Source: an uncultured Nitrospiraceae bacterium
GTDB lineage: Bacteria; Nitrospirota; Thermodesulfovibrionia; Thermodesulfovibrionales; Dissulfurispiraceae
NCBI GenBank assembly: GCA_963705105.1
Contig: CAVPIW010000012.1
Location: 288,001 to 352,000 of the forward strand
DNA: 64,000 bases
Direction: 5' to 3'
The notes beneath the pieces are model-generated. The model had not been told where the DNA came from. It saw only the letters and a list, made by a program, of their open reading frames with translations, and did not search any database. Below are positions 1 to 64,000 of this stretch, piece by piece. Numbering within the stretch: the stretch's first letter is position 1; every line of letters starts with the position of its first letter. The translations under genes and the position numbers were made by a program.

Positions 1-1
1 A

Positions 2-157
2 ATCCTTGAAGAGTATTTCAAGGGAGAGAAAGTCGTCATTGCAGTGGTCAGGGAGAAGGAACGGTTTTTTGAGGCGGAGATCAGGGACGAAAACAAAGCC
101 CTGCTGGACGTCGTCATTGTGGACAAAAGGACGGGAAGGATTCGGTCGACCTACTGA
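2..157 (+). CDS. 3' end of a small PepSY-like protein (partial at window edge)
   Basis: Frame from position 2 reads ILEEYFKGEKVVIAVVREKERFFEAEIRDENKALLDVVIVDKRTGRIRSTY*; VDKRTG.I is a PepSY-like ending. Confidence 0.5.
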   Translation: MLEEYFKGEKVVIAVVREKERFFEAEIRDENKALLDVVIVDKRTGRIRSTY

Positions 158-256
158 CCGTCCGCACGTAATGCATTGTCGCTGTCAGCAGGGCTATGAG
201 GCGCGTAATGCAACTGGGATGGTTGGAGTTCAGGGAAATGAAGGGAGGTGAGTGAC

Positions 257-658
257 ATGAGAAAAATTCAGACGATCGTGGGCGTCCTGATCGTCGTTTG
301 CCTGATGGCTTTCGCGGTCGAAGGGGCACAGCAAAAGGCGGTGCAAAAGGACGAGTCCCTCAGGAAGGGCGAGACACGGGCCACCCTCGACCCGAATATC
401 TTCAATGATCCCCGGATCCGAAAGGCCTATCAGGTCGCGAAGGACATCCCCTGGGTCATCGACAGTATTTACTGCTATTGCTTCTGCCAGGAGTCTCCCG
501 CCTTCAGGCACAAGAGTCTCCTGAGCTGCTTCGTCGACAATCATGCGGCCATGTGAGAGATCTGCCTCGGGGAGGCCCTGCGGGCCTTCGAACTGTATCA
601 GAAGGGATATCCGGTTAAAAAGATAAAAGAAACGGTGGAAAAGGAATTCAAACGGTAG
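257..658 (+). CDS. CYCxC/PCYCGC-motif exported protein, probable selenoprotein (TGA 554-556 = Sec, HAAM-U-EIC)
   Basis: Signal peptide and YCYCFC motif; frame continues past TGA as EICLGEALRAFELYQKGYPVKKIKETVEKEFKR to TAG 656-658, 11 nt before the next gene; hairpin at 571-589. Confidence 0.8.
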
Positions 659-669
659 GAGGGTGAGCG

Positions 670-1059
670 ATGAGAAAGGCAATCCTCATCATCATAGCCC
701 TGTTCGCAATGACGGGGCTTGTGTTTGCAAAAGAGTACAAGGCGGAGAAGAAGGCGGGAGACTATTATGTGGAGATCGAGATCGACAGGAACCCGCCTGT
801 TGTGGGTGACAACAAGATCAAGATCGAGATAAAGGACTCGGCCAGGAAATATGTGACGGACGAGAAGGTGATCGTCGAATACTCGATGCCGCCCATGCCG
901 GGCATGGCGCCGATGAACTACAAGACCGATGCGGAGCTGAAGGACCATTCGTACCGGGCGACGATGAAGCTCTCCATGGCCGGTTCCTGGAATATCGTCG
1001 TCAAATTTACGAGGGGAGGAAAGACGACATCGGCGAAGTTCACCATCGACGCGCAGTAG
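670..1059 (+). CDS. FixH/YtkA-like periplasmic Met-rich metal-binding protein
   Basis: Signal peptide, PPVVGDN, YSMPPMPGMAPM, LSMAGSW motifs; lies upstream of the cus genes. Confidence 0.75.
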   Translation: MRKAILIIIALFAMTGLVFAKEYKAEKKAGDYYVEIEIDRNPPVVGDNKIKIEIKDSARKYVTDEKVIVEYSMPPMPGMAPMNYKTDAELKDHSYRATMKLSMAGSWNIVVKFTRGGKTTSAKFTIDAQ

Positions 1060-1144
1060 GCAAGTGTGAGTGTTAGTGACAGTGTCAGTGTCGGAATACG
1101 TTTTCCCGAAAAAGGTCACTCGTATCCGAAATAGCTCACATAAA

Positions 1145-1356
1145 CTTTACAGTTGCATGAAAAGGCGGGACAAAGTGCCTCAAAGCCTTGCTGATAGCGA
1201 GCATGATCATTTGAAATTGGACATTGGGGATTTCACCCTCTGTGTCATTAACCGTCATCCTGAAATGATCCGTATGGGACGGCAAAGGTTTCGCAGCACT
1301 AAGGCTTTTCGGCATCTTCGCCCCGCCTTTCCGGGTGTCCTGTCGCAACGATAAGG
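1145..1356 (+). repeat. ~210-bp hairpin/MITE-like element, copy A (arm types L2+R2)
   Basis: Termini CTTTACAGTTGCA...GCAACGATAAGG; same subfamily as copy F at 25946-26157. Confidence 0.85.
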
Positions 1357-1430
1357 ATATGTTTTCATAACAGAGACATGTTTTTGAGGAGAGGGAGATT
1401 ATTTTGCGAAGAAATCATGCCCTGTCTCCG
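1357..1430 (+). repeat. ~75-bp dispersed repeat (second copy at 22329-22400)
   Basis: atatgttttcataaca..gaggagagggag.ttattttgcgaagaaatcatgccct present at both sites. Confidence 0.75.
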
Positions 1431-2708
1431 TGCCCCCCGGCCAGAATCGGGGCATATCTTTTCGTCATAGCGATTTTCTTTCTTTTCACCGGCGGGGCAT
1501 CGGCCGGTGAGCTGATGCTTGACGAACTCGTCGCTGAGGCCCTGAAGAACAACCCCGAAATCAGGGCCGCCGAGGCGCGATTTCTCGCCTCGCAGCACCG
1601 CGTGCCCCAGTCGTCGAGCCTCCCCGACCCGATGTTCATGTTCGGCTACCAGAACGAAGGCACGTCCAACCTCTTCACCTACGGCGAGATGCCCGATTCC
1701 CAATGGATGCTTTCCCTCTCCCAGATGGTCCCGTTCCCCGGAAAACTCTCCCTGAAGGAGGAGATGGCGCGGGGAGAATCGGGAAGCCTCGGGGCGGTCC
1801 TCGAAGCGGCGAAGCGGCGGACCGCCGCCCGCGTGCGTGAACTCTACTACGACCTGTTCCTCATGCACCGCAGCATCGACCTTGTCCGTGAACGGGCCGG
1901 TCTCTTCTCGAAGATCGAGGAGGCGTCCCTGGCCCGCTATTCGTCCGGTCAGGGCATGCAGCAGGAGGTGGTCATGGCCCAGACGGAGAAGTTCATGCTC
2001 CTCGAACGGGAGGAGATGTTCCTGCAGCGGATGCAGACCATCGAGGCCATGCTGAACACCCTTGCCGGCAGGGATGTGAACGCGCCCCTTGGAAAGCCTC
2101 AGGAGCCGAAAATGTTTCCTTACACCTATGACCTCGATCACCTCCTGAAGAGCGCTCACGGGTACGCTGCCGAAGTCAGGTCCCGGGAGGGGATGATCGC
2201 CTCCGGCGAGGCACGGGTGAGGATGGCGAAGCGAGAGTTCTATCCCGACTTCACCCTGACGGGCAGCTACTTCGCGAAAACGTCGAACTTTCCCGACATG
2301 TGGAGCCTCACGACGAGTGTCAACGTCCCTCTCTTTTACCGTACGAAGCAGCAACAGGCCTTTCTTGAAGCGGAGGCGTCTCTCTCTGAGGCGCGGAATG
2401 AAATGGAAGCGGCAAAGAGGATGGTCGCCGCGTCCATACGCGAGTCCTTCGTCATGCTCAGGAGCGCCGAGCGTCTCGCCGAAATCAGCAAACAGGGACT
2501 GGCCCCGAAGGCCCGGCAGGATTTCGAGCTTTCCCTGTCAGGATACGTCACGGGAAGGATCGAGGCGATGACAGTCATTACACGGCTCAAAACGCTCGTC
2601 GAAATCGAGCTCCAGTACTGGAATCAGATCGTCGAGCGGGAGAAGGCAATCGCCAGGATAGAGGCCCTGACAGGGGTTCAACCGGTTGCACGGGAGAAAG
2701 AACAGTGA
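1404..2708 (+). CDS. TolC/CusC-family outer-membrane efflux protein
   Basis: ALKNNPEI, LPDP, FPGKL, YPDF, VNVPL motifs; GTGA overlap with the MFP gene; start uncertain. Confidence 0.9.
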   Translation: MRRNHALSPCPPARIGAYLFVIAIFFLFTGGASAGELMLDELVAEALKNNPEIRAAEARFLASQHRVPQSSSLPDPMFMFGYQNEGTSNLFTYGEMPDSQWMLSLSQMVPFPGKLSLKEEMARGESGSLGAVLEAAKRRTAARVRELYYDLFLMHRSIDLVRERAGLFSKIEEASLARYSSGQGMQQEVVMAQTEKFMLLEREEMFLQRMQTIEAMLNTLAGRDVNAPLGKPQEPKMFPYTYDLDHLLKSAHGYAAEVRSREGMIASGEARVRMAKREFYPDFTLTGSYFAKTSNFPDMWSLTTSVNVPLFYRTKQQQAFLEAEASLSEARNEMEAAKRMVAASIRESFVMLRSAERLAEISKQGLAPKARQDFELSLSGYVTGRIEAMTVITRLKTLVEIELQYWNQIVEREKAIARIEALTGVQPVAREKEQ

Positions 2709-3901
2709 ACAAAAGGGTCATGGTGATCGCAGGTCTCATCGTCCTGCTTGTCCTGATTGTAGTGGCGGGAATGCATCTGAAAACTACTTCCGGGAAGAAA
2801 GCCCCGCAGGGGACGGCTTCCCAGGCAGATCCGGCAAAGGACATCGAAAAGCCCGGCGCCGTCCAGGCTCAGCAGGAAGAGCAGGCCGAGGCGCCGACCG
2901 TTGAGATCCCGCAGGACAAGCAGCAACTCACAGGGGTCAAGGTCGTCGAGGTCGCCGCGCGGTCTCTGCACAGGACGATCAGGGCGGCCGGAAAGATCGA
3001 GTATGACGAGCGCAGGCTCTCGGCAGTGAACACGAAGGTCGACGGGTGGATCGAGAAGCTCCACGTCGGCTTTACGGGCAAATATGTCAGGAAGGGTGAG
3101 CCGCTTGCCGAGATATACAGCCCCGAGCTTATGGCGACGCAGAAGGAATTCCTCGTTGCTTTGAAATGGGGAAAGAAGGCCGGTGCGGGCGAGCAGAAGT
3201 CCGATATCGACAAAATGCTCGCCCAGGACGCTGAGGCCGTCGTCGAGGCGGCCCGTCAGCGGCTCGGGCTCTGGGACATCAGTGCCGGGCAGATCAGGAC
3301 GATCGAGGAGACGGGGACGCCCCTGCGATCACTGACGATTTACAGCCCCGTCAGCGGCTACGTCGTCCAGAAGACGGCCCTCCAGGGGATGCGCGTCATG
3401 GCCGGGGAAAAGCTCTTCGAAGTGGCCGACCTCTCTAATCTCTGGATCATGACGGAGGTGTACGAGCATGAACTCTCTCTCATCAAACCAGGACAACGCG
3501 CACTCGTCCGCCTCAGCTCACTGCCGGGCAGGGAGCTGACCTCGCAGATCGAATACATTGACCCCGTCCTCTCCGGTGAAACGAGGACGGCGAAGGTGAG
3601 ACTGTCCGTGGCGAATGCAGGAGGGAACCTGAAGCCCGGGATGTTCACGGATGTGGAGATTCGTGTCGATCTCGGGAAACGGCTCGCCGTCCCCGATGAG
3701 GCTGTCATCGACACGGGCAGGCGCCAGATCGTCTACGTCGACAAGGGAGAGGGATACTACGAACCGAGGGAGATAACGACGGGACTGAAGGCCGACGGAC
3801 TCACCGAGGTGCTCAAGGGCCTCAAGGCGGGAGAGCGGGTCGCCACCTCGGCCTCGTTCCTCATCGACGCAGAAGCAAGACTAAAGGGCGTCGTGAAGTA
3901 A
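2705..3901 (+). CDS. cusB: CusB-family efflux membrane-fusion protein
   Basis: GWIEKL, IYSPEL, LKPGMF, AVIDTGRRQIV, FLIDAE motifs. Confidence 0.9.
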   Translation: MNKRVMVIAGLIVLLVLIVVAGMHLKTTSGKKAPQGTASQADPAKDIEKPGAVQAQQEEQAEAPTVEIPQDKQQLTGVKVVEVAARSLHRTIRAAGKIEYDERRLSAVNTKVDGWIEKLHVGFTGKYVRKGEPLAEIYSPELMATQKEFLVALKWGKKAGAGEQKSDIDKMLAQDAEAVVEAARQRLGLWDISAGQIRTIEETGTPLRSLTIYSPVSGYVVQKTALQGMRVMAGEKLFEVADLSNLWIMTEVYEHELSLIKPGQRALVRLSSLPGRELTSQIEYIDPVLSGETRTAKVRLSVANAGGNLKPGMFTDVEIRVDLGKRLAVPDEAVIDTGRRQIVYVDKGEGYYEPREITTGLKADGLTEVLKGLKAGERVATSASFLIDAEARLKGVVK

Positions 3902-3919
3902 CTTTGCCGGTGCATTTAA

Positions 3920-4128
3920 CTTCCGGCTGCATGGAGAGGCGGGGCGAAGCGCCTCAAAGCCTTGCTGAAGGCGACGATGATCATCGTCAGGTTCGTCTTT
4001 CAGGATTCCATTCTCTGTGTCAACGACCGGCGGCTTGAAACGCTGTCTTTTGTGACAGTTGTGGTGTCGCCGCAGCAAGGTTTTCGGCGCATACACCCCG
4101 CCTCTCCTCTGGGTGGATGCAATAGGTA
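3920..4128 (+). repeat. ~210-bp hairpin element, copy B (between cusB and cusA)
   Basis: GGAGAGGCGGGGCG..GCCTTGCTG..GGCGAC pairs with GTCGCC..CAGCAAGG..CCCCGCCTCTCC. Confidence 0.85.
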
Positions 4129-4146
4129 ACGTGGGGGTGTAAGATC

Positions 4147-7100
4147 GTGATAGAAAAAATCATCGGCTTCAGCGCCCGGAACCGCTTCGTCATCTTCCTC
4201 CTCGTGGGCTTTCTCACCGCCTGGGGCTACTGGTCGCTGAAGCAGACCCCCCTCGACGCCATCCCCGACCTGAGCGACACCCAGGTCATCATCTTCACCG
4301 AGTGGCCCGGCAGGAGCCCCGACCTCATCGAGAACCAGGTCACGTACCCCATCACATCGACGCTCCTCGCGGCGCCGCAGGTGCAGGTCGTGAGGGGCTT
4401 CTCCTTTTTCGGCAGCTCCTTCGTCTATGTCATCTTCGAGGAGGGGACGGACATCTACTGGGCGAGGAGCAGGATCATCGAGTACCTCCAGTCGGTGAAG
4501 AGCAAACTCCCCGCAGACGTCAACCCCGTGCTCGGTCCCGACGCGACGAGCCTCGGCTGGGGCTTTTCCTATGCCGTCGTCGACGAGACGGGCGGGCATG
4601 ACCTCTCGGAGCTCCGCTCGATCCAGGACTGGAACGTCAAGCTGGCACTGGAGAGTGTGCCCGGTGTCTCCCAGGCGGCGAGCATCGGCGGGTTCGTCAG
4701 GCAATATCAGATCACCGTCGATCCCAACCGCCTGAGGGCCTACAACATCCCCATCACGAAGGTCATGGAGGCCGTGCGCAGGGGAAACAGGGATGTCGAG
4801 GGGAGGGTGATGGAGTTCTCGGGCATCGAGTACATGGTGCGCGGGAAAGGGTACATACAGAGCATCAGGGACATCGAGAACATCCCCGTCGCGGCGAGCC
4901 TGTCGGGCACGCCCCTGTTCATGAAGGACATCGCGCGGATCCAGCTCGGCCCGGAGATCAGGAGGGGACTGGCGGACCTCGACGGCAAGGGCGAGGTCGC
5001 CGGCGGCATCGTTGTCGTGCGCTTCGGCGAGAACGTGCTGAGCGTCATCGAGAGGGTCAAGGAGAAGATCCGGCGCGACATCGACCCTTCTCTTCCCAGG
5101 GGCGTCAAAATCGTCACCACCTATGACAGGACGGACCTGATCAACCGGTCCATCGCGACCCTGCGTGACGAGATTATCAAACTCTCCGTCGCCGTTGCGG
5201 CCGTGTGCATCATCTTCCTCTTCCACCTGCCGAGCGCCCTCGTCGTGATTCTGACCCTGCCCGTGGCGATCATCATCTCCTTCATCTGCATGCACTACCT
5301 CGGCGTGACGTCCAACATCATGAGCCTGAGCGGCATCGCCATCGCCATCGGCGCCATGGTCGACGCCTCGATCATCATGGTCGAAAACGCCCACAAGAAG
5401 CTCGAGGAATGGGAATCGGCAGGGAGCGTCGGATCGCGAACGGAGGTCATCATCGAGGCGGCGAAAGAGGTCGGCCCGTCGCTCTTCTTCTCCCTCCTCG
5501 TCATCACCGTCGCATTCCTGCCCGTCTTCACCCTTCAGGCCCAGGCAGGGCGGCTTTTCAAGCCCCTCGCATACACCAAGACCTTCGCCATGCTCTTCTC
5601 GTCTTTTCTTGCCGTCACCCTGACGCCGGTCCTCATGACCCTCTTCATCAGGGGAAAGATCAGGCCTGAGGAGAAGAACCCCGTCAGCATCATCCTCCAC
5701 AGACTTTACGAACCCGTGGCGCGCCTTGCCCTGAGATTCAGAAAGACCGTCATCGTGCTTGCCCTTATCGTTATGGGCGTGACGGTCTATCCTTTCGTCA
5801 GGCTCGGCTCGGAGTTCATGCCTCCCCTGTACGAGGGAACGCTTTTTTACATGCCCGTGACCGTGCCTGCCGCTTCCATTACGGAGGTCTCGAAGCTTCT
5901 GCAGCTCCAGGACCGGCTGATCATGACGGTCCCCGAGGTTTATCAGGTCTTCGGAAAGGCCGGCAGGGCCGAGACGGCGACGGACCCGGCGCCCCTGGAG
6001 ATGTTCGAGACGGTCATCAACCTCAAGCCGGAGTCGCAGTGGAGGCCGGGCATGACCGTCGAGAAACTGAAGAACGAGCTGAACGATGTCCTCACCATTC
6101 CGGGTGTGGCCAACTCCTTCACCATGCCCATCAAGGCCCGCATCGACATGCTCGCCACGGGCATCAGGACGCCCGTGGGGATCAAGGTGCTCGGACCCCA
6201 TATCGAAGGCATCGAGCGCATCGGTCTCGACCTGGAGCAGAGCCTGAGGGATGTAAAAGGGACGCGCAGTGTGTATGCTGAGCGTGTGACGACGGGATAC
6301 TTTCTCGATATCACGGTGAAACGCGAGGCGGCGGCGCGATACGGGCTGAATGTGGACGACGTCCAGGAGGTGATCCAGTCCGCCCTGGGCGGGATGAACC
6401 TCACCACCACAGTCGAAGGCCGCGAGAGATACCCCGTCAATGTGCGCTACCCGAGGGAGCTCAGGGACAGCATCGACGCGTTGAAGAGGGTCCTCGTCCC
6501 CGCCATGGCGGGCCGGCCGCAGTCCATGACGGCTCCGTCACCGGCATCCTTCTCCCCTGTTTCCGGCGTGCTCCAGGTCCCCCTGGCGGAGCTCGCCGAC
6601 ATCCAGATCGTCCGGGGACCGACGGCCATCAAGAGCGAAGAGGGGCTCCTGGCGTCCTATGTTTTTATCGACATAACAGGCAGGGACATCGGGGGTTATG
6701 TGGAAGAGGCGAAGCAGAAGGTTGCATCCGTCACTGTCCCCGAGGGGTACCGGCTCCAGTGGAGCGGCGAATATGAATACCTCGTGAAGACCCACGAGCG
6801 GCTCCTGATCGTCATTCCCCTCACCGTGCTCATCATCTTCGTGCTCATTTACCTCAACACGAAGTCCGTGACGAAAACGATGATCGTGCTCCTCGCCGTC
6901 CCCTTTTCGCTCGTCGGTTCGTTCTGGCTCCTGCATATCCTCAATTACAACATGAGCATCGCCGTCTGGGTGGGTATCATCGCCCTTGCGGGGCTCGACG
7001 CGGAGACGGGCGTCGTTATGCTCCTCTATCTCGATCTCGCCTATGAGAAGTGGAAGAAGGAGGGCAGGCTCAGGACTCGCGACGACCTGCGGGAGGCGAT

Positions 7101-7329
7101 CATGTACGGCGCCGTCAAGAGGATCAGGCCCAAGATCATGACCGTCAGCGTCATCCTGGCGGGACTCGTGCCGATCATGTTCAGCCACGGCGCGGGGTCG
7201 GACGTGATGAAGCGCATCGCCGCCCCCATGGTCGGCGGCGTCATCACCTCGACCATCCTCGAGCTCATCATCTATCCCGCCCTGTACATGATCTGGAAGG
7301 GCAGGCGCCTCGACATCACTGAAAAGTGA
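4147..7329 (+). CDS. cusA: CusA-family heavy-metal RND permease
   Basis: LDAIPDLSDTQVII, IYWARSR, LGPDATSLGW, GSEFMPPL, KRIRPKIMT, MKRIAAPMVGG. Confidence 0.95.
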   Translation: MIEKIIGFSARNRFVIFLLVGFLTAWGYWSLKQTPLDAIPDLSDTQVIIFTEWPGRSPDLIENQVTYPITSTLLAAPQVQVVRGFSFFGSSFVYVIFEEGTDIYWARSRIIEYLQSVKSKLPADVNPVLGPDATSLGWGFSYAVVDETGGHDLSELRSIQDWNVKLALESVPGVSQAASIGGFVRQYQITVDPNRLRAYNIPITKVMEAVRRGNRDVEGRVMEFSGIEYMVRGKGYIQSIRDIENIPVAASLSGTPLFMKDIARIQLGPEIRRGLADLDGKGEVAGGIVVVRFGENVLSVIERVKEKIRRDIDPSLPRGVKIVTTYDRTDLINRSIATLRDEIIKLSVAVAAVCIIFLFHLPSALVVILTLPVAIIISFICMHYLGVTSNIMSLSGIAIAIGAMVDASIIMVENAHKKLEEWESAGSVGSRTEVIIEAAKEVGPSLFFSLLVITVAFLPVFTLQAQAGRLFKPLAYTKTFAMLFSSFLAVTLTPVLMTLFIRGKIRPEEKNPVSIILHRLYEPVARLALRFRKTVIVLALIVMGVTVYPFVRLGSEFMPPLYEGTLFYMPVTVPAASITEVSKLLQLQDRLIMTVPEVYQVFGKAGRAETATDPAPLEMFETVINLKPESQWRPGMTVEKLKNELNDVLTIPGVANSFTMPIKARIDMLATGIRTPVGIKVLGPHIEGIERIGLDLEQSLRDVKGTRSVYAERVTTGYFLDITVKREAAARYGLNVDDVQEVIQSALGGMNLTTTVEGRERYPVNVRYPRELRDSIDALKRVLVPAMAGRPQSMTAPSPASFSPVSGVLQVPLAELADIQIVRGPTAIKSEEGLLASYVFIDITGRDIGGYVEEAKQKVASVTVPEGYRLQWSGEYEYLVKTHERLLIVIPLTVLIIFVLIYLNTKSVTKTMIVLLAVPFSLVGSFWLLHILNYNMSIAVWVGIIALAGLDAETGVVMLLYLDLAYEKWKKEGRLRTRDDLREAIMYGAVKRIRPKIMTVSVILAGLVPIMFSHGAGSDVMKRIAAPMVGGVITSTILELIIYPALYMIWKGRRLDITEK

Positions 7330-7425
7330 TCCAAGACTCTCACAACGACAAATACAAATTAGCCACAGAGGTCACGGAGGAAAGCCCGATTTACTAAGGA
7401 GATCATAAGTAGGACCACATAGGTT

Positions 7426-7510
7426 GTCATTCCCGCAACCCCGTACTTGATGCGGGGGCGTCGGGAATCCCTCTGAAAAAAAGAAAGATTCCGGACAAGC
7501 CGGAATGACA
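7426..7510. repeat. GTCATTCC...GGAATGAC REP-like palindrome (related copies ~17981-18063, 28105-28243, 55032-55136)
   Basis: gtcattcccgc..tcgggaatcc..gattccggacaagccggaatgac. Confidence 0.7.
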
Positions 7511-7536
7511 TAATTACACACGGATCGTGGCTTTAC

Positions 7537-7742
7537 CTTGCATAGAAAGGCGTGGCGAAACGCCTCAAAGCCTTGCTGAAGGCGACGATAAGCCTCATCA
7601 GGATTGTCTTTCAGGATTCCACTCTTTGTGTGGTCGACCGTTGGTTTGAAAGGTTGTCTTCTGTGAGAGTTATGGTGTCGCCGCAGCAAGGTTTTCGGCG
7701 CATACGCCCCGCCTTTCCCGGAAGTGTATTGCAACGATAAGG
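7537..7742 (+). repeat. ~210-bp hairpin element, copy C
   Basis: Same L1/R1 arms; ends TGCAACGATAAGG. Confidence 0.85.
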
Positions 7743-8164
7743 TTTACTAATGACTGCATTTATAAATGTATAAGACATAAAGCAGGAACTGGATTTGCCA
7801 TACCCGAATCGGTAGCCGCAGGCTTCTGCCTGCGTTGGGAAATTCTACAGAAGCCTCATCTTTTGATTGCCTCTTCGCAGGAAAGTTTTTCTCTGTGCTC
7901 TCTGTGACCTCTGTGGCAGAATCGCCGTCTTAGTCTTTCTTTCTTTTCTTTTTTCGGCTTTGCGTGAAACGGACTTGAAAAGGGAAAGGGCAGGGTGGAA
8001 ATGATTGTTGACATGAACTATTATTAGTGAGACAGTGAAAGCTGCAACCGGCGTCTGACAATAGTGTAATGAAATGCCGGAGTGCGGAAAGGACGATCCA
8101 TGAGATGGGGAATTGAGGGCGGGACGATGACAAGCCCGCGGGAAACGTACCGGGGGCAAGACTG

Positions 8165-9388
8165 ATGCACGACTATCCCGTCATCATCTTTGCGGCCGTT
8201 CTCGCCTTCGTCTTCGGGCTCTTCTCGCACCTGGCCGAGAAGTCGCCGATCTCCGGCCCCATGGTCTTTGTGACCGTCGGCATCCTTGCAAGCCCCCTCG
8301 GCTTCGGGTGGCTCGATGTCTCGCCCAGCGCGAAGATCGTCACCGTCCTCGCCGAGATCGCCCTCGTGATCATCCTCTTCGTCGACGCATCGCTGATTGA
8401 CGTGCCCAGACTCATCAGGGAAAGGGCGATCCCCCTGCGGCTCCTGCTCATCGGGCTTCCCCTGACGATGGTTCTCGGCCTTGCCGTGGCTGTTCCCCTT
8501 TTTCAGGACATGAACATATGGGTCCTGGCGCTGATGGCCTTCATCCTCTCCCCGACAGACGCGGCGCTGGGGCTGGCAGTCGTGAAGAGCGAGGTGGTGC
8601 CCGAGCGCATCAGGCAGTCGATCAACGTCGAGAGCGGCCTGAACGACGGGCTCGCCCTTCCTCCCATCCTCCTCTGCATCGCCGTGCTTTCCGGCACCGC
8701 CGGGGAACAGGGAGGCCCGTCATACTGGCTGCTCTTCGCCCTGAAGCAGACCCTGTTCGGCCCGGTCGTGGGCGCCGTTGTGGGATGGACAGGAGGGTTT
8801 CTCGTGGAGAGGGCTTCCCGGGCCGGATGGATGAGTCATACCTTTCAGAGGCTCGCCTCGATCGCCCTTGCCATGATCGCCTATGCCTTTGCAGAGGTGT
8901 TCCACGGCAACGGGTTCATCGCCGCCTTTTTCGCAGGCCTCCTCCTGGGGACGGAGACCCATGCCGTGCGGGAAAGGATCCAGGAGTTCGCCGAGGCGGA
9001 GGGGCAGCAAAAGGCGCTGTATATCTTTCTGCTCTTCGGTCTCGTCCTCGTCCCGGCTGCAGTGCGTCACTGGGACGTCAGCGCCTGGATATACGCCCTC
9101 CTCAGTCTCACTGTCATCAGGATGGCCCCTGTCGCCCTCAGCCTGGTCGGGACGGGACTGGACCGGCAGACAGTCGGATTTATCGGCTGGTTCGGCCCCC
9201 GGGGCATCGCGTCGGTCCTCTACCTGCTCATCGTCGTCGGTAAGCTGGGCGCCAAGGGATACGAGTATATGCTGTCCGTCATCGTGCTGACGGTCCTCCT
9301 GAGCGTCTTCGCCCACGGGATCACGTCTGTGCCCCTGTCGCGGTGGTACGGCCGTCACGCCGCCGCAACGGTCCCTCCTGAAGCATGA
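8165..9388 (+). CDS. CPA1/NhaP-type cation:proton antiporter
   Basis: LSPTDAALG, NVESGLNDG, GWFGPRGIAS motifs. Confidence 0.9.
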   Translation: MHDYPVIIFAAVLAFVFGLFSHLAEKSPISGPMVFVTVGILASPLGFGWLDVSPSAKIVTVLAEIALVIILFVDASLIDVPRLIRERAIPLRLLLIGLPLTMVLGLAVAVPLFQDMNIWVLALMAFILSPTDAALGLAVVKSEVVPERIRQSINVESGLNDGLALPPILLCIAVLSGTAGEQGGPSYWLLFALKQTLFGPVVGAVVGWTGGFLVERASRAGWMSHTFQRLASIALAMIAYAFAEVFHGNGFIAAFFAGLLLGTETHAVRERIQEFAEAEGQQKALYIFLLFGLVLVPAAVRHWDVSAWIYALLSLTVIRMAPVALSLVGTGLDRQTVGFIGWFGPRGIASVLYLLIVVGKLGAKGYEYMLSVIVLTVLLSVFAHGITSVPLSRWYGRHAAATVPPEA

Positions 9389-9580
9389 ATTCCCCCTGTG
9401 GCTTATCGAGTTGTTTTCCGCCTGTCCTTTGCTCCGATGCATAGGGCAGGTCAGTCTGACAAAACGAATGACCCGCGTTTCAGCAGAATAATGGAAAGAT
9501 TGATGGAATGGATGCTGACGACATAAGAAGAATATACCAGCAAGGCCATGATCTTGGCCGTGCAAGAGGAGGAGAGAACG

Positions 9581-10369
9581 ATGATTGACCGTAGTCATGT
9601 CGAGAAGGCCGCCGATACAGGCGCCCGCAAGATCAACATGCTGCAAAGTGACCCTTCGCGCTATATGCTGCGCTCCTTCGGCGCAGGCATGTTCCTGACA
9701 ATTACCGTGTTCGTGTTCTGGGCGTTGACACACAACCTCCAGGACATGTCCTTCGGCAAGGTGATCGCGTCGGCTTTTTTCGGCGTCGGGCTCACGGGCA
9801 TTGTGTTTGCCAATGCCGAGTTGTTTACCAGCAACAACATGTACCTCACCGTGTCTTCCGTCGAAGGGCGGACGAGTTGGGGGCAGACCACACTGCTCTG
9901 GATTGCCTGCTATTTCGGCAATTTTGCCGGTGCGGTTTTCATTGCGGCTCTGCTCTATGGGGCGGGATCCCTTGGCGAATTGCCCGCCGATCATAAGCTT
10001 TTCACCGGCGCTGTGCATAAGGCGCACCAGGCCGGGTATGTAATCTTCATCAAAGGTATTCTGGCCAACTGGATTGTGTGTCTGGCCGTGCGCCTTGCTC
10101 TGCGCTGCAAGGAAGACGTCGCCAAGATCATGGTCTTGATTCTCGTCATATTCATATTCGTATATCTCAGCTTTGAACATTCGATCGCCAATATGGGGAC
10201 GTTCTCGATGGCGATATTCGGCGGAGGCGCCCTAACCGTGGGCGAAGCGTTTCACAACTTGCTTTACAGCACCCTGGGCAATATGTTTGGAGGTGTGGTG
10301 CTTGTTGGGCTGCCCTTCGTCTATATCAATCCGAGGGAGCGGGAAGAGCAATTGGGTCTTACTCAGTGA
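9581..10369 (+). CDS. Formate/nitrite transporter (FNT family)
   Basis: AELFTSN, GNFAG, GILANWIVCLA, FEHSIANM, TLGN; RBS gaggaggag before ATG 9581. Confidence 0.9.
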   Translation: MIDRSHVEKAADTGARKINMLQSDPSRYMLRSFGAGMFLTITVFVFWALTHNLQDMSFGKVIASAFFGVGLTGIVFANAELFTSNNMYLTVSSVEGRTSWGQTTLLWIACYFGNFAGAVFIAALLYGAGSLGELPADHKLFTGAVHKAHQAGYVIFIKGILANWIVCLAVRLALRCKEDVAKIMVLILVIFIFVYLSFEHSIANMGTFSMAIFGGGALTVGEAFHNLLYSTLGNMFGGVVLVGLPFVYINPREREEQLGLTQ

Positions 10370-10589
10370 TCCCCTGAACTATCAGGCATCGATGGTCCTC
10401 CGGCATAACCCGGGGGAGCTATCGGACCGGCCGAACGGAATGGCAGCTCAGGCTGTGCCGGCGCCGGCTCCGCGATAGGTCTGCCAAGGTGCGTGTCCTG
10501 GTGTTTTGAGAAGAAAAAATCGCCGTCGCGAACATCAAGCCGAGCCGGCCCGGAAAGGCGCTTTTCCCGTCACGCAGCGATGACCGCTC

Positions 10590-10618
10590 TTGACAAACTT
10601 GTACTCTTGTGCCATAAA
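10590..10618 (+). promoter_or_regulatory. Putative sigma70 promoter of the porin gene
   Basis: TTGACA-17 nt-CATAAA. Confidence 0.45.
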
Positions 10619-10690
10619 ACAGGGCACAAATCGTTTTCACAATCCGCCCTTGGCGGATATATGCTGAACTAACTCAAGGAGGGTTAGGAA

Positions 10691-12073
10691 GTGAAAAAAT
10701 CGTTGGCAGTAGTCTTAGGGATGTTGCTGGTCTTGGGCTTCGCGGCCAGCGCCTTCGCGATCCATGCCGAGATCCCGTCGGAGACTCAGGCAGTCGTCGC
10801 AAAGGGGCAGACACAGATCACCATCGGTGGTGAGATCAGGACGAGGGGTGAACTCAGGAGCAACAACTCCGACTTCCTCGAGGACGGACCGGCTGGCGAC
10901 GACCACAACGCAGCCTGGGACCAGAGGGTCAGGCTCCAGATCGACGCACAGGTGACGCCGAACACATCCGGTCGTATCCACCTCGAGTCTGTGAACAACA
11001 ACCTCGACTCTGTCGCTGCAGACCTCTACACCTGGGGCAGCAACACCAGCCGCGCCACGGGCGAATACAAGGCAGGCAATCAGAAGGCCACCAGCCTGAA
11101 CATCCTCGAGGCCTGGATTCAGCACAAGGGCTCGGGTCTCTTCGGCATTCCCGCCGGCCTCAAGGTCGGTCACATGCCCGTCGTCCAGGGCACGGGCCTT
11201 TTCTATGATCACCGGAAATTCGGTGACGACGCCCTGCTGCTCTTCATCGAGCCGATGAAGAACCTCGAGATCGGCGCCCTCACCGTGAAGCTTGCCGAGA
11301 ACAACGTGAACTTCTCCGATGACGCGGATGCCTATCTGTTCTATGCAGGCTACAAGGAGAAAGAGTGGAACGCCAATTTGAACGTGTCCTATGTCAATGA
11401 CGCCAGATTCCAGGGTGTTGCCGGCAGGAGCGCAGACCTTTGGAACTTCGGCCTGAACGGCGGCTTCAACATTTCCGGCGTCGGGTTCAAGGGCGACATC
11501 AACGTCCAGTTCGGTGAGGACGAGGCCCCCGACGGCAGGACGACGGACTTCAAAGGCTACGGCGGCATGATCGGCGCATTCTTCACCATCGCACCGGTGA
11601 AGATCAGCATTGACTTCGCCTACGGCAGCGGTGACAGCAACGCGACCGACGACGAGAACAAGAGCTTCATCACCAGCCTCGGAAACGACTTTCACTTCTC
11701 CTATGTCTATGAGTACCGCACGAGGAACGCCGCCAACGAGTCAAACGGCGGTCTCACGAATGCGTGGTACGGAAAGCTCGGCGTCAACGCCGACCTCATG
11801 AAGAACCTCAACATGGACCTCGGCCTCTTCTACATCCAGGCCGTGAAGAAGATCGACACGAACAACCCTTACGGGTTTGCGAACACCACGGACAGCAGGT
11901 CGATCGGAACGGAAATCGACGCAAAGTTCACCTACCAGATCGACAGGAACCTGAAGTACTGGGTTGAGGGCGGCTACCTCTTTGCCGGCAAGTTCTGGAA
12001 GGCTGTCACCGGAGACGCCAACGATCCGGATGATGCCTATGCCATCAGGCACGGTATCCAGCTCAACTTCTAA
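10691..12073 (+). CDS. Major outer-membrane porin (alginate-export-like beta barrel)
   Basis: Signal peptide, amphipathic strands, GTEIDAKFTY, C-terminal Phe, strongly biased codons. Confidence 0.8.
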   Translation: MKKSLAVVLGMLLVLGFAASAFAIHAEIPSETQAVVAKGQTQITIGGEIRTRGELRSNNSDFLEDGPAGDDHNAAWDQRVRLQIDAQVTPNTSGRIHLESVNNNLDSVAADLYTWGSNTSRATGEYKAGNQKATSLNILEAWIQHKGSGLFGIPAGLKVGHMPVVQGTGLFYDHRKFGDDALLLFIEPMKNLEIGALTVKLAENNVNFSDDADAYLFYAGYKEKEWNANLNVSYVNDARFQGVAGRSADLWNFGLNGGFNISGVGFKGDINVQFGEDEAPDGRTTDFKGYGGMIGAFFTIAPVKISIDFAYGSGDSNATDDENKSFITSLGNDFHFSYVYEYRTRNAANESNGGLTNAWYGKLGVNADLMKNLNMDLGLFYIQAVKKIDTNNPYGFANTTDSRSIGTEIDAKFTYQIDRNLKYWVEGGYLFAGKFWKAVTGDANDPDDAYAIRHGIQLNF

Positions 12074-12096
12074 GTCACTCAGGGAACCTGAAACAC

Positions 12097-12124
12097 AGGC
12101 GGCTGCCGACGGCAGCCGCCTTTT
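12097..12124 (+). terminator. Rho-independent terminator
   Basis: AGGCGGCTGCCG-A-CGGCAGCCGCCT followed by T tract. Confidence 0.85.
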
Positions 12125-12232
12125 CTATTGGTCTCTGCAATGCTTGCGGTTATTTTGGACCAGGAGTGATTGCGGATACAATAGATAGCCCGCGCTGCGT
12201 TCCCTATTTTAAAGCGTCTGTGGAGTGAGGAT

Positions 12233-12485
12233 ATGTTCTTCCGAGCCCGCGCCAAATGATTTTCCCGGAATGATGCTGCGTCCCATCGGGAATGTGCTTC
12301 AGGATAAAAACCACTGGAATAACAAATTCCCGTTATTATACGGCGATTCTGCACAACATACCGTTTCGGTAATATAAGACAGCTGCTTTAGCCCTAAAAC
12401 GCCTCAAAAACAGGTCATTCTGCTTGACTCACCCTCGCTTTTCCGATAAGATGTGAGAAAAAGCAGTCGGCGGCTAAAGAATAAT
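12233..12485 (+). promoter_or_regulatory. Integron Pc/attI-like leader, copy 1 (interrupted by ISL3 just before the crossover GTT at 13806)
   Basis: Near-identical to 18381-18638; TTGACT(12424)-17-TAAGAT(12447); CTAA..AATAAT|GTT precedes a cassette. Confidence 0.7.
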
Positions 12486-13797
12486 GGTTCTTCCGGTTTA
12501 AGCGTACTTGATTGAAAAAATGCGACATGTTGTTACTCTAAGAGATTCCGACCAAGGATTCTCAGAAGGAGGCAACAACATGTCGACAAGCTTATTGTAT
12601 CACGCATTTGGTATACGAGGATACCGGTATCAATCGACCAGATATCAGGAAGGGGCGGTTATTTTCACGATCACACAAGATCGATTGACCCTGCGGTGCC
12701 CTGAGTGCAACGGGCGGGATATCGTCTGTAAGGGAGTCACTATGCGAGAGCTGCGGACGGTGCCGATCGGTGGCAAGAGAGCGTTTGTGCGTATTGCCGT
12801 GCAGAGGGTATGGTGCCTGGTGTGCGCTGTGGTGCGTCAGGTGAGACTGAAGTTTGCCGAGGACCGAGTCCGCTATACGAGGGCCTTTGAACGGTATGCA
12901 TTGGAGCTTTCCCGGCGCATGACGATCCAGGACGTTGCGCGACATGTGGGCGTCAGCTGGGACGTGATCAAAGACATCCAGAAGCGGTCCCTCCACAGAA
13001 AGTTCTCCCGGCCGAAACTGGGTCATCTGAGGCGCCTCGCCATCGACGAGATTTCCATCGGCAAAGGGCACAGGTATGTGACGGTCGTCTTGGATCTTGA
13101 TAGTGGAGCTGTGGTCCATGTTGGCGACGGCAAGGGGACTGATGCGTTGAAGCCTTTTTGGAGAAGGCTGTTGCGCTCGGGCGCCACAATACAGGCCGTG
13201 GCGATCGACATGTCCCCTGCATACATCGCTGCTGTGTCTGACAACGTGCCGGAGGCAGCCGTTGTCTTTGACCGTTTTCATATCGTCAAGTTGTTCAACG
13301 ACAAGCTCTCCGATTATCGTCGTGACCTGTACCATAAGCTCACCAGCCAGTCAGACAGGATTGTGCTGAAGGGGACCCGCTGGCTCCTGCTGAAGAACCC
13401 CGAAAACCTCGACGCAGAAAAGAACGAACAGCAAAGGCTTCAGGAAGCATTGCAGATGAACGCCCCTCTGGCAACGGTCTATTACATGAAAGAAGACTTG
13501 CGAACGCTTTGGAACTACCCGGGCAAAGGATCGGCAGAGCGCTTTCTGGATGACTGGATTGCGCGGGCCAAGGCATCAGGAATACGGATGCTGCAGTCAT
13601 TTGCGGAGACGCTCCATGCCCATCGCTGGGGGATTCTGGCATGGTATGATCATCCCATTTCAACTGGCCCTCTGGAGGGCACAAACAACAAGATTGTGAC
13701 AATGAAAAGACAGGCATACGGCTTCAGAGATATCGAGTTCTTCAAACTTAAGATCATGGCTCTTCATCAGTCAAAGTACGCTCTTGTCGGATGAACC
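12486..13797 (+). mobile_element. ISL3-family insertion sequence
   Basis: Ends GGTTCTTCCG / CGGATGAACC; flanks AGAATAAT / ATAATAAT (imperfect 8-bp duplication). Confidence 0.9.
12580..13794 (+). CDS. ISL3 transposase
   Basis: CPEC zinc finger, LAIDEI, AIDMSPAY, FDRFHIVK, LEGTNNKI..KRQAYGFRD. Confidence 0.95.
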   Translation: MSTSLLYHAFGIRGYRYQSTRYQEGAVIFTITQDRLTLRCPECNGRDIVCKGVTMRELRTVPIGGKRAFVRIAVQRVWCLVCAVVRQVRLKFAEDRVRYTRAFERYALELSRRMTIQDVARHVGVSWDVIKDIQKRSLHRKFSRPKLGHLRRLAIDEISIGKGHRYVTVVLDLDSGAVVHVGDGKGTDALKPFWRRLLRSGATIQAVAIDMSPAYIAAVSDNVPEAAVVFDRFHIVKLFNDKLSDYRRDLYHKLTSQSDRIVLKGTRWLLLKNPENLDAEKNEQQRLQEALQMNAPLATVYYMKEDLRTLWNYPGKGSAERFLDDWIARAKASGIRMLQSFAETLHAHRWGILAWYDHPISTGPLEGTNNKIVTMKRQAYGFRDIEFFKLKIMALHQSKYALVG

Positions 13798-13844
13798 ATA
13801 ATAATGTTCTGTGTCAAATATAAAGATCAAATAGGAGGGAAAAT

Positions 13845-14246
13845 TTGAAAAAATCACTGCTTGAAATTTACGCCTTAGCCGTTTGTTTTGCAACGATGGT
13901 CTGCTTTGTCATTGCGCTGGGCGTCGCACTGTATAGCTTCATTGAGATTGCCAATCCTGAATTTACAATGAACTCATACCAATATTACCGGTATCAAAGC
14001 AACGACGCTTATTGGCTGAGCAAGATTAATGATTATCAAAATAAAGACAAAGAGATGAAAAGACCGCCGGAAGACGAACTAACAAGAGAAAGAAAAGAAG
14101 GTTATAGGTTGGCGATAATATCTGAGCGTCGTGACGGCTTTCAGGGTGTAACAAAAACTGCAATAATTATTCTGATCGATACGGTTGTATTTCTTATTCA
14201 CTGGCTGATAGCTCGCCGGGCCAGAGAATCAAGTACTGCGGTATGA
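13845..14246 (+). CDS. Integron cassette gene, hypothetical membrane protein
   Basis: Low GC, two hydrophobic segments; bounded by GTTCTGTG (13806) and its complement CACAGAAC (14282). Confidence 0.75.
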   Translation: MKKSLLEIYALAVCFATMVCFVIALGVALYSFIEIANPEFTMNSYQYYRYQSNDAYWLSKINDYQNKDKEMKRPPEDELTRERKEGYRLAIISERRDGFQGVTKTAIIILIDTVVFLIHWLIARRARESSTAV

Positions 14247-14281
14247 GGCATTAATAACAACAGCCAATAAATATGAAAGAC

Positions 14282-14373
14282 CACAGAACACTTCAATCAA
14301 GGCGACTGGCCATAAGGCTGGGTTTGGTTTTCAGTTTTGCTGGTTGCGCCAGCGCCTTATTGTTTTGTTAGAC
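14282..14373 (+). other. attC site 1
   Basis: R'' CACAGAAC, R' GTTAGAC; arms CAAT-c-AAGGCG-a-CTGGC / GCCAG-CGCCTT-ATTG with two extrahelical bases. Confidence 0.8.
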
Positions 14374-14551
14374 GGATGGCATTGAAAAAGGCAGCTGGTT
14401 ACATTCTATTAGCTATTTCATGTCTTGCTTGGGCTGCGATATTTGCTTTGCCTCTCTTCGAGATTACAGTCGGAGAGGTAGCGGCACTTACAACTGGGTT
14501 AATTGTTGCGGGTGAGGCGACATTCTTTCTCGGAATAGCTCTCTTGGGTAG

Positions 14552-15922
14552 GAGGTAAGATCAAAAAGTGTGTAAATGAGTGAGAAGGCGGTGTATCCTT
14601 AATCAGTTGACCTGGAATCAACAAAGAGAAAGGAGACACCACCATGGACAAGAGTATCACCGAGGCAGTTGAGCCGTCAAGGGCGACGTACGAGGCATTG
14701 GAAGGGATAGTTCGGCAGAGAGTCCAGGAATACATTCAAGACATACTGGAAGAGGAAGTCGAGATCTTTCTAGGGAGGAAGAAATCCGAGAGGATCAAGA
14801 AGGTGGATAGCAAGCGGGGGTATTGGAACGGACACGGGAAGGGGAAGAAGTTCACGCTGATGAACGGGACGATCACGGTCCGACGGCCCCGTGTGCGGGG
14901 AGCGGAGGAGCGATTTGAGAGCAAGGTCCTGCCGTTATTCATACGTCGGTCAAAAGAAGTGGGGCAGTTACTGCCGGAATTGTATCTCCACGGACTGGCG
15001 CAGGGGGATTTTGATTTAGCGCTTCGGGGGTTATTGGGAGAAGGGGCGCCGCTGTCGTCCTCGTCGATCCAGCGGCTGAAGGGCAAATGGCAGTGCGAAT
15101 ACGACGAGTGGAAGGCTCGGGATCTTTCCGGGCTTGAGGTCGTCTATCAGTGGGCGGACGGGATATACGTGAAGGCCGGGTTGGAGAAAGACAAAGCAGC
15201 ATTGCTGGTGATCATCGGGGCGTTGGTTACGGGGGAAAAGATCCTGCTGGCCTGCGAGAGCGGGTATCGGGAGAGCAAGGAATCCTGGGCAGGGGTCCTG
15301 AGGGATCTGACCGCTCGGGGACTGAAGCTGGGCACATTGACGGTTGCCGATGGTCATTTGGGGATATGGTCAGCGTTGGGAGAGCTTCATCCCGAGGGCA
15401 AGGAGCAGAGGTGTTGGAACCATAAGATAACCAACGTGCTGGATGCGATGCCCAAGAGGATACGTGCCGAGGCAGGCGAGTATCTCACCAAGATCCCCTA
15501 TGCAGAGACGCAGGCAGAGTGTGAGAGGCTCAGGGACAGCTTTATCAGCCGGTATGGGAGGGATTTTCCGAAGGCGACGGAGACCCTGAGGAGAGATTGG
15601 GAGCGAATGGTGACGTTCTATTCATTGCCGAAAGAGCACTGGGTGCATATCAGGACGACCAATGTGGTGGAGTCACCGTTCAGCGCGGTGCGTTTGAGAA
15701 CGGATGCGGCGAAGCGGTATAGGAAAGTCCAAAACGCGACGGCGATGATCTGGAAGTTGCTGGGAGTCGCTGAGAAGAGATTCCGCAGGCTCAAGGGATA
15801 TTGGTTACTGAGGGATGTCCACGAGGGGAAACTCTTCACAGACGGCATTGCCGTCGAGCAGGAAGAGTCTGTCGAAAGGTTCGCCGCCTGATGGCTTTTT
15901 ACACACCTATTGACATGACCTC
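14552..15922 (+). mobile_element. IS256-family insertion sequence
   Basis: IRs GAGGTAAGATCAAAAAGTGTGTAAA / TTTACACACCTATTGACATGACCTC; perfect 8-bp TSD TTGGGTAG (14544-14551, 15923-15930). Confidence 0.92.
14644..15891 (+). CDS. IS256 transposase
   Basis: LYLHGL, WADGIY, VADGHLG, QRCWNHK, RTTNVVES motifs. Confidence 0.95.
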   Translation: MDKSITEAVEPSRATYEALEGIVRQRVQEYIQDILEEEVEIFLGRKKSERIKKVDSKRGYWNGHGKGKKFTLMNGTITVRRPRVRGAEERFESKVLPLFIRRSKEVGQLLPELYLHGLAQGDFDLALRGLLGEGAPLSSSSIQRLKGKWQCEYDEWKARDLSGLEVVYQWADGIYVKAGLEKDKAALLVIIGALVTGEKILLACESGYRESKESWAGVLRDLTARGLKLGTLTVADGHLGIWSALGELHPEGKEQRCWNHKITNVLDAMPKRIRAEAGEYLTKIPYAETQAECERLRDSFISRYGRDFPKATETLRRDWERMVTFYSLPKEHWVHIRTTNVVESPFSAVRLRTDAAKRYRKVQNATAMIWKLLGVAEKRFRRLKGYWLLRDVHEGKLFTDGIAVEQEESVERFAA

Positions 15923-15996
15923 TTGGGTAGAGAGGCATGGGAAAAAATCAAGGCAGTTTTCAGGAAAGGGAAAAGTTAATTAGGCCAGTCAATCAA

Positions 15997-16059
15997 GCCT
16001 AACCCTGCGTTCGAGGGGGACGCCGCAAAAGCGCGGCGCCTCTCAACTTTATGTTAGGC
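15997..16059 (+). other. attC site 2
   Basis: Canonical GCCTAAC...GTTAGGC with an imperfect palindromic interior, 63 bp. Confidence 0.9.
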
Positions 16060-16100
16060 AGTGACCGAATCTATTCACACCCGTAAGGAGATTTTCTGCA

Positions 16101-16847
16101 TTGGATATTCCACGGATCTTCAACATCACCGAAAGTGCTCACCGCATCCATAACCCGTTCACACCCGAAAAGCTCGCCACTCTCGGTGCTGCGCTGCGTC
16201 TGGAAACGGGAACCCGAGTGCTCGACCTCGGCAGCGGTTCGGGAGAGATGCTGTGCACCTGGGCACGCGATTACGGAGTCATCGGAACCGGCATCGACAT
16301 GAGCCAGTTGTTCACCGAGCAGGCGAAACTCCGCGCTGAAAAACTCGGTGTCGCCGATCAAGTCAAGTTCATCCATGGCGATGCTGCCGGCTTCGTCTCT
16401 GACGAGAAGGCCGGTGTGGCAGCCTGTCTCGGTGCCACGTGGATCGCTGGGGGAGTCGTCGGCACCATCGAGCTTCTGGCGCAGAGCCTCCGCCCCGGAG
16501 GGATCATCCTCATCGGCGAACCCTACTGGCGGCAGTTACCGCCGACGGAAGATGTTGCCAGGGGGTGTCTTGCCGGCTCAATCTCCGACTTTCTCCTGCT
16601 TCCAGAACTTTTGGCGTCTTTCGGCCACCTCGGCTACGACGTCGTGGAAATGGTTTTGGCAGACCAAGACAGCTGGGACAGATACGAGGCGGCCAAGTGG
16701 CTCACCATGCGCCGATGGCTTGAAGCCAATCCCGACGACGAGTTCGCGAAAGATGTTCGAGCCAAACTAACCTCGGAACCCGAGCGCTACGCCGCTTATA
16801 CGCGTGAATACCTGGGCTGGGGCGTGTTCGCGCTGATGACGCGGTGA
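16101..16847 (+). CDS. SAM-dependent methyltransferase (YjhP-like), cassette gene
   Basis: VLDLGSGSGE SAM-binding motif; directly after attC2; its own attC not found. Confidence 0.85.
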   Translation: MDIPRIFNITESAHRIHNPFTPEKLATLGAALRLETGTRVLDLGSGSGEMLCTWARDYGVIGTGIDMSQLFTEQAKLRAEKLGVADQVKFIHGDAAGFVSDEKAGVAACLGATWIAGGVVGTIELLAQSLRPGGIILIGEPYWRQLPPTEDVARGCLAGSISDFLLLPELLASFGHLGYDVVEMVLADQDSWDRYEAAKWLTMRRWLEANPDDEFAKDVRAKLTSEPERYAAYTREYLGWGVFALMTR

Positions 16848-16929
16848 AGCGCGATGACGAGTAGTTTGTGCACTGAATTGCCGCCTTGGCCTCACCATCG
16901 CTTCTCGGTTCCCCGTCGGCTTCGCCGCC

Positions 16930-17181
16930 GTGCGGCCCCTCAAGCTGAACGTTGCCCGGATCCGCATCGCCATCACGAACATCAAGCCGAGCCGGCCCGG
17001 CGTCAGCGCGGTGACGTCGATCGTTCCCGTCGGGATAGGTATCAGCCTCGTCAAGAAGGGCGCAAAGGGCGGCTGGTCCGGAAGCGGCGAGACGGGCGTG
17101 GAGATGATGGCCCTGGACAGCATGACGAACGACATCCTGGTGCTCGCGGTGGATGACAGGAAACATCATTCGTTCAGATGA
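16930..17181 (+). pseudogene. C-terminal fragment of a DUF3313-like lipoprotein
   Basis: RIRIAITNIKPSRP..GVEMMALDSMTNDILVLAVDDR without a plausible N-terminus. Confidence 0.4.
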
Positions 17182-17605
17182 TTTGGAGGAAAGTGCTGCA
17201 GTCTATGCGGAAGGAGCTTGAAGGACTTGTTCTTCCTCGACCGGTAAATTTTAAAGTCTTTATGGTCGAGGGTAAAGATCGTTGTCATATCTTCAGCATC
17301 GGCCAGCGCGACGAGAGAGGCATCAGCGAAGTCCATGGGCAGGTCATGGTATTTCCTCATCAGCTCCCGGCATGCCTTGAGCAGGCCGGCATTGAGATCA
17401 TACACATGAAGTCCGCTGCCGGTGATAAATTCCCACAGGTCGTCCTGAACATTCCATGAGAAGTTCAGGAGATACAAGGCCTCTGTCAGAACAGGCGTTG
17501 TAGTAATAAGCGGTGGGCTCACAGTCTTGAGCGCCTTATGGCAGGCGACATGATGGTTGTCACTCTTGTCAAAAAGGGCAACCAGAGGCCCGGTATCAGG
17601 ATCAA
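17166..17605 (-). pseudogene. PIN/VapC toxin whose start is out of frame
   Basis: DTGPLVALFD..VLTEA..MDFADASLV..FTLD; overlapping TTG ATC CTG start is not in frame with DTG. Confidence 0.6.
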
Positions 17606-17856
17606 CGTTTCTTCCCGAAGCGTTCGCGCAGTATCTCCCCGGACCTTATGGCGAGGTCGCCTTTCCCGCTTCCGGGATGGTCCTTTATGAGAGCCTTAAT
17701 CGTTTCAGAAAGGTCAGTTTTGTTAACCTCTGCAAGAGGAGCGCAGAACTGTTTGATCGATTGCTTCACTACCGCGCTTTTTGAGGTGCCCATCGCTCGG
17801 GACGCCTTCCTGAGAAGTTCCTCTGTCTCTGCGTCCAATCTCACGCTAAGCGGCAT
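17602..17856 (-). CDS. RHH/CopG antitoxin
   Basis: LSVRLDAETEELL..SKSAVVKQSI, GSGKGDLA; overlaps the PIN gene. Confidence 0.8.
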   Translation of the reverse strand: MPLSVRLDAETEELLRKASRAMGTSKSAVVKQSIKQFCAPLAEVNKTDLSETIKALIKDHPGSGKGDLAIRSGEILRERFGKKR

Positions 17857-18136
17857 AACTCCTTCTTGTCGTTACATTGTACTACATAAATGTATCACAT
17901 ATCGAAAGAGGCAGTCAATGAACGTAAAGAGCTTGCCGTGCCCCGGTTACCAAGGAAATCATAATCAGGGCCACCCATTTGTCATTCCCGACGCCCCGAC
18001 TTGATGCGTGGCGTCGGCAATACGTCTGAAAAAGAAATATTCCGGACAATTGCCGGAATGACAGAATCTTATACTGACCGTGGCTCTACCAAATGAACCC
18101 ATCAGTAAGAGCAATGTATGGGGGGAGGAAAGTCAT

Positions 18137-18364
18137 ATGAAATTCACCCGGATAACGATCGATCCCGACAAAATGGGGGGAGTGCCCTGCATCAGGGGAT
18201 TGAGGATACCCGTCGCATCAATTGTAGGAATGGTCGCCAACGGGATGAGCGAAAAAGAGATCCTCGACGCCTATCCGGATCTTGAACCGGGGGACATTCA
18301 CGAAGCCTTGCTCTCTGCTGCTGAGGCGGTCAAAGAACGTCAGATTCCAGTCGTGCATGCATGA
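18137..18364 (+). CDS. DUF433 antitoxin (partner toxin reduced to ATG AGG TTT)
   Basis: ITIDPDKMGGVPCIRGLRIPV..EILDAYPDLE. Confidence 0.9.
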   Translation: MKFTRITIDPDKMGGVPCIRGLRIPVASIVGMVANGMSEKEILDAYPDLEPGDIHEALLSAAEAVKERQIPVVHA

Positions 18365-18380
18365 GGTTTTATAAAATATG

Positions 18381-18645
18381 ATGTTCTTCCGCGCCCGCGC
18401 CAAATGATTTTCCCGGAATGATGCTGCGTCCCATCGAAAATGTGCTTCAGGATAGAAACCGCTGGAATAACAAATTCCCGTTATTATACGGCGACTGCAC
18501 AACAAACCGTTCCGGTAATATAAGACAGCTACTTTAGCCCTAAAACGCCTCAAAAACAGGTCATTCTGCTTGACTCACCCCATCTTTTCCGATAAGATGT
18601 GAGAAAAAGCAGTCGGCAGCTAAAGAATAAAGAATAATGTTGGCT
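18381..18645 (+). promoter_or_regulatory. Integron Pc/attI-like leader, copy 2
   Basis: TTGACT(18570)-17-TAAGAT(18593); crossover GTTGGCT 18639-18645 complements the cassette's R'' AGCCAAC. Confidence 0.75.
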
Positions 18646-18659
18646 GACAAGAAGGAAAC

Positions 18660-18986
18660 ATGGAAAACAAGATTACGGATTTGATCGCTGAAGGCACTTT
18701 CCGATCTCCACGCCATACAAAGAACCGAAGAACTGCATATATCGCCGTCGGCCGGCCACGCCCATTGGAGAGTGATCCGAACGGTGATTGGTACTGTCCG
18801 GTCTTCATAGAGAACTACACGGAAGGTATTCACAACGTGATGGGGGTAAGTTCTCTCGACACCCTCATCAATGCCATGTCACTGGTCAACAGCTTCTTTC
18901 ACATGCATACGATTTCATGTCTGGAGTTCAAGGCACCGGGCGAAAAGAAACAGAGGAAACGAAAACCAGCCAACCAGGCGTTGTAG
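18660..18986 (+). CDS. Cassette gene, hypothetical (DUF6968-like)
   Basis: IAVGRP..DWYCP..GVSSLDTL; 3' end overlaps attC3. Confidence 0.65.
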   Translation: MENKITDLIAEGTFRSPRHTKNRRTAYIAVGRPRPLESDPNGDWYCPVFIENYTEGIHNVMGVSSLDTLINAMSLVNSFFHMHTISCLEFKAPGEKKQRKRKPANQAL

Positions 18987-19094
18987 CCGACGGTCACGCT
19001 TGCATTTCTGCCCTTTGCGTTTAGAGTCCAGTGCATGTGCAAAGGGCCAATACGGGCAGGCAAGCGCGCCCGCGGCTAAACGCTACGGTGTACG
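18968..19094 (+). other. attC site 3 (R' core GGT instead of GTT)
   Basis: R'' AGCCAAC; arms GCGTT-g-TAGCCG-a-CGG / CCG-CGGCTA-AACGC; ends GGTGTACG. Confidence 0.75.
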
Positions 19095-19163
19095 TAAAAT
19101 GATGATACAATATATATACAGAATATATACAGATGCTCATGATTCACTATAGGTGCTCGCGAT

Positions 19164-19574
19164 ATGATTAAGAGATTCGGAATGACGCTATATTTAGCTG
19201 TATTATTTCTTGCGACGTTGGGTGGGTTTCTACCCGTAACTCATTCCGCTGACAGCATACCGCCGTCAGAGCAGGTTCCATCCGGTGAACTAAAAAACGG
19301 AGTAAGAGAAATCGAAGTTGTTGCTTATAAATATGGTTTTTACCCTAATCCCTTAGTAGTTAAATACGGAGAAAGAGTAAGACTGTATATAACCGCTATG
19401 GATGTGCCACACGGAATACATGTACCGGAATTCAAAATAAATCAAGTGTTGCCAAAAGGAGTTGCGAAAACCATAGAATTCACGGCATCTCAAAAAGGAC
19501 AATTTATGATCCACTGCAGTGTCTATTGCGGACCCAATCACGGGAAGCAGAAAACAAGGTTAATTGTTAAATAG
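19164..19574 (+). CDS. Exported CuA-type cupredoxin (cassette gene)
   Basis: Signal peptide; DVPHG and HCSVYCGPNH. Confidence 0.85.
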   Translation: MIKRFGMTLYLAVLFLATLGGFLPVTHSADSIPPSEQVPSGELKNGVREIEVVAYKYGFYPNPLVVKYGERVRLYITAMDVPHGIHVPEFKINQVLPKGVAKTIEFTASQKGQFMIHCSVYCGPNHGKQKTRLIVK

Positions 19575-19576
19575 CC

Positions 19577-20401
19577 ATGAAGCAGATAACTCTTTATACA
19601 TACATGATTCTTTTCCTCAGCGTCCTTGTGCTTTTTAACGTGTATCAGGATATCTTTACTTTAAGAGTGATAGAAGCAGTAGTAATGACGGTATCTACCG
19701 CAGTGCTGCTTGACGGCATCATCATTTGGCAAAAGGAGGGAAGATTCAGATTTCCAGGCGGCGCCCTCATTTCCGGTTTGATTATTGCCGCACTGATAGA
19801 GCCCGACCTGGAGAACAAGTTCATCTATTTTATTGCCCCAACATTCGCAATCCTCTCAAAACGTCTCATTCGGGTATCCAACCGTAATGTGTTTAATCCC
19901 GCAGCCTTTGGCTTATTGGCAACTACACTTTTTTCTCAGGGTTTGATAACATGGTGGGCGGCAACTCCTTTCTATTTAGTAGTCCCTCTTGGCCTCTTTA
20001 TTATCTATAAAATGCGAGGGTGGTTGCTTATTTCAAGTTTCTTGCTCACCGCTGCCCCGTTATATGTTATATACGGTGCCATTAATCAGATAGATTTTAT
20101 TGATAGTATAGGATTAATTAATGTATTCTTTGTCCTGTTTATGCTTACGGAGCACAAGTCTGCACCACAGTCAACAAATGCAAAGATAATCTATGGCTCT
20201 TCTATAGGCATCTTGTCATTTTCATTCCATTTCTATTATCCGCAAATAGATAATGTAATCCTCGCCCTCCTAATAGGAAATCTATGTACGCCTGTAATTA
20301 ATTCGTGGTTTAAAACGGGCAGGCCTCATCCTGCTACCGAGATCGTAAATCAAAAGATTAAAGAAAGCGTACAACAGGTAAATCAACCCGACTGGCAATA
20401 A
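19577..20401 (+). CDS. RnfD/NqrB-like membrane protein (cassette gene)
   Basis: ALISGLII, SKRLIR..NVFNPAAFG, FMLTEHKSAP; low GC. Confidence 0.75.
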   Translation: MKQITLYTYMILFLSVLVLFNVYQDIFTLRVIEAVVMTVSTAVLLDGIIIWQKEGRFRFPGGALISGLIIAALIEPDLENKFIYFIAPTFAILSKRLIRVSNRNVFNPAAFGLLATTLFSQGLITWWAATPFYLVVPLGLFIIYKMRGWLLISSFLLTAAPLYVIYGAINQIDFIDSIGLINVFFVLFMLTEHKSAPQSTNAKIIYGSSIGILSFSFHFYYPQIDNVILALLIGNLCTPVINSWFKTGRPHPATEIVNQKIKESVQQVNQPDWQ

Positions 20402-20429
20402 CGCTGGTCGTGGATGCGAAGCGTCATTG
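20368..20429 (+). other. Truncated attC site 4
   Basis: R'' CGTACAAC complements (G)GTGTACG at 19087; inner arms CAATAACGCT / AGCGTCATTG; right arm missing. Confidence 0.6.
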
Positions 20430-20597
20430 GAGATTCGCAAAATATACGAAGTATTGTCCGATAAGGCGGCGGAGAAACATCATCAAATAAGAGTCATAGA
20501 TGAATCAGGGGATGATTATTTATTTCCCGAAGACTATTTCGCGCCTGTGCGACTGCCCTCTGCAACAAAAGACAAATTAGAACCAACGACGGCATAA
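20421..20597 (+). pseudogene. 5'-truncated small cassette gene followed by an attC half-site (GCATAAC 20592)
   Basis: ASLEIRKIYEVLSDKAAEKHHQIRVIDESGDDYLFPEDYFAPVRLP..*, no start codon. Confidence 0.65.
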
Positions 20598-20661
20598 CAC
20601 AGCGCTCAAGCCCGGCGTGGAATTCGACGGGAATGACAGACGAGTGCTGTGGAGGTCTTTC

Positions 20662-22128
20662 TTAAGAGGTCGTCTTATAGGCCATGCATTTAAATTTTGC
20701 TGATGATGTCGAGTGAGGCGTGGCCGTCGCCTCCTCCCATCCGCCGCCGAGGGCGCGGTAGAGCTGGACAACGGCGGCGAGACGGGCCCGGAGAGTCTGT
20801 GAATAGGACAGCTCGGCATTGAAGAGGTCGCTCTGGGCGTTGAGCACGTCGGTGTATGGAGCGATCCCGTTGATGTACCGGAGCTCCGTCAGTGTGAGGC
20901 GCTTCCGCTCCGCCTGGACGAGCGCCTCCTGCGCCATGTACTGCTCCCTCCTCTTTTTGTATTCGATGAGGGCGTCCTCAACCTCGCGGAAGGCCCGCTG
21001 AACCGTTTGTTCGTACTGCAGCAAGGCGCTCCTCTGCTGGGCCTCGGCGATCTCGACGCGGGACCGGTTTTTCCCGGCCGTGAAGATGGGCACCGTCGCC
21101 CGCGCCGCATAGGTCCAGATTTTGGACGGGCCCTCGAAGAGGCTGCTCAGGTCCGAGCTCTCGTAACCGAAAAGGGCGGTGAGCGATATGGTCGGGAACA
21201 TCAGCGCTTTTGCAGCGCCGATATTCGCATTGGCAGCGATGAGGTTCTGCTCGGCCTGCCGGACGTCGGGACGCCGTTCGATCAGGGAAGAGGGAAGTCC
21301 CGCCGGGACATCCGGGGGCAGTCGGTATGTCGTCAGGGCCTCGCCCCGTGGAATCGCTCCGGGATTGCGGCCGAGGAGGATGCTCAGCTCGTTCTCCTTT
21401 TGGCCGATCCTTCTTTCTATGTCCGCCATGGTGTCCTCAGCACGGGCGACGGAGCTTTCCGCCTCATGGACGTCGAGCACCGTAGAAAGACCGTTTGCAT
21501 AGCGGGCGCCGGTGATCTTCAGCAGTTCCCGACGCGAAGCAAGAGTGCGGAGCGATACATCCCTCTGCTGGTCCAGGTCCCTGAGCTCGATGTACGATTG
21601 GGCAACGGCAGAGATGAGGCTGATGGCCACGGTCTTCCGTGCCTCCTCGCTCGCCAGGAGCTGCGCCTGTGCTGATTCTGTAAGCCGACGGAGCCTGCCC
21701 CAGAGGTCGATTTCATAGAAGGGAACGGCGACGGACGCCTGGAAGTCCGTTGCATGGGTCGGCCTTCCCTGGATCGATTCGACGGATTCCGAAAAGCGCG
21801 ACCGGCCACCCGAAAGGCCGCCCTCGATGTGGGGATAGAGGTCGGCCCGGGTGAAGCCGTAGACGGCGCGCGCCTCGTCGATCCTCGCGACGGCGATGCG
21901 GAGGTCCCTGTTTTCCTCCAGGGCGGTCCTGATGAGGTCCTGAAGGACCTCGTCCCGGAAGAGTTCCCACCACGAAAGGTCTGCAAGGGAGCGCGCTTCG
22001 TCGGTGGTGAGGCGCCAGTGCTCCGGCTGCTCTACGACAGGGCGCTTGTAGTCAGGGCCGAGTGTGCAGGCCTGCAGGAGCATGGCGAGTACGAAGACGA
22101 ACGGGATCAGAGAGAATGCCCGTTTCAT
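20662..22128 (-). CDS. NodT/OprM-family efflux outer-membrane lipoprotein (no adjacent RND/MFP genes)
   Basis: Lipobox LQAC-TLGPDY, WWELF, EIDLWGR, RRPDV, LYRALGGGW. Confidence 0.92.
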   Translation of the reverse strand: MKRAFSLIPFVFVLAMLLQACTLGPDYKRPVVEQPEHWRLTTDEARSLADLSWWELFRDEVLQDLIRTALEENRDLRIAVARIDEARAVYGFTRADLYPHIEGGLSGGRSRFSESVESIQGRPTHATDFQASVAVPFYEIDLWGRLRRLTESAQAQLLASEEARKTVAISLISAVAQSYIELRDLDQQRDVSLRTLASRRELLKITGARYANGLSTVLDVHEAESSVARAEDTMADIERRIGQKENELSILLGRNPGAIPRGEALTTYRLPPDVPAGLPSSLIERRPDVRQAEQNLIAANANIGAAKALMFPTISLTALFGYESSDLSSLFEGPSKIWTYAARATVPIFTAGKNRSRVEIAEAQQRSALLQYEQTVQRAFREVEDALIEYKKRREQYMAQEALVQAERKRLTLTELRYINGIAPYTDVLNAQSDLFNAELSYSQTLRARLAAVVQLYRALGGGWEEATATPHSTSSAKFKCMAYKTTS

Positions 22129-22574
22129 CGTGCAATGTTCATCCCTATGTTGTCCCATTGTTTTCATCAAGTGTTCTTACATCACCCCTGTCCAAAATAT
22201 TTTGCAGCCGGACTTTGAAGACGAGGATAGGGTTTGGTTTCTGAAGCAAAATTCACGGGTACTGTGAACGGCGGCGGGAGTCGAAGGCGCAAGCCGCAGC
22301 GGGAGCCGCAAAGTGTACCTGTGGAAACATATGTTTTCATAACAAAGATATGCTCCTGAGGAGAGGGAGTTTATTTTGCGAAGAAATCATGCCCTATCCT
22401 CGTGTCACGTTATTTTGGACACCAAATGGTTCAACATAATATTTACAGTTGTACGGAAAGGCGTCTGCGATGTCCTTACCACATTATTGACGACGGGACG
22501 ATTTTTTTCAACAGGCACAGAAGTGCGCGCGGATGTAAACTGTTGTAAGCCCCGTCCTTTTTGCGTTAAGATTA

Positions 22575-22774
22575 GCTTGTCGTTGCAACAGGACATCCGG
22601 AAAGGCGGGGCGTATGCGCCGAAAACCTTGCTGCGGCGACACCTGTATCAAAACGAAAGACGAGGCATAAGCCGATGTCAGGAGAATTGGACATCTCTTC
22701 CGACACTGACACTGACACTCACACTGACACTGTTTTCAGAGTGCTTCGCCCCGCCTTTCTATGCAACTGCAGGG
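22575..22774 (-). repeat. Hairpin element copy D (L3 arm with ACACTG tandem + R1 arm)
   Basis: Reverse complement of R1 arm plus (ACACTG/ACACTC)n and cttcgccccgcctttctatgcaactgcaggg. Confidence 0.8.
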
Positions 22775-22813
22775 ATTAGCTTGTTTTCCTCAGTACACAT
22801 GAGAAACATTATT

Positions 22814-25378
22814 ATGTGCAGCGCGAAGAACGATAAGATCACGACAAGGGAAACGCCGTCGGGAATCATCCTGATGATACTGGCAGCTTCGCTCCTGTCC
22901 TTTCTTCTCGCTCTATTCCTGTTCCCTGTGAATGCGGTGACGGCCCAGACATTGCAGAAAGAGATCCGGAAGGCACTCGGGGAAACAAAACCACAGGAAG
23001 GCGTGACAGAGACAAAGGACGTCCCCGGGCAGGTCGCTACCATTCCACTGTCTGACATCGGGACGAGGGCCGAGGAAGCCGTCAAAAGGATCATGGAGAT
23101 CAGGTCGGCTGTCCTCGGGCCTGATCAGGAGGTTGTCGACATCGGCCTCGAATTGCCCGGCGCACTGAGGTCGATCCAGGAGTTGAGGGAATATCAGAAG
23201 CGCTGGAGCATCAGCAGGACCAGCCGGCGCGTTCTCATCGACTTCCGCCAGCAGTGGTCCTTTTACCGGACAAAGCTCGATGCATGGCAGGGCACGCTTG
23301 CCAACCGCGCGCAGGAATTCGAGAATGCAGCCCTCCAGCTTGAGACAATGAGGAAAACGTGGAGCGCAACATACGATGAGGCTTCAGGAAAGGATCTGCC
23401 TGAAACGCTCGCAGACCGCATCCGGTCCGTTCTGGACAATGTGCAGGCTGTCGAATCGGACATCAGGGTGAGACGGGAGAATCTGCTCGGACTCCAGGGT
23501 GTCATTGCCGCTGAAGTCGCCACTATCTCTGGCGTCATCGGTGACATCGACGAGGCCGTCCTCAGGGAGCGCCGGGGACTTTTCAGCCTCGACAGTCCGC
23601 CGATTTGGAGGGCTGTAATCGAACCCCGGGAGGGAGATGTCAAACCGGTCACTTTCGGCGAATTCTGGAATGACAAACTGAGAACCCTCTCGATATTCCT
23701 TGAAAATTACAGGCGCCTCGTCGTTCTGCACCTTGTATTATTCCTGTTGCTCTTCCTCCTCATCAGGGGGCTGGGGAGGAGCGGAACGTACAGGGTCGAC
23801 GAGACGAAGCGACCCTTCGCCGCCCCGTCGCTCATGCTGAGGCGACCCTTTTCGGCGGCGCTGCTCCTTGCCCTTCTCCTTACTCTTTTCCTGTACCCCC
23901 TTGCATCCATCGATCTCCTTCGCATGGCTCTCCTGCTTTCATTCATACCGGCCCTGCTCCTGTTTCCGGGCAGGATGTACCGTCCTTTCATCGTTCTCTT
24001 TATTCTCTGGTTTATTTCCAACGCCTTCAACTTTTCCGATCAGACTCTGACCACTCGGCTCATTCTGCTATCCATTTCGCTCACGGCGTTTCTCTATGAC
24101 GCATGGCTTATTCGGTCGGAGAAATCACCCGTCAGGGATGCAACGGAACGATGGTCGAAGGTCTTCGTCTTTTTTGAGCGGCTCTGGCTGGTGATCTTCG
24201 GCATTGCAATCATAGTGAACATCGCCGGCAATGTCTCCCTCGCCGAACACCTGGCGAAGGGAGCCCTGTCGAGTGCCTATTTCGGCATCATCCTCATATC
24301 CAATGCATGGGTCCTCGATGATCTCTTCACCGTTCTGCTCCAGACGCCCCGTGCCCTGAAACTGCATGCCGTCAGGAATCACGGAGAGCTTATTCGCTCC
24401 CGGGGGACAGGGATCATCCACATTGCAGCCCTCCTTTTCTGGCTGATCGTCACGCTGCGAATTTTCTCCCTCTTTGCTCCCGTCGCAGACTGGCTGTCCG
24501 TCCTGTTCGGCAAGCAGTGGACGATCGGGAAAGTGGGGGTCTCCGTCGGGGACGCCGTCGTCTTCATCGCCGTCCTCTATCTTTCGGTCATTGTCTCGCG
24601 ATTTATCCAGTTTATTCTCAGGGAAGACGTTTTCCTCCGCGTCGAGCTGCCGCGTGGTCTTTCCGCGACCATCCTCATGCTGCTCCGGTACGTCGTCTGG
24701 TCCCTGGGTTTTCTCTTCGCCCTGAGCGCCATCGGCGTCAATATGGACCGTATAACGATCGTCGCCGGCGCCCTCGGTGTCGGCATCGGCTTCGGTCTTC
24801 AGAACATCGTCAACAATTTCATTTCAGGCCTCATCCTCGCCTTCGAGAGGCCCGTCCAGATCGGCGATGTCATCCAGGTGGGGACGCTTATCGGCAAAGT
24901 GGAGAAGATCGGCATCCGTTCGAGCAGGGTGCGCACCTTCGAGGGCGCCGATGTCATCATACCGAACGCAGATCTCATATCCAAGGAGGTGACGAACTGG
25001 ACCCTCTCCGATCAGGCCCGGAGGATCGATATCAGCGTCGGTGTTTCTTACGGCACTGACCCTGAAAGGGTTCTTACCATTCTTCTTGGTATCGCCCGCA
25101 GCCATCCCGACGCCATGAAGGAGCCGGAGCCGGTGGCGCTTTTCTTGGGCTTCGGCGACAGTTCACTCAATTTTCAGCTCCTTTTCTGGACGGCCCAGTT
25201 CGACCGCTGGCTGAGGGTCAGGAGTGAAGTGACCGTGAAGATCAACGAGGCGCTGAGGGAGGCCGGTATCGGGATTCCCTTTCCGCAGCGCGACCTTCAC
25301 CTGCGGTCCGTCGATCCGTCTGTTCTTGAACCCTTCGGGAAACAGGAAAGCCGGCAGGCGGAGCCGAAGGGGGAATAG
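22814..25378 (+). CDS. Large MscS/MscK-family mechanosensitive channel
   Basis: GALGVGIGFGLQNIVNNFISG..ERPVQIGD, IPFPQRDL; the ORF-track N-terminal extension is repeat DNA. Confidence 0.9.
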   Translation: MCSAKNDKITTRETPSGIILMILAASLLSFLLALFLFPVNAVTAQTLQKEIRKALGETKPQEGVTETKDVPGQVATIPLSDIGTRAEEAVKRIMEIRSAVLGPDQEVVDIGLELPGALRSIQELREYQKRWSISRTSRRVLIDFRQQWSFYRTKLDAWQGTLANRAQEFENAALQLETMRKTWSATYDEASGKDLPETLADRIRSVLDNVQAVESDIRVRRENLLGLQGVIAAEVATISGVIGDIDEAVLRERRGLFSLDSPPIWRAVIEPREGDVKPVTFGEFWNDKLRTLSIFLENYRRLVVLHLVLFLLLFLLIRGLGRSGTYRVDETKRPFAAPSLMLRRPFSAALLLALLLTLFLYPLASIDLLRMALLLSFIPALLLFPGRMYRPFIVLFILWFISNAFNFSDQTLTTRLILLSISLTAFLYDAWLIRSEKSPVRDATERWSKVFVFFERLWLVIFGIAIIVNIAGNVSLAEHLAKGALSSAYFGIILISNAWVLDDLFTVLLQTPRALKLHAVRNHGELIRSRGTGIIHIAALLFWLIVTLRIFSLFAPVADWLSVLFGKQWTIGKVGVSVGDAVVFIAVLYLSVIVSRFIQFILREDVFLRVELPRGLSATILMLLRYVVWSLGFLFALSAIGVNMDRITIVAGALGVGIGFGLQNIVNNFISGLILAFERPVQIGDVIQVGTLIGKVEKIGIRSSRVRTFEGADVIIPNADLISKEVTNWTLSDQARRIDISVGVSYGTDPERVLTILLGIARSHPDAMKEPEPVALFLGFGDSSLNFQLLFWTAQFDRWLRVRSEVTVKINEALREAGIGIPFPQRDLHLRSVDPSVLEPFGKQESRQAEPKGE

Positions 25379-25539
25379 ATCGTCGTTGCCCGGAAAGGCG
25401 GGTCAAAAGGCCCCAAAGCCTCACTCATAGCGACGCTGCCTCCGGGAAGGCAGATATGGGTCAAAGCCTTTCCAATGCGATGATGAGACGTCTCCAGGTG
25501 TTCAGCGCCTGCAGCCCTGACGGGCGCATGGTATCAACA

Positions 25540-25597
25540 ACTCACACTGACACTGTTTTCAGAGTGCTTCGCCCCGCCTTTTCATACAACTGCAGGG
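25540..25597 (-). repeat. Solo L3 arm of the hairpin element (copy E)
   Basis: actcacactgacactgttttcagagtgcttcgccccgccttttcatacaactgcaggg. Confidence 0.75.
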
Positions 25598-25620
25598 TTT
25601 ATGCAGGGTTAGGGTAGACA

Positions 25621-25941
25621 ATGGCATATGACAGGGAAATCGGCGCGCGTGTGGGGAAGATCGTCTCGGTCTGGGAGCATGTTTCTGAAAAGCCCATGTT
25701 CGGCGGCATCTGTTATCTTCTCAAGGGCAGGATGTTCGCCGGCGTTTACCGGGAGTTTCTCATCCTCCGCCTGGGAGAAAAGGGTGCTGCCGAGGCGTTG
25801 CGGTCGACCGACGCCCGTCCCCTCGACATAACGGGCAAGCCTATGAAGGGGTGGGTCATGATCAGAAAGGAAGGGTTCGCTGAGGATGAGGCGCTGGAAG
25901 AATTGCTGAACGAGGCGAAGGATTATGTGCTGACGTTGTGA
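25621..25941 (+). CDS. TfoX/Sxy N-terminal-domain protein
   Basis: EKPMFGG, LILRLG, DITGKPMKGWV. Confidence 0.85.
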   Translation: MAYDREIGARVGKIVSVWEHVSEKPMFGGICYLLKGRMFAGVYREFLILRLGEKGAAEALRSTDARPLDITGKPMKGWVMIRKEGFAEDEALEELLNEAKDYVLTL

Positions 25942-25945
25942 TGAA

Positions 25946-26157
25946 CCTTATCGTTGCAATAGGACATCCGGAAAGGCGGGGCGAAGATGCCTCTAAGCCT
26001 TGGTGCTGAGAAACCTATGCCGTCCCATACGGATTATTTCAAGCGTATGGTTGATCGCATAAAAGATGAGATCCCGAATGTCCCATTTCAAATGATCATG
26101 CTCGCTATCAGCAAGGCTTTGAGGCACTTTGTCCCGCCTTTTCATGCAACAGAAAGG
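25946..26157 (-). repeat. Hairpin element copy F (L2+R2)
   Basis: Reverse complement of the copy A type. Confidence 0.85.
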
Positions 26158-26248
26158 TGAAGTTAGGGTATAATAATACGTTTTATTCTGAATCCCGCCT
26201 GAGCGGGACATGGTTTTTCAATCATAATGGTGTGGAGGTGGAGTCAGG

Positions 26249-26845
26249 ATGAAGAGGATGCTGATGTATTGTGTCGCTTTGATGAGTGTGATGGTGCTTA
26301 TCGCTTCCTGCGCGAGCGACAAGCAGCCGGCCGAGATGGCGGTCAAGGCTGCCGAGGAGTCGATCAATGCGGTCAGGGGAGATGCCGCCAAGTATGTCCC
26401 GGATCAGTTGAAAGGCGTTGAAGATGCCCTGAAGGCGGCGAAGGACAGCATGGCAAAGGGAGATTACAAGGCAGCGCTCGCCTCGGCGAAGGATATCCCT
26501 GCAAAGGCCAAGGAGTTGGGCGCGGCGGCCCAGGCCAAGAAGGCGGAACTGACGAAGTCGTGGGAGGAAATGAGCGCTTCGCTGCCCAAGACTGTTGAAG
26601 AGATCAAGGCCAAGATCGATGCGCTCACGAAGAGCAAGAAACTCCCGGCGGGAATGGACAAGGAGAAACTTGAAGGCGCAAAGACGGGATACACAGAGAT
26701 CACCGATATGTGGAACCAGGCGATGGAGGCTTTCAAGGCCGGCAACCTGGCTGATGCCCTCGCCAAGGCGAAGACCGTAAAGGAAAAGGCCGCCGAGATC
26801 ATGACGAACCTCGGTATGAAGGCGCCGGAAGCGCCGAAGGGCTAA
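26249..26845 (+). CDS. Ala/Lys-rich helical lipoprotein (DUF4398-like)
   Basis: Lipobox IASC; DAAKYVPD, coiled-coil composition. Confidence 0.7.
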   Translation: MKRMLMYCVALMSVMVLIASCASDKQPAEMAVKAAEESINAVRGDAAKYVPDQLKGVEDALKAAKDSMAKGDYKAALASAKDIPAKAKELGAAAQAKKAELTKSWEEMSASLPKTVEEIKAKIDALTKSKKLPAGMDKEKLEGAKTGYTEITDMWNQAMEAFKAGNLADALAKAKTVKEKAAEIMTNLGMKAPEAPKG

Positions 26846-26856
26846 CCCTCTCTCTT

Positions 26857-26897
26857 ATCTCCGGACGGCAACAACCCCTGTCGCCGTCCGGAGATAT
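26857..26897. terminator. Hairpin between convergent genes
   Basis: ATCTCCGGACGGC...GCCGTCCGGAGAT. Confidence 0.7.
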
Positions 26898-26913
26898 ACT
26901 CCTGTCCCGATCC

Positions 26914-27195
26914 TCAGAATAGCCCCACGATCTTGTCCTCTCCGGCAAGCAGGTCGACGAGCGCGTCATAATCCAGTTGCTTCACGCCGCTCTTCACATC
27001 ACCGTCACGAATCCCCCTCAATCTGCAGTCCTCCTGCAGGATAGACACGGCACCGCAAAAATCGTCAAGGTCTGTCCCGCAGGCCGCGTAGATCCCGTTT
27101 TGCAGAAAGACGAGGTCGGCGGCCATATCCCTGGCGAGAGCAATCCCTCTTTTGCAGTCCGGCGTTTCAGGCGAGCTTTTTATCAGAACGATCAT
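26914..27195 (-). CDS. DsrH/TusB-family sulfur-relay protein
   Basis: LVFLQNGIY, EDCRLRGI, LDYDALVDL. Confidence 0.8.
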   Translation of the reverse strand: MIVLIKSSPETPDCKRGIALARDMAADLVFLQNGIYAACGTDLDDFCGAVSILQEDCRLRGIRDGDVKSGVKQLDYDALVDLLAGEDKIVGLF

Positions 27196-27252
27196 GTTTC
27201 CTCCTAAATCTAATGCCTCTGCTCCCGTGCATGTCTTGTATTGAAGATATAC

Positions 27253-27325
27253 CTTGTTATTGCACACGCCCTCGGGGAAATGCAGGGCGAATGCGCCGAA
27301 AAGCCTCGGTGCTGAGAAATGCCGG
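27253..27325 (-). repeat. Degenerate R2 arm of the hairpin element inside the dsr triad (copy G)
   Basis: gcagggcgaatgcgccgaaaagcctcggtgctgagaaa. Confidence 0.55.
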
Positions 27326-27343
27326 ACGCGCGATTTGTGTTTA

Positions 27344-27697
27344 TCAGAACAGCATCGTCGTGTCGGCGTCTCTGACGAGTTCGGCGATTTTCCTGCTCTC
27401 TGTTATCCCGAACCCCCCGATCATGTCTGCGGGGCTGAGATTGAATGCCTGCGCTGACGGCGCGTCCGCATAGACCTCCACGCCCATGTCGATGCAGTCC
27501 TTCAAGGCCTCCTCCAGATTGGTGAATCCCGTGTCGGCCACGTCATGCCCTTTCTTTGCCAGGAGGACTCCCCCGTCCGTCAGGATGAGACAGACGCTCA
27601 AATCGTCGGCCACAGCGCCCATGGCGTGCCTGACAGCTTCTGCGGCGTTCATGTCACCGTAGGGCGCCCTTTTCAGAAACATCACGATTCTCTTCAT
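27344..27697 (-). CDS. DsrF/TusC-family protein
   Basis: RAPYG..EAVR, DGGVLLAKKG, VEVYAD..S. Confidence 0.8.
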   Translation of the reverse strand: MKRIVMFLKRAPYGDMNAAEAVRHAMGAVADDLSVCLILTDGGVLLAKKGHDVADTGFTNLEEALKDCIDMGVEVYADAPSAQAFNLSPADMIGGFGITESRKIAELVRDADTTMLF

Positions 27698-27710
27698 GGA
27701 TATGTTCCCC

Positions 27711-28067
27711 CTATGCGCCGATGTTGAGCCAGACGTCGGTTTCCGCCATAGTCCGGAAAAGTCCCCTGAGAGAGCCGACGTCCGTACCCGGGAGATAATC
27801 GTCCTTCACCGCACGGCGAAAGTTCAGGCATCCCCCTCAGAGGTACACCTTCAGTCCTTTCTCAATAAGCGCGGAGAACCACTCCCCGGCATTGGGAATC
27901 CCCTTTGCCTTTTGTCCCTTCAGAAAGCAGTAGACCCCGTCTCCCGACGCGATCAGGTTGACCGCATGCCCTTTTGTCAGGGCCGACTCCGCAATCCTGA
28001 TTGCCGTCAGGGTGTTTTGAGACGAATAAGGAGATGTGGACAAAAGGATCGTAAAGGTCTTCTTCAT
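27711..28067 (-). CDS. DsrE/TusD-family sulfurtransferase, probable selenoprotein (TGA 27839-27837, VYL-U-GGC)
   Basis: SPYS, GDGVY; read-through GGCLNFRRAVKDDYLPGTDVGSLRGLFRTMAETDVWLNIGA* gives a full-length 118-aa DsrE ending 13 nt before dsrF. Confidence 0.85.
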
Positions 28068-28261
28068 CGGAATCCCTCCGCTATGACAACAGTTTCGCAA
28101 TTATTACTCCGGCAACTGAAAACCCATGACAGTGTCGCTGCCGCACCCCCCCCACTCGATGCGGGAGCACAGGCAATCCTGCTGAAAACAAAGAAGGATG
28201 CCGGGCTGATTCCCGGCTGCGCGATGACAGGAGCCGGAATGACAAACCATAACATGCTTCA

Positions 28262-28473
28262 CCTTACAGTTGCGTACAAAAGGCGGGACGAAGCGCCTCA
28301 AAGCCTTGCTGAAGGCGACGATGAGCCTCGTCAGGTTCGTCATCCAGGATTCCACTCTTCGTGTCATCGATCATTGGTGTATAGACCGTCTTTCGTTCTG
28401 ATACAGGAGTCGCCGCAGCAAGGTTTTCGGCGCATACGCCCCGCCTTTCCAAAAAGCGTATGCAACGATAAGG
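28262..28473 (+). repeat. Hairpin element copy H
   Basis: CCTTACAGTTGCG...TGCAACGATAAGG; nearly identical to copy I. Confidence 0.9.
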
Positions 28474-28636
28474 TTCATTCAACTGATTGCCGAGTTCATT
28501 GTCTCATTCTATACGCTTTTCCTGCAAAATTGTAAGCCGCCCCGGTGAGGGGACAGATCGTTTCGTTTTAAAAACAGTGTGATATCCCCGCCTTTCAGCG
28601 GTGATGAAAAAATGTTTGAGGACATGAAAAATTATC

Positions 28637-28665
28637 TTGACAAAAAAATACAAAAGTATTACAAT
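28637..28665 (+). promoter_or_regulatory. Near-consensus sigma70 promoter
   Basis: TTGACA-17 nt-TACAAT. Confidence 0.75.
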
Positions 28666-28703
28666 AAAAGTACGAAAGAAAGCGAAAGGTGATAGAAAAG
28701 CGC

Positions 28704-29078
28704 ATGGCACTGAAACCGATCACATTGAGACTTGACGAAGAGGAGTACGAGAAGCTGAGGGAGCACCTCGCTTCATTCGGCGACCCGGACATCAATGTCG
28801 CCTATGTTCTGAGGGCATACATCCGTGATCTCAACCGGGTCCTGCCCTATCTGCCGAAATCGGAGTGGGACCTGAAGAACTATTTCGGTCTCGTCGGGTT
28901 CTGGCTCAGGCAGTTCGTTTCTATGACGGACGTCGAGATGGTGACAAAGATGATGGGCCAATGGCCGCTCTGGTTCCCCGGAACGAAATCCGCAGGTCCC
29001 GGACCCGCCGACAGGGCGGAGCAGCCGGAAAAGAAAAAACGGAAGCACTCCGGCGAGGGAGATGCCGGCGAAAAATAA
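28704..29078 (+). CDS. Small protein with an RHH-like N-terminus
   Basis: KPITLRLDEEEYEKL..VAYVLRAYI. Confidence 0.55.
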   Translation: MALKPITLRLDEEEYEKLREHLASFGDPDINVAYVLRAYIRDLNRVLPYLPKSEWDLKNYFGLVGFWLRQFVSMTDVEMVTKMMGQWPLWFPGTKSAGPGPADRAEQPEKKKRKHSGEGDAGEK

Positions 29079-29159
29079 TGTGGCTGTAAACGGCGCATGA
29101 CGGCGCCGTAAAAATACGTGATTACTTTAATCATGCAGACAACAAACAGGGAGGAACAC

Positions 29160-29459
29160 ATGAACGCAAAGCTAGCAGGAATCGACGAGAAGATGGTATT
29201 TGGTGGTATTGACCCCAAGACCGCAGGGACGGAGACGCTGAAGCTGACGAAGACATTCTTCGAGACCGCCTACAGCAACATAATCAAGGTCCAGGACCTG
29301 AACGAGAAGATCGTGAAGGACATGATCGAGGTCGGCAAGGAAATCCAGGCTGATGCCCTGAAGATGGTCGATCTCTATCTCGGCAACGCCAAGAAGGGCA
29401 GGGACCAGTATAAGAAGGCCGTCGAAGAGAGCTTCAAGAGGGCGGAAGAAGTCCTCTAA
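29160..29459 (+). CDS. Phasin-like helical protein
   Basis: KTFFETAYSNIIKVQDLNEK..KKGRDQYKKAVEESF amphipathic pattern; RBS gggagg. Confidence 0.5.
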   Translation: MNAKLAGIDEKMVFGGIDPKTAGTETLKLTKTFFETAYSNIIKVQDLNEKIVKDMIEVGKEIQADALKMVDLYLGNAKKGRDQYKKAVEESFKRAEEVL

Positions 29460-29482
29460 GAGACGTATCTCATCGTCAGGAC

Positions 29483-29521
29483 AAGGGGGATGTCACCGCA
29501 CGGTGCATCCCCCCTTTTATT
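29483..29521. terminator. Terminator between convergent genes
   Basis: AAGGGGGATG...CATCCCCCTTTT. Confidence 0.75.
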
Positions 29522-29522
29522 T

Positions 29523-30524
29523 TCATTTCGATCGGGATGCGCCGGACCTGCTCTCGATAACGGCGCAGCTTGCCGCCCCGAGGAGTGCTGTTTTTGGGTT
29601 GACGATGATGCGGACGGGCATCGCCTGGAGGAGAGGCTTCAGCCTTCCCTTGGCGACGAAGGCATTCATGAAAAGCGGATCTTTCAGCTTCGGCAGGATC
29701 TTGGGAGCGATACCGCCTCCGATATAAATCCCTCCCGTCGCCATGATCTTCAGGGCGAAATTCCCGGCCTCCGATCCATACAGGGAGACGAAGAGATCAA
29801 GGGCCTGTTCGCAGAGAGGACTCTTTTTCTCGATGGCCATCTTCGATATGACCGCCGGCTGGTCATGGTGGCGCATATGTTCCGCAAGCCATGCCGGCTC
29901 CTCCGCCCGTCCCGTATCCCGCAGGAACTGATAGATATTCAGCAACCCGGGGCCGGAAACGACCCGTTCAAAGCTGACCCGCGAGAACCGTTCGAGGAGA
30001 TATTCAAGAAGGGCGATCTCGAGGTGATTCCGGGGCGCGAAATCGCTGTGACCGCCCTCCGAGGCGAAGGGCCTGTGACGTGTGTCGTCCCAGAACATAC
30101 CGGCCTCACCGAGCCCTGTGCCTGCTGAAATGACGGCCCTGTTTCCCCGCCGGTTGAGGGATCCTCTGTTCAGGACAACAAAATCCTTTGAATCCAGCAC
30201 ATCAATTCCATATGCATTCGCCTCGAGGTCATTGATCAGCCCTACCTGTCTCAGCTTCAGTATGCGGGCCACCTTACGGGCGTCGACGACCCAGGGCAGG
30301 TTGGTCGCCTCACACCGTCCGTTCAGGACAGGGCCGGCGACGCCGAAACAGGACAGGGTGACCTTTTCCTGGTGCTCCCCGAGGAATTTCCGGAGAACCG
30401 TCTCGAGGCTCGGATTCTCGCGGCTTGCAAAAGTCTTCTCGACGGCTATGGTGAACCGCCCGTTCTCCTCTTTCACAACGGCTATCCGTGTGTTCGTTCC
30501 TCCGATGTCTCCCGCAAGAATCAT
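29523..30524 (-). CDS. glk: Glucokinase
   Basis: GDIGGTN, GVAGPV, INDLEA, GTGLG, SEGGH, ERVVSG. Confidence 0.95.
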   Translation of the reverse strand: MILAGDIGGTNTRIAVVKEENGRFTIAVEKTFASRENPSLETVLRKFLGEHQEKVTLSCFGVAGPVLNGRCEATNLPWVVDARKVARILKLRQVGLINDLEANAYGIDVLDSKDFVVLNRGSLNRRGNRAVISAGTGLGEAGMFWDDTRHRPFASEGGHSDFAPRNHLEIALLEYLLERFSRVSFERVVSGPGLLNIYQFLRDTGRAEEPAWLAEHMRHHDQPAVISKMAIEKKSPLCEQALDLFVSLYGSEAGNFALKIMATGGIYIGGGIAPKILPKLKDPLFMNAFVAKGRLKPLLQAMPVRIIVNPKTALLGAASCAVIESRSGASRSK

Positions 30525-30677
30525 GACATGGCCTCCTCAGTAACTCTCATTGTAACGGGGTCTGTTATGAAAATTCCAGAGACGATATCTATACTTTTCG
30601 TGCGCTGCTCCAACGGGGACCGATATTGTCAGAGCATGCCACATCTGATACAATAAGTCAAAACAAGGGAGGTTTCC

Positions 30678-30899
30678 ATGAAATTTCTGAAGATATCTTC
30701 TGTTGCACTGGTTATCATGTATGGTCTCCTTTTGATGGGCTGCAGGGGCGGTGGGGCCGATGTGAAAACGTCGACAACGACGACGACAACCACCCTGGGA
30801 CAGGAGTTGCTCGACCTCAAGAAAGCCAGGGACCAGGGCGTCATAACCGATAAGGAGTATGAAACGATGAGGCAGGACATCATGAAGAAGAGGCAGTAA
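30678..30899 (+). CDS. SHOCT-domain lipoprotein
   Basis: Lipobox LMGC, Thr tract, LGQELLDLKKARDQGVIT..EY. Confidence 0.8.
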   Translation: MKFLKISSVALVIMYGLLLMGCRGGGADVKTSTTTTTTTLGQELLDLKKARDQGVITDKEYETMRQDIMKKRQ

Positions 30900-32149
30900 T
30901 GGCATCATCGCAGGAGCCGAAAAAGAAATCGCTGTTTTTCCTGTTTCTGCTCATGACGCTGGTCCTTCCGTTGACGTCGGTAAACGGTCAGGAGTCTAAA
31001 AAGCCGGTGCCGCCCGTCGTCGACATGCTCAAGAAAGAGACGGAACAGGTCCTTGCCCGGATCGATACCACCGTCGCTGCCGCATCCAAGAAGATCGCAG
31101 AGGCGGGCATCGACAGCGCAGAAGCCAGGGCCATCGTGCAGAAGGTCTGTTCCGACGTGCCGTCCGTGGTCAACTGCGCCGTCGTTGATATGAGGGGAAC
31201 AGTCATCGTGGCGGAGCCGGAACCGTTCAGGAAACTCGAGGGGACCAACAGGATCGGCCATGAGCATGTGAGGAAGATCCTGAAGACGGGCATCCCGACG
31301 CTGAGCAGCGCCTTCAAGGGAGACGACGGTACATATGGTGTCAGTGTGGCTCATTCCGTAAGGACCGATCGGGGACCGGGGGCTCTCATCGTCTCCTTCC
31401 GGCCGGAAATCCTCATCGGGGACATCATCAGAAGCATGGCCTTTTTTATACCCGTCCAAATTTTCTTCTTTGAAACGAACGGGAAGATTCTCTATACGGA
31501 GAACCGGGCGGACGTGGGCGTGAACATCCTGACCAACCCGAGACTTCAGACAAACAGACAACTGAGTGCCGTGGTTTGGAAGGCGTCAAAGATAAAAACG
31601 GGGTCGGATACTTTCGTGCCGTTAGACAAGGATGAAGGTGGTCCTCCCAGGAAGACCGCCCACTGGACGACTGTGGCGCTCCATGGAAAGGAATGGAGGA
31701 TCGTTTTTATAAGGCCGTTGCTGACCGAGGAGACGTATGGATTTCAGAAAAAGATACAACCTGACCTGTCACGCTCGGATGCAGCTCTCAGGGCATTCTG
31801 CGGCAAACCGGGGACGGTTCAGGCGCTTGCGACGGGTGACAGGGCGCAGGTCGCCAATGCGCTCAGGTCTTTCCATGGGGCGAATGCGGACATGTTTTCG
31901 GTTCAATGGATCAATGCCAACGGCGTCAATGTCCTGGGATACCCGGCCGAAAACAGCCTGAAAGATTACGACTTTAAGAAATTGCGTGACGCATCGGATG
32001 AGGAGGTTCTCAGGATCGTCCTTAACAAGAAAGAGGGCTCGCTGACGAGGCAAATGATCGTGGGAGGGACCGGCAGGTTGTTCATCTGTCCCGTGTTCCG
32101 CGACGGTGAGTACCTTGGATCAATCGGCTCGGTTTTTCTGATCGACTGA
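30899..32149 (+). CDS. Periplasmic Cache-domain protein
   Basis: Signal peptide; VDMRG.VI, GKILY, WTTV.LHGKEWR. Confidence 0.6.
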   Translation: MASSQEPKKKSLFFLFLLMTLVLPLTSVNGQESKKPVPPVVDMLKKETEQVLARIDTTVAAASKKIAEAGIDSAEARAIVQKVCSDVPSVVNCAVVDMRGTVIVAEPEPFRKLEGTNRIGHEHVRKILKTGIPTLSSAFKGDDGTYGVSVAHSVRTDRGPGALIVSFRPEILIGDIIRSMAFFIPVQIFFFETNGKILYTENRADVGVNILTNPRLQTNRQLSAVVWKASKIKTGSDTFVPLDKDEGGPPRKTAHWTTVALHGKEWRIVFIRPLLTEETYGFQKKIQPDLSRSDAALRAFCGKPGTVQALATGDRAQVANALRSFHGANADMFSVQWINANGVNVLGYPAENSLKDYDFKKLRDASDEEVLRIVLNKKEGSLTRQMIVGGTGRLFICPVFRDGEYLGSIGSVFLID

Positions 32150-32166
32150 ACAGACCGTTCCCCTTC

Positions 32167-32868
32167 TCAGTCTTCCTTTCTCAGGAGGACCATGAAAATC
32201 GCAAGGAACATTCTGATCATGTAAAAAAAAGGCTTCACTCCGCTGTGCATCGACTTGCCCACGGCCCGCTCCAGCATGCGCACGGGCGCCTCCACGACCC
32301 TGAACCGCATCTTGTGCAGGGCCATGATGATATTCACGTCGGGGTAATCGAGGGGGTAGTTGTCCCCCTTTGCGAGATAGGAATAAACCCTCCTGCTGAG
32401 CAACTGAAAGCCCGACGTGGGGTCCGTGAAAGCCGTTCCCGTATAGACGCGTGCAATGCGCGAGAAGATGTGGACGCCAAACCGCCGCATGATGCCCATC
32501 CTGTAATTTCCTTGGAGAAAACGTGACCCGATGACGACATCGGCTTCTTCCCTGCGCATCGCCTCGACAAGGGAAGCGATGGAATAGGGATCATGCTGTC
32601 CGTCTCCGTCAAGGGTGACGACGAAATCATACCCGTAGTCTTCGGCAAACCGGAACCCGGCCTGGATGGCGCCGCCATATCCGATATTGAAGGGAATGTC
32701 CAGGACCATGGCCTCCTGTTCACGGGCGACTTTAGAAGTACCGTCCGAGGACCCGTCGTTGACGACGAGGATGTCGGCATCAGGGCTGCTCCTTCTTGCG
32801 TCGGTGAGCACCTGACCGAGCGAAATTTCTTCGTTGAAGGCCGGGATGATGATCAGGCAGGGGTTCAT
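32167..32868 (-). CDS. GT2 (Dpm1-like) glycosyltransferase
   Basis: IIPAFNEE, VNDGSSD, DGDGQH, DPTSGF. Confidence 0.9.
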   Translation of the reverse strand: MNPCLIIIPAFNEEISLGQVLTDARRSSPDADILVVNDGSSDGTSKVAREQEAMVLDIPFNIGYGGAIQAGFRFAEDYGYDFVVTLDGDGQHDPYSIASLVEAMRREEADVVIGSRFLQGNYRMGIMRRFGVHIFSRIARVYTGTAFTDPTSGFQLLSRRVYSYLAKGDNYPLDYPDVNIIMALHKMRFRVVEAPVRMLERAVGKSMHSGVKPFFYMIRMFLAIFMVLLRKED

Positions 32869-32999
32869 GCCCGAATCCCGCGGAAAAGACGGCATGGGGA
32901 AAAGAGGAAAGACCGGCGCCGGAAGACGGCTGCTGATGGAAGGATGAGGATCATTAGTACTCATTATAGTCTCTCTCCCTGCCCGAGGTAAAGAAATTA

Positions 33000-33210
33000 C
33001 CTTACAGTTGCGTACAAAAGGCGGGACGAAGCGCCTCAAAGCCTTGCTGAAGGCGACGATGAGCCTCGTCAGGTTCGTCATTCAGGATTCCCTCTTCGTG
33101 TCATCGATCATTGGTGTATAGACCGTCTTTCGTTCTGATACAGGAGTCGCCGCAGCAAGGTTTTCGGCGCATACGCCCCGCCTTTCCAAAAAACGTATGC
33201 AACGATAAGG
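33000..33210 (+). repeat. Hairpin element copy I
   Basis: About 3 differences from copy H. Confidence 0.9.
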
Positions 33211-33295
33211 ATTATGCTAAGCTATGGAATAAAGGGCGGCTCCGGCGGCGATCCGGAGAGGATGAAGGACGTTTTGTCCCCAAGGTGAAAGACGC

Positions 33296-33709
33296 ATGGC
33301 CTACGAGGTGCTCGACATATCCGGCGATGCGGGAATACGCTCCTGCGGTGCAGGCTTCGAAGAGGCCCTGGCGGAAGCCGCCGTCGGCATGTTCAGCCTC
33401 ATCACGGATATCGGTCAGGTCCGGGAGGTGCGCTCCATCGACGTGCACGCGTCGGCCGATACGCCTGAGGCCCTCGTCGTCGGTCTCCTGAACGATATGG
33501 TCTTTCACTTCGACACCTACGGTTTCATCGGCAGGAGAGTCGAGATCATCGACCGGGACCGGTCATCCATCAGGGCGAGGGTTTACGGAGAGGAATTCGA
33601 TGCCGAGAGGCATGAGAGCCGCCTCCTCGTCAAGGCTGCGACATTCCATGACATAAGGGTCGCAGATGCCGGTGACCACTGGGAGATTGAAGTCGTCTTC
33701 GACATTTAG
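33296..33709 (+). CDS. Archease
   Basis: YEVLD.SGD, VKAATFH, terminal VVFDI; adjacent to rtcB. Confidence 0.9.
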
Positions 33710-33720
33710 GAGGTGCTGAG

Positions 33721-35166
33721 ATGGCAACGGAGAAATTGAAGAGAATAGACGCCAGCAGACTGGAGGTCCCGAAGGATTACAAGCCCGGCATGAGAACAAG
33801 GGGCATCATCTATGTCGACAGGAAACTGGAAGAGCTGCTCGAAGCCGGGTCGATCGAACAGGTCGCCAATGTGGCGACCCTGCCGGGCATCGTCGGGCCC
33901 TCTCTCGCAATGCCGGACATACACACCGGGTACGGGTTCCCCATCGGCGGCGTTGCCGCCTTCGACCTCGACGAGGGGATCATATCGCCGGGAGGCGTGG
34001 GATACGACATCAATTGAGGAGTGCGGCTCCTCAGGAGCAACCTCACCCGCGACGAGGTTGTTCCGGGATTGAAGGGCCTCGTGGAGGTCCTCTACAACAC
34101 CATTCCGGCGGGAGTCGGATCAAAGGGAAAAATCCGGATCGACAGGGACGTGCAGAGGCGCCTGCTTGTGCGGGGCGCCCGCTGGGCTGTCGAGGAGGGG
34201 TACGGGTCGCCGGCGGACCTTGACCATACGGAATCGGGCGGCTGTATCGACGGCGCCGACCCGGACGTTGTGAGCGAAAAGGCCTATGAAAGGGGAAGGG
34301 CGCAACAGGGCACTCTCGGGTCGGGGAACCACTTCCTCGAAGTCCAGTATGTCGATGAGATATACGATGAGAAGGCCGCCGATGCCCTCGGGCTGTTTAT
34401 CAACGGTGTGACGGTCATGATCCACTCCGGTTCCCGCGGTTTCGGCCACCAGGTCTGCACCGATTTCCTGGAGGTCATGGAAAGGTCTGTCAGCAAATAC
34501 GGATTCGACCTTCCCGACCGTGAGCTCGCCTGCGCTCCATTCCGGAGCAAAGAGGCTCAGAGCTATCTTGCCGCAATGAGGGCGGCGGCCAATTATGCCT
34601 GGGCGAACAGGCAGTGCCTCATGCACTGGACGAGGGAAGCCCTCATGACCTTCTATAGCCGGTCCCCACGGGATCTCGGCATGCACCTCGTCTATGATGT
34701 GGCGCACAATATCGCGAAAGTTGAGGACCACATCGTCGAAGGGAAAAAGCGCAGTCTGATCGTCCATCGAAAGGGCAGCACCCGTGCATTTCCGCCCGGT
34801 CACCCGGAGCTGCCCGATGCTTACCGGAACACGGGACAGCCGGTCCTTATCCCCGGTGACATGGGCAGGGCTTCTTTCGTCCTCCTCGGCACAGGCCGGG
34901 CGATGGAGGAAACGTTCGGCTCCACCTGCCACGGCGCAGGCAGGGTGATGTCGCGCAACCAGGCGATCAGGCAGGCGAAGGGACGGGCCATCTGGCGTGA
35001 AATGGAGGACAGGGGCATCATCGTGAGGGCCGCGGGCCGGGGCATCCTGGCGGAAGAAATGTCCGAGGCATATAAGGACATCTCCGATGTCGTCGACGTC
35101 GTACACAATGCGGGCATATCGACGAAAGTGGCGAGACTGAGGCCGCTGGGTGTCGTCAAGGGATGA
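33721..35166 (+). CDS. rtcB: RNA ligase RtcB, probable selenoprotein (TGA 34015-34017, GYDIN-U-GVR)
   Basis: The two ORF-track pieces are one frame split only by [46 protein letters not shown] intact. Confidence 0.9.
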
Positions 35167-35993
35167 GAGACAGGCTGCGGATCGGGAAAATTCCCTATCT
35201 CAATCTTTTCCCCGTCTTTCGCGTGCTTCAGCGGGACTGCGACTGCTCCGCCTACGATTTTATCGAGGGTGTGCCGTCGCAGGTCAACAGGATGCTGAGG
35301 TCGGGTGAGATCGACGTGAGTCCTTCGTCATCCATTGAGTACCTGCGCAACCCCTCCCTGTACGAGATCGTCGAAGGCCATTCGATCAGCTCGAAAGGCC
35401 CGATCGGCAGCATCCTCCTTTTCAGTCGGCGGGACATCGCCGATCTGGGAGGCGTGAACATCACCGTCACCGCTCAGTCGGAGACGTCGATCGGCCTGCT
35501 CGCCGTCGTGCTGACTCAATTTTTCGGAATTGAACCGCCTCTGGAGATTTCTCAAAGACCGGAACGGTCCGATGCCGATGCATTCCTCCTCATCGGAGAC
35601 GACGCCCTCAGACAGAGGCGCATGATTGCGGACACGGGGGAGACGGGGGAGCGGTCCTGCCGGGGGTTGAAGGTCTATGACCTGGGAGAGATATGGTTCG
35701 AACGGACGGGTCTGCCTTTTGTCTTTGCCCTCTGGATCGCCCGGAGGGATGTGACCCGGGAAACGGGACCTGTCCGTGACCTCTATGAAAGATTTCTGGC
35801 GGACATGGAAAGGGTGGGCAGAACAGCCCCCGGTGAATTCGGGTCCCTTGCCGCGGAAGCCCCGCTCAGGGAACATATGGAAGAGTCGGAGATCGTCTCG
35901 TACTGGCGGCAGATCGACTACGGGCTCACCGATGAAAGCAGAAAGGGCCTCAGGCTCTTCAAGGAGTTCCTGGACAGGATCGGGTACCTTTGA
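35163..35993 (+). CDS. mqnA: Chorismate dehydratase (futalosine pathway)
   Basis: IPYLN..P, SSIEY, SETS, LLIGDDAL, DLGE.W..TGLPFVFALW. Confidence 0.88.
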   Translation: MRDRLRIGKIPYLNLFPVFRVLQRDCDCSAYDFIEGVPSQVNRMLRSGEIDVSPSSSIEYLRNPSLYEIVEGHSISSKGPIGSILLFSRRDIADLGGVNITVTAQSETSIGLLAVVLTQFFGIEPPLEISQRPERSDADAFLLIGDDALRQRRMIADTGETGERSCRGLKVYDLGEIWFERTGLPFVFALWIARRDVTRETGPVRDLYERFLADMERVGRTAPGEFGSLAAEAPLREHMEESEIVSYWRQIDYGLTDESRKGLRLFKEFLDRIGYL

Positions 35994-36029
35994 GTCAGTG
36001 TCAGTGACAGGAACACGTCTTTCTAACCT

Positions 36030-37107
36030 TTAATTTCTCCTTTCAGCGGTCTCCATGCCGGCGACAGCCTGGGCTGACTGTATGGGGTTGACGGCGATCG
36101 CATCGCGCGCTTTCTGCGCAATCAGGGCATGCATTTGCGTCGTGGGATGCTGGTCGTCCCAGAAGATGGAGCCGCCTGCGTCGAAACCACCGGGAAGAGC
36201 GCTGCAATCGGGGACTCCGAAAAAGACGAGGCAGCCCGACGCCGGGCCCGGCGTCGTGAGTGTGTTTGTAAAACCGAAGACCAGGGGATTCGCCGAGATC
36301 TGCTTCAGCAGAGAATAAATATCGGGATAGTAAATAAACATGTCGGTATTGGCCGACACGAGCTGATTGACAGCCTGGCCCAGCATGAAATTGTGTGCAA
36401 GGGTCAGCTCGGTCATGGCGGCGCCGATGCCGGGACTGGTTGAGTCTATCGCTGCGACGAGCGGTGTTTCGCCCAGATCGGGCAGGTTGATCACCACAAA
36501 ATGACGGGCTCCCATGGAGTAGAGACTCTGGATAGCGCTGACGATGTTTCCGACCGTCACGGCAGGGTTCGGAGGAACGGGAATGCCGGCGGAAATGCCG
36601 GACTGCACGTAGTCGTTTGCACCGGACCACACGACATACAGTGCCGCGGGGATCGGCCACACCATTTGTCATTGCGGCAAAGTCCGACACCTGTCCCAAG
36701 AGGCCCCGCACCGTAATCACGTTGTTCGGAGTCGAGTTGGCGACGCCGGTACCGGCTGAACCATAGGCGAATGAGACACCCTCCTTCTTCGCAGGATCGA
36801 GCGACGGATCGAGGGATGGGCGGATGACGGGAATTCCCATGTCGGCAGCGAGGTATTCCGTCCAGACGGAGCCGTTGCTGAAGCGTCCGGAAAAATAGCG
36901 TGTTTCCGGCGGCATGGGGTACCCTGTCTCATTCAGGCTCTTGGTCAGGTCGTTTCCGATATCGGAGAGGCTGTCGCCGAAAACGATGACCCTGCTGAAG
37001 CCCTGCTGCTGCGGTTTTTTTTCCGAATCTCCGCCGCCTCCGCCTCCGCATGCCGTGAGAAAAGGCAGCAGGAAAATAACAAACAGGATAACGACAGAGG
37101 AACGCAT
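36030..37107 (-). CDS. SGNH/GDSL esterase lipoprotein (one frameshift near 36650)
   Basis: RBS GGGAGG, lipobox LTAC, FGDSLSD, GRFSNG, then GANDY and FWDDQHPT in another frame. Confidence 0.8.
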
Positions 37108-37175
37108 CAGTTGCCTCCCGTCGGACCGGGTGACACTCCTCCCGTCTCCCCCTTCATCAAACTCACGCAGTGTGT

Positions 37176-40100
37176 TCATTTTTTGTTTGCTCCCGCTTGA
37201 ATTTATTTCATTTTCCAGGTATGTGCAGACCCGGGCACGTTCATCTTCGATCGCTTCGACGAGTGCTGCCGCCGGATCCAGATTTCCCGCTCTTCCGGCA
37301 GACTCGAGTCTTGCGCAGAGGTCTGCCAGTATGATCGCGCCGAGGCTGGCACTGGCCGATTTCAGGCTGTGGGCGGTCCGGTGGAGCATTTCGGCATCTC
37401 CCTTTGAGAGACCCTCCTTCAATTTCCTCAGGAGGTCGTCGGAACTGCTGAGATACAACGAAATAATCCTGACAAGGACATCGGACGACCTCTTCGATGC
37501 CAGCGCAGCGATGCTGTCGAGCTTTTTCCGGTCCACAGGGGGCGGGGCGCCGGGTACTGCTTTCTTCCCGTTTTCGTTCCCGGTCACATCTGCAGAACAG
37601 AGACCGGATGCAGGACTTCCTCTCTCCTCGCCGGAAGCTTTCGTTGATCTTGCAGGAAGCCATTTTCTCAGCATGCCGCAGAGGTCCTGCTGGGTAAAGG
37701 GCTTGGTCAGGTAGTCATCCATGCCCGTCATGATGCATTTCTCCCTGTCTCCCTTCATCGCGTGGGCCGTGAGCGCGATGATGGGAAGGCGCCGGGCCGT
37801 GACGTTTTGACCGGGTCCGGCGATAGCGCGGGCGTGCTCCTTCTCCCGTATCTTCCTCGTCGCTTCGTAGCCGTCCATGCCCGGCATCTGGCAGTCCATG
37901 AGCACAAGATCGTAGGGGGAACTGAAAACGGCCTCCAGTGCATCCCCTCCGCCGGCCACGACATCGACGTGGCAGCCAAGATTGCCGAGCATGGCCCTGA
38001 CGACCTCCTGATTCACCTCATTATCCTCTGCAAGGAGGATATTTCCGTGCAGATGCGCGGTATGCCCGTTCCCCTCCCGCGTCCCGGTGATGGAGGTGCA
38101 CAGGATGGCACCGCTCTTCATTGACGACAGGAGATGCCCGGCAAGTGCCGAAAGACGCACCGGTTTGGCAATAGCAAGGAAGTGCCCTGTCTCTATGGCC
38201 TCCTGGATAGCGGCATCGGGGGCGAGTGGGGAGAGAAGGACGAGATTGACGCCGGCTATCCCGTTGTCCTTCCTGATTGTCTCGGCAATTCTCACCTTCT
38301 CGGCGAGCAACCGCCGGCTGTCGAAAATCACCGCATGATAGGGCTGGCCGTTCCGTTCGGCAGCCTTGAGCAGCGACACGGCCTGTGTTGCGTCATCGAC
38401 GGTGTCAGGCTGCACCCCCCATCCGTTGAGATAGTATCTGATGACGGAGCAGTTCACGCTCCCGTCGTCGACGATGATGAGACGAAGATCAGCTGTTGGT
38501 AACGGCGCTGACTTGTCGACGCGGTCCGAAGCCGTCCTGCCGAGGGACGACGTGAACCAGAAGGTCGATCCGGTTCCCCGCCCGCTCTCGACTCCTATCT
38601 GGCCGCCCATCATCTCGGCGAGCTGCTTTGCTATGGCGAGCCCGAGGCCGGTTCCCCCATAGCGGCGGCTGACGGAGCCGTCGACCTGGGAAAAGACTTC
38701 GAACACCCTTTCCCGAGCCTCGGGCCTGATGCCGATGCCTGTGTCGGAAACCTCGAAACGGAGGACAATGGAATCCTTGTCCTCCTTGATATTCAGGACC
38801 CGGATGTTCACCTCTCCCTGGTCGGTGAATTTCACGGCATTTCCCACAAGATTGAAGAGGATTTGGCGAATCCTCACGGGATCTCCGCTCATTGTCCGGG
38901 GCACTTCATGAGAAATGCGGCATGCCAGCTCGATTCCCTTGCTGTGGGCCTTCACGGCAAGGGTCTCCGCCACTTCTTCGACCATAGTGATGACGTCGAA
39001 ATCGACCGTCTCCAGTTCGAGCTTGCCTGCTTCGATCTTCGAGAAATCGAGAATGTCATTGATGAGATGAAGAAGGTTTTCTCCGCTCAGTCGCACGTTT
39101 TCGGCATACCTGAATTGGATGTCTGACAGTTGCGTGTTGATGAGCAGTTCCGTCATTCCCATGACGCCGTTGAGGGGGGTCCGGATTTCATGGCTCATGT
39201 TGGCGAGGAACTGGGACTTGGCCTGGTTGGCGGCCTCCGCGGCGTCCTTTGCCCGTTTCAGCTCCTCTTCCATGAATTTCCGCTCCGTGATGTCGACGAA
39301 ACTCTCCAGGAGGGCGGGGCGCCCGTGGAGAGTCAGAGGGACGACGCTCTTGATGACGGGGATTTTCTTGCCCGTCATGTCGAAGAGGATCTTCTCCGAA
39401 TTGTCGATCTCCTGGTCGAGGTCCGTAATCGGGCACCGTCCCCACTCGGCAGGACAGATGTATTCATGGCAGCCGGCGCCGATGATCTCCTCGGGCTTTG
39501 CGCCGATGAGTCCGCAGGCCACGTGGTTGGCGTAGAGTATCGTATGGGATTCGGCATCGATGACGACGATGCCTGTCTGGACTGACTGGAGGATCGTCTT
39601 CAGATAGACTTCGCTCTCTTTGAGCTCCTCGGCGGCCCTCTTGTGTTCCGTGACGCGCATGAAGACATGGAGGGCGCCCTCGACGATCTCCCTGTCCTTC
39701 TCCTCGAAGGGGTGGTGGAAGTGCCTGTCTTCCGTCCTGTTGCCGAAAAGAAGCCCGATCCGCATCTCCGGGTTGAAAGACCAGAGAAAGAAGGGCACAC
39801 CGCTGATCTGTTTCAACGTCTCGGTCAGCGGGTCCGGGGAGCTGCGGGAATTGGCGAAATGGAACTCTTTCAGCGACTGGGGATCGATGTGGAAGGACTT
39901 TTTGTCGCTGATGCCTCCCAGCAATTCACGAACGGTGAGTCTCTGCGACTGATATGAATAATCGAGGACCATGGCCGTATCGACATGAACGGTGTCGAGC
40001 GCTATTTTGAGGAATTTCCTGGTGATCTCGCCGAGAGGGATCTCCATGCTGCCGAGGGGATAGGCCTCACGGATAAGCCTCGCCACAACGGCGCTCCGCC

Positions 40101-40209
40101 GGGCCTCCCTTCGGGCTTTCGTCTGCTCCTCGAGGAGGTGCACCAGCCGTGCGCCCAGATCATTGCACTGCTGGCGATAGAAATCCCTCTCGCGTTCAAT
40201 ATCAGCCAT
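37176..40209 (-). CDS. Hybrid sensor histidine kinase (GAF-like, PAS, HisKA, HATPase, two REC, Hpt); stop probably masked by an extra A
   Basis: FLANMSHEIRTP, GNAVKF, GGTGLGL, LMDCQMP, AHSLKSAS; CAAAAAATGA at 37185-37176. Confidence 0.9.
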
Positions 40210-40217
40210 TGTTCGTC

Positions 40218-41417
40218 TTACCCGGAAGTCGTCAGTATGCTTAACACACCCGTCCAGTCAAGGGGTCTGCTCATGCCGAGGAGCGGTGCGATTTCAACGC
40301 CGGAATAAAATCCGATCATCGGGATTTTGTCGCCCATGGCGGCCTGCACAAGGCTCGCCTCCTCGGTGTCGGCGCCGCTGAAGGCGCAGCTCCGCCCCGC
40401 GCAGTCAATGTAGAGGGCCATTAAGGGCTTGCGCGTCCCGAGGGAGGAAAGGAGGCCGGCGGTCCTTCTGCGCACGGACTCGAGCATGGTCATGTTGTCC
40501 CTGGACATGACCTGCACCTTGGCCCCAACCTCGAAATCGGCCTCGAAGAGGACGACGGAGCCGTCATTGGGGTTGCCGCTGATGATAAGGCGGTTGATAT
40601 AGGCGGACTCGTCATAGGGAGCAAAGGGATCGCCGTACTTCTGCCCCAGCGTGACGGTGAGTGACGGCTGATCGGCGCTGAGGCTGCTTCCTATTATGTT
40701 CCGGATGACATCGAGGGCTGGTTTTCCGTCCAGTTCATAGACGATCGGCCCTTCGATGCGGGTGATCTCGAGGAAGGAGCTGACGGGGATGCAGCCGTGC
40801 ATGATCGTCGTGTGACATTCCAGGGAAGAGGGCAGTATGGCTGCAACGGCGCTGTGTTTGGCCCGGCCTTTCCCCGTGAAGATATAACTGTCCATCATCT
40901 GGAAGTTGGCAACCGTCCCTGCCCCGACGAGTTCGACGTTTCTCCCGTCAAGCCCCCTGTAGATGCCGTCGATGAGCCTGCTGCCCACATGGAGGACGGG
41001 GGGAGGACTGGACTGGATGGAATCGTAGAAGATGATGGCCGTGGCCTTGCCGTCTCCGTTGACGCTCTCCCTCAGTCTGTTGCCGAGTTCCCGGCCGGCC
41101 TCGAGGGTTCCCCTGTCCAGGCCTTCCACGGTGATGAATTGGGGTTTTTCCATGGACGACGGCAACACCGCAACGGCGCATTCGAATCCCGTATAGCCGA
41201 GAATCTGGTTTGTCACCGTTCCGATGGCTGCGCCGCCCACGATTTCCACATCGCCAAGCTCGGAACGCAGCCCTTCGAGGACCTTATCGGGATCGTGGTG
41301 ACCTCCGCAGAACGCTATGGCCCACCCGGGAGCGGCGCCGCCCGATTTTTCGAGGGCCATCTGCGCCGCTGACCGGCCCGCCTCGACCGACTCGACATGT
41401 TGACTAACACCCACCAT
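40218..41417 (-). CDS. FIST-domain (NosP-like) sensor protein
   Basis: IMHGC.P, VYELDGKPA, YIDCAGR, GFYSGVEI. Confidence 0.88.
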   Translation of the reverse strand: MVGVSQHVESVEAGRSAAQMALEKSGGAAPGWAIAFCGGHHDPDKVLEGLRSELGDVEIVGGAAIGTVTNQILGYTGFECAVAVLPSSMEKPQFITVEGLDRGTLEAGRELGNRLRESVNGDGKATAIIFYDSIQSSPPPVLHVGSRLIDGIYRGLDGRNVELVGAGTVANFQMMDSYIFTGKGRAKHSAVAAILPSSLECHTTIMHGCIPVSSFLEITRIEGPIVYELDGKPALDVIRNIIGSSLSADQPSLTVTLGQKYGDPFAPYDESAYINRLIISGNPNDGSVVLFEADFEVGAKVQVMSRDNMTMLESVRRRTAGLLSSLGTRKPLMALYIDCAGRSCAFSGADTEEASLVQAAMGDKIPMIGFYSGVEIAPLLGMSRPLDWTGVLSILTTSG

Positions 41418-41448
41418 AGTATGTCTCCTCCTTGTATTTCCGATCAGA

Positions 41449-43248
41449 TCATTGTTTGTTGGTTATCGATGCACAAGCCTCGGGGGCCTCAGAAAAGGGC
41501 GGCATTGGGTGCTGACCCTGGTTTCTTGAAATCTCCATGCTGCTCCTGTTGACCCTGTCAATGATGCCCCTCGTGTAGGTCACACTGCCTGAGAAAATAT
41601 CGATGAGTGAATTTCTCTTGAACTCCATGAGGTCCTTCTTCGAAACGACACCGATCGCATCGGCCATCATCAGGTACTCGTCGGCGATTTCAGTGGGAAT
41701 CCCCAGAGAGGCGATTTTCCGCCTGAGCCTTCCCGTCTCGGCGACGATCTTCTCCATCGGCTGCCCCTCAAGGGCGATGTCGAGTTTGGGCCAGAGTTCG
41801 GGAGGCTTGTACATGGCGTATTCATAGCGCATCAGGTTGCTGACGAAGTCATGACCGATGTTGAAATGGAAGTGCTGCGAGTCCTCAAACCACGCTGTTT
41901 CCGGAAAGGCGCCGGGCGGATTGACCACGACGGTGTCAGGCTGCGTCTGCACGACCATTGCAACGTTGGCCTCGAACACGTCCTCGAGGCTGACACCGTC
42001 AGGGAGAGGACAGGGATAGATCATCGCCAGTCCCACCTTGCACCGTTCGCCCACCGCCGCCGCCGCCCTCCTGATGGCGCCGATGGTATCGGCAATATCC
42101 TGTCTCGTGACTCCCTTGTTCATGACACTCCTGTTCACGAGGTCGTGCCCCGTCTCTCCCCCGATGAACACCGCCCGGAGTCCGGCCCGGATCATCGTCT
42201 GATAGGCCTCGAAGCGCGCCGCAGTGACCGCCGAGGCCCTGGTGAACATGGAGTACCGCACCGTCAGCCCCTGGTCGAGGATCGCCTGGGCGATCTTCCT
42301 CCCGTGGGCAAGGGGTGAATCGGAGCTGCTGAAACGGAAGAACGAGATGCCTTTTTCGACCATCTCCCTTATTTCCGCGATCACCTGCTCCACCGGCCGG
42401 GGCCTGTAATGGGAATAGAGACGGGAGCTCGTACAGAAATGACATTTATTCCACGTGCACCCGAAGCCGTCGACGATGGTGTGAAAGAGGATCTTGCCTT
42501 TCAGGTCTTCGTCCCTGTAACGCGGCGTCGTGACATTACCCTTCGGGGGGTCAAGCCGTGAACCCCTGACAAGGGGGCCGTCTTTCGAGAGCAGGGGAGA
42601 TCCGCTGTTGTCCGATACCACCCTGCCGAGAAATTCCGCTTTTCCCTTCGTCTGCCGTCTCAGCAACAGGAGCCGTTCGATCACCTCTTCTCCGGGGCCC
42701 ATCACCGCGATGTCGAAGGCGCCCTCTGCTGTGACCCTGTCACGGTACACGGTGACCTGCGGACCGCCCGCGATTACAACCGTTTCAGGACTTGCCTCCC
42801 TGATCCGTGACGCAAGGAGACTGCTCCATCGAAAAGAATCGCCGTACCACACCTTGATGCCCACGAAGGGGACAGCGTCCCTCCTGATCCGGCGAACGAT
42901 TTCATCGACCAGATTGTCCATGTATTTCTTTCTTTTCCCCATGGCATAGGACTGGAAAGGCCATGCGGCAAGCATACAGGAAAGGGCGGTCCCTTTGCTG
43001 TCCGCCGAATAGGCCGCCATCTGGCGGCTGACAAGGCTCCTGAGGATGGTGAAACACCATTGCGGCACGCCGTCTTCCAGCGAGTCGATGCGGAGGGGAT
43101 CGATGACATCGATGCCGAAGCCCCTGTCTTCGAGATAGGTCCGGAGGATGGCAAGGCTGTTTTCCAGGGCCGTATCCGACAGGGACCTCGCCCGTGGTGC
43201 GAGGCTGTTGACGAGGAGCAGGTCAGCGGGCTTGTTCTTTCTGTTCAT
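41449..43248 (-). CDS. Cobalamin-binding-domain radical SAM protein
   Basis: IAGGPQ, GPGEE, GCTWNKCHFC, RPVEQVIAEI, IGGETG..MNKG. Confidence 0.85.
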   Translation of the reverse strand: MNRKNKPADLLLVNSLAPRARSLSDTALENSLAILRTYLEDRGFGIDVIDPLRIDSLEDGVPQWCFTILRSLVSRQMAAYSADSKGTALSCMLAAWPFQSYAMGKRKKYMDNLVDEIVRRIRRDAVPFVGIKVWYGDSFRWSSLLASRIREASPETVVIAGGPQVTVYRDRVTAEGAFDIAVMGPGEEVIERLLLLRRQTKGKAEFLGRVVSDNSGSPLLSKDGPLVRGSRLDPPKGNVTTPRYRDEDLKGKILFHTIVDGFGCTWNKCHFCTSSRLYSHYRPRPVEQVIAEIREMVEKGISFFRFSSSDSPLAHGRKIAQAILDQGLTVRYSMFTRASAVTAARFEAYQTMIRAGLRAVFIGGETGHDLVNRSVMNKGVTRQDIADTIGAIRRAAAAVGERCKVGLAMIYPCPLPDGVSLEDVFEANVAMVVQTQPDTVVVNPPGAFPETAWFEDSQHFHFNIGHDFVSNLMRYEYAMYKPPELWPKLDIALEGQPMEKIVAETGRLRRKIASLGIPTEIADEYLMMADAIGVVSKKDLMEFKRNSLIDIFSGSVTYTRGIIDRVNRSSMEISRNQGQHPMPPFSEAPEACASITNKQ

Positions 43249-43273
43249 GAATAAAGGATCTCCTGTGCTTCCG

Positions 43274-44920
43274 CTATCCGCCCTGACGGGAGTTCATGGA
43301 GAGTACCGTCCTGTACTCGACAATGCCCGGCCGGCTCATCATGACCCTGCCCGCCGAATGCCTGTGCTCGAGTCCCCTGAATTCGAGGGTCTTGACATCG
43401 GCGCGGCACTTGAAGACCACGTAAAAACGGTCCTTTTTGAATTTCCTGAAGAAAAGCCCTACATTCGGAAGGAGCGCCTTCAGTATGTCTCTCTTCGCAA
43501 CCGCCTCCGCTGAAAAATAGACCCTGCACATGTCGAGCAGATTGAAACAGTTCAGTCCGTCCGAGTAAGCCTCTGCGACCGCATAGGCGACGACTTTGGA
43601 CTTCTTCGTTATGGCCCAGAGCCTCCGTGAGACGTACAGATCGAGCACCTCGTAAACCTGGGAAATCTCCCTGAGGTTGAAGTGTTTTTCATCGTAGGCA
43701 TAGCAGCCGACCTCGATAGGGTCGAGGTTCCAGTGACAGAAGCGCCGGAACTGCTCGGAGCCTTCAAGGACGTCCACGGCAAATTCTGATCCCTCGTTCA
43801 CGGTCTCGGTCTGGACAGTATGGCATTCGAAAAACTCCAGTTCGTCGAAAACGAACTTGTTCTTGTCGTCGATGTAGCTGCCGATCCTCCTGAATATCTC
43901 CTGGTGCCAGGGCAGTGAAATGTCGAAATAGGACAGATAATTTTCGCAGTAGAGGTGATCGATGAGGAAGTCGGCCAGCACGAGATAGACATCGGTTTTC
44001 GATTTCAGGTTCATTCTCGCCTCAGGCAATGAGGCGAGCTGATGGCCGAGGAATGTGCGGTCATATATCCTGAGAACGGAGCAGACGGTGAGCATCTTGT
44101 CGTCGCTGAAGTACACGGGGCTGGCCGAGATCTGCTTCTTGTCCCGTATTTTCTCGTAGGCGTCAAGCATGTTGGTAAAGGAATGCTCCATTTCCTCCCG
44201 TGATTTGAGACTCAGGTAGCCGGATTTATCATAGAGGGCGTGGACTTCTTCATCGGTGAATTCCTCGATCCAGCGGATATTCGAATAGGTCTTCCGTGCG
44301 ATGTATTTGAAAAGCTCGTAGCGGGGAAACCACTGCTGCTCGGAAATGCGCAACCCGTAGAGATAGCGGCCGTCCTTTTCCTTGCGGTAATAGCGCACGC
44401 GCCCGTCGATGCGGATCTCGGCGCCCGAATCAAGATGGAGGGTGATGTTGCGGACGATCTCCCGGCCGCTCCAGAGCTTCTCGTCACAAAGAAAAGAGAA
44501 TCCCTCGGTGCTGATATCGACGAGAGGACATTCGCAGGGATGGTCATAAAACGTCACCATCCCGCCTTTGCCTTCGCCGAACCGGTATCGCGGGAGCATT
44601 CTCCTGAAGGAGGAGTAAATGACCTGGGGCTTGTCGACGCTGTAGGTGTCATCACCGACATGCCGGAGGCGCGTTTCGAAGAGGAAAAACATCGCTTTGT
44701 TCAGGAAGGCGATCTTCACGGGATCGCCGTTGACTGACGCTGATGTCTCCGGGTTCAGCCTCACCCTGGGCTCACGGCCCTGGGAGCCGCCGAAGTAAAG
44801 CTCCGTCGGCATCTTCTTCCCGTTCAGGTGCACCGTCACGGGCACCTTTTTCTGACGGGCGAGATTGCGAAAGAGAGCCGACATGAACCGTTCGTCATGA
44901 ATTTCATGAAGTCTGCCCAT
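43274..44920 (-). CDS. PilZ-domain protein with a large C-terminal region (possibly GNAT-like)
   Basis: RMLPR (RxxxR) and DISTEG (DxSxxG) PilZ motifs; C-terminal fold is inference. Confidence 0.6.
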   Translation of the reverse strand: MGRLHEIHDERFMSALFRNLARQKKVPVTVHLNGKKMPTELYFGGSQGREPRVRLNPETSASVNGDPVKIAFLNKAMFFLFETRLRHVGDDTYSVDKPQVIYSSFRRMLPRYRFGEGKGGMVTFYDHPCECPLVDISTEGFSFLCDEKLWSGREIVRNITLHLDSGAEIRIDGRVRYYRKEKDGRYLYGLRISEQQWFPRYELFKYIARKTYSNIRWIEEFTDEEVHALYDKSGYLSLKSREEMEHSFTNMLDAYEKIRDKKQISASPVYFSDDKMLTVCSVLRIYDRTFLGHQLASLPEARMNLKSKTDVYLVLADFLIDHLYCENYLSYFDISLPWHQEIFRRIGSYIDDKNKFVFDELEFFECHTVQTETVNEGSEFAVDVLEGSEQFRRFCHWNLDPIEVGCYAYDEKHFNLREISQVYEVLDLYVSRRLWAITKKSKVVAYAVAEAYSDGLNCFNLLDMCRVYFSAEAVAKRDILKALLPNVGLFFRKFKKDRFYVVFKCRADVKTLEFRGLEHRHSAGRVMMSRPGIVEYRTVLSMNSRQGG

Positions 44921-45177
44921 TCTGATTATCCCTCACTCTTGTCGTGTGGCATTCTACGTATCCCCCGGATCAGGGGTGCGCGGGTCCCGATCGACGCATA
45001 CCCGTCTCATGAGTTTTCCCTCAGCAATATATTGTTATCGTCCGCAAAAAAAGAATACTTGAACGTGCTGTTTTATGTGTCTGAGGAGAGAAGAGTCGCG
45101 ACTTTAATGCCGGGAAGGCCTGATTGTTCGTGACCTTTTTCGAATCTCGACTGACGACGAATGACTCAACGACTTTA

Positions 45178-45390
45178 CCCTGTAGTTGCATACAAAGGCG
45201 GGGTGAAGCGCCTCAAAGCCTTGCTGAAGGCGACGATAAGCCTCGCCAGGTTCGTGTTTTAAGATTCCACTGTCTGTTTGATCAACCATAGGCTTGAAAC
45301 CTTATCTTCTGTGACGTTTATGGTGTCGCCGCATCAAGGTTTTCGGCGCATACACCCCGCCTTTCCTGGGAGTGTGTTGTAACGATAAGG
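45178..45390 (+). repeat. Hairpin element copy J
   Basis: GGCGGGGTG / CACCCCGCC arms; ends AACGATAAGG. Confidence 0.85.
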
Positions 45391-45482
45391 TTTACAGTGG
45401 CATATTCCCGCTTTTGCCGGACGAAGCGAGGGGGTTACGGCCGTGCGCCCGGCAGGGACCGGGCGCACGGCGATCATGATGC

Positions 45483-47648
45483 TTATGCTTTCAGATCGTC
45501 AGGACGGATGGGGAGACGGCGTATGCGTTTGCCTGTGGCGGCGAACACCGCGTTCGCCACCGCCGGCGCCACGGGGGGGACACCGGGTTCTCCGATCCCC
45601 GTCGGCCTCTCTGCACTTGGCACGATGAAGACCTCGACCTGCGGCATCTCGTTCATCCTGAGCACCGGGTAGTCGTTGAAATTGCTCTCCACAATGCGGC
45701 CGTTGTCGACGGTGATCGCGCCGTGCAGCGTCGCCGACAGGCCGAAGACGACGGCCGATTCAAGCTGTGCTGCGACCGTATCGGGATTCACCACCATGCC
45801 GCAATCGACGGCGCAGACGACGCGGTGGACCCGGACATGTCTCTCTTTAGTCACAGACACCTCGGCCACCTCGGCGATGTAGCTGTCAAAGGACTTGTGA
45901 ACCGCCATGCCCCGGAACCGCCCCTTGGGCAGGGGCTTTCCCCACCCGGACTTCTGCGCGGCCAGCTTCAGCACGCCGAGATGGCGCGGGTGACCTGCGA
46001 GCAGGGTCCGGCGGAACGCATAGGGGTCTTTTCCCGCCGCATGGGCCAGTTCGTCGATGAAGGACTCGACGACGAAGGCCGTGTGGGAATGGCCGACGGA
46101 GCGCCACCAGAGCACGGGGATGCCGATCTTCGGGGTGTGGAGGTCGACGAGGGCGTTCTGGACACGGTATGGTATATCGGAAGCGCCTTCGACGGAGGTG
46201 CCGTCGATGCCGTCCTTGATGAAGGCATTCCCGAAGAGTGTCCCCTCCATGATCGACTGCCCGACAATGGTGTGGCGCCAGGCGACGATGTTGCCCCGGC
46301 CGTCCATTCCTGCCGCAATCCGGTCGAACCAGAAGGGGCGGTAGAAGCCTCCCTTCATGTCGTCCTCCCGAGACCAGACGACTTTGACTGGTTTCCCGAC
46401 GGCCTTCGAGACCTGCACGGCCGGGATGACGAAGTCCGAGTGCGGGTTTGCCCTGCGGCCGAAGCCTCCTCCCAGAAAAGTGGTGTGCACCTTCACCTGC
46501 TCCGGCTTGAGGCCCGCTGCGCGGGCTGCCGCATCCCTGTCGACGGTCTGCATCTGTGTGCCCGTCCAGATGTCGCACCCGTCGGGCCGCACATCGGCGA
46601 CGCAGTTCAGCGGCTCCATGGTCGCGTGGGCGAGATAGGGCACCTCGTAAAACGCCTCCAGTCTTGTAAGGGCCTTTCCCATTTCCCCCTCCGCGTCACC
46701 GCGCTTCAGGGCGACGATGCCCGGCTTCTTCGACAGGCCGGCATACTGCTCCCGCTGCTGTTTGGTGCTGAAGCCAGCAAGGGGTCCCTCGTCCCAGGCG
46801 ATCTCGAGGGCATCCCTTCCTTTCGAGGCCTGCCAGAACCCTTCGGCGACGACGGCGATGCCGGCGTCGATGGAGACGACGTCCTTCACTCCTGCAACGG
46901 ACTTTGCCTTGTCGGCATTGAAGCTCTTCACCGTTGCACCGAAGAGAGGTTTCCTCGCCACGACGGCGGTGAGCATGCCGGGCACTTTGACGTCGAGACC
47001 GAAAACGGCAGAGCCGTCGACCTTTGCAGGTGTGTCGAGGCGTTTCACGGGTTTTCCGATGAGCTTGAACTGTGATGGTTTCTTCAGCTTCACCTCTTTC
47101 GGCACGGGCAGGGCTGCCGCTTTTCCGGCCAGTTGACCGAAGTCGAGTTTCTTCCCGCTCTTATGGATCACCTTCCCTTTTTCCGCCCTGCAGGCTGACC
47201 TGTCGGCCTTCCATGTTTCAGCAGCCGCCGTGATCAGCATCTCCCTCGCCGTCGCTCCTGCCGTCCTGAAACGGTCCCACTCGCTCGTCACGCTCGTGCT
47301 GCCGCCTGTCCCCTGGATCGGTCCCCACTGGGTGTGGTTGTACGCGGGATCGACCGGTGCAGCCTCGACGCGGATCTTCGACCAGTCTGCATCGAGTTCT
47401 TCGGCGATGAGCATGGGAAGGGATGTATAGACTCCCTGGCCCATTTCGGACTTGTTGACGATGACGGTCACGGAACCGTCGGTGCCGACGCGTATGAAGG
47501 CGTTGGGCCTGAACAATGATGAGGGCGGGTCTGTCTGGCCGCCTGATGCAAAGTCGGCGGAAAGAGAAAAGCCCAGAACGAGGCCGCCGCCCAGAAGGGC
47601 GCCGGTTTTCAGAAAATCCCTGCGGCTCATATTCACAATGTCACTCAT
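45483..47648 (-). CDS. iorB: Isoquinoline 1-oxidoreductase-type molybdopterin large subunit, Tat signal
   Basis: [36 protein letters not shown]. Confidence 0.9.
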
Positions 47649-48109
47649 GATTTCCCTCCTCTTTCCATCATAGCCGACGCCTTGTGAATCGCTTTGCGGA
47701 TGCGCTGGTAGGTCCCGCAGCGGCAGATCACCCCTGAAAGGAACTCGTCGATGTCGGCGTCGCTCGGCTTCGGCTTCCTGCCGAGAAGGGAGGCCGCCTC
47801 CATCATCTGTCCGGGCTGACAGTAACCGCACTGCGGGACGTCATCCGAAATCCATGCCCTCTTGACGGGATGATTTTCAGGGAGGCCCTCGATAGTGACG
47901 ATTTTCTTGCCCTGTGCTTCCCTGACGGGCGTCTGACAGGACCTCCGGGCCTCTCCGTCGATATGGACGGTGCAGGCGCCGCAGAGGGCGATGCCGCAGC
48001 CGTATTTCGTGCCCGTGAGACCTATCTGTTCCCGTATGACCCAGAGCAGGGGTGTGTCAGGACTTGCGTCAACGTCATACTTTTTCCCATTCACATCAAG
48101 TACGATCAT
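47645..48109 (-). CDS. iorA: (2Fe-2S) small subunit
   Basis: [22 protein letters not shown]. Confidence 0.92.
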
Positions 48110-48482
48110 GCGACCCTCCTTATCAGGTGAGACGGTCAGAACGGCTCAGCATGTGCCGATCACAATCCTGTGCCCCGCATCATGCACTCTGTCCATTGTC
48201 TGTATACAACTATACCGCAAAAAGAAAGACGATACAACCGACATCGTGCGAGTGTCGGTATCAGTTTCAGTGTCAGTGAAATAGGGACTCTTAATGACTC
48301 AATAACTATTGGCTGTCACGGGGGCATCTCTCCCCGCATTTGCAGCGATAAGGACAAGTTTGTTTTATCTATGAACGCCGTCGTGAACTTGCGATTTTTT
48401 CCCCGTATTGTTAGTATAGACATTAACGTTTTTTCCCGCATGTGTAAGTTTCTCTGACAAAAAGTCTATCAGGAGGTGTTAT

Positions 48483-48830
48483 ATGCCTTTTTTCGATCTC
48501 GTCAGTGACGCCTTTGCCATGGCGCCGTCGCAGACAGGCGGTCAGTCAGGCGGTATCCAGGGTATGCTTTCGAGCCTGCTGCCCCTGGTCCTCATCTTCG
48601 TCATCTTCTATTTCCTCCTTATCAGGCCCCAGCAGAAGAAGGCCAAGGAGCACAAGCAGATGCTTGACAATATCAAGAAGGGAGATAAGGTGGTCACGGC
48701 GGGGGGTATATACGGCGTCGTCGACAGCGTCGGCACAAACACCATGACCATCAAGATCGGCGAGAATACGAAGGTCAAATTCGGCAAGGGATACATCGTG
48801 TCAGTCCGTCCCGACTCGGAAGAGGATTAG
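48483..48830 (+). CDS. yajC: Preprotein translocase YajC
   Basis: FYFLLIRPQQK, KGDKVVTAGG. Confidence 0.95.
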   Translation: MPFFDLVSDAFAMAPSQTGGQSGGIQGMLSSLLPLVLIFVIFYFLLIRPQQKKAKEHKQMLDNIKKGDKVVTAGGIYGVVDSVGTNTMTIKIGENTKVKFGKGYIVSVRPDSEED

Positions 48831-48850
48831 AGGGCTGAGGCGGGCCATCG

Positions 48851-50470
48851 ATGAAAAGGGGAATAATCTGGAGAGCACTCCTCATCGTCTTTACGGTTCT
48901 CTTGTCCGCCGTTTTTTTCCTCCCGAACCTGGGAATCTTCGGGAGTATGCCCGATTGGTGGAAAAAGACCATGCCGAACAAGGGGATCGTTCTGGGGCTC
49001 GACCTTCAGGGAGGGCTTCATCTCGTCTTCGAGGTCGAGGGAGACAAGGCCGTCGAGATCGCGACGGAACGGGCCGTGACGGTGTTAGGGGGGGTGTTTG
49101 AGCGGAAGAAGATGCAGGCCCAGGCGAAACGGCAGGGACTGGATATCGTCATCACACCTTCGACGCCCGAGGTAAGGAAGGTGATCGAGGAGACGTACCC
49201 TCAACTGACCCTTGCCGAATCGAGCCCCCTCACGTACCGCATGTCAGCGGCGGAGCAGCAGAGGATAAAGGATACGGCGACCGATCAGGTCGTCGAGATC
49301 ATCCGCAACAGGATCGACCAGTTCGGCGTCGCCGAGCCGACCATCCACCGTCAGTCGCAGAATGAGATCGTCGTCCAGTTGCCGGGCGTGAAGGACCCGA
49401 AACGGGCTGTGGATGTAATCGGCAAGACGGCGCTCCTCGAGTTCAAGATCGTCGATGATGTATCGCCCGTCGCAGCCGAGCTGCCGCCGACCGTTCTGCC
49501 CGGAGAGGAGGATGCCGTGCTCGGGAAGCTGAAAGGCCGGATCGCGGAAGACACGGAGGTCCTCTTCCAGAGGGATGTCAACAAGGAAACGGGTGTGGTG
49601 ACGAAACGGCCCATCCTGCTGAAGAAGCAGACCCTTCTCACCGGTGAAGCCCTCACGGAGGCGAAAGTCGCCATCGACCAGCGGTATAACGAATACTACG
49701 TATCGATTACGTTCAACGCCACGGGGGCAAAGATCTTCGAGGACATCACCGCCGAGAACGTGAAGAAGAGACTCGCCATCATCCTCGACGGGAACGTCTA
49801 CTCGGCTCCCGTCATCCAGGAGAGGATCGCCGGCGGAAATGCCCAGATTACGGGCAATTTCACGATGGACGACTCAAAGGACCTCGCCATCGTCCTCAGG
49901 GCGGGCGCCCTGCCGGCGCCTGTCAAGACCCTGCAGAACGTGACGGTCGGTCCGTCCCTCGGACGGGACTCCATCGAGGCTGGTACAATGGCAGGGATGA
50001 TCGGGACTATCCTTGTCGTCATCTTCATGATCATCTATTACAGGTTGTCAGGTGTGATCGCCGATTTCGCCCTCATGCTGAACATCCTCCTCCTCATCGG
50101 GGCGATGGCCGCCCTCAACGCGACGCTCACCATGCCGGGCATCGCGGGCATCATCCTCGCAATCGGCATGGCCGTCGATTCGAACGTCCTCATGTTCGAA
50201 CGGATGAGGGAAGAGCTGAGGACGGGAAAAACGCCTGTTGCGGCTGTCGAGGGGGGATACAAGAAGGCCTTCTGGACGATTTTCGATTCCCATGTCACGA
50301 CCCTCCTGACGGCCCTCGTCCTGTTCCAGTTCGGCACGGGCCCCATTAAGGGATTCGCCGTCACGCTGAGCCTGGGCGTGGCGATCAACCTTTTTACAGC
50401 CCTCATCGGGACAAAGACCGTTTTTGACATTATCCACTCAGGAAAGGAAGTCAAGAGTCTGAGCATATGA
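48851..50470 (+). CDS. secD: Protein translocase SecD
   Basis: [26 protein letters not shown]. Confidence 0.97.
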
Positions 50471-51396
50471 TAGAACTGATAAAGAATACAAAAATCGACT
50501 TCATGGGGAAGAGGGTCTACGCCTTCATCGTCTCGGGGCTGTTGTCCCTTCTCGGTATTTTTGCCATGGTGCAGATCGGGCTCGGTAATGCCAATCTCGG
50601 AGTCGACTTCGCCGGGGGAACGGCGGTCCAGATCAAGTTCGAAAAGTCGCCGGTGCTTCATGACATCCGCCTGGCCCTCGAGGAAGGGGGGCTCAGGGAC
50701 TTCGACCTTCAGGACCTCCCGACGGAGAACAAAGTCCTCATCAGGGTCAAGAAGCATGAGGACAAACTGGGCGGTTTTTCCGAGCGGATCACGGCGATTC
50801 TGCAGCAGAAATTCGGTGACAGGAAGCCTGTTGTCGATTCGACGACGGAGATCGGGCCGAAGGTGGGATCGAAGCTCAGGCAGGACGCCCTCTGGGCGAT
50901 CCTCATCGGGACGGGCGGCATCCTCGTCTATATAGCCTTCCGGTTTCAGATCAGGTTCGGCATCGGCGCGACGGTGGCCACCTTTCATGATGTCCTTGCC
51001 GTCCTCGGCATCTTCTATCTGCTCAACAAGGAGATCAACCTGATCCTCCTGAGCGCCCTCCTGACGATCGCCGGTTACTCCCTCACCGACACGGTTGTCG
51101 TCTTCGACCGGATCAGGGAGAACCTCAAGAAGAACCTGAAGGACCCCGTCGATGCCGTCATCAACAGGAGCATCAACGAGGTCCTCTCGAGGACCATCGT
51201 CACGAGCCTCACCGTCTTTCTCGCCGATATCGCGCTCTACTTCTTCGGCGGCGAGGTCATCCATGATTTCGCACTCGCCATACTCATCGGTCTCTTCATC
51301 GGCACCTATTCGTCAATTTTTGTGGCAAGCCCCGTCGTCGTGCTCCTCGGCAAGAGCGGGCAGCCGTCGGCGATCATCACGAAGAAGCGATCCTGA
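50467..51396 (+). CDS. secF: Protein translocase SecF
   Basis: [29 protein letters not shown]. Confidence 0.97.
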
Positions 51397-51461
51397 GTCC
51401 CTGTCATGGAGCGCCCGGGATCCGGAGATATGCCGTGTCATAGGGTTGTGCCGGACTGACC

Positions 51462-53198
51462 GTGATGAACGGAGCGGCCTGCCGATGGGTTGTCAACAGG
51501 ACCAATCCTGAATTCATTTCCTATTTTTCGCGGATCGCCGACCTGTCGCCGGTCCTTGCCCAGATCCTCGTGAACCGGGGGATCAATACGCCGGCGCTTC
51601 TCGCTCCCTTCCTCAGACCCGGTCTGGCACAGTTGTCCGATTCCTTCGACCTCCCGGGTCTGAACATCGCCCTCGGCAGGATCGCCGAGGCGAAACAGCG
51701 GGGTGAGCGGGTCCTCGTTCACGGCGATTACGACGCGGACGGCGTGACGGCGACGGCGATTATGGTCGAGGGGCTGCGCTCCTACGGCCTGGACGTCCAT
51801 TTTTTCATCCCCAACAGGATGCTTCACGGCTACGGCTTCAACCATGACGGTGTCAGGAGGGCGAGAGAGCTCGGCGCCTCCCTCATCGTAACCGTCGACT
51901 GCGGGATCACGTCCTTCGACGCGGTCTGTGACGCCGGCAATCACGGGATCGATGTGATCATCACCGATCACCACGAGCCCGCTGCCCCCGGGGAGCATGC
52001 CGGTGCAGACGGACAGCCCTTTGTTATCCCCCCGGCCTTGTCCGTCGTGAACCCGAGGCTCCTGGCCGGAGAGTCCCCTTTGCGGCTCCTCTCCGGAGCG
52101 GGCGTCGCCTTCCACCTCATCTACGCCCTGTTCAAAGGGGAGACGGATCGGATCTTCCACCTCCTCGACCTCGCCGCCCTCGGGACGATGGCCGATGTGG
52201 TCCCCGTTATCGCCGACAACAGGGTGCTCGTCCATGAAGGCATGAAGCTCATCGGGGAGGGCCGGCGGGCCGGGCTGAGGGCGCTCAAGGACGTCGCGGG
52301 ATTGAGGCGCGACAGGATGCGGTCGTCCGATCTCGCCTATGTGCTGGTGCCGAGGCTCAACGCGGCGGGACGGATGGACGACGCGACGGCCGTGGTGGAG
52401 CTGCTCCTCTCGGTGTCGGAGGAGAAGGCGGCGGAACTGGCTGCATGGCTCAATGCATTGAATGTAAGAAGGCAGGAGGTGGAGGAGAAGGTCTACAGGG
52501 AGGCGCAGGAGATGATGGAGCGGCTTGATGACCGCGCCGGTGCCATCGTGCTCGCTTCCGAAGGGTGGCACCAGGGAGTCGTGGGCATCGTGGCATCGAG
52601 GATCGCCGAGGAGTTTTACCGTCCGACCTTCATCCTCTCCGTTGACAACGGGGTGGCGAGGGGGTCCGGCCGGAGCATCCCGCCCTTTGATCTTCATGAC
52701 GCCTTGATCGCATGCAGGCATGTCCTCGCAAAATTCGGCGGACACCGCCAGGCGGCCGGCGTCAGCCTCGATCCCTGCCGGGTCGAGGAGTTCAGGCAGA
52801 TGCTTTCGGGGATCCTGGCCGAAAGGGTCGGACAGGACGATCTGTCGCCTGTTCTCCGTCTCGACTCGGTCGTGAAGATTTCCGATATCAGCCGAAACTT
52901 CATCCGGGAAATTTCTATGCTCGAACCCTTCGGCCACGGCAATGAAGAGCCCCTTTTCGGCGCACGGGGGCTCGATGTGCTGAACTGCCGGGTCGTGGGA
53001 AACAGGCATCTCAAGATGTACCTCAAACAGGACGGCTGGTCCATCGACGGCATCGCCTTCAACATGGGTGACCGCGCAGGGGACCTTGGGGGACGGGCTT
53101 GCATCGATGCGGCCTTCTGCCCGGCAATCCATACGTGGGATGGAACGGAATATCTCCAGCTCCAGGTGAAGGCGATCCGGCCTTCGGCGGAGAGGTGA
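51462..53198 (+). CDS. recJ: ssDNA exonuclease RecJ
   Basis: GDYDADG, TVDCG, TDHH, PRLNAAGR, GGH..AAG. Confidence 0.95.
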   Translation: MMNGAACRWVVNRTNPEFISYFSRIADLSPVLAQILVNRGINTPALLAPFLRPGLAQLSDSFDLPGLNIALGRIAEAKQRGERVLVHGDYDADGVTATAIMVEGLRSYGLDVHFFIPNRMLHGYGFNHDGVRRARELGASLIVTVDCGITSFDAVCDAGNHGIDVIITDHHEPAAPGEHAGADGQPFVIPPALSVVNPRLLAGESPLRLLSGAGVAFHLIYALFKGETDRIFHLLDLAALGTMADVVPVIADNRVLVHEGMKLIGEGRRAGLRALKDVAGLRRDRMRSSDLAYVLVPRLNAAGRMDDATAVVELLLSVSEEKAAELAAWLNALNVRRQEVEEKVYREAQEMMERLDDRAGAIVLASEGWHQGVVGIVASRIAEEFYRPTFILSVDNGVARGSGRSIPPFDLHDALIACRHVLAKFGGHRQAAGVSLDPCRVEEFRQMLSGILAERVGQDDLSPVLRLDSVVKISDISRNFIREISMLEPFGHGNEEPLFGARGLDVLNCRVVGNRHLKMYLKQDGWSIDGIAFNMGDRAGDLGGRACIDAAFCPAIHTWDGTEYLQLQVKAIRPSAER

Positions 53199-53232
53199 GG
53201 AATTTGGATACAGAAATAGGGAGGCTTGCAGC

Positions 53233-54030
53233 ATGAAAATAACGATCCAGGACTTTCTTCGCAAAAAACAGGAGCAGCAGAAGATCACCATGCTCACCGC
53301 CTATGATTACCCCTTCGCGCGGATCCTCGACGAGGCGGGCATCGATGCGATCCTCGTCGGAGACTCCCTCGGCATGGTCGTACAGGGGCTGGAAAACACC
53401 CTGCCGGTGACGATGGATGAGATGATCTACCACACAAAGATGGTAATCCGGGCGACTCAGCGGGCCATGGTGATCGGCGATATGCCCTACCTGTCCTACC
53501 AAACGGGTGTCGGCGACGCTGTGAGAAACGGGGGCAGGTTTCTGAAGGAAGCAGGCGCCCAGGCGATAAAAATGGAAGGGGGACGGGAGGTGGCAGACCA
53601 GGTGTCGGCACTCACGAAATCTGAGGTGCCCGTCATGGCCCACATCGGTCTCACCCCGCAGGCGATCCACAGGATGGGAGGCTACAAGGTCCAGGGAAGG
53701 ACCGGGGAGGCGGCCGAAAAACTTTACGAGGACGCCCTGATCCTCCAGGATGCAGGAGCCTTCGCTCTCCTCCTCGAGGCGATCCCCGCCGACCTCGCCC
53801 GGCGGATCACGGAGGAGCTGACGATCCCGACGATCGGCATCGGCGCCGGTCCCCAGTGCGACGGCCAGGTGCTCGTCCTCCACGACGTCATTGGTCTCTT
53901 CGAGAGGTTCGTGCCGAAATTCATCAAGCAGTACGCGAACCTTAAGGTCGAGGCCGTCAGGGCCGTCAGACAATACAAAGAGGAGGTCGAGCAGGGGCTC
54001 TTCCCGACGAAGGAACAGTCTTTCTCGTGA
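53233..54030 (+). CDS. panB: Ketopantoate hydroxymethyltransferase
   Basis: MLTAYD, LVGDSLG, HIGLTPQ, IGIGAG..CDGQVLV. Confidence 0.97.
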   Translation: MKITIQDFLRKKQEQQKITMLTAYDYPFARILDEAGIDAILVGDSLGMVVQGLENTLPVTMDEMIYHTKMVIRATQRAMVIGDMPYLSYQTGVGDAVRNGGRFLKEAGAQAIKMEGGREVADQVSALTKSEVPVMAHIGLTPQAIHRMGGYKVQGRTGEAAEKLYEDALILQDAGAFALLLEAIPADLARRITEELTIPTIGIGAGPQCDGQVLVLHDVIGLFERFVPKFIKQYANLKVEAVRAVRQYKEEVEQGLFPTKEQSFS

Positions 54031-54036
54031 GCACCG

Positions 54037-54648
54037 TCAGGCAGGGTCTGACCTTTTGGCGGATGCGCTTTTCCTGATCTTTTCGACGTCGCCCCAGACC
54101 TGCCTGATGAATGATTCACGGCCCGAGCCGATTTTGTACATCCGGTAGTGAAGGGGGCTCTTTTCGGAATACCGCTGGTGGTATTCCTCGGCGGGATAGA
54201 AAGTCGGGGCGGGCACGATTTCCGTTACGACCGGCGACGTGAACTTTCCGGACTTCGCAATCGCCTCCTTTGACGCCACGGCGAGCCGCCGCTGTTCCTC
54301 CGAATGGTAAAAGACCGCCGTGCGGTACTGGGTCCCCATATCGGCAAACTGGCGGTTCATGGCCGTCGGATCGATGTTCCTCCAGAAGACGTCGAGGAGC
54401 TCTTCGTAGCTGATCCGGCCCGGGTCATAGAGGATCTCGACGGCTTCGGCATGACCGGTCGACCCCGAACAGACTTCTTCATATGTGGGATTCAGCGTAT
54501 GCCCGCCCGTATAACCGACCCTCGTCGAGATGACGCCGGGAAGTTTTTCGTAGGGCGGCTGCATGCACCAGAAACAGCCGCCCGCGAACGTGGCCTTCTC
54601 GTAATCTTCAGGATTGTCATGGCCCATCTCAGTCCCTCTTTCCTTCAT
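54037..54648 (-). CDS. msrA: Peptide methionine sulfoxide reductase A (Cys form)
   Basis: FAGGCFWC, GHAEAV, QYRT, AEEYHQ. Confidence 0.95.
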   Translation of the reverse strand: MKERGTEMGHDNPEDYEKATFAGGCFWCMQPPYEKLPGVISTRVGYTGGHTLNPTYEEVCSGSTGHAEAVEILYDPGRISYEELLDVFWRNIDPTAMNRQFADMGTQYRTAVFYHSEEQRRLAVASKEAIAKSGKFTSPVVTEIVPAPTFYPAEEYHQRYSEKSPLHYRMYKIGSGRESFIRQVWGDVEKIRKSASAKRSDPA

Positions 54649-54680
54649 GGCCGCCCCCTCCTCACCATCTGATCTCTTTA

Positions 54681-54984
54681 CCTTAGCATTGCATGAGGAC
54701 CTCCGGCAAGGCGGGGCGAGGATGCCGAAAAGCCCTGGTGCTGCGAAACCTTTGCCTTCACATATAGATTATCCCACTAGTTGCATTGAAAGGCGGGGCG
54801 AAACGCCTCAAAGCCTTGCTGAAGGCGACGATACGCCTCGTCATCTTCGTGTTTCAGGATTTCACTCTTTGTGTCATCGACCATTAGAGTATAGTTCATC
54901 TTTCGTTTTGATACAGGTGTCGCCGCAGCAAGGTTTTCGGCGCATACGCCCCGCCTTTCCCGGGCGTGCATTGCAACGATAAGG
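54681..54984. repeat. Inverted R2 arm (copy K, 54681-54765) abutting full copy L (54774-54984)
   Basis: aaggcggggcgaggatgccgaaaagccc, then gttgcattgaaaggcggggcg...tgcaacgataagg. Confidence 0.85.
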
Positions 54985-54993
54985 TTATCAATC

Positions 54994-55157
54994 TTGACGG
55001 CCTCGTAAAAAGTCCTGTAAAGGGCTTATCCGTCATTCCCGTGCAGACGGGAATCCAGTCCTTTCAGGCAGTTATTTGCACTCTGGATACCCGCTCCCCG
55101 CTTACTATCCACGGGGACAAGCTTCGCGGGTATGACGACTTTTTACGAGATCGTCAA
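54994..55157. repeat. Small inverted-repeat element enclosing a GTCATTCC-type palindrome
   Basis: TTGACGGCCTCGTAAAAAGTC ... GACTTTTTACGAGATCGTCAA. Confidence 0.7.
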
Positions 55158-55182
55158 TCTTGGATCTCGCGAACAGGTATGC

Positions 55183-56064
55183 CTATTTCTGTCCCTCCAG
55201 GATGAGGGGGAGGCCGTTCTTCGGGTTGCCGATGATGACCACCTTGGTGTTCTGGCTCTGGGCGAGCTTTTCCGTCGCCTCGATGCCTTTCCATTCGAGG
55301 AGGCTCGTCGTGATGCCCTGTGTGACGATCTTCTGAAAGTCGGCGATGCCCTGGCCCTCGATCCTCTTGCGCTCGGCCTCCTGCCGCTCCTTGTCGAGGA
55401 CGAATTTCATCTGCTCGGCCTGCTGCTCGGCCTGGAGCTTTCTTTCGATCGCCTCGGCCACCATCTTCGGGAGTTTGACGGCCCTGAGAAGGACACGCTC
55501 GATGGCGATCCCCTTCTGGCTGGCCACAGGTTCGGCGAGACGTTGGATCTCGGCGACGATCGCCTCACGACCGGCCGTATAAAGGGCCTTTGCCTCGTAC
55601 TCTGCCGTCACGGTTCTCAGCACGCTCCTCAGGAGGGGTTGGAGGATCACCTCGTCGTATCGCTTGCCTATGGTCTTGTAGATTTCAGGCGCCCGATCGG
55701 GCATGACCCTGTACCAGACGGACACTTCGAGATGGGTGATGAGCCCCTCTTCGGACGGTGTGTCGACGTCTTCTTTTAACTCCTGCGTCTTGATTGAGAA
55801 GGGGTGGATATCGGCGAGAGGGTTTCTGACGTGGATTCCCGCAAGGAGCGGTGTCGGCGAGACCTTTCCCCAGAAATCGACGACGCCGACGGTGCCAGCC
55901 CCGATGATGACGAATATGCGAGTAGCCAGGGCGAGACAGAGACCACCGAGTATGAAGGCCGGCATGGTCTTCGAACCGACGGGTTTGCCCGCGCGCTCCC
56001 TGATGCGGGTGTACACGATGCCTGCGACGAATGACAGCAGCAGTATGGCGATCATGAGAATCAT
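55183..56064 (-). CDS. SPFH/prohibitin-family protein
   Basis: VGVVD.WG, AIERKL.AEQ, EAERKRIE, WKGIEAT. Confidence 0.9.
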   Translation of the reverse strand: MILMIAILLLSFVAGIVYTRIRERAGKPVGSKTMPAFILGGLCLALATRIFVIIGAGTVGVVDFWGKVSPTPLLAGIHVRNPLADIHPFSIKTQELKEDVDTPSEEGLITHLEVSVWYRVMPDRAPEIYKTIGKRYDEVILQPLLRSVLRTVTAEYEAKALYTAGREAIVAEIQRLAEPVASQKGIAIERVLLRAVKLPKMVAEAIERKLQAEQQAEQMKFVLDKERQEAERKRIEGQGIADFQKIVTQGITTSLLEWKGIEATEKLAQSQNTKVVIIGNPKNGLPLILEGQK

Positions 56065-56263
56065 CGAAACCTCCGGACGGTAAGAGTGATTGTCTATTCA
56101 TTGTCGGCCGTCCGGTGCAGAACTTCAACCATATAGCGTCAGTAATGATGGAAGAAAAATCTCAAGTCTGTCTCACGCAAAGCCGCAAAGAGCGCAAAGA
56201 AAGAAGGTAGACTCAATGAACTCAGTCAACTCATTAAACTTCCTCGGTTCCCTAAAATGTAAA

Positions 56264-56537
56264 CCCTGCAGTTGCATGAAAAGGCGGGGCGAAGAGCTCT
56301 GAAATACAGTGTCAGTGACAGTGTGAGTGTCAGCAAAAAGTTCACCTTTTTCAGCCGTCGGCCTGAAATAGCTTCATCGATGTCGGGCCGTTCGGGGAAC
56401 GGCCCCTACAGGATTCCACTCTTTGTGTCATCGACCATTTGCGTATAGTTTGTCTTTCGTCTTGATACAGGTGTCGCCGCAGCAAGGTTTTCGGCACATA
56501 CACCCCGCCTTTCCGGGAGTGTATTGCAACGATAAGG
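56264..56537 (+). repeat. Hairpin element copy M (L3+R1) with an embedded GTAG-type REP
   Basis: L3 arm with AGTGTC tandem; gggccgttcggggaacggcccctac at ~56385-56409; R1 arm. Confidence 0.8.
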
Positions 56538-56539
56538 CA

Positions 56540-56578
56540 AAAAAGGAGGAGTGACGGCTTTTCACTCCCCCTTTCTTT
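56540..56578 (-). terminator. Terminator after the cytochrome c gene
   Basis: AAAAAAGGGAGGAGTGA..TCACTCCCCTTT. Confidence 0.6.
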
Positions 56579-56605
56579 GGCTCATGGTGATCCCTGATGA
56601 GTGAT

Positions 56606-56998
56606 CTATTTCTTCAGGGATTTCATGTAGGCGATGAGATTCAGCATCTGCTCAGACTGAGGATCGAGGGCCTTGCCTTTTTGTGCCGTCTCGATGAAGT
56701 AATTGGTCACGTCAGCTATCGTCTTGTAGGTCTTGCCCATGGCCTTGAACTCTTTCTTGTCCGTGACGCCTGCCAGTCCCTGCCCTTGCGGGTGGCATGA
56801 CGCACAGGACTTCCCTGACGTCCCTCCCCCGAGCTTCGGGTCTTCAAAGAGGGCTTTTCCCTTGGCGACATCGCCTGCAGCCTTCGGCTCTGCGGCGGGG
56901 ACATCTTTTTTGACCTCCTGGGATGTGCACCCCATGAGGAGGAGTCCCGAGAAAACAGCCACGACGACGATCAATACGATACAACGCAGTTTCATCAC
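56606..56998 (-). CDS. Monoheme cytochrome c lipoprotein
   Basis: Lipobox LMGC, GKALF, CASCH, LIAYMKSL. Confidence 0.88.
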   Translation of the reverse strand: MMKLRCIVLIVVVAVFSGLLLMGCTSQEVKKDVPAAEPKAAGDVAKGKALFEDPKLGGGTSGKSCASCHPQGQGLAGVTDKKEFKAMGKTYKTIADVTNYFIETAQKGKALDPQSEQMLNLIAYMKSLKK

Positions 56999-57261
56999 CG
57001 TTACCTCCTTTCAAGGAAAGATTCTGACCATGAGACGGTGGGTGCCCGCGCACGGTATCCACAATCACATATGTCTTCCTGCAATTCTAATAGAATTTCA
57101 CCCCTTATGCAATACCCCCCTCATACTGAAAAGCATTTGTCCACATTTTCCCGGAAATCGTATACAATTGAAGAAAACCACCCCTGTCCTCGTGACACAT
57201 TATTTTGGGCACCAATGGACGGAAACGAAAACAACCGCGCATGCTTTGAAAGGAGGCCGTC

Positions 57262-58048
57262 ATGAGATACGCACTTGCACTGTTTCTTTTCTTCGTCTTT
57301 GCCGTGAATGCCGATGCGAAGCTGAGGACCGAAGTCATCGAGTACAAACACGGCGACATCGTTCTGGAGGGGTACCTCGCCTACGATGACGCCATAAAGG
57401 TCAAGCGACCCGGTGTCCTCGTCGTCCACGAGTGGTGGGGCCTGAACACATACGTCAAGAAGAGGACGGAGCAATTGGCGAAGCTGGGCTACGTCGCCTT
57501 TGCGGCGGACATCTACGGCAAGGGGGTCAGGACGACCCACCCCGAGGAGGCGGCGTCATTTTCCGCCAAGTACCGGGAGGACCGGAAGCTCCTCCGGTCC
57601 CGCGCCCTTGCGGGGCTCGATGTGCTCAGGAACCGGGCGATGACGGACCCGAGGCGGATCGCCGCAATCGGCTATTGTTTCGGCGGCACGACGGTCCTGG
57701 AGCTTGCACTGAGCGGCGCCGACATCGCCGGTGTCGCAAGCTTCCACGGCGGCCTCGGAGGTTTCGACTTCGGAGGCGCCAGGAGCAGTCAAGGCAAAGG
57801 TCCTCGTGCTTCACGGCGCGGATGATCCTTTCATACCGGCCGAGCAGATCGCCACATTCCAGGAGGGGATGAGAAAGACAGGCGCGGACTGGCAGATGGT
57901 GTATTACGGGGGGACCGTTCACAGCTTTACGAACCCCGACGTGGACAGCGCCGGGCTCAAGGGAGCGGCCTACAACGAGCGGTCCGACAGGCGTTCCTGG
58001 GAGGCGATGAAGGTCTTCTTCGCCGAGATCTTCGGCAAGAAAAAATAG
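57262..58048 (+). CDS. Dienelactone hydrolase family protein (frameshift ~57755-57790)
   Basis: HEWWG, GYCFGG, FHG in one frame; LHGADDP, HSFT in the next. Confidence 0.85.
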
Positions 58049-58061
58049 GCGGGAGCGGGCC

Positions 58062-59624
58062 GTGAAAGTCGCGACGTCCGACCAGATGCGGGAGATCGAC
58101 AGGGTCACGATCGAGGAGTACGGCATCCCCGGTCTCGTCCTCATGGAACGGGCCGGCCTCGCCGTGGCGCGCCGTATCACGGAACTCCGGCAGGGCGGCA
58201 AGGTCCTCGTCCTCTGCGGCGGGGGCAACAACGGTGGTGACGGGATCGTCGTCGCGAGAATCCTCCACAACGGGGGCTATCACGTCAAGGTGCTCCTCTT
58301 CGCCGCCGAAGAGGTGCTGAGCGCCGACTGTCGGCATCAGTACGATATCGCCCGGAGGATGGACATCCCCGTCGAGTTCCGCGCGTCTCTCCACAGCTCC
58401 GACGTTCACGGGGCGCTCGTGGTGGACGCCCTGTTCGGCACGGGACTCAGCAGGCCCGTAACGGGTCAGCTCGCGGGCGTGCTGTCGTTCCTGAACGATC
58501 ACGATGCGACCGTCGTCGCCGTTGACATGCCTTCGGGCATCTCGTCCGATACGGGCGAGGTCCTCGGGGAAGCGGTCATGGCCGATGTGACGGTTACGTT
58601 CGGCCTGCCGAAGAGGGGCCACCTGCTCTACCCCGGAGCGGAATACACGGGCAAGCTCTTCGTCGAGGACATCGGGTTCCCCCGGGAGCTTCTCGAAAGC
58701 GACTCCCTCGGGGTCGAGACGTTCACGCCGGCATCCTTCGGAGTCATACCGGTCCGCAGGAAGAATGCGTACAAGGGAGATTACGGTCACGTCTTCGTCA
58801 TCGCGGGGTCCCGGGGCAAGACGGGCGCCGCCGTCATGACGGCGAAATCCTGCCTCCGGTCCGGCGCAGGCCTTGTGACCGTCGGTGTTCCGTCATCGCT
58901 CATCGATGCCTTTCAGGCCCGGGTGACGGAGGAGATGACTCTGCCCTTGCCCGATGACGGCACAGGGATGCTCTCGCCGGAGGCGCTTGATGTGATCCTG
59001 GATTTCATCACCAGGAAAATCGATGTCATCGCCATCGGTCCCGGCATCGGCGTCTCCGAAGCCACGAGAGAGATCATCACCGGACTCGTTCTGCGGTCAC
59101 CGGTCCCTCTCGTCATCGATGCGGACGGCCTCAATTCATTGCAGGGCAGGGTGCAGGACCTGGCGGACGCGAAATCCCCTCTCGTCCTCACCCCCCATCC
59201 CGGTGAGATGAGACGGCTTCTGGGGCAGGAGGACCTGAAAGTCACAGACATAGAGCGGGACAGGATCGGCATTTCCCTGCAGTTTGCAGCAGAAACGGGA
59301 ACGCATCTCGTGCTCAAAGGTGTGCCGACTGTCACGGCGACGCCGGAGGGCCGTGCCTTCCTCAACACGTCGGGCAATCCGGGAATGGCGTCGGCAGGAT
59401 CGGGCGATGTGCTGACGGGGGTCATCGCGTCTCTTCTCGGGCAGGGTTTTTCGCCCGAGCAGTCGGCGATCCTCGGTGTCTATCTCCACGGGCTTGCAGG
59501 GGATTTTGCCGCCGCCGACAAAGGGGAGGCCTCCCTCATCGCATCGGACATCATCGATCATCTGCCCCCGGCGATCAGGTCGGTCGTGGACGGGACAGCG
59601 GGAATGCCGTGGAAGACGAACTGA
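58062..59624 (+). CDS. nnr: Bifunctional NAD(P)HX epimerase/dehydratase
   Basis: LMERAG, GNNGGDG, DALFGTG, IDADG, TPHPGE, GSGDVL. Confidence 0.95.
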   Translation: MKVATSDQMREIDRVTIEEYGIPGLVLMERAGLAVARRITELRQGGKVLVLCGGGNNGGDGIVVARILHNGGYHVKVLLFAAEEVLSADCRHQYDIARRMDIPVEFRASLHSSDVHGALVVDALFGTGLSRPVTGQLAGVLSFLNDHDATVVAVDMPSGISSDTGEVLGEAVMADVTVTFGLPKRGHLLYPGAEYTGKLFVEDIGFPRELLESDSLGVETFTPASFGVIPVRRKNAYKGDYGHVFVIAGSRGKTGAAVMTAKSCLRSGAGLVTVGVPSSLIDAFQARVTEEMTLPLPDDGTGMLSPEALDVILDFITRKIDVIAIGPGIGVSEATREIITGLVLRSPVPLVIDADGLNSLQGRVQDLADAKSPLVLTPHPGEMRRLLGQEDLKVTDIERDRIGISLQFAAETGTHLVLKGVPTVTATPEGRAFLNTSGNPGMASAGSGDVLTGVIASLLGQGFSPEQSAILGVYLHGLAGDFAAADKGEASLIASDIIDHLPPAIRSVVDGTAGMPWKTN

Positions 59625-60346
59625 TCAGCCCCGGCATATTCCACGAAGCGCCGGTGACGGCCTTCTTTACGACAAAGCGAAGTCACCGCGATTTCGGGGA
59701 CATCGTTCGCAGGACCGGCGTTCCGGGTCACATGATGTACCTGCCGATCCAGAAACACACGGACAAGATCGTCCTCGTCGGGTCGTCCCTGGAGCAGAAG
59801 ATCGGTGACTCCGTCGTCACGAAGAGAAACGATATCCTGATCGGCGTGCAGGTGGCGGACTGCGTTCCTGTGCTGATCCTCGACGGGAAAAGAGAGATCG
59901 CCGGCGCGGTCCATGCCGGGTGGAGGGGAACGGCTGCGGGAATCCTGAAGAAGACGATCGCCTTCATGGCTGAACGGTTCTTCTCCGATCCGTCGGACAT
60001 ATTGATCGCCCTCGGGCCGGGCATACGCGGATGCTGCTACAATGTCGGCCCGGAGGTGATCGATGCGGTCAGACGGGCTTCGGGAGAGGGGCGATACATC
60101 ACGGAAAGCGGCGGCATTCACCGCATTGATCTGTCCATGGCGAACACGCTTCAGGCGAGGTCGATGGGAATTCCGGAGGCGAACATCTGGATGTCGCCGG
60201 ACTGCACCCATTGCCTTCCTGAGAAATACCATTCCTACCGGTTCACCAGGACCCATGCGGGACGGCAGTTCGGGTTCATCGGACTGACACGGCACGATGT
60301 ATCAAAGAGGCAGTCAACAGTCGGCAGTCGGCAGTCGACAGCCTGA
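59609..60346 (+). CDS. pgeF: PgeF/YfiH purine nucleoside phosphorylase-like protein
   Basis: QKH, ADCVP, HAGWRG, GP.I..CCY.V, SYR. Confidence 0.92.
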   Translation: MEDELISPGIFHEAPVTAFFTTKRSHRDFGDIVRRTGVPGHMMYLPIQKHTDKIVLVGSSLEQKIGDSVVTKRNDILIGVQVADCVPVLILDGKREIAGAVHAGWRGTAAGILKKTIAFMAERFFSDPSDILIALGPGIRGCCYNVGPEVIDAVRRASGEGRYITESGGIHRIDLSMANTLQARSMGIPEANIWMSPDCTHCLPEKYHSYRFTRTHAGRQFGFIGLTRHDVSKRQSTVGSRQSTA

Positions 60347-60374
60347 AAGCGGAATAGAGAAGGGAGGCAGGGGA

Positions 60375-62967
60375 ATGCGCAAATTCTTTGACATGTTCAG
60401 GAGCAACAGGCAGATTCAGCGCAGTGAAGCGGCACGACAGGCCTTTCAGGACAAATACAGGCATTTTCAGAGTCTGCTGGCCGGCAACAACAGGGCCCTC
60501 GAGATCATCACGGACCTTGAACAGATGTGCTACGGGACAAAGCCCTTTTCACGTGAAGATATCCTGGATCTGGTGGATCTGCTTCTTTTGCATGTACGCG
60601 AGATCGTCTCTCACCTGGACACCCTTGCGGGGGGCAGGTACGGACAGCTTGCCGATACCACCCAGGCCATCGAAGCCGGCATTCATGACGCTTTGCTGTC
60701 GAAAAGATCCGTCCAGAAGAGCAGTCTCACCATGTCCCTGCAGTACCTGAGCCTGGACCATGTGTCGGAGGTTGGGGGCAAGGCGGCGAACATCGGTGAG
60801 ATCGCCAACCGCGTCCATCTGCCCGTTCCCCAGGGATTCGCCGTGACAGCGTACGCCTGCCATTCCTTTCTGCACCACAACAACCTTTACGAGGACTGCG
60901 AAAAAATACTGCGGGGCCTGGACACCGAAAACACGGAGAAGCTCCTGGAATGCACCGGACAGGTCCAGTCGCTTATACTGCAGGCGTCTCTTCCCCCGGA
61001 CCTGGAGTCTGCTATCCTGTCGGAAGTGGATGCGCTGACGAAGGAGTTCGGGCCGGGCATGCTGCTGGCCGTCCGGAGCAGCGCGACGAGCGAAGATTCC
61101 GAGGCGAGCTTTGCGGGCCAGCATTCGTCGGTGCTGGGCGTCGGGAGGGACAGGGTCCTGCAGGCATACAAGGAAGTCGTCGCCAGTACGTTCAACCCCC
61201 GTGCCGTCTATTACCGGCGCAGCAAGGGGTACCCCGACGAGTACGTCGTCATGAGCGTCCTGTGCCTGGCCATGGTGCGGGCCGGGGCGAGCGGGGTCAT
61301 GTACACGAGGGACCCGAACGACCACAGACGGGATGTGATCATGATCAATGCCGTCTGGGGGCTCGCCGGCGCAGTGGACGGCTCCGCGGCGACGGACTTC
61401 TATGAAGTGGACAAGACAAGCCGGGAGGTGCTCGAATACAAGGTTGCCCTTAAGCCGACCATGCTGGCCCTGGCGGAAGATGGCGGCATTGAGGTGAGGG
61501 AGGTGGAGCAGGACCTGCAGGCGCAGCCCTGCCTGGACCGCGAACAGGTCATGGCCCTCGTGGATTACGGCCTTGCCCTCGAGGAGCACTACGGCGTGCC
61601 CCTTGACATCGAATGGGCCATGAGACGGCAGGGCAGAATCGTCCTGCTCCAGGCCCGGCCCCTGAACCTCACCCTGACGGCGACCCAGGCCGAGACAGCG
61701 GGGCAGGAACTTGACATCGGGGCGATACAGGAGAAATATCCCGGGAACCCCGTTCTGCTCCAGGGCGGTGTGACGGCCTCACGGGGGAAGGCCTCCGGGC
61801 TGGCCTATGTGCTCACGTCGGACCATAACCTGCTGAATATCCCCGAGGGGGCGATCCTCGTCACCCCGGAGACGTCTCCGCGGTATGTGGCGATCCTGGG
61901 GCGTGTCCAGGCTATTATTACCGACGTCGGCAGCGTGACGGGACACATGGCGTCGGTGGCAAGGGAATTCAACATACCCACCCTCGTCGGGACGGGGAAG
62001 CGGGACGAAGATCATCCCGCACGGCGAAGAGATCACGGTGGATGCGACGAACCGCGTCATCTTCTCCGGCCGTGTCGAAAGCATCCTGGAGCGGAAGAGG
62101 CCCGTGAATCCCATGAAAGGCAGCCCGACCTACAAGGCCGCTCACAGTGCCCTGAAAAAGATATCAGTCCTGAATCTCATCGATCCCCAGAGCGACAATT
62201 TCTCTCCTCAGGGCTGCCAGACCATCCACGACATCATTCGTTTCGCCCATGAGATGTCGATGCGTGAAATGTTCCGGATCGCCGATGACATTGAGGTGGA
62301 TGAGCGGTTTGCCGTCATCATCAAGTCGCCCGTGCCGATGCAGATGTATGCCGTGGACCTCGGGGGAGGACTGAAGACGGGGCGTGATGTGCCTATTGCT
62401 TATATGGATGACGTCGTCTCCGTGCCCTTCCGGGCGCTCCTTCGCGGCATGACCCACCCGTCGGTGCGGTGGGCCGGGTCGGTGGGGCTTGATGTGAAGG
62501 GGTTTACAGAGATCCTTTCGAGGTCCATGCTCACCAGCCCCGCCGAGGCGGAACGCCTGGGAGGCCCCAACTACGTCGTCATCTCAGGCGAGTACCTGAA
62601 CTTCAACTCGCGGCTGGGCTACCATTTCGCGGTCGTCGACGCCTATTGCGGTCCCCAGGTGAACGACAACTACATTACCTTCTCCTTCAAGGGAGGCGCC
62701 GCCGATATCGGCAGACGATCGAGAAGGGCGAACCTCATCGCCGGCATCCTCAAGCGGCTCGGCCTCAAGACGGAAATCAAGGGTGACATGGTGCGGGGCG
62801 AGATAAAGAAATACGAATGTGAGCTGCTGCAGGAGAAGCTGGACATCATCGGCCGTCTTCTCGGCGCCGTGCGGCTGCTGGACATGGTCCTCTCCGATGA
62901 CGGACAGATCGACTGGTATGTGGATGAGTTTTTCAGGGAGAACTACACCTTCCAGCGGACTTCATAA
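60375..62967 (+). CDS. PEP-utilising enzyme (PPDK-N ATP-grasp + phosphohistidine domain + C-terminal domain), frameshift ~62000
   Basis: GGKAAN, AVRSSA..ED..SFAGQ, DIEWA, LQARP, GSVTGHMASVARE; continues TKIIPHGEEITVDA in another frame. Confidence 0.85.
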
Positions 62968-62986
62968 TAAAGCGAGGAAAATACAA

Positions 62987-64000
62987 ATGCAAACAAATGC
63001 CCCTGTCCCCTATGACATCACCCGCACGACCCTTGCCGTACTGTTTATCTGCATGCTCATTGCGGCAAGCTTCTGGATTCTCCTTGCTTTTCTCACATCG
63101 ATGCTCTGGGCGACCATGATCGTCATCGCGACGTGGCCCCTCCTTCTGGGCATACAGAGACGTCTTTTCGGAAAGCGTGGGCTCGCCGTGGCGGTGATGA
63201 CGGTGGTGCTCCTGCTGGTCCTCATCGTCCCCCTGTCGCTTGCCGTCTCTTCAATACTCGAGAGATCAGACGACATTGCAAACGGGGTGAAATCCCTTGC
63301 CACCTTTACCGTCCCGCCGCCGCCCGATTGGCTCAAAAGCATTCCCCTGATCGGGAAGAAGCTTGTCAGTCTTTGGCAGAATGTCGCCGCCATGAGCGCC
63401 GAGGAAATCTCGGCCCAGGTGACGCCCTATGCGGGAAAGGCCGTGAAATGGTTCGTTGCCCAGGCCGGCAGTTTCGGGATGATGCTGGTCCAGTTTCTTC
63501 TGACAGTGATCATATCGGCGATCATGTATTCCAACGGCGAAACGGCGGCTGCGGGAATCCGCAAATTCGCCTTCCGCCTGGCAGGGAGGCAGGGGGAAGA
63601 GGCGGTCATACTCGCCGGAAAGGCCGTGCGGGGTGTGGCGCTGGGCGTCGTCGTCACCGCGATCATCCAGTCTGTCCTTGGCGCTATCGGTCTCGCCGTC
63701 AGCGGCATACCGGGCGCCGCCCTGCTGACGGGGGTGATGTTTATGCTCTGCGTTGCCCAGCTCGGACCGGCCCTTGTGCTGTTCCCTTCAGTGATATGGC
63801 TTTACTGGAGCGGAGACAACCTGTGGGGAACATTACTGCTCATCTGGTCTCTCTTCGTTGGCTTTATTGACAACTTCATCCGCCCCGTTCTGATCAAAAA
63901 GGGGGCGGACCTGCCTCTTCTTCTCATCTTTGCCGGTGTCATCGGGGGACTGATCGCCTTCGGCATCGTTGGTCTCTTCATCGGACCGGTGGTCCTGGCG
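62987..64000 (+). CDS. ydiK: AI-2E family transporter YdiK (partial at window end)
   Basis: DITRTTLAVL, WATMIVIATWP, RGVALGVVVTA, DNFIRP.LI.KGADLP. Confidence 0.88.
   Translation, partial: MQTNAPVPYDITRTTLAVLFICMLIAASFWILLAFLTSMLWATMIVIATWPLLLGIQRRLFGKRGLAVAVMTVVLLLVLIVPLSLAVSSILERSDDIANGVKSLATFTVPPPPDWLKSIPLIGKKLVSLWQNVAAMSAEEISAQVTPYAGKAVKWFVAQAGSFGMMLVQFLLTVIISAIMYSNGETAAAGIRKFAFRLAGRQGEEAVILAGKAVRGVALGVVVTAIIQSVLGAIGLAVSGIPGAALLTGVMFMLCVAQLGPALVLFPSVIWLYWSGDNLWGTLLLIWSLFVGFIDNFIRPVLIKKGADLPLLLIFAGVIGGLIAFGIVGLFIGPVVLA

Follow-up and report, generated by a model that had tools for sequence, protein, structure and literature searches.

The known systems nearest to the gene considered here are archease-dependent RtcB RNA ligases, namely the enzyme of Pyrococcus horikoshii (PH1602; PDB 1uc2, 4dwq, 4isz), Thermus TTHA1785 and human RTCB. 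Cys98 of RtcB binds both Mn2+ ions, with Asp95 and His203, and His234 and His329, as the other ligands (PMC10630183, in its accessible portion), and the same cysteine is presented, in the accessible sections of PMC13247085, as an oxidation-sensitive weak point that animals guard with PYROXD1. Selenocysteine (Sec) has a lower pKa than cysteine and can resist irreversible oxidation (PMC13188914). It has been placed at this very position in the same enzyme family by engineering: P. horikoshii RtcB-U98, made in E. coli by artificial UAG recoding, is reported to self-cleave spontaneously near the Sec (Haruna et al., 2014; PMC4150793, in the part available, which gives no ligase activity), whereas the gene considered here is natural. 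In nature, formate dehydrogenase alpha and [NiFeSe] hydrogenase combine a UGA at a metal-binding Cys codon with a downstream hairpin and the selABCD genes, as seen here, but these are redox enzymes, while RtcB performs nucleotidyl transfer at a binuclear Mn site (PMC13188914).

The DNA analysed, hereafter the window, is a stretch of 64,000 nucleotides from an uncultured Nitrospiraceae bacterium (assembly GCA_963705105.1, contig CAVPIW010000012.1), whose features around rtcB are collected in Table 1.

Table 1. Features of the archease-rtcB-mqnA region, in window coordinates.
Feature	Position	Strand	Basis or remark
Archease gene, RtcB activator	33296..33709	+	PF01951, E 7.7e-33; 11 nt before rtcB start
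rtcB, 481 aa if UGA99 is read through	33721..35166	+	PF01139; the genome's sole rtcB
In-frame TGA, likely Sec99, at the Mn-bridging Cys of GxDINCG	34015..34017	+	Alignment; conservation in relatives
SECIS-like long hairpin	34030..34067	+	Covariation in TGA alleles; loop fails canonical rule
His404 codon, guanylylated nucleophile, 3' of the UGA	34930..34932	+	Aligned to P. horikoshii His404
MqnA-like menaquinone-biosynthesis gene	35163..35993	+	PF02621; overlaps rtcB stop (ATGA)

The original prediction, made from the letters of the window, held that two annotated pieces form one rtcB frame broken by TGA at the metal-binding cysteine and that all other RtcB motifs are intact, and both points stand. 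The frame comprises 481 codons and a terminal stop, and its sole internal stop, at codon 99 (context GYDIN*GVR), falls opposite Cys98 of P. horikoshii RtcB in a full-length, almost gap-free alignment (PDB 1uc2, E 2e-180). Scored with C for U, the read-through product, the only match across the genome, covers positions 1-426 of the 426 of PF01139 with 587.8 bits (E 2e-176). It retains the metal and GMP ligands D66, D96, N203, H204, H235, H329, N330, K351, H404 and K480. With Pyrococcus RtcB it shares the Asp, His and Asn ligands and His404 as well as the adjacent archease gene (PMC3973293, accessible part); archease, to which the original prediction coupled the ligase, lies directly upstream. 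The Mn-bridging cysteine that the family requires is the exception, its codon being TGA, and the gene is therefore classed as an RtcB variant rather than an ordinary member; it differs from the Pyrococcus gene also in its conserved mRNA hairpin and in the lack of an intein at the junction (NF038162, 767.6 bits against a cut-off of 1150, with no insertion). Among the 120 matches listed from the protein collection, the window gene appears only as a 381-aa piece (P0067); the named homologs, 76-79% identical, mostly carry Nitrospirota labels, many of them Thermodesulfovibrionales, and 117 of the 120 database homologs listed have Cys at the position, the remaining three giving no motif match. The contig carries, at another place, a gene of the rtcA family, and the window also holds an intact 415-aa frame (14644-15891, +) that resembles an IS256-type transposase.

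The TGA recurs far beyond this genome. An RtcB match is present in each of the 60 relatives searched; in 19 of them the codon is TGA, verified in every case. A search of GTDB with G(Y/F)DIN*G, a pattern that itself selects for TGA, returned 120 loci from 18 of 64 collection parts (about 430 stretches estimated in total), 102 of them rtcB with TGA at the codon (three duplicating other rows over a 60-nt stretch) and 18 of them chance matches; the record titles include Nitrospirota, Desulfobacterota-type deltaproteobacteria, Acidobacteriota, Binatia, Eisenbacteria, Gemmatimonadales and Planctomycetota. In unselected samples, 51 of the 55 matches from the class of G079 carry one TGA, which lies at this codon in 28 of 30 loci that were fetched, and TGA is seen in 3 of 30 from the class of G099. 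A shorter pattern, run on the phylum to which the bacterium belongs, matched 49 of 135 genomes within its class and 10 of 266 from the rest of the phylum; seven of these ten hits were fetched, and none was rtcB. Two copies are found in some genomes, one TGA and one TGC in relative G054 (L246, L247) and both TGA in G148.

Gene callers cut rtcB into 98 and 381 aa, which would suit a UGA99 that is a true stop, be it in a pseudogene, in a split gene whose second part begins anew at GTG 34021, or through assembly error. Against this, the same TGA codon occurs in over 100 genomes from several phyla, and the TGA genes show no decay: 70 of 71 full-length ones lack any other stop, all 71 keep nine further active-site residues unchanged and 70 keep His235, His404 is His in all 71, and downstream of the UGA in 11 TGA relatives pN is 0.13-0.16 against a pS of 0.64-0.91 (both uncorrected). 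A split product, moreover, would be without an essential ligand in a genome with no other rtcB. Assembly error is countered by independent contigs, since those from public runs X1, X2, X3 (DNA) and X17 (RNA), from four studies, keep TGA rather than TGC or TGT at codon 99; they are assembled contigs rather than raw reads, the window itself may derive from X1 or X3, and they carry no information on expression level. Two further RNA contigs, X16 and X18, span the codon with 2 and 1 differences at unlisted places and were left out of the count. The conservation of the TGA, the lack of other stops, the preserved active site and the low pN together exclude nonsense mutation or decay. None of the three outcomes that the original prediction had named as refuting it was observed: public contigs retain the TGA, the genes for Sec insertion are all there, and relatives preserve the codon ahead of an intact half under purifying selection. 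A true stop at UGA99 is hardly credible.

Behind the UGA lie two types of hairpin, a canonical one outside Nitrospirota and a longer stem in the lineage of the window. Under the canonical bSECIS rule (a G in the first two loop positions and a spacing of 16-37 nt; PMC13188914), 90 of 92 distinct non-Nitrospirota TGA alleles have an element, versus 6 of 27 Cys alleles, and in nearly all the TGA alleles its loop begins 20-22 nt downstream. Three of the six SECIS-positive Cys alleles bear the same hairpin and are placed among TGA alleles in trees, a pattern that fits recent reversion.

In the window itself, the 11-bp stem first noticed (34034-34044/34054-34064) is present and covaries among relatives, but it is not a canonical SECIS. 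Flanked by a bulged A (34033) and three outer pairs, this correctly spaced stem closes a 9-nt loop (34045-34053, ACCCGCGAC) that misses the canonical G, and the sole alternative is a weak element of 4 bp with two G-U pairs. Folded alone, the hairpin gives z = -1.70, with 12 of 200 shuffles folding as well, which is not significant; the stem reaches significance only when alleles are compared. Across 35 Nitrospirota-type TGA alleles, 86.6% of cells are paired against 82.7% in shuffles (43-60% in slid controls), and 22 double changes occur against 4.6 in shuffles, with none of 500 as high, a control that related sequences can exceed even when they lack structure. The 18 Cys alleles are 60.4% paired and show no excess of double changes. 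The best hairpins average -22.5 kcal/mol in 12 TGA alleles versus -11.3 kcal/mol in the 18 Cys alleles, and the TGA alleles show less synonymous divergence in their hairpin codons. The canonical test is passed by 14 of the 35 Nitrospirota-type TGA alleles, near the 40% background, and by 11 of 13 other hand-picked UGA genes of the genome, whose canonical elements are no shorter than 5 bp (background 20%). Family scans support the labels of selD, two molybdopterin enzymes, DsrE and CYCXC within this set of 13; the remaining labels are our own assignments from motifs. A subset of selenoprotein genes is known to fail the bSECIS model (PMC13188914), and the long Nitrospirota hairpin may represent a SECIS class missed by current predictors.

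The non-canonical loop, together with the mqnA start that overlaps the rtcB stop, also admits a reading in which the long hairpin inserts Sec inefficiently and the UGA serves as a selenium-dependent throttle on RtcB and the coupled mqnA. Yet mqnA follows rtcB in 16 of 18 Cys alleles as well as in 19 of 27 TGA alleles of the Nitrospirota type, and in none of the non-Nitrospirota alleles tested; by gene order, mqnA is an inherited neighbour, not one specific to the Sec form, and such a throttle is improbable. Archease, for its part, adjoins TGA rtcB in 66 of the 67 loci with flanks outside Nitrospirota and in 25 of the 27 that are of the Nitrospirota type.

The machinery for Sec insertion, on which decoding of UGA99 would depend, is encoded in full: selA, selB and selD score above their cut-offs, and selC is present as a tRNA-Sec(UCA). 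The selD gene itself contains one TGA. A selA search covered 50 of the 120 pattern loci. It gave a match in 28 of 32 TGA-rtcB genomes picked by hand from outside Nitrospirota, and in 2 of the 18 chance hits, all of which were included as a control. One genome lacking a selA match (G104) has selB and tRNA-Sec; in the other three of the 32 (G087, G101, G107, of completeness not given), selA, selB and tRNA-Sec were not found, and the rtcB of G101 is the full-length TGA gene with extra stops. Among close relatives, selA is near-universal (59 of 61 genomes) while only 19 of 60 have the TGA, so that its presence does not tell which allele a genome uses.

A reassigned tRNA offers another way to read the codon. 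Transfer RNAs of the selC* kind, tRNA-Cys with a UCA anticodon, are known from Thermodesulfovibrio and can decode UGA as Cys (PMC5389517, in the portion available), and the genome does contain a 96-nt selC*-like tRNA-Cys (L002 1497-1592, -, equivalent to G000:C10:176596-176691) that scores above the tRNA-Sec cut-off. Read in this manner, UGA99 would yield an ordinary enzyme by an unusual route. The anticodon of this tRNA, however, is GCA, not UCA, and it was rejected as a UGA-to-Cys reader on that ground; tRNA-Sec is the sole UCA tRNA called in the genome, no second selB scores above the cut-off, many TGA-rtcB relatives have a single tRNA-Sec-like gene, and ten such matches checked in relatives comprise eight Cys(GCA), one Tyr and one Sec(UCA). 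Because the anticodon is GCA here and likewise in eight of ten cases among relatives, decoding as Cys is very improbable. The genes flanking the 96-nt tRNA are presumably those of a rhodanese-like protein and a dehydratase-subunit-like protein. Elsewhere in the assembly, an array of 23 tRNA genes (G000:C4:10181-12340) is largely redundant with tRNAs outside it and might belong to a mobile element or a mis-binned contig.

The original prediction also pointed to two further Cys-to-TGA genes in the window, and family scans confirm both: a DsrE-like UxxC gene (27711-28067, -, TGA 27839-27837) with a canonical 8-bp SECIS, and a CYCXC (seleno)protein gene (about 260-655, +, TGA 554-556) that exceeds the NF041379 cut-off, each from a known family. 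Outside the window, a frame of more than 500 aa at G000:C10:51332 (-) contains RICGV*T and a 9-bp canonical SECIS; from its motif we take it to resemble the large subunit of a [NiFe] hydrogenase whose N-terminal CxxC contains Sec. Further in-frame TGA candidates lie at C16:45705 (-), C6:152544 (-), C6:886025 (+), C6:758464 (+), C12:101917 (+) and C6:766176/767824 (+), with coding signal on both sides and, in most, canonical hairpins; the first (G000:C16:45705, motif QKQSG*EKCPG) may be missing from the 119-family catalogue. A molybdopterin oxidoreductase match (G000:C14:38355-40019, -) carries one in-frame TAG.

A tree built without the Sec column from 92 of the 124 distinct full-length sequences nests Cys alleles among TGA alleles and needs 11 state changes. 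With 95 of 150 distant representatives included, two TGA-containing clades emerge, each with support of 1.0 and matching the two hairpin types, and they join at a support of only 0.80; TGA rtcB may hence have arisen once, with later remodelling of the SECIS, or twice. The repeated reversion to Cys suggests that the gain from Sec is modest or depends on selenium supply.

The codon lies at a site where the family also hosts inteins. One relative (G045; L250, G045:C1:359200-362400) has an rtcB intein exactly before the metal-binding residue, and this allele, the sole intein allele among the relatives, has Cys, not TGA. An allele with both intein and UGA was not found among 42 metagenome pattern hits, none of which was rtcB, or among 40 phylum hits fetched, which comprised 23 intein-free TGA rtcB and 17 chance matches; 38 intein junctions in database proteins have Cys, in a database that cannot hold UGA alleles and for a narrow pattern. 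Inteins followed by Sec at +1 were thus absent from the metagenome, phylum, relative and database sets alike.

This setting bears on an explanation in which Sec is inserted and the Asn98-Sec99 junction, the family intein site, then cleaves to give a two-chain or short-lived enzyme. The engineered P. horikoshii U98 protein produced a cleaved C-terminal fragment (PMC4150793, accessible part), and the natural gene shares its D-I-N-U-G context. The residues that track the TGA state most closely in relatives comprise hairpin codons 112 and 116, among others, but no metal ligand, and no protective amino-acid change near the Sec is evident. On the other side, the U98 fragment could stem from handling in air or from translation that restarts behind the stop, and natural TGA alleles have been retained across phyla under purifying selection. 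Junction cleavage is judged unlikely, if less so than the other alternatives, and it alters the mechanism, not the decoding of UGA. In the boldest form of the idea, the Asn-Sec bond would cleave itself to make a two-chain or self-limiting ligase, and Sec alleles would exclude the intein.

The reading we prefer, with a probability of roughly 0.9, is that UGA99 is decoded as Sec in an archease-linked RtcB whose selenolate would bridge two Mn2+ ions in place of the Cys thiolate. SelB and Sec-tRNA(UCA) would bind the hairpin and insert Sec despite its non-canonical loop. That loop, set beside the canonical elements of most other UGA genes in the genome, and the three distant TGA genomes in which no Sec genes turned up count against the reading. 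By homology, Sec99 would then hold the two Mn2+ together with Asp96, His204, His235 and His329, the pairs Asp96/His204 and His235/His329 making up the rest of the two metal sites, as family knowledge suggests. Archease would promote guanylylation of His404 (by homology; PMC3973293, accessible part), after which GMP would pass to an RNA 3'-phosphate and attack by a 5'-OH would seal the broken RNA (by homology; PMC13247085, available sections). As for why selenium is retained, we infer protection from oxidation as the preferred reason: Cys would be the oxidation-prone weak point and Sec would resist irreversible oxidation, the weakest step of the scheme. Cleavage of the engineered RtcB-U98 counts against simple stabilisation by Sec.

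RtcB is absent from the 2026 table of 119 prokaryotic selenoprotein families, the text of which contains neither rtc nor ligase (PMC13188914), and from the available portions of the main texts of deep-Sep (PMC12013277) and BSepDB (PMC13326102). Of the four NCBIfam models that matched, not one describes a seleno-RtcB, and literature searches confined to non-subscription papers gave Sec in RtcB for the engineered protein only. The TGA form of RtcB is real and widespread, and it is probably an undescribed Sec variant. With nearly the same assurance as for the decoding of UGA99, we regard it from comparative sequence evidence as a widespread, unannotated selenoprotein family that arose within one archease-type branch of RtcB, in which Sec would bridge the binuclear Mn of a universal RNA ligase and decoding would be directed by two hairpins unrelated to each other, one of which would form a SECIS class specific to its lineage. 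Sec as a metal ligand, which the original prediction had proposed, has precedents in formate dehydrogenase and [NiFeSe] hydrogenase; the unusual feature would be that the Sec bridges two Mn ions at a site without redox function in a nucleic-acid enzyme. The reading would also mean that rtcB is split or missed in many genomes. Natural Sec/Cys RtcB pairs of 75-80% identity provide a direct test of why Sec is kept over Cys, and, if the reading is true, a nucleic-acid enzyme without redox chemistry would join a mostly redox selenoproteome.
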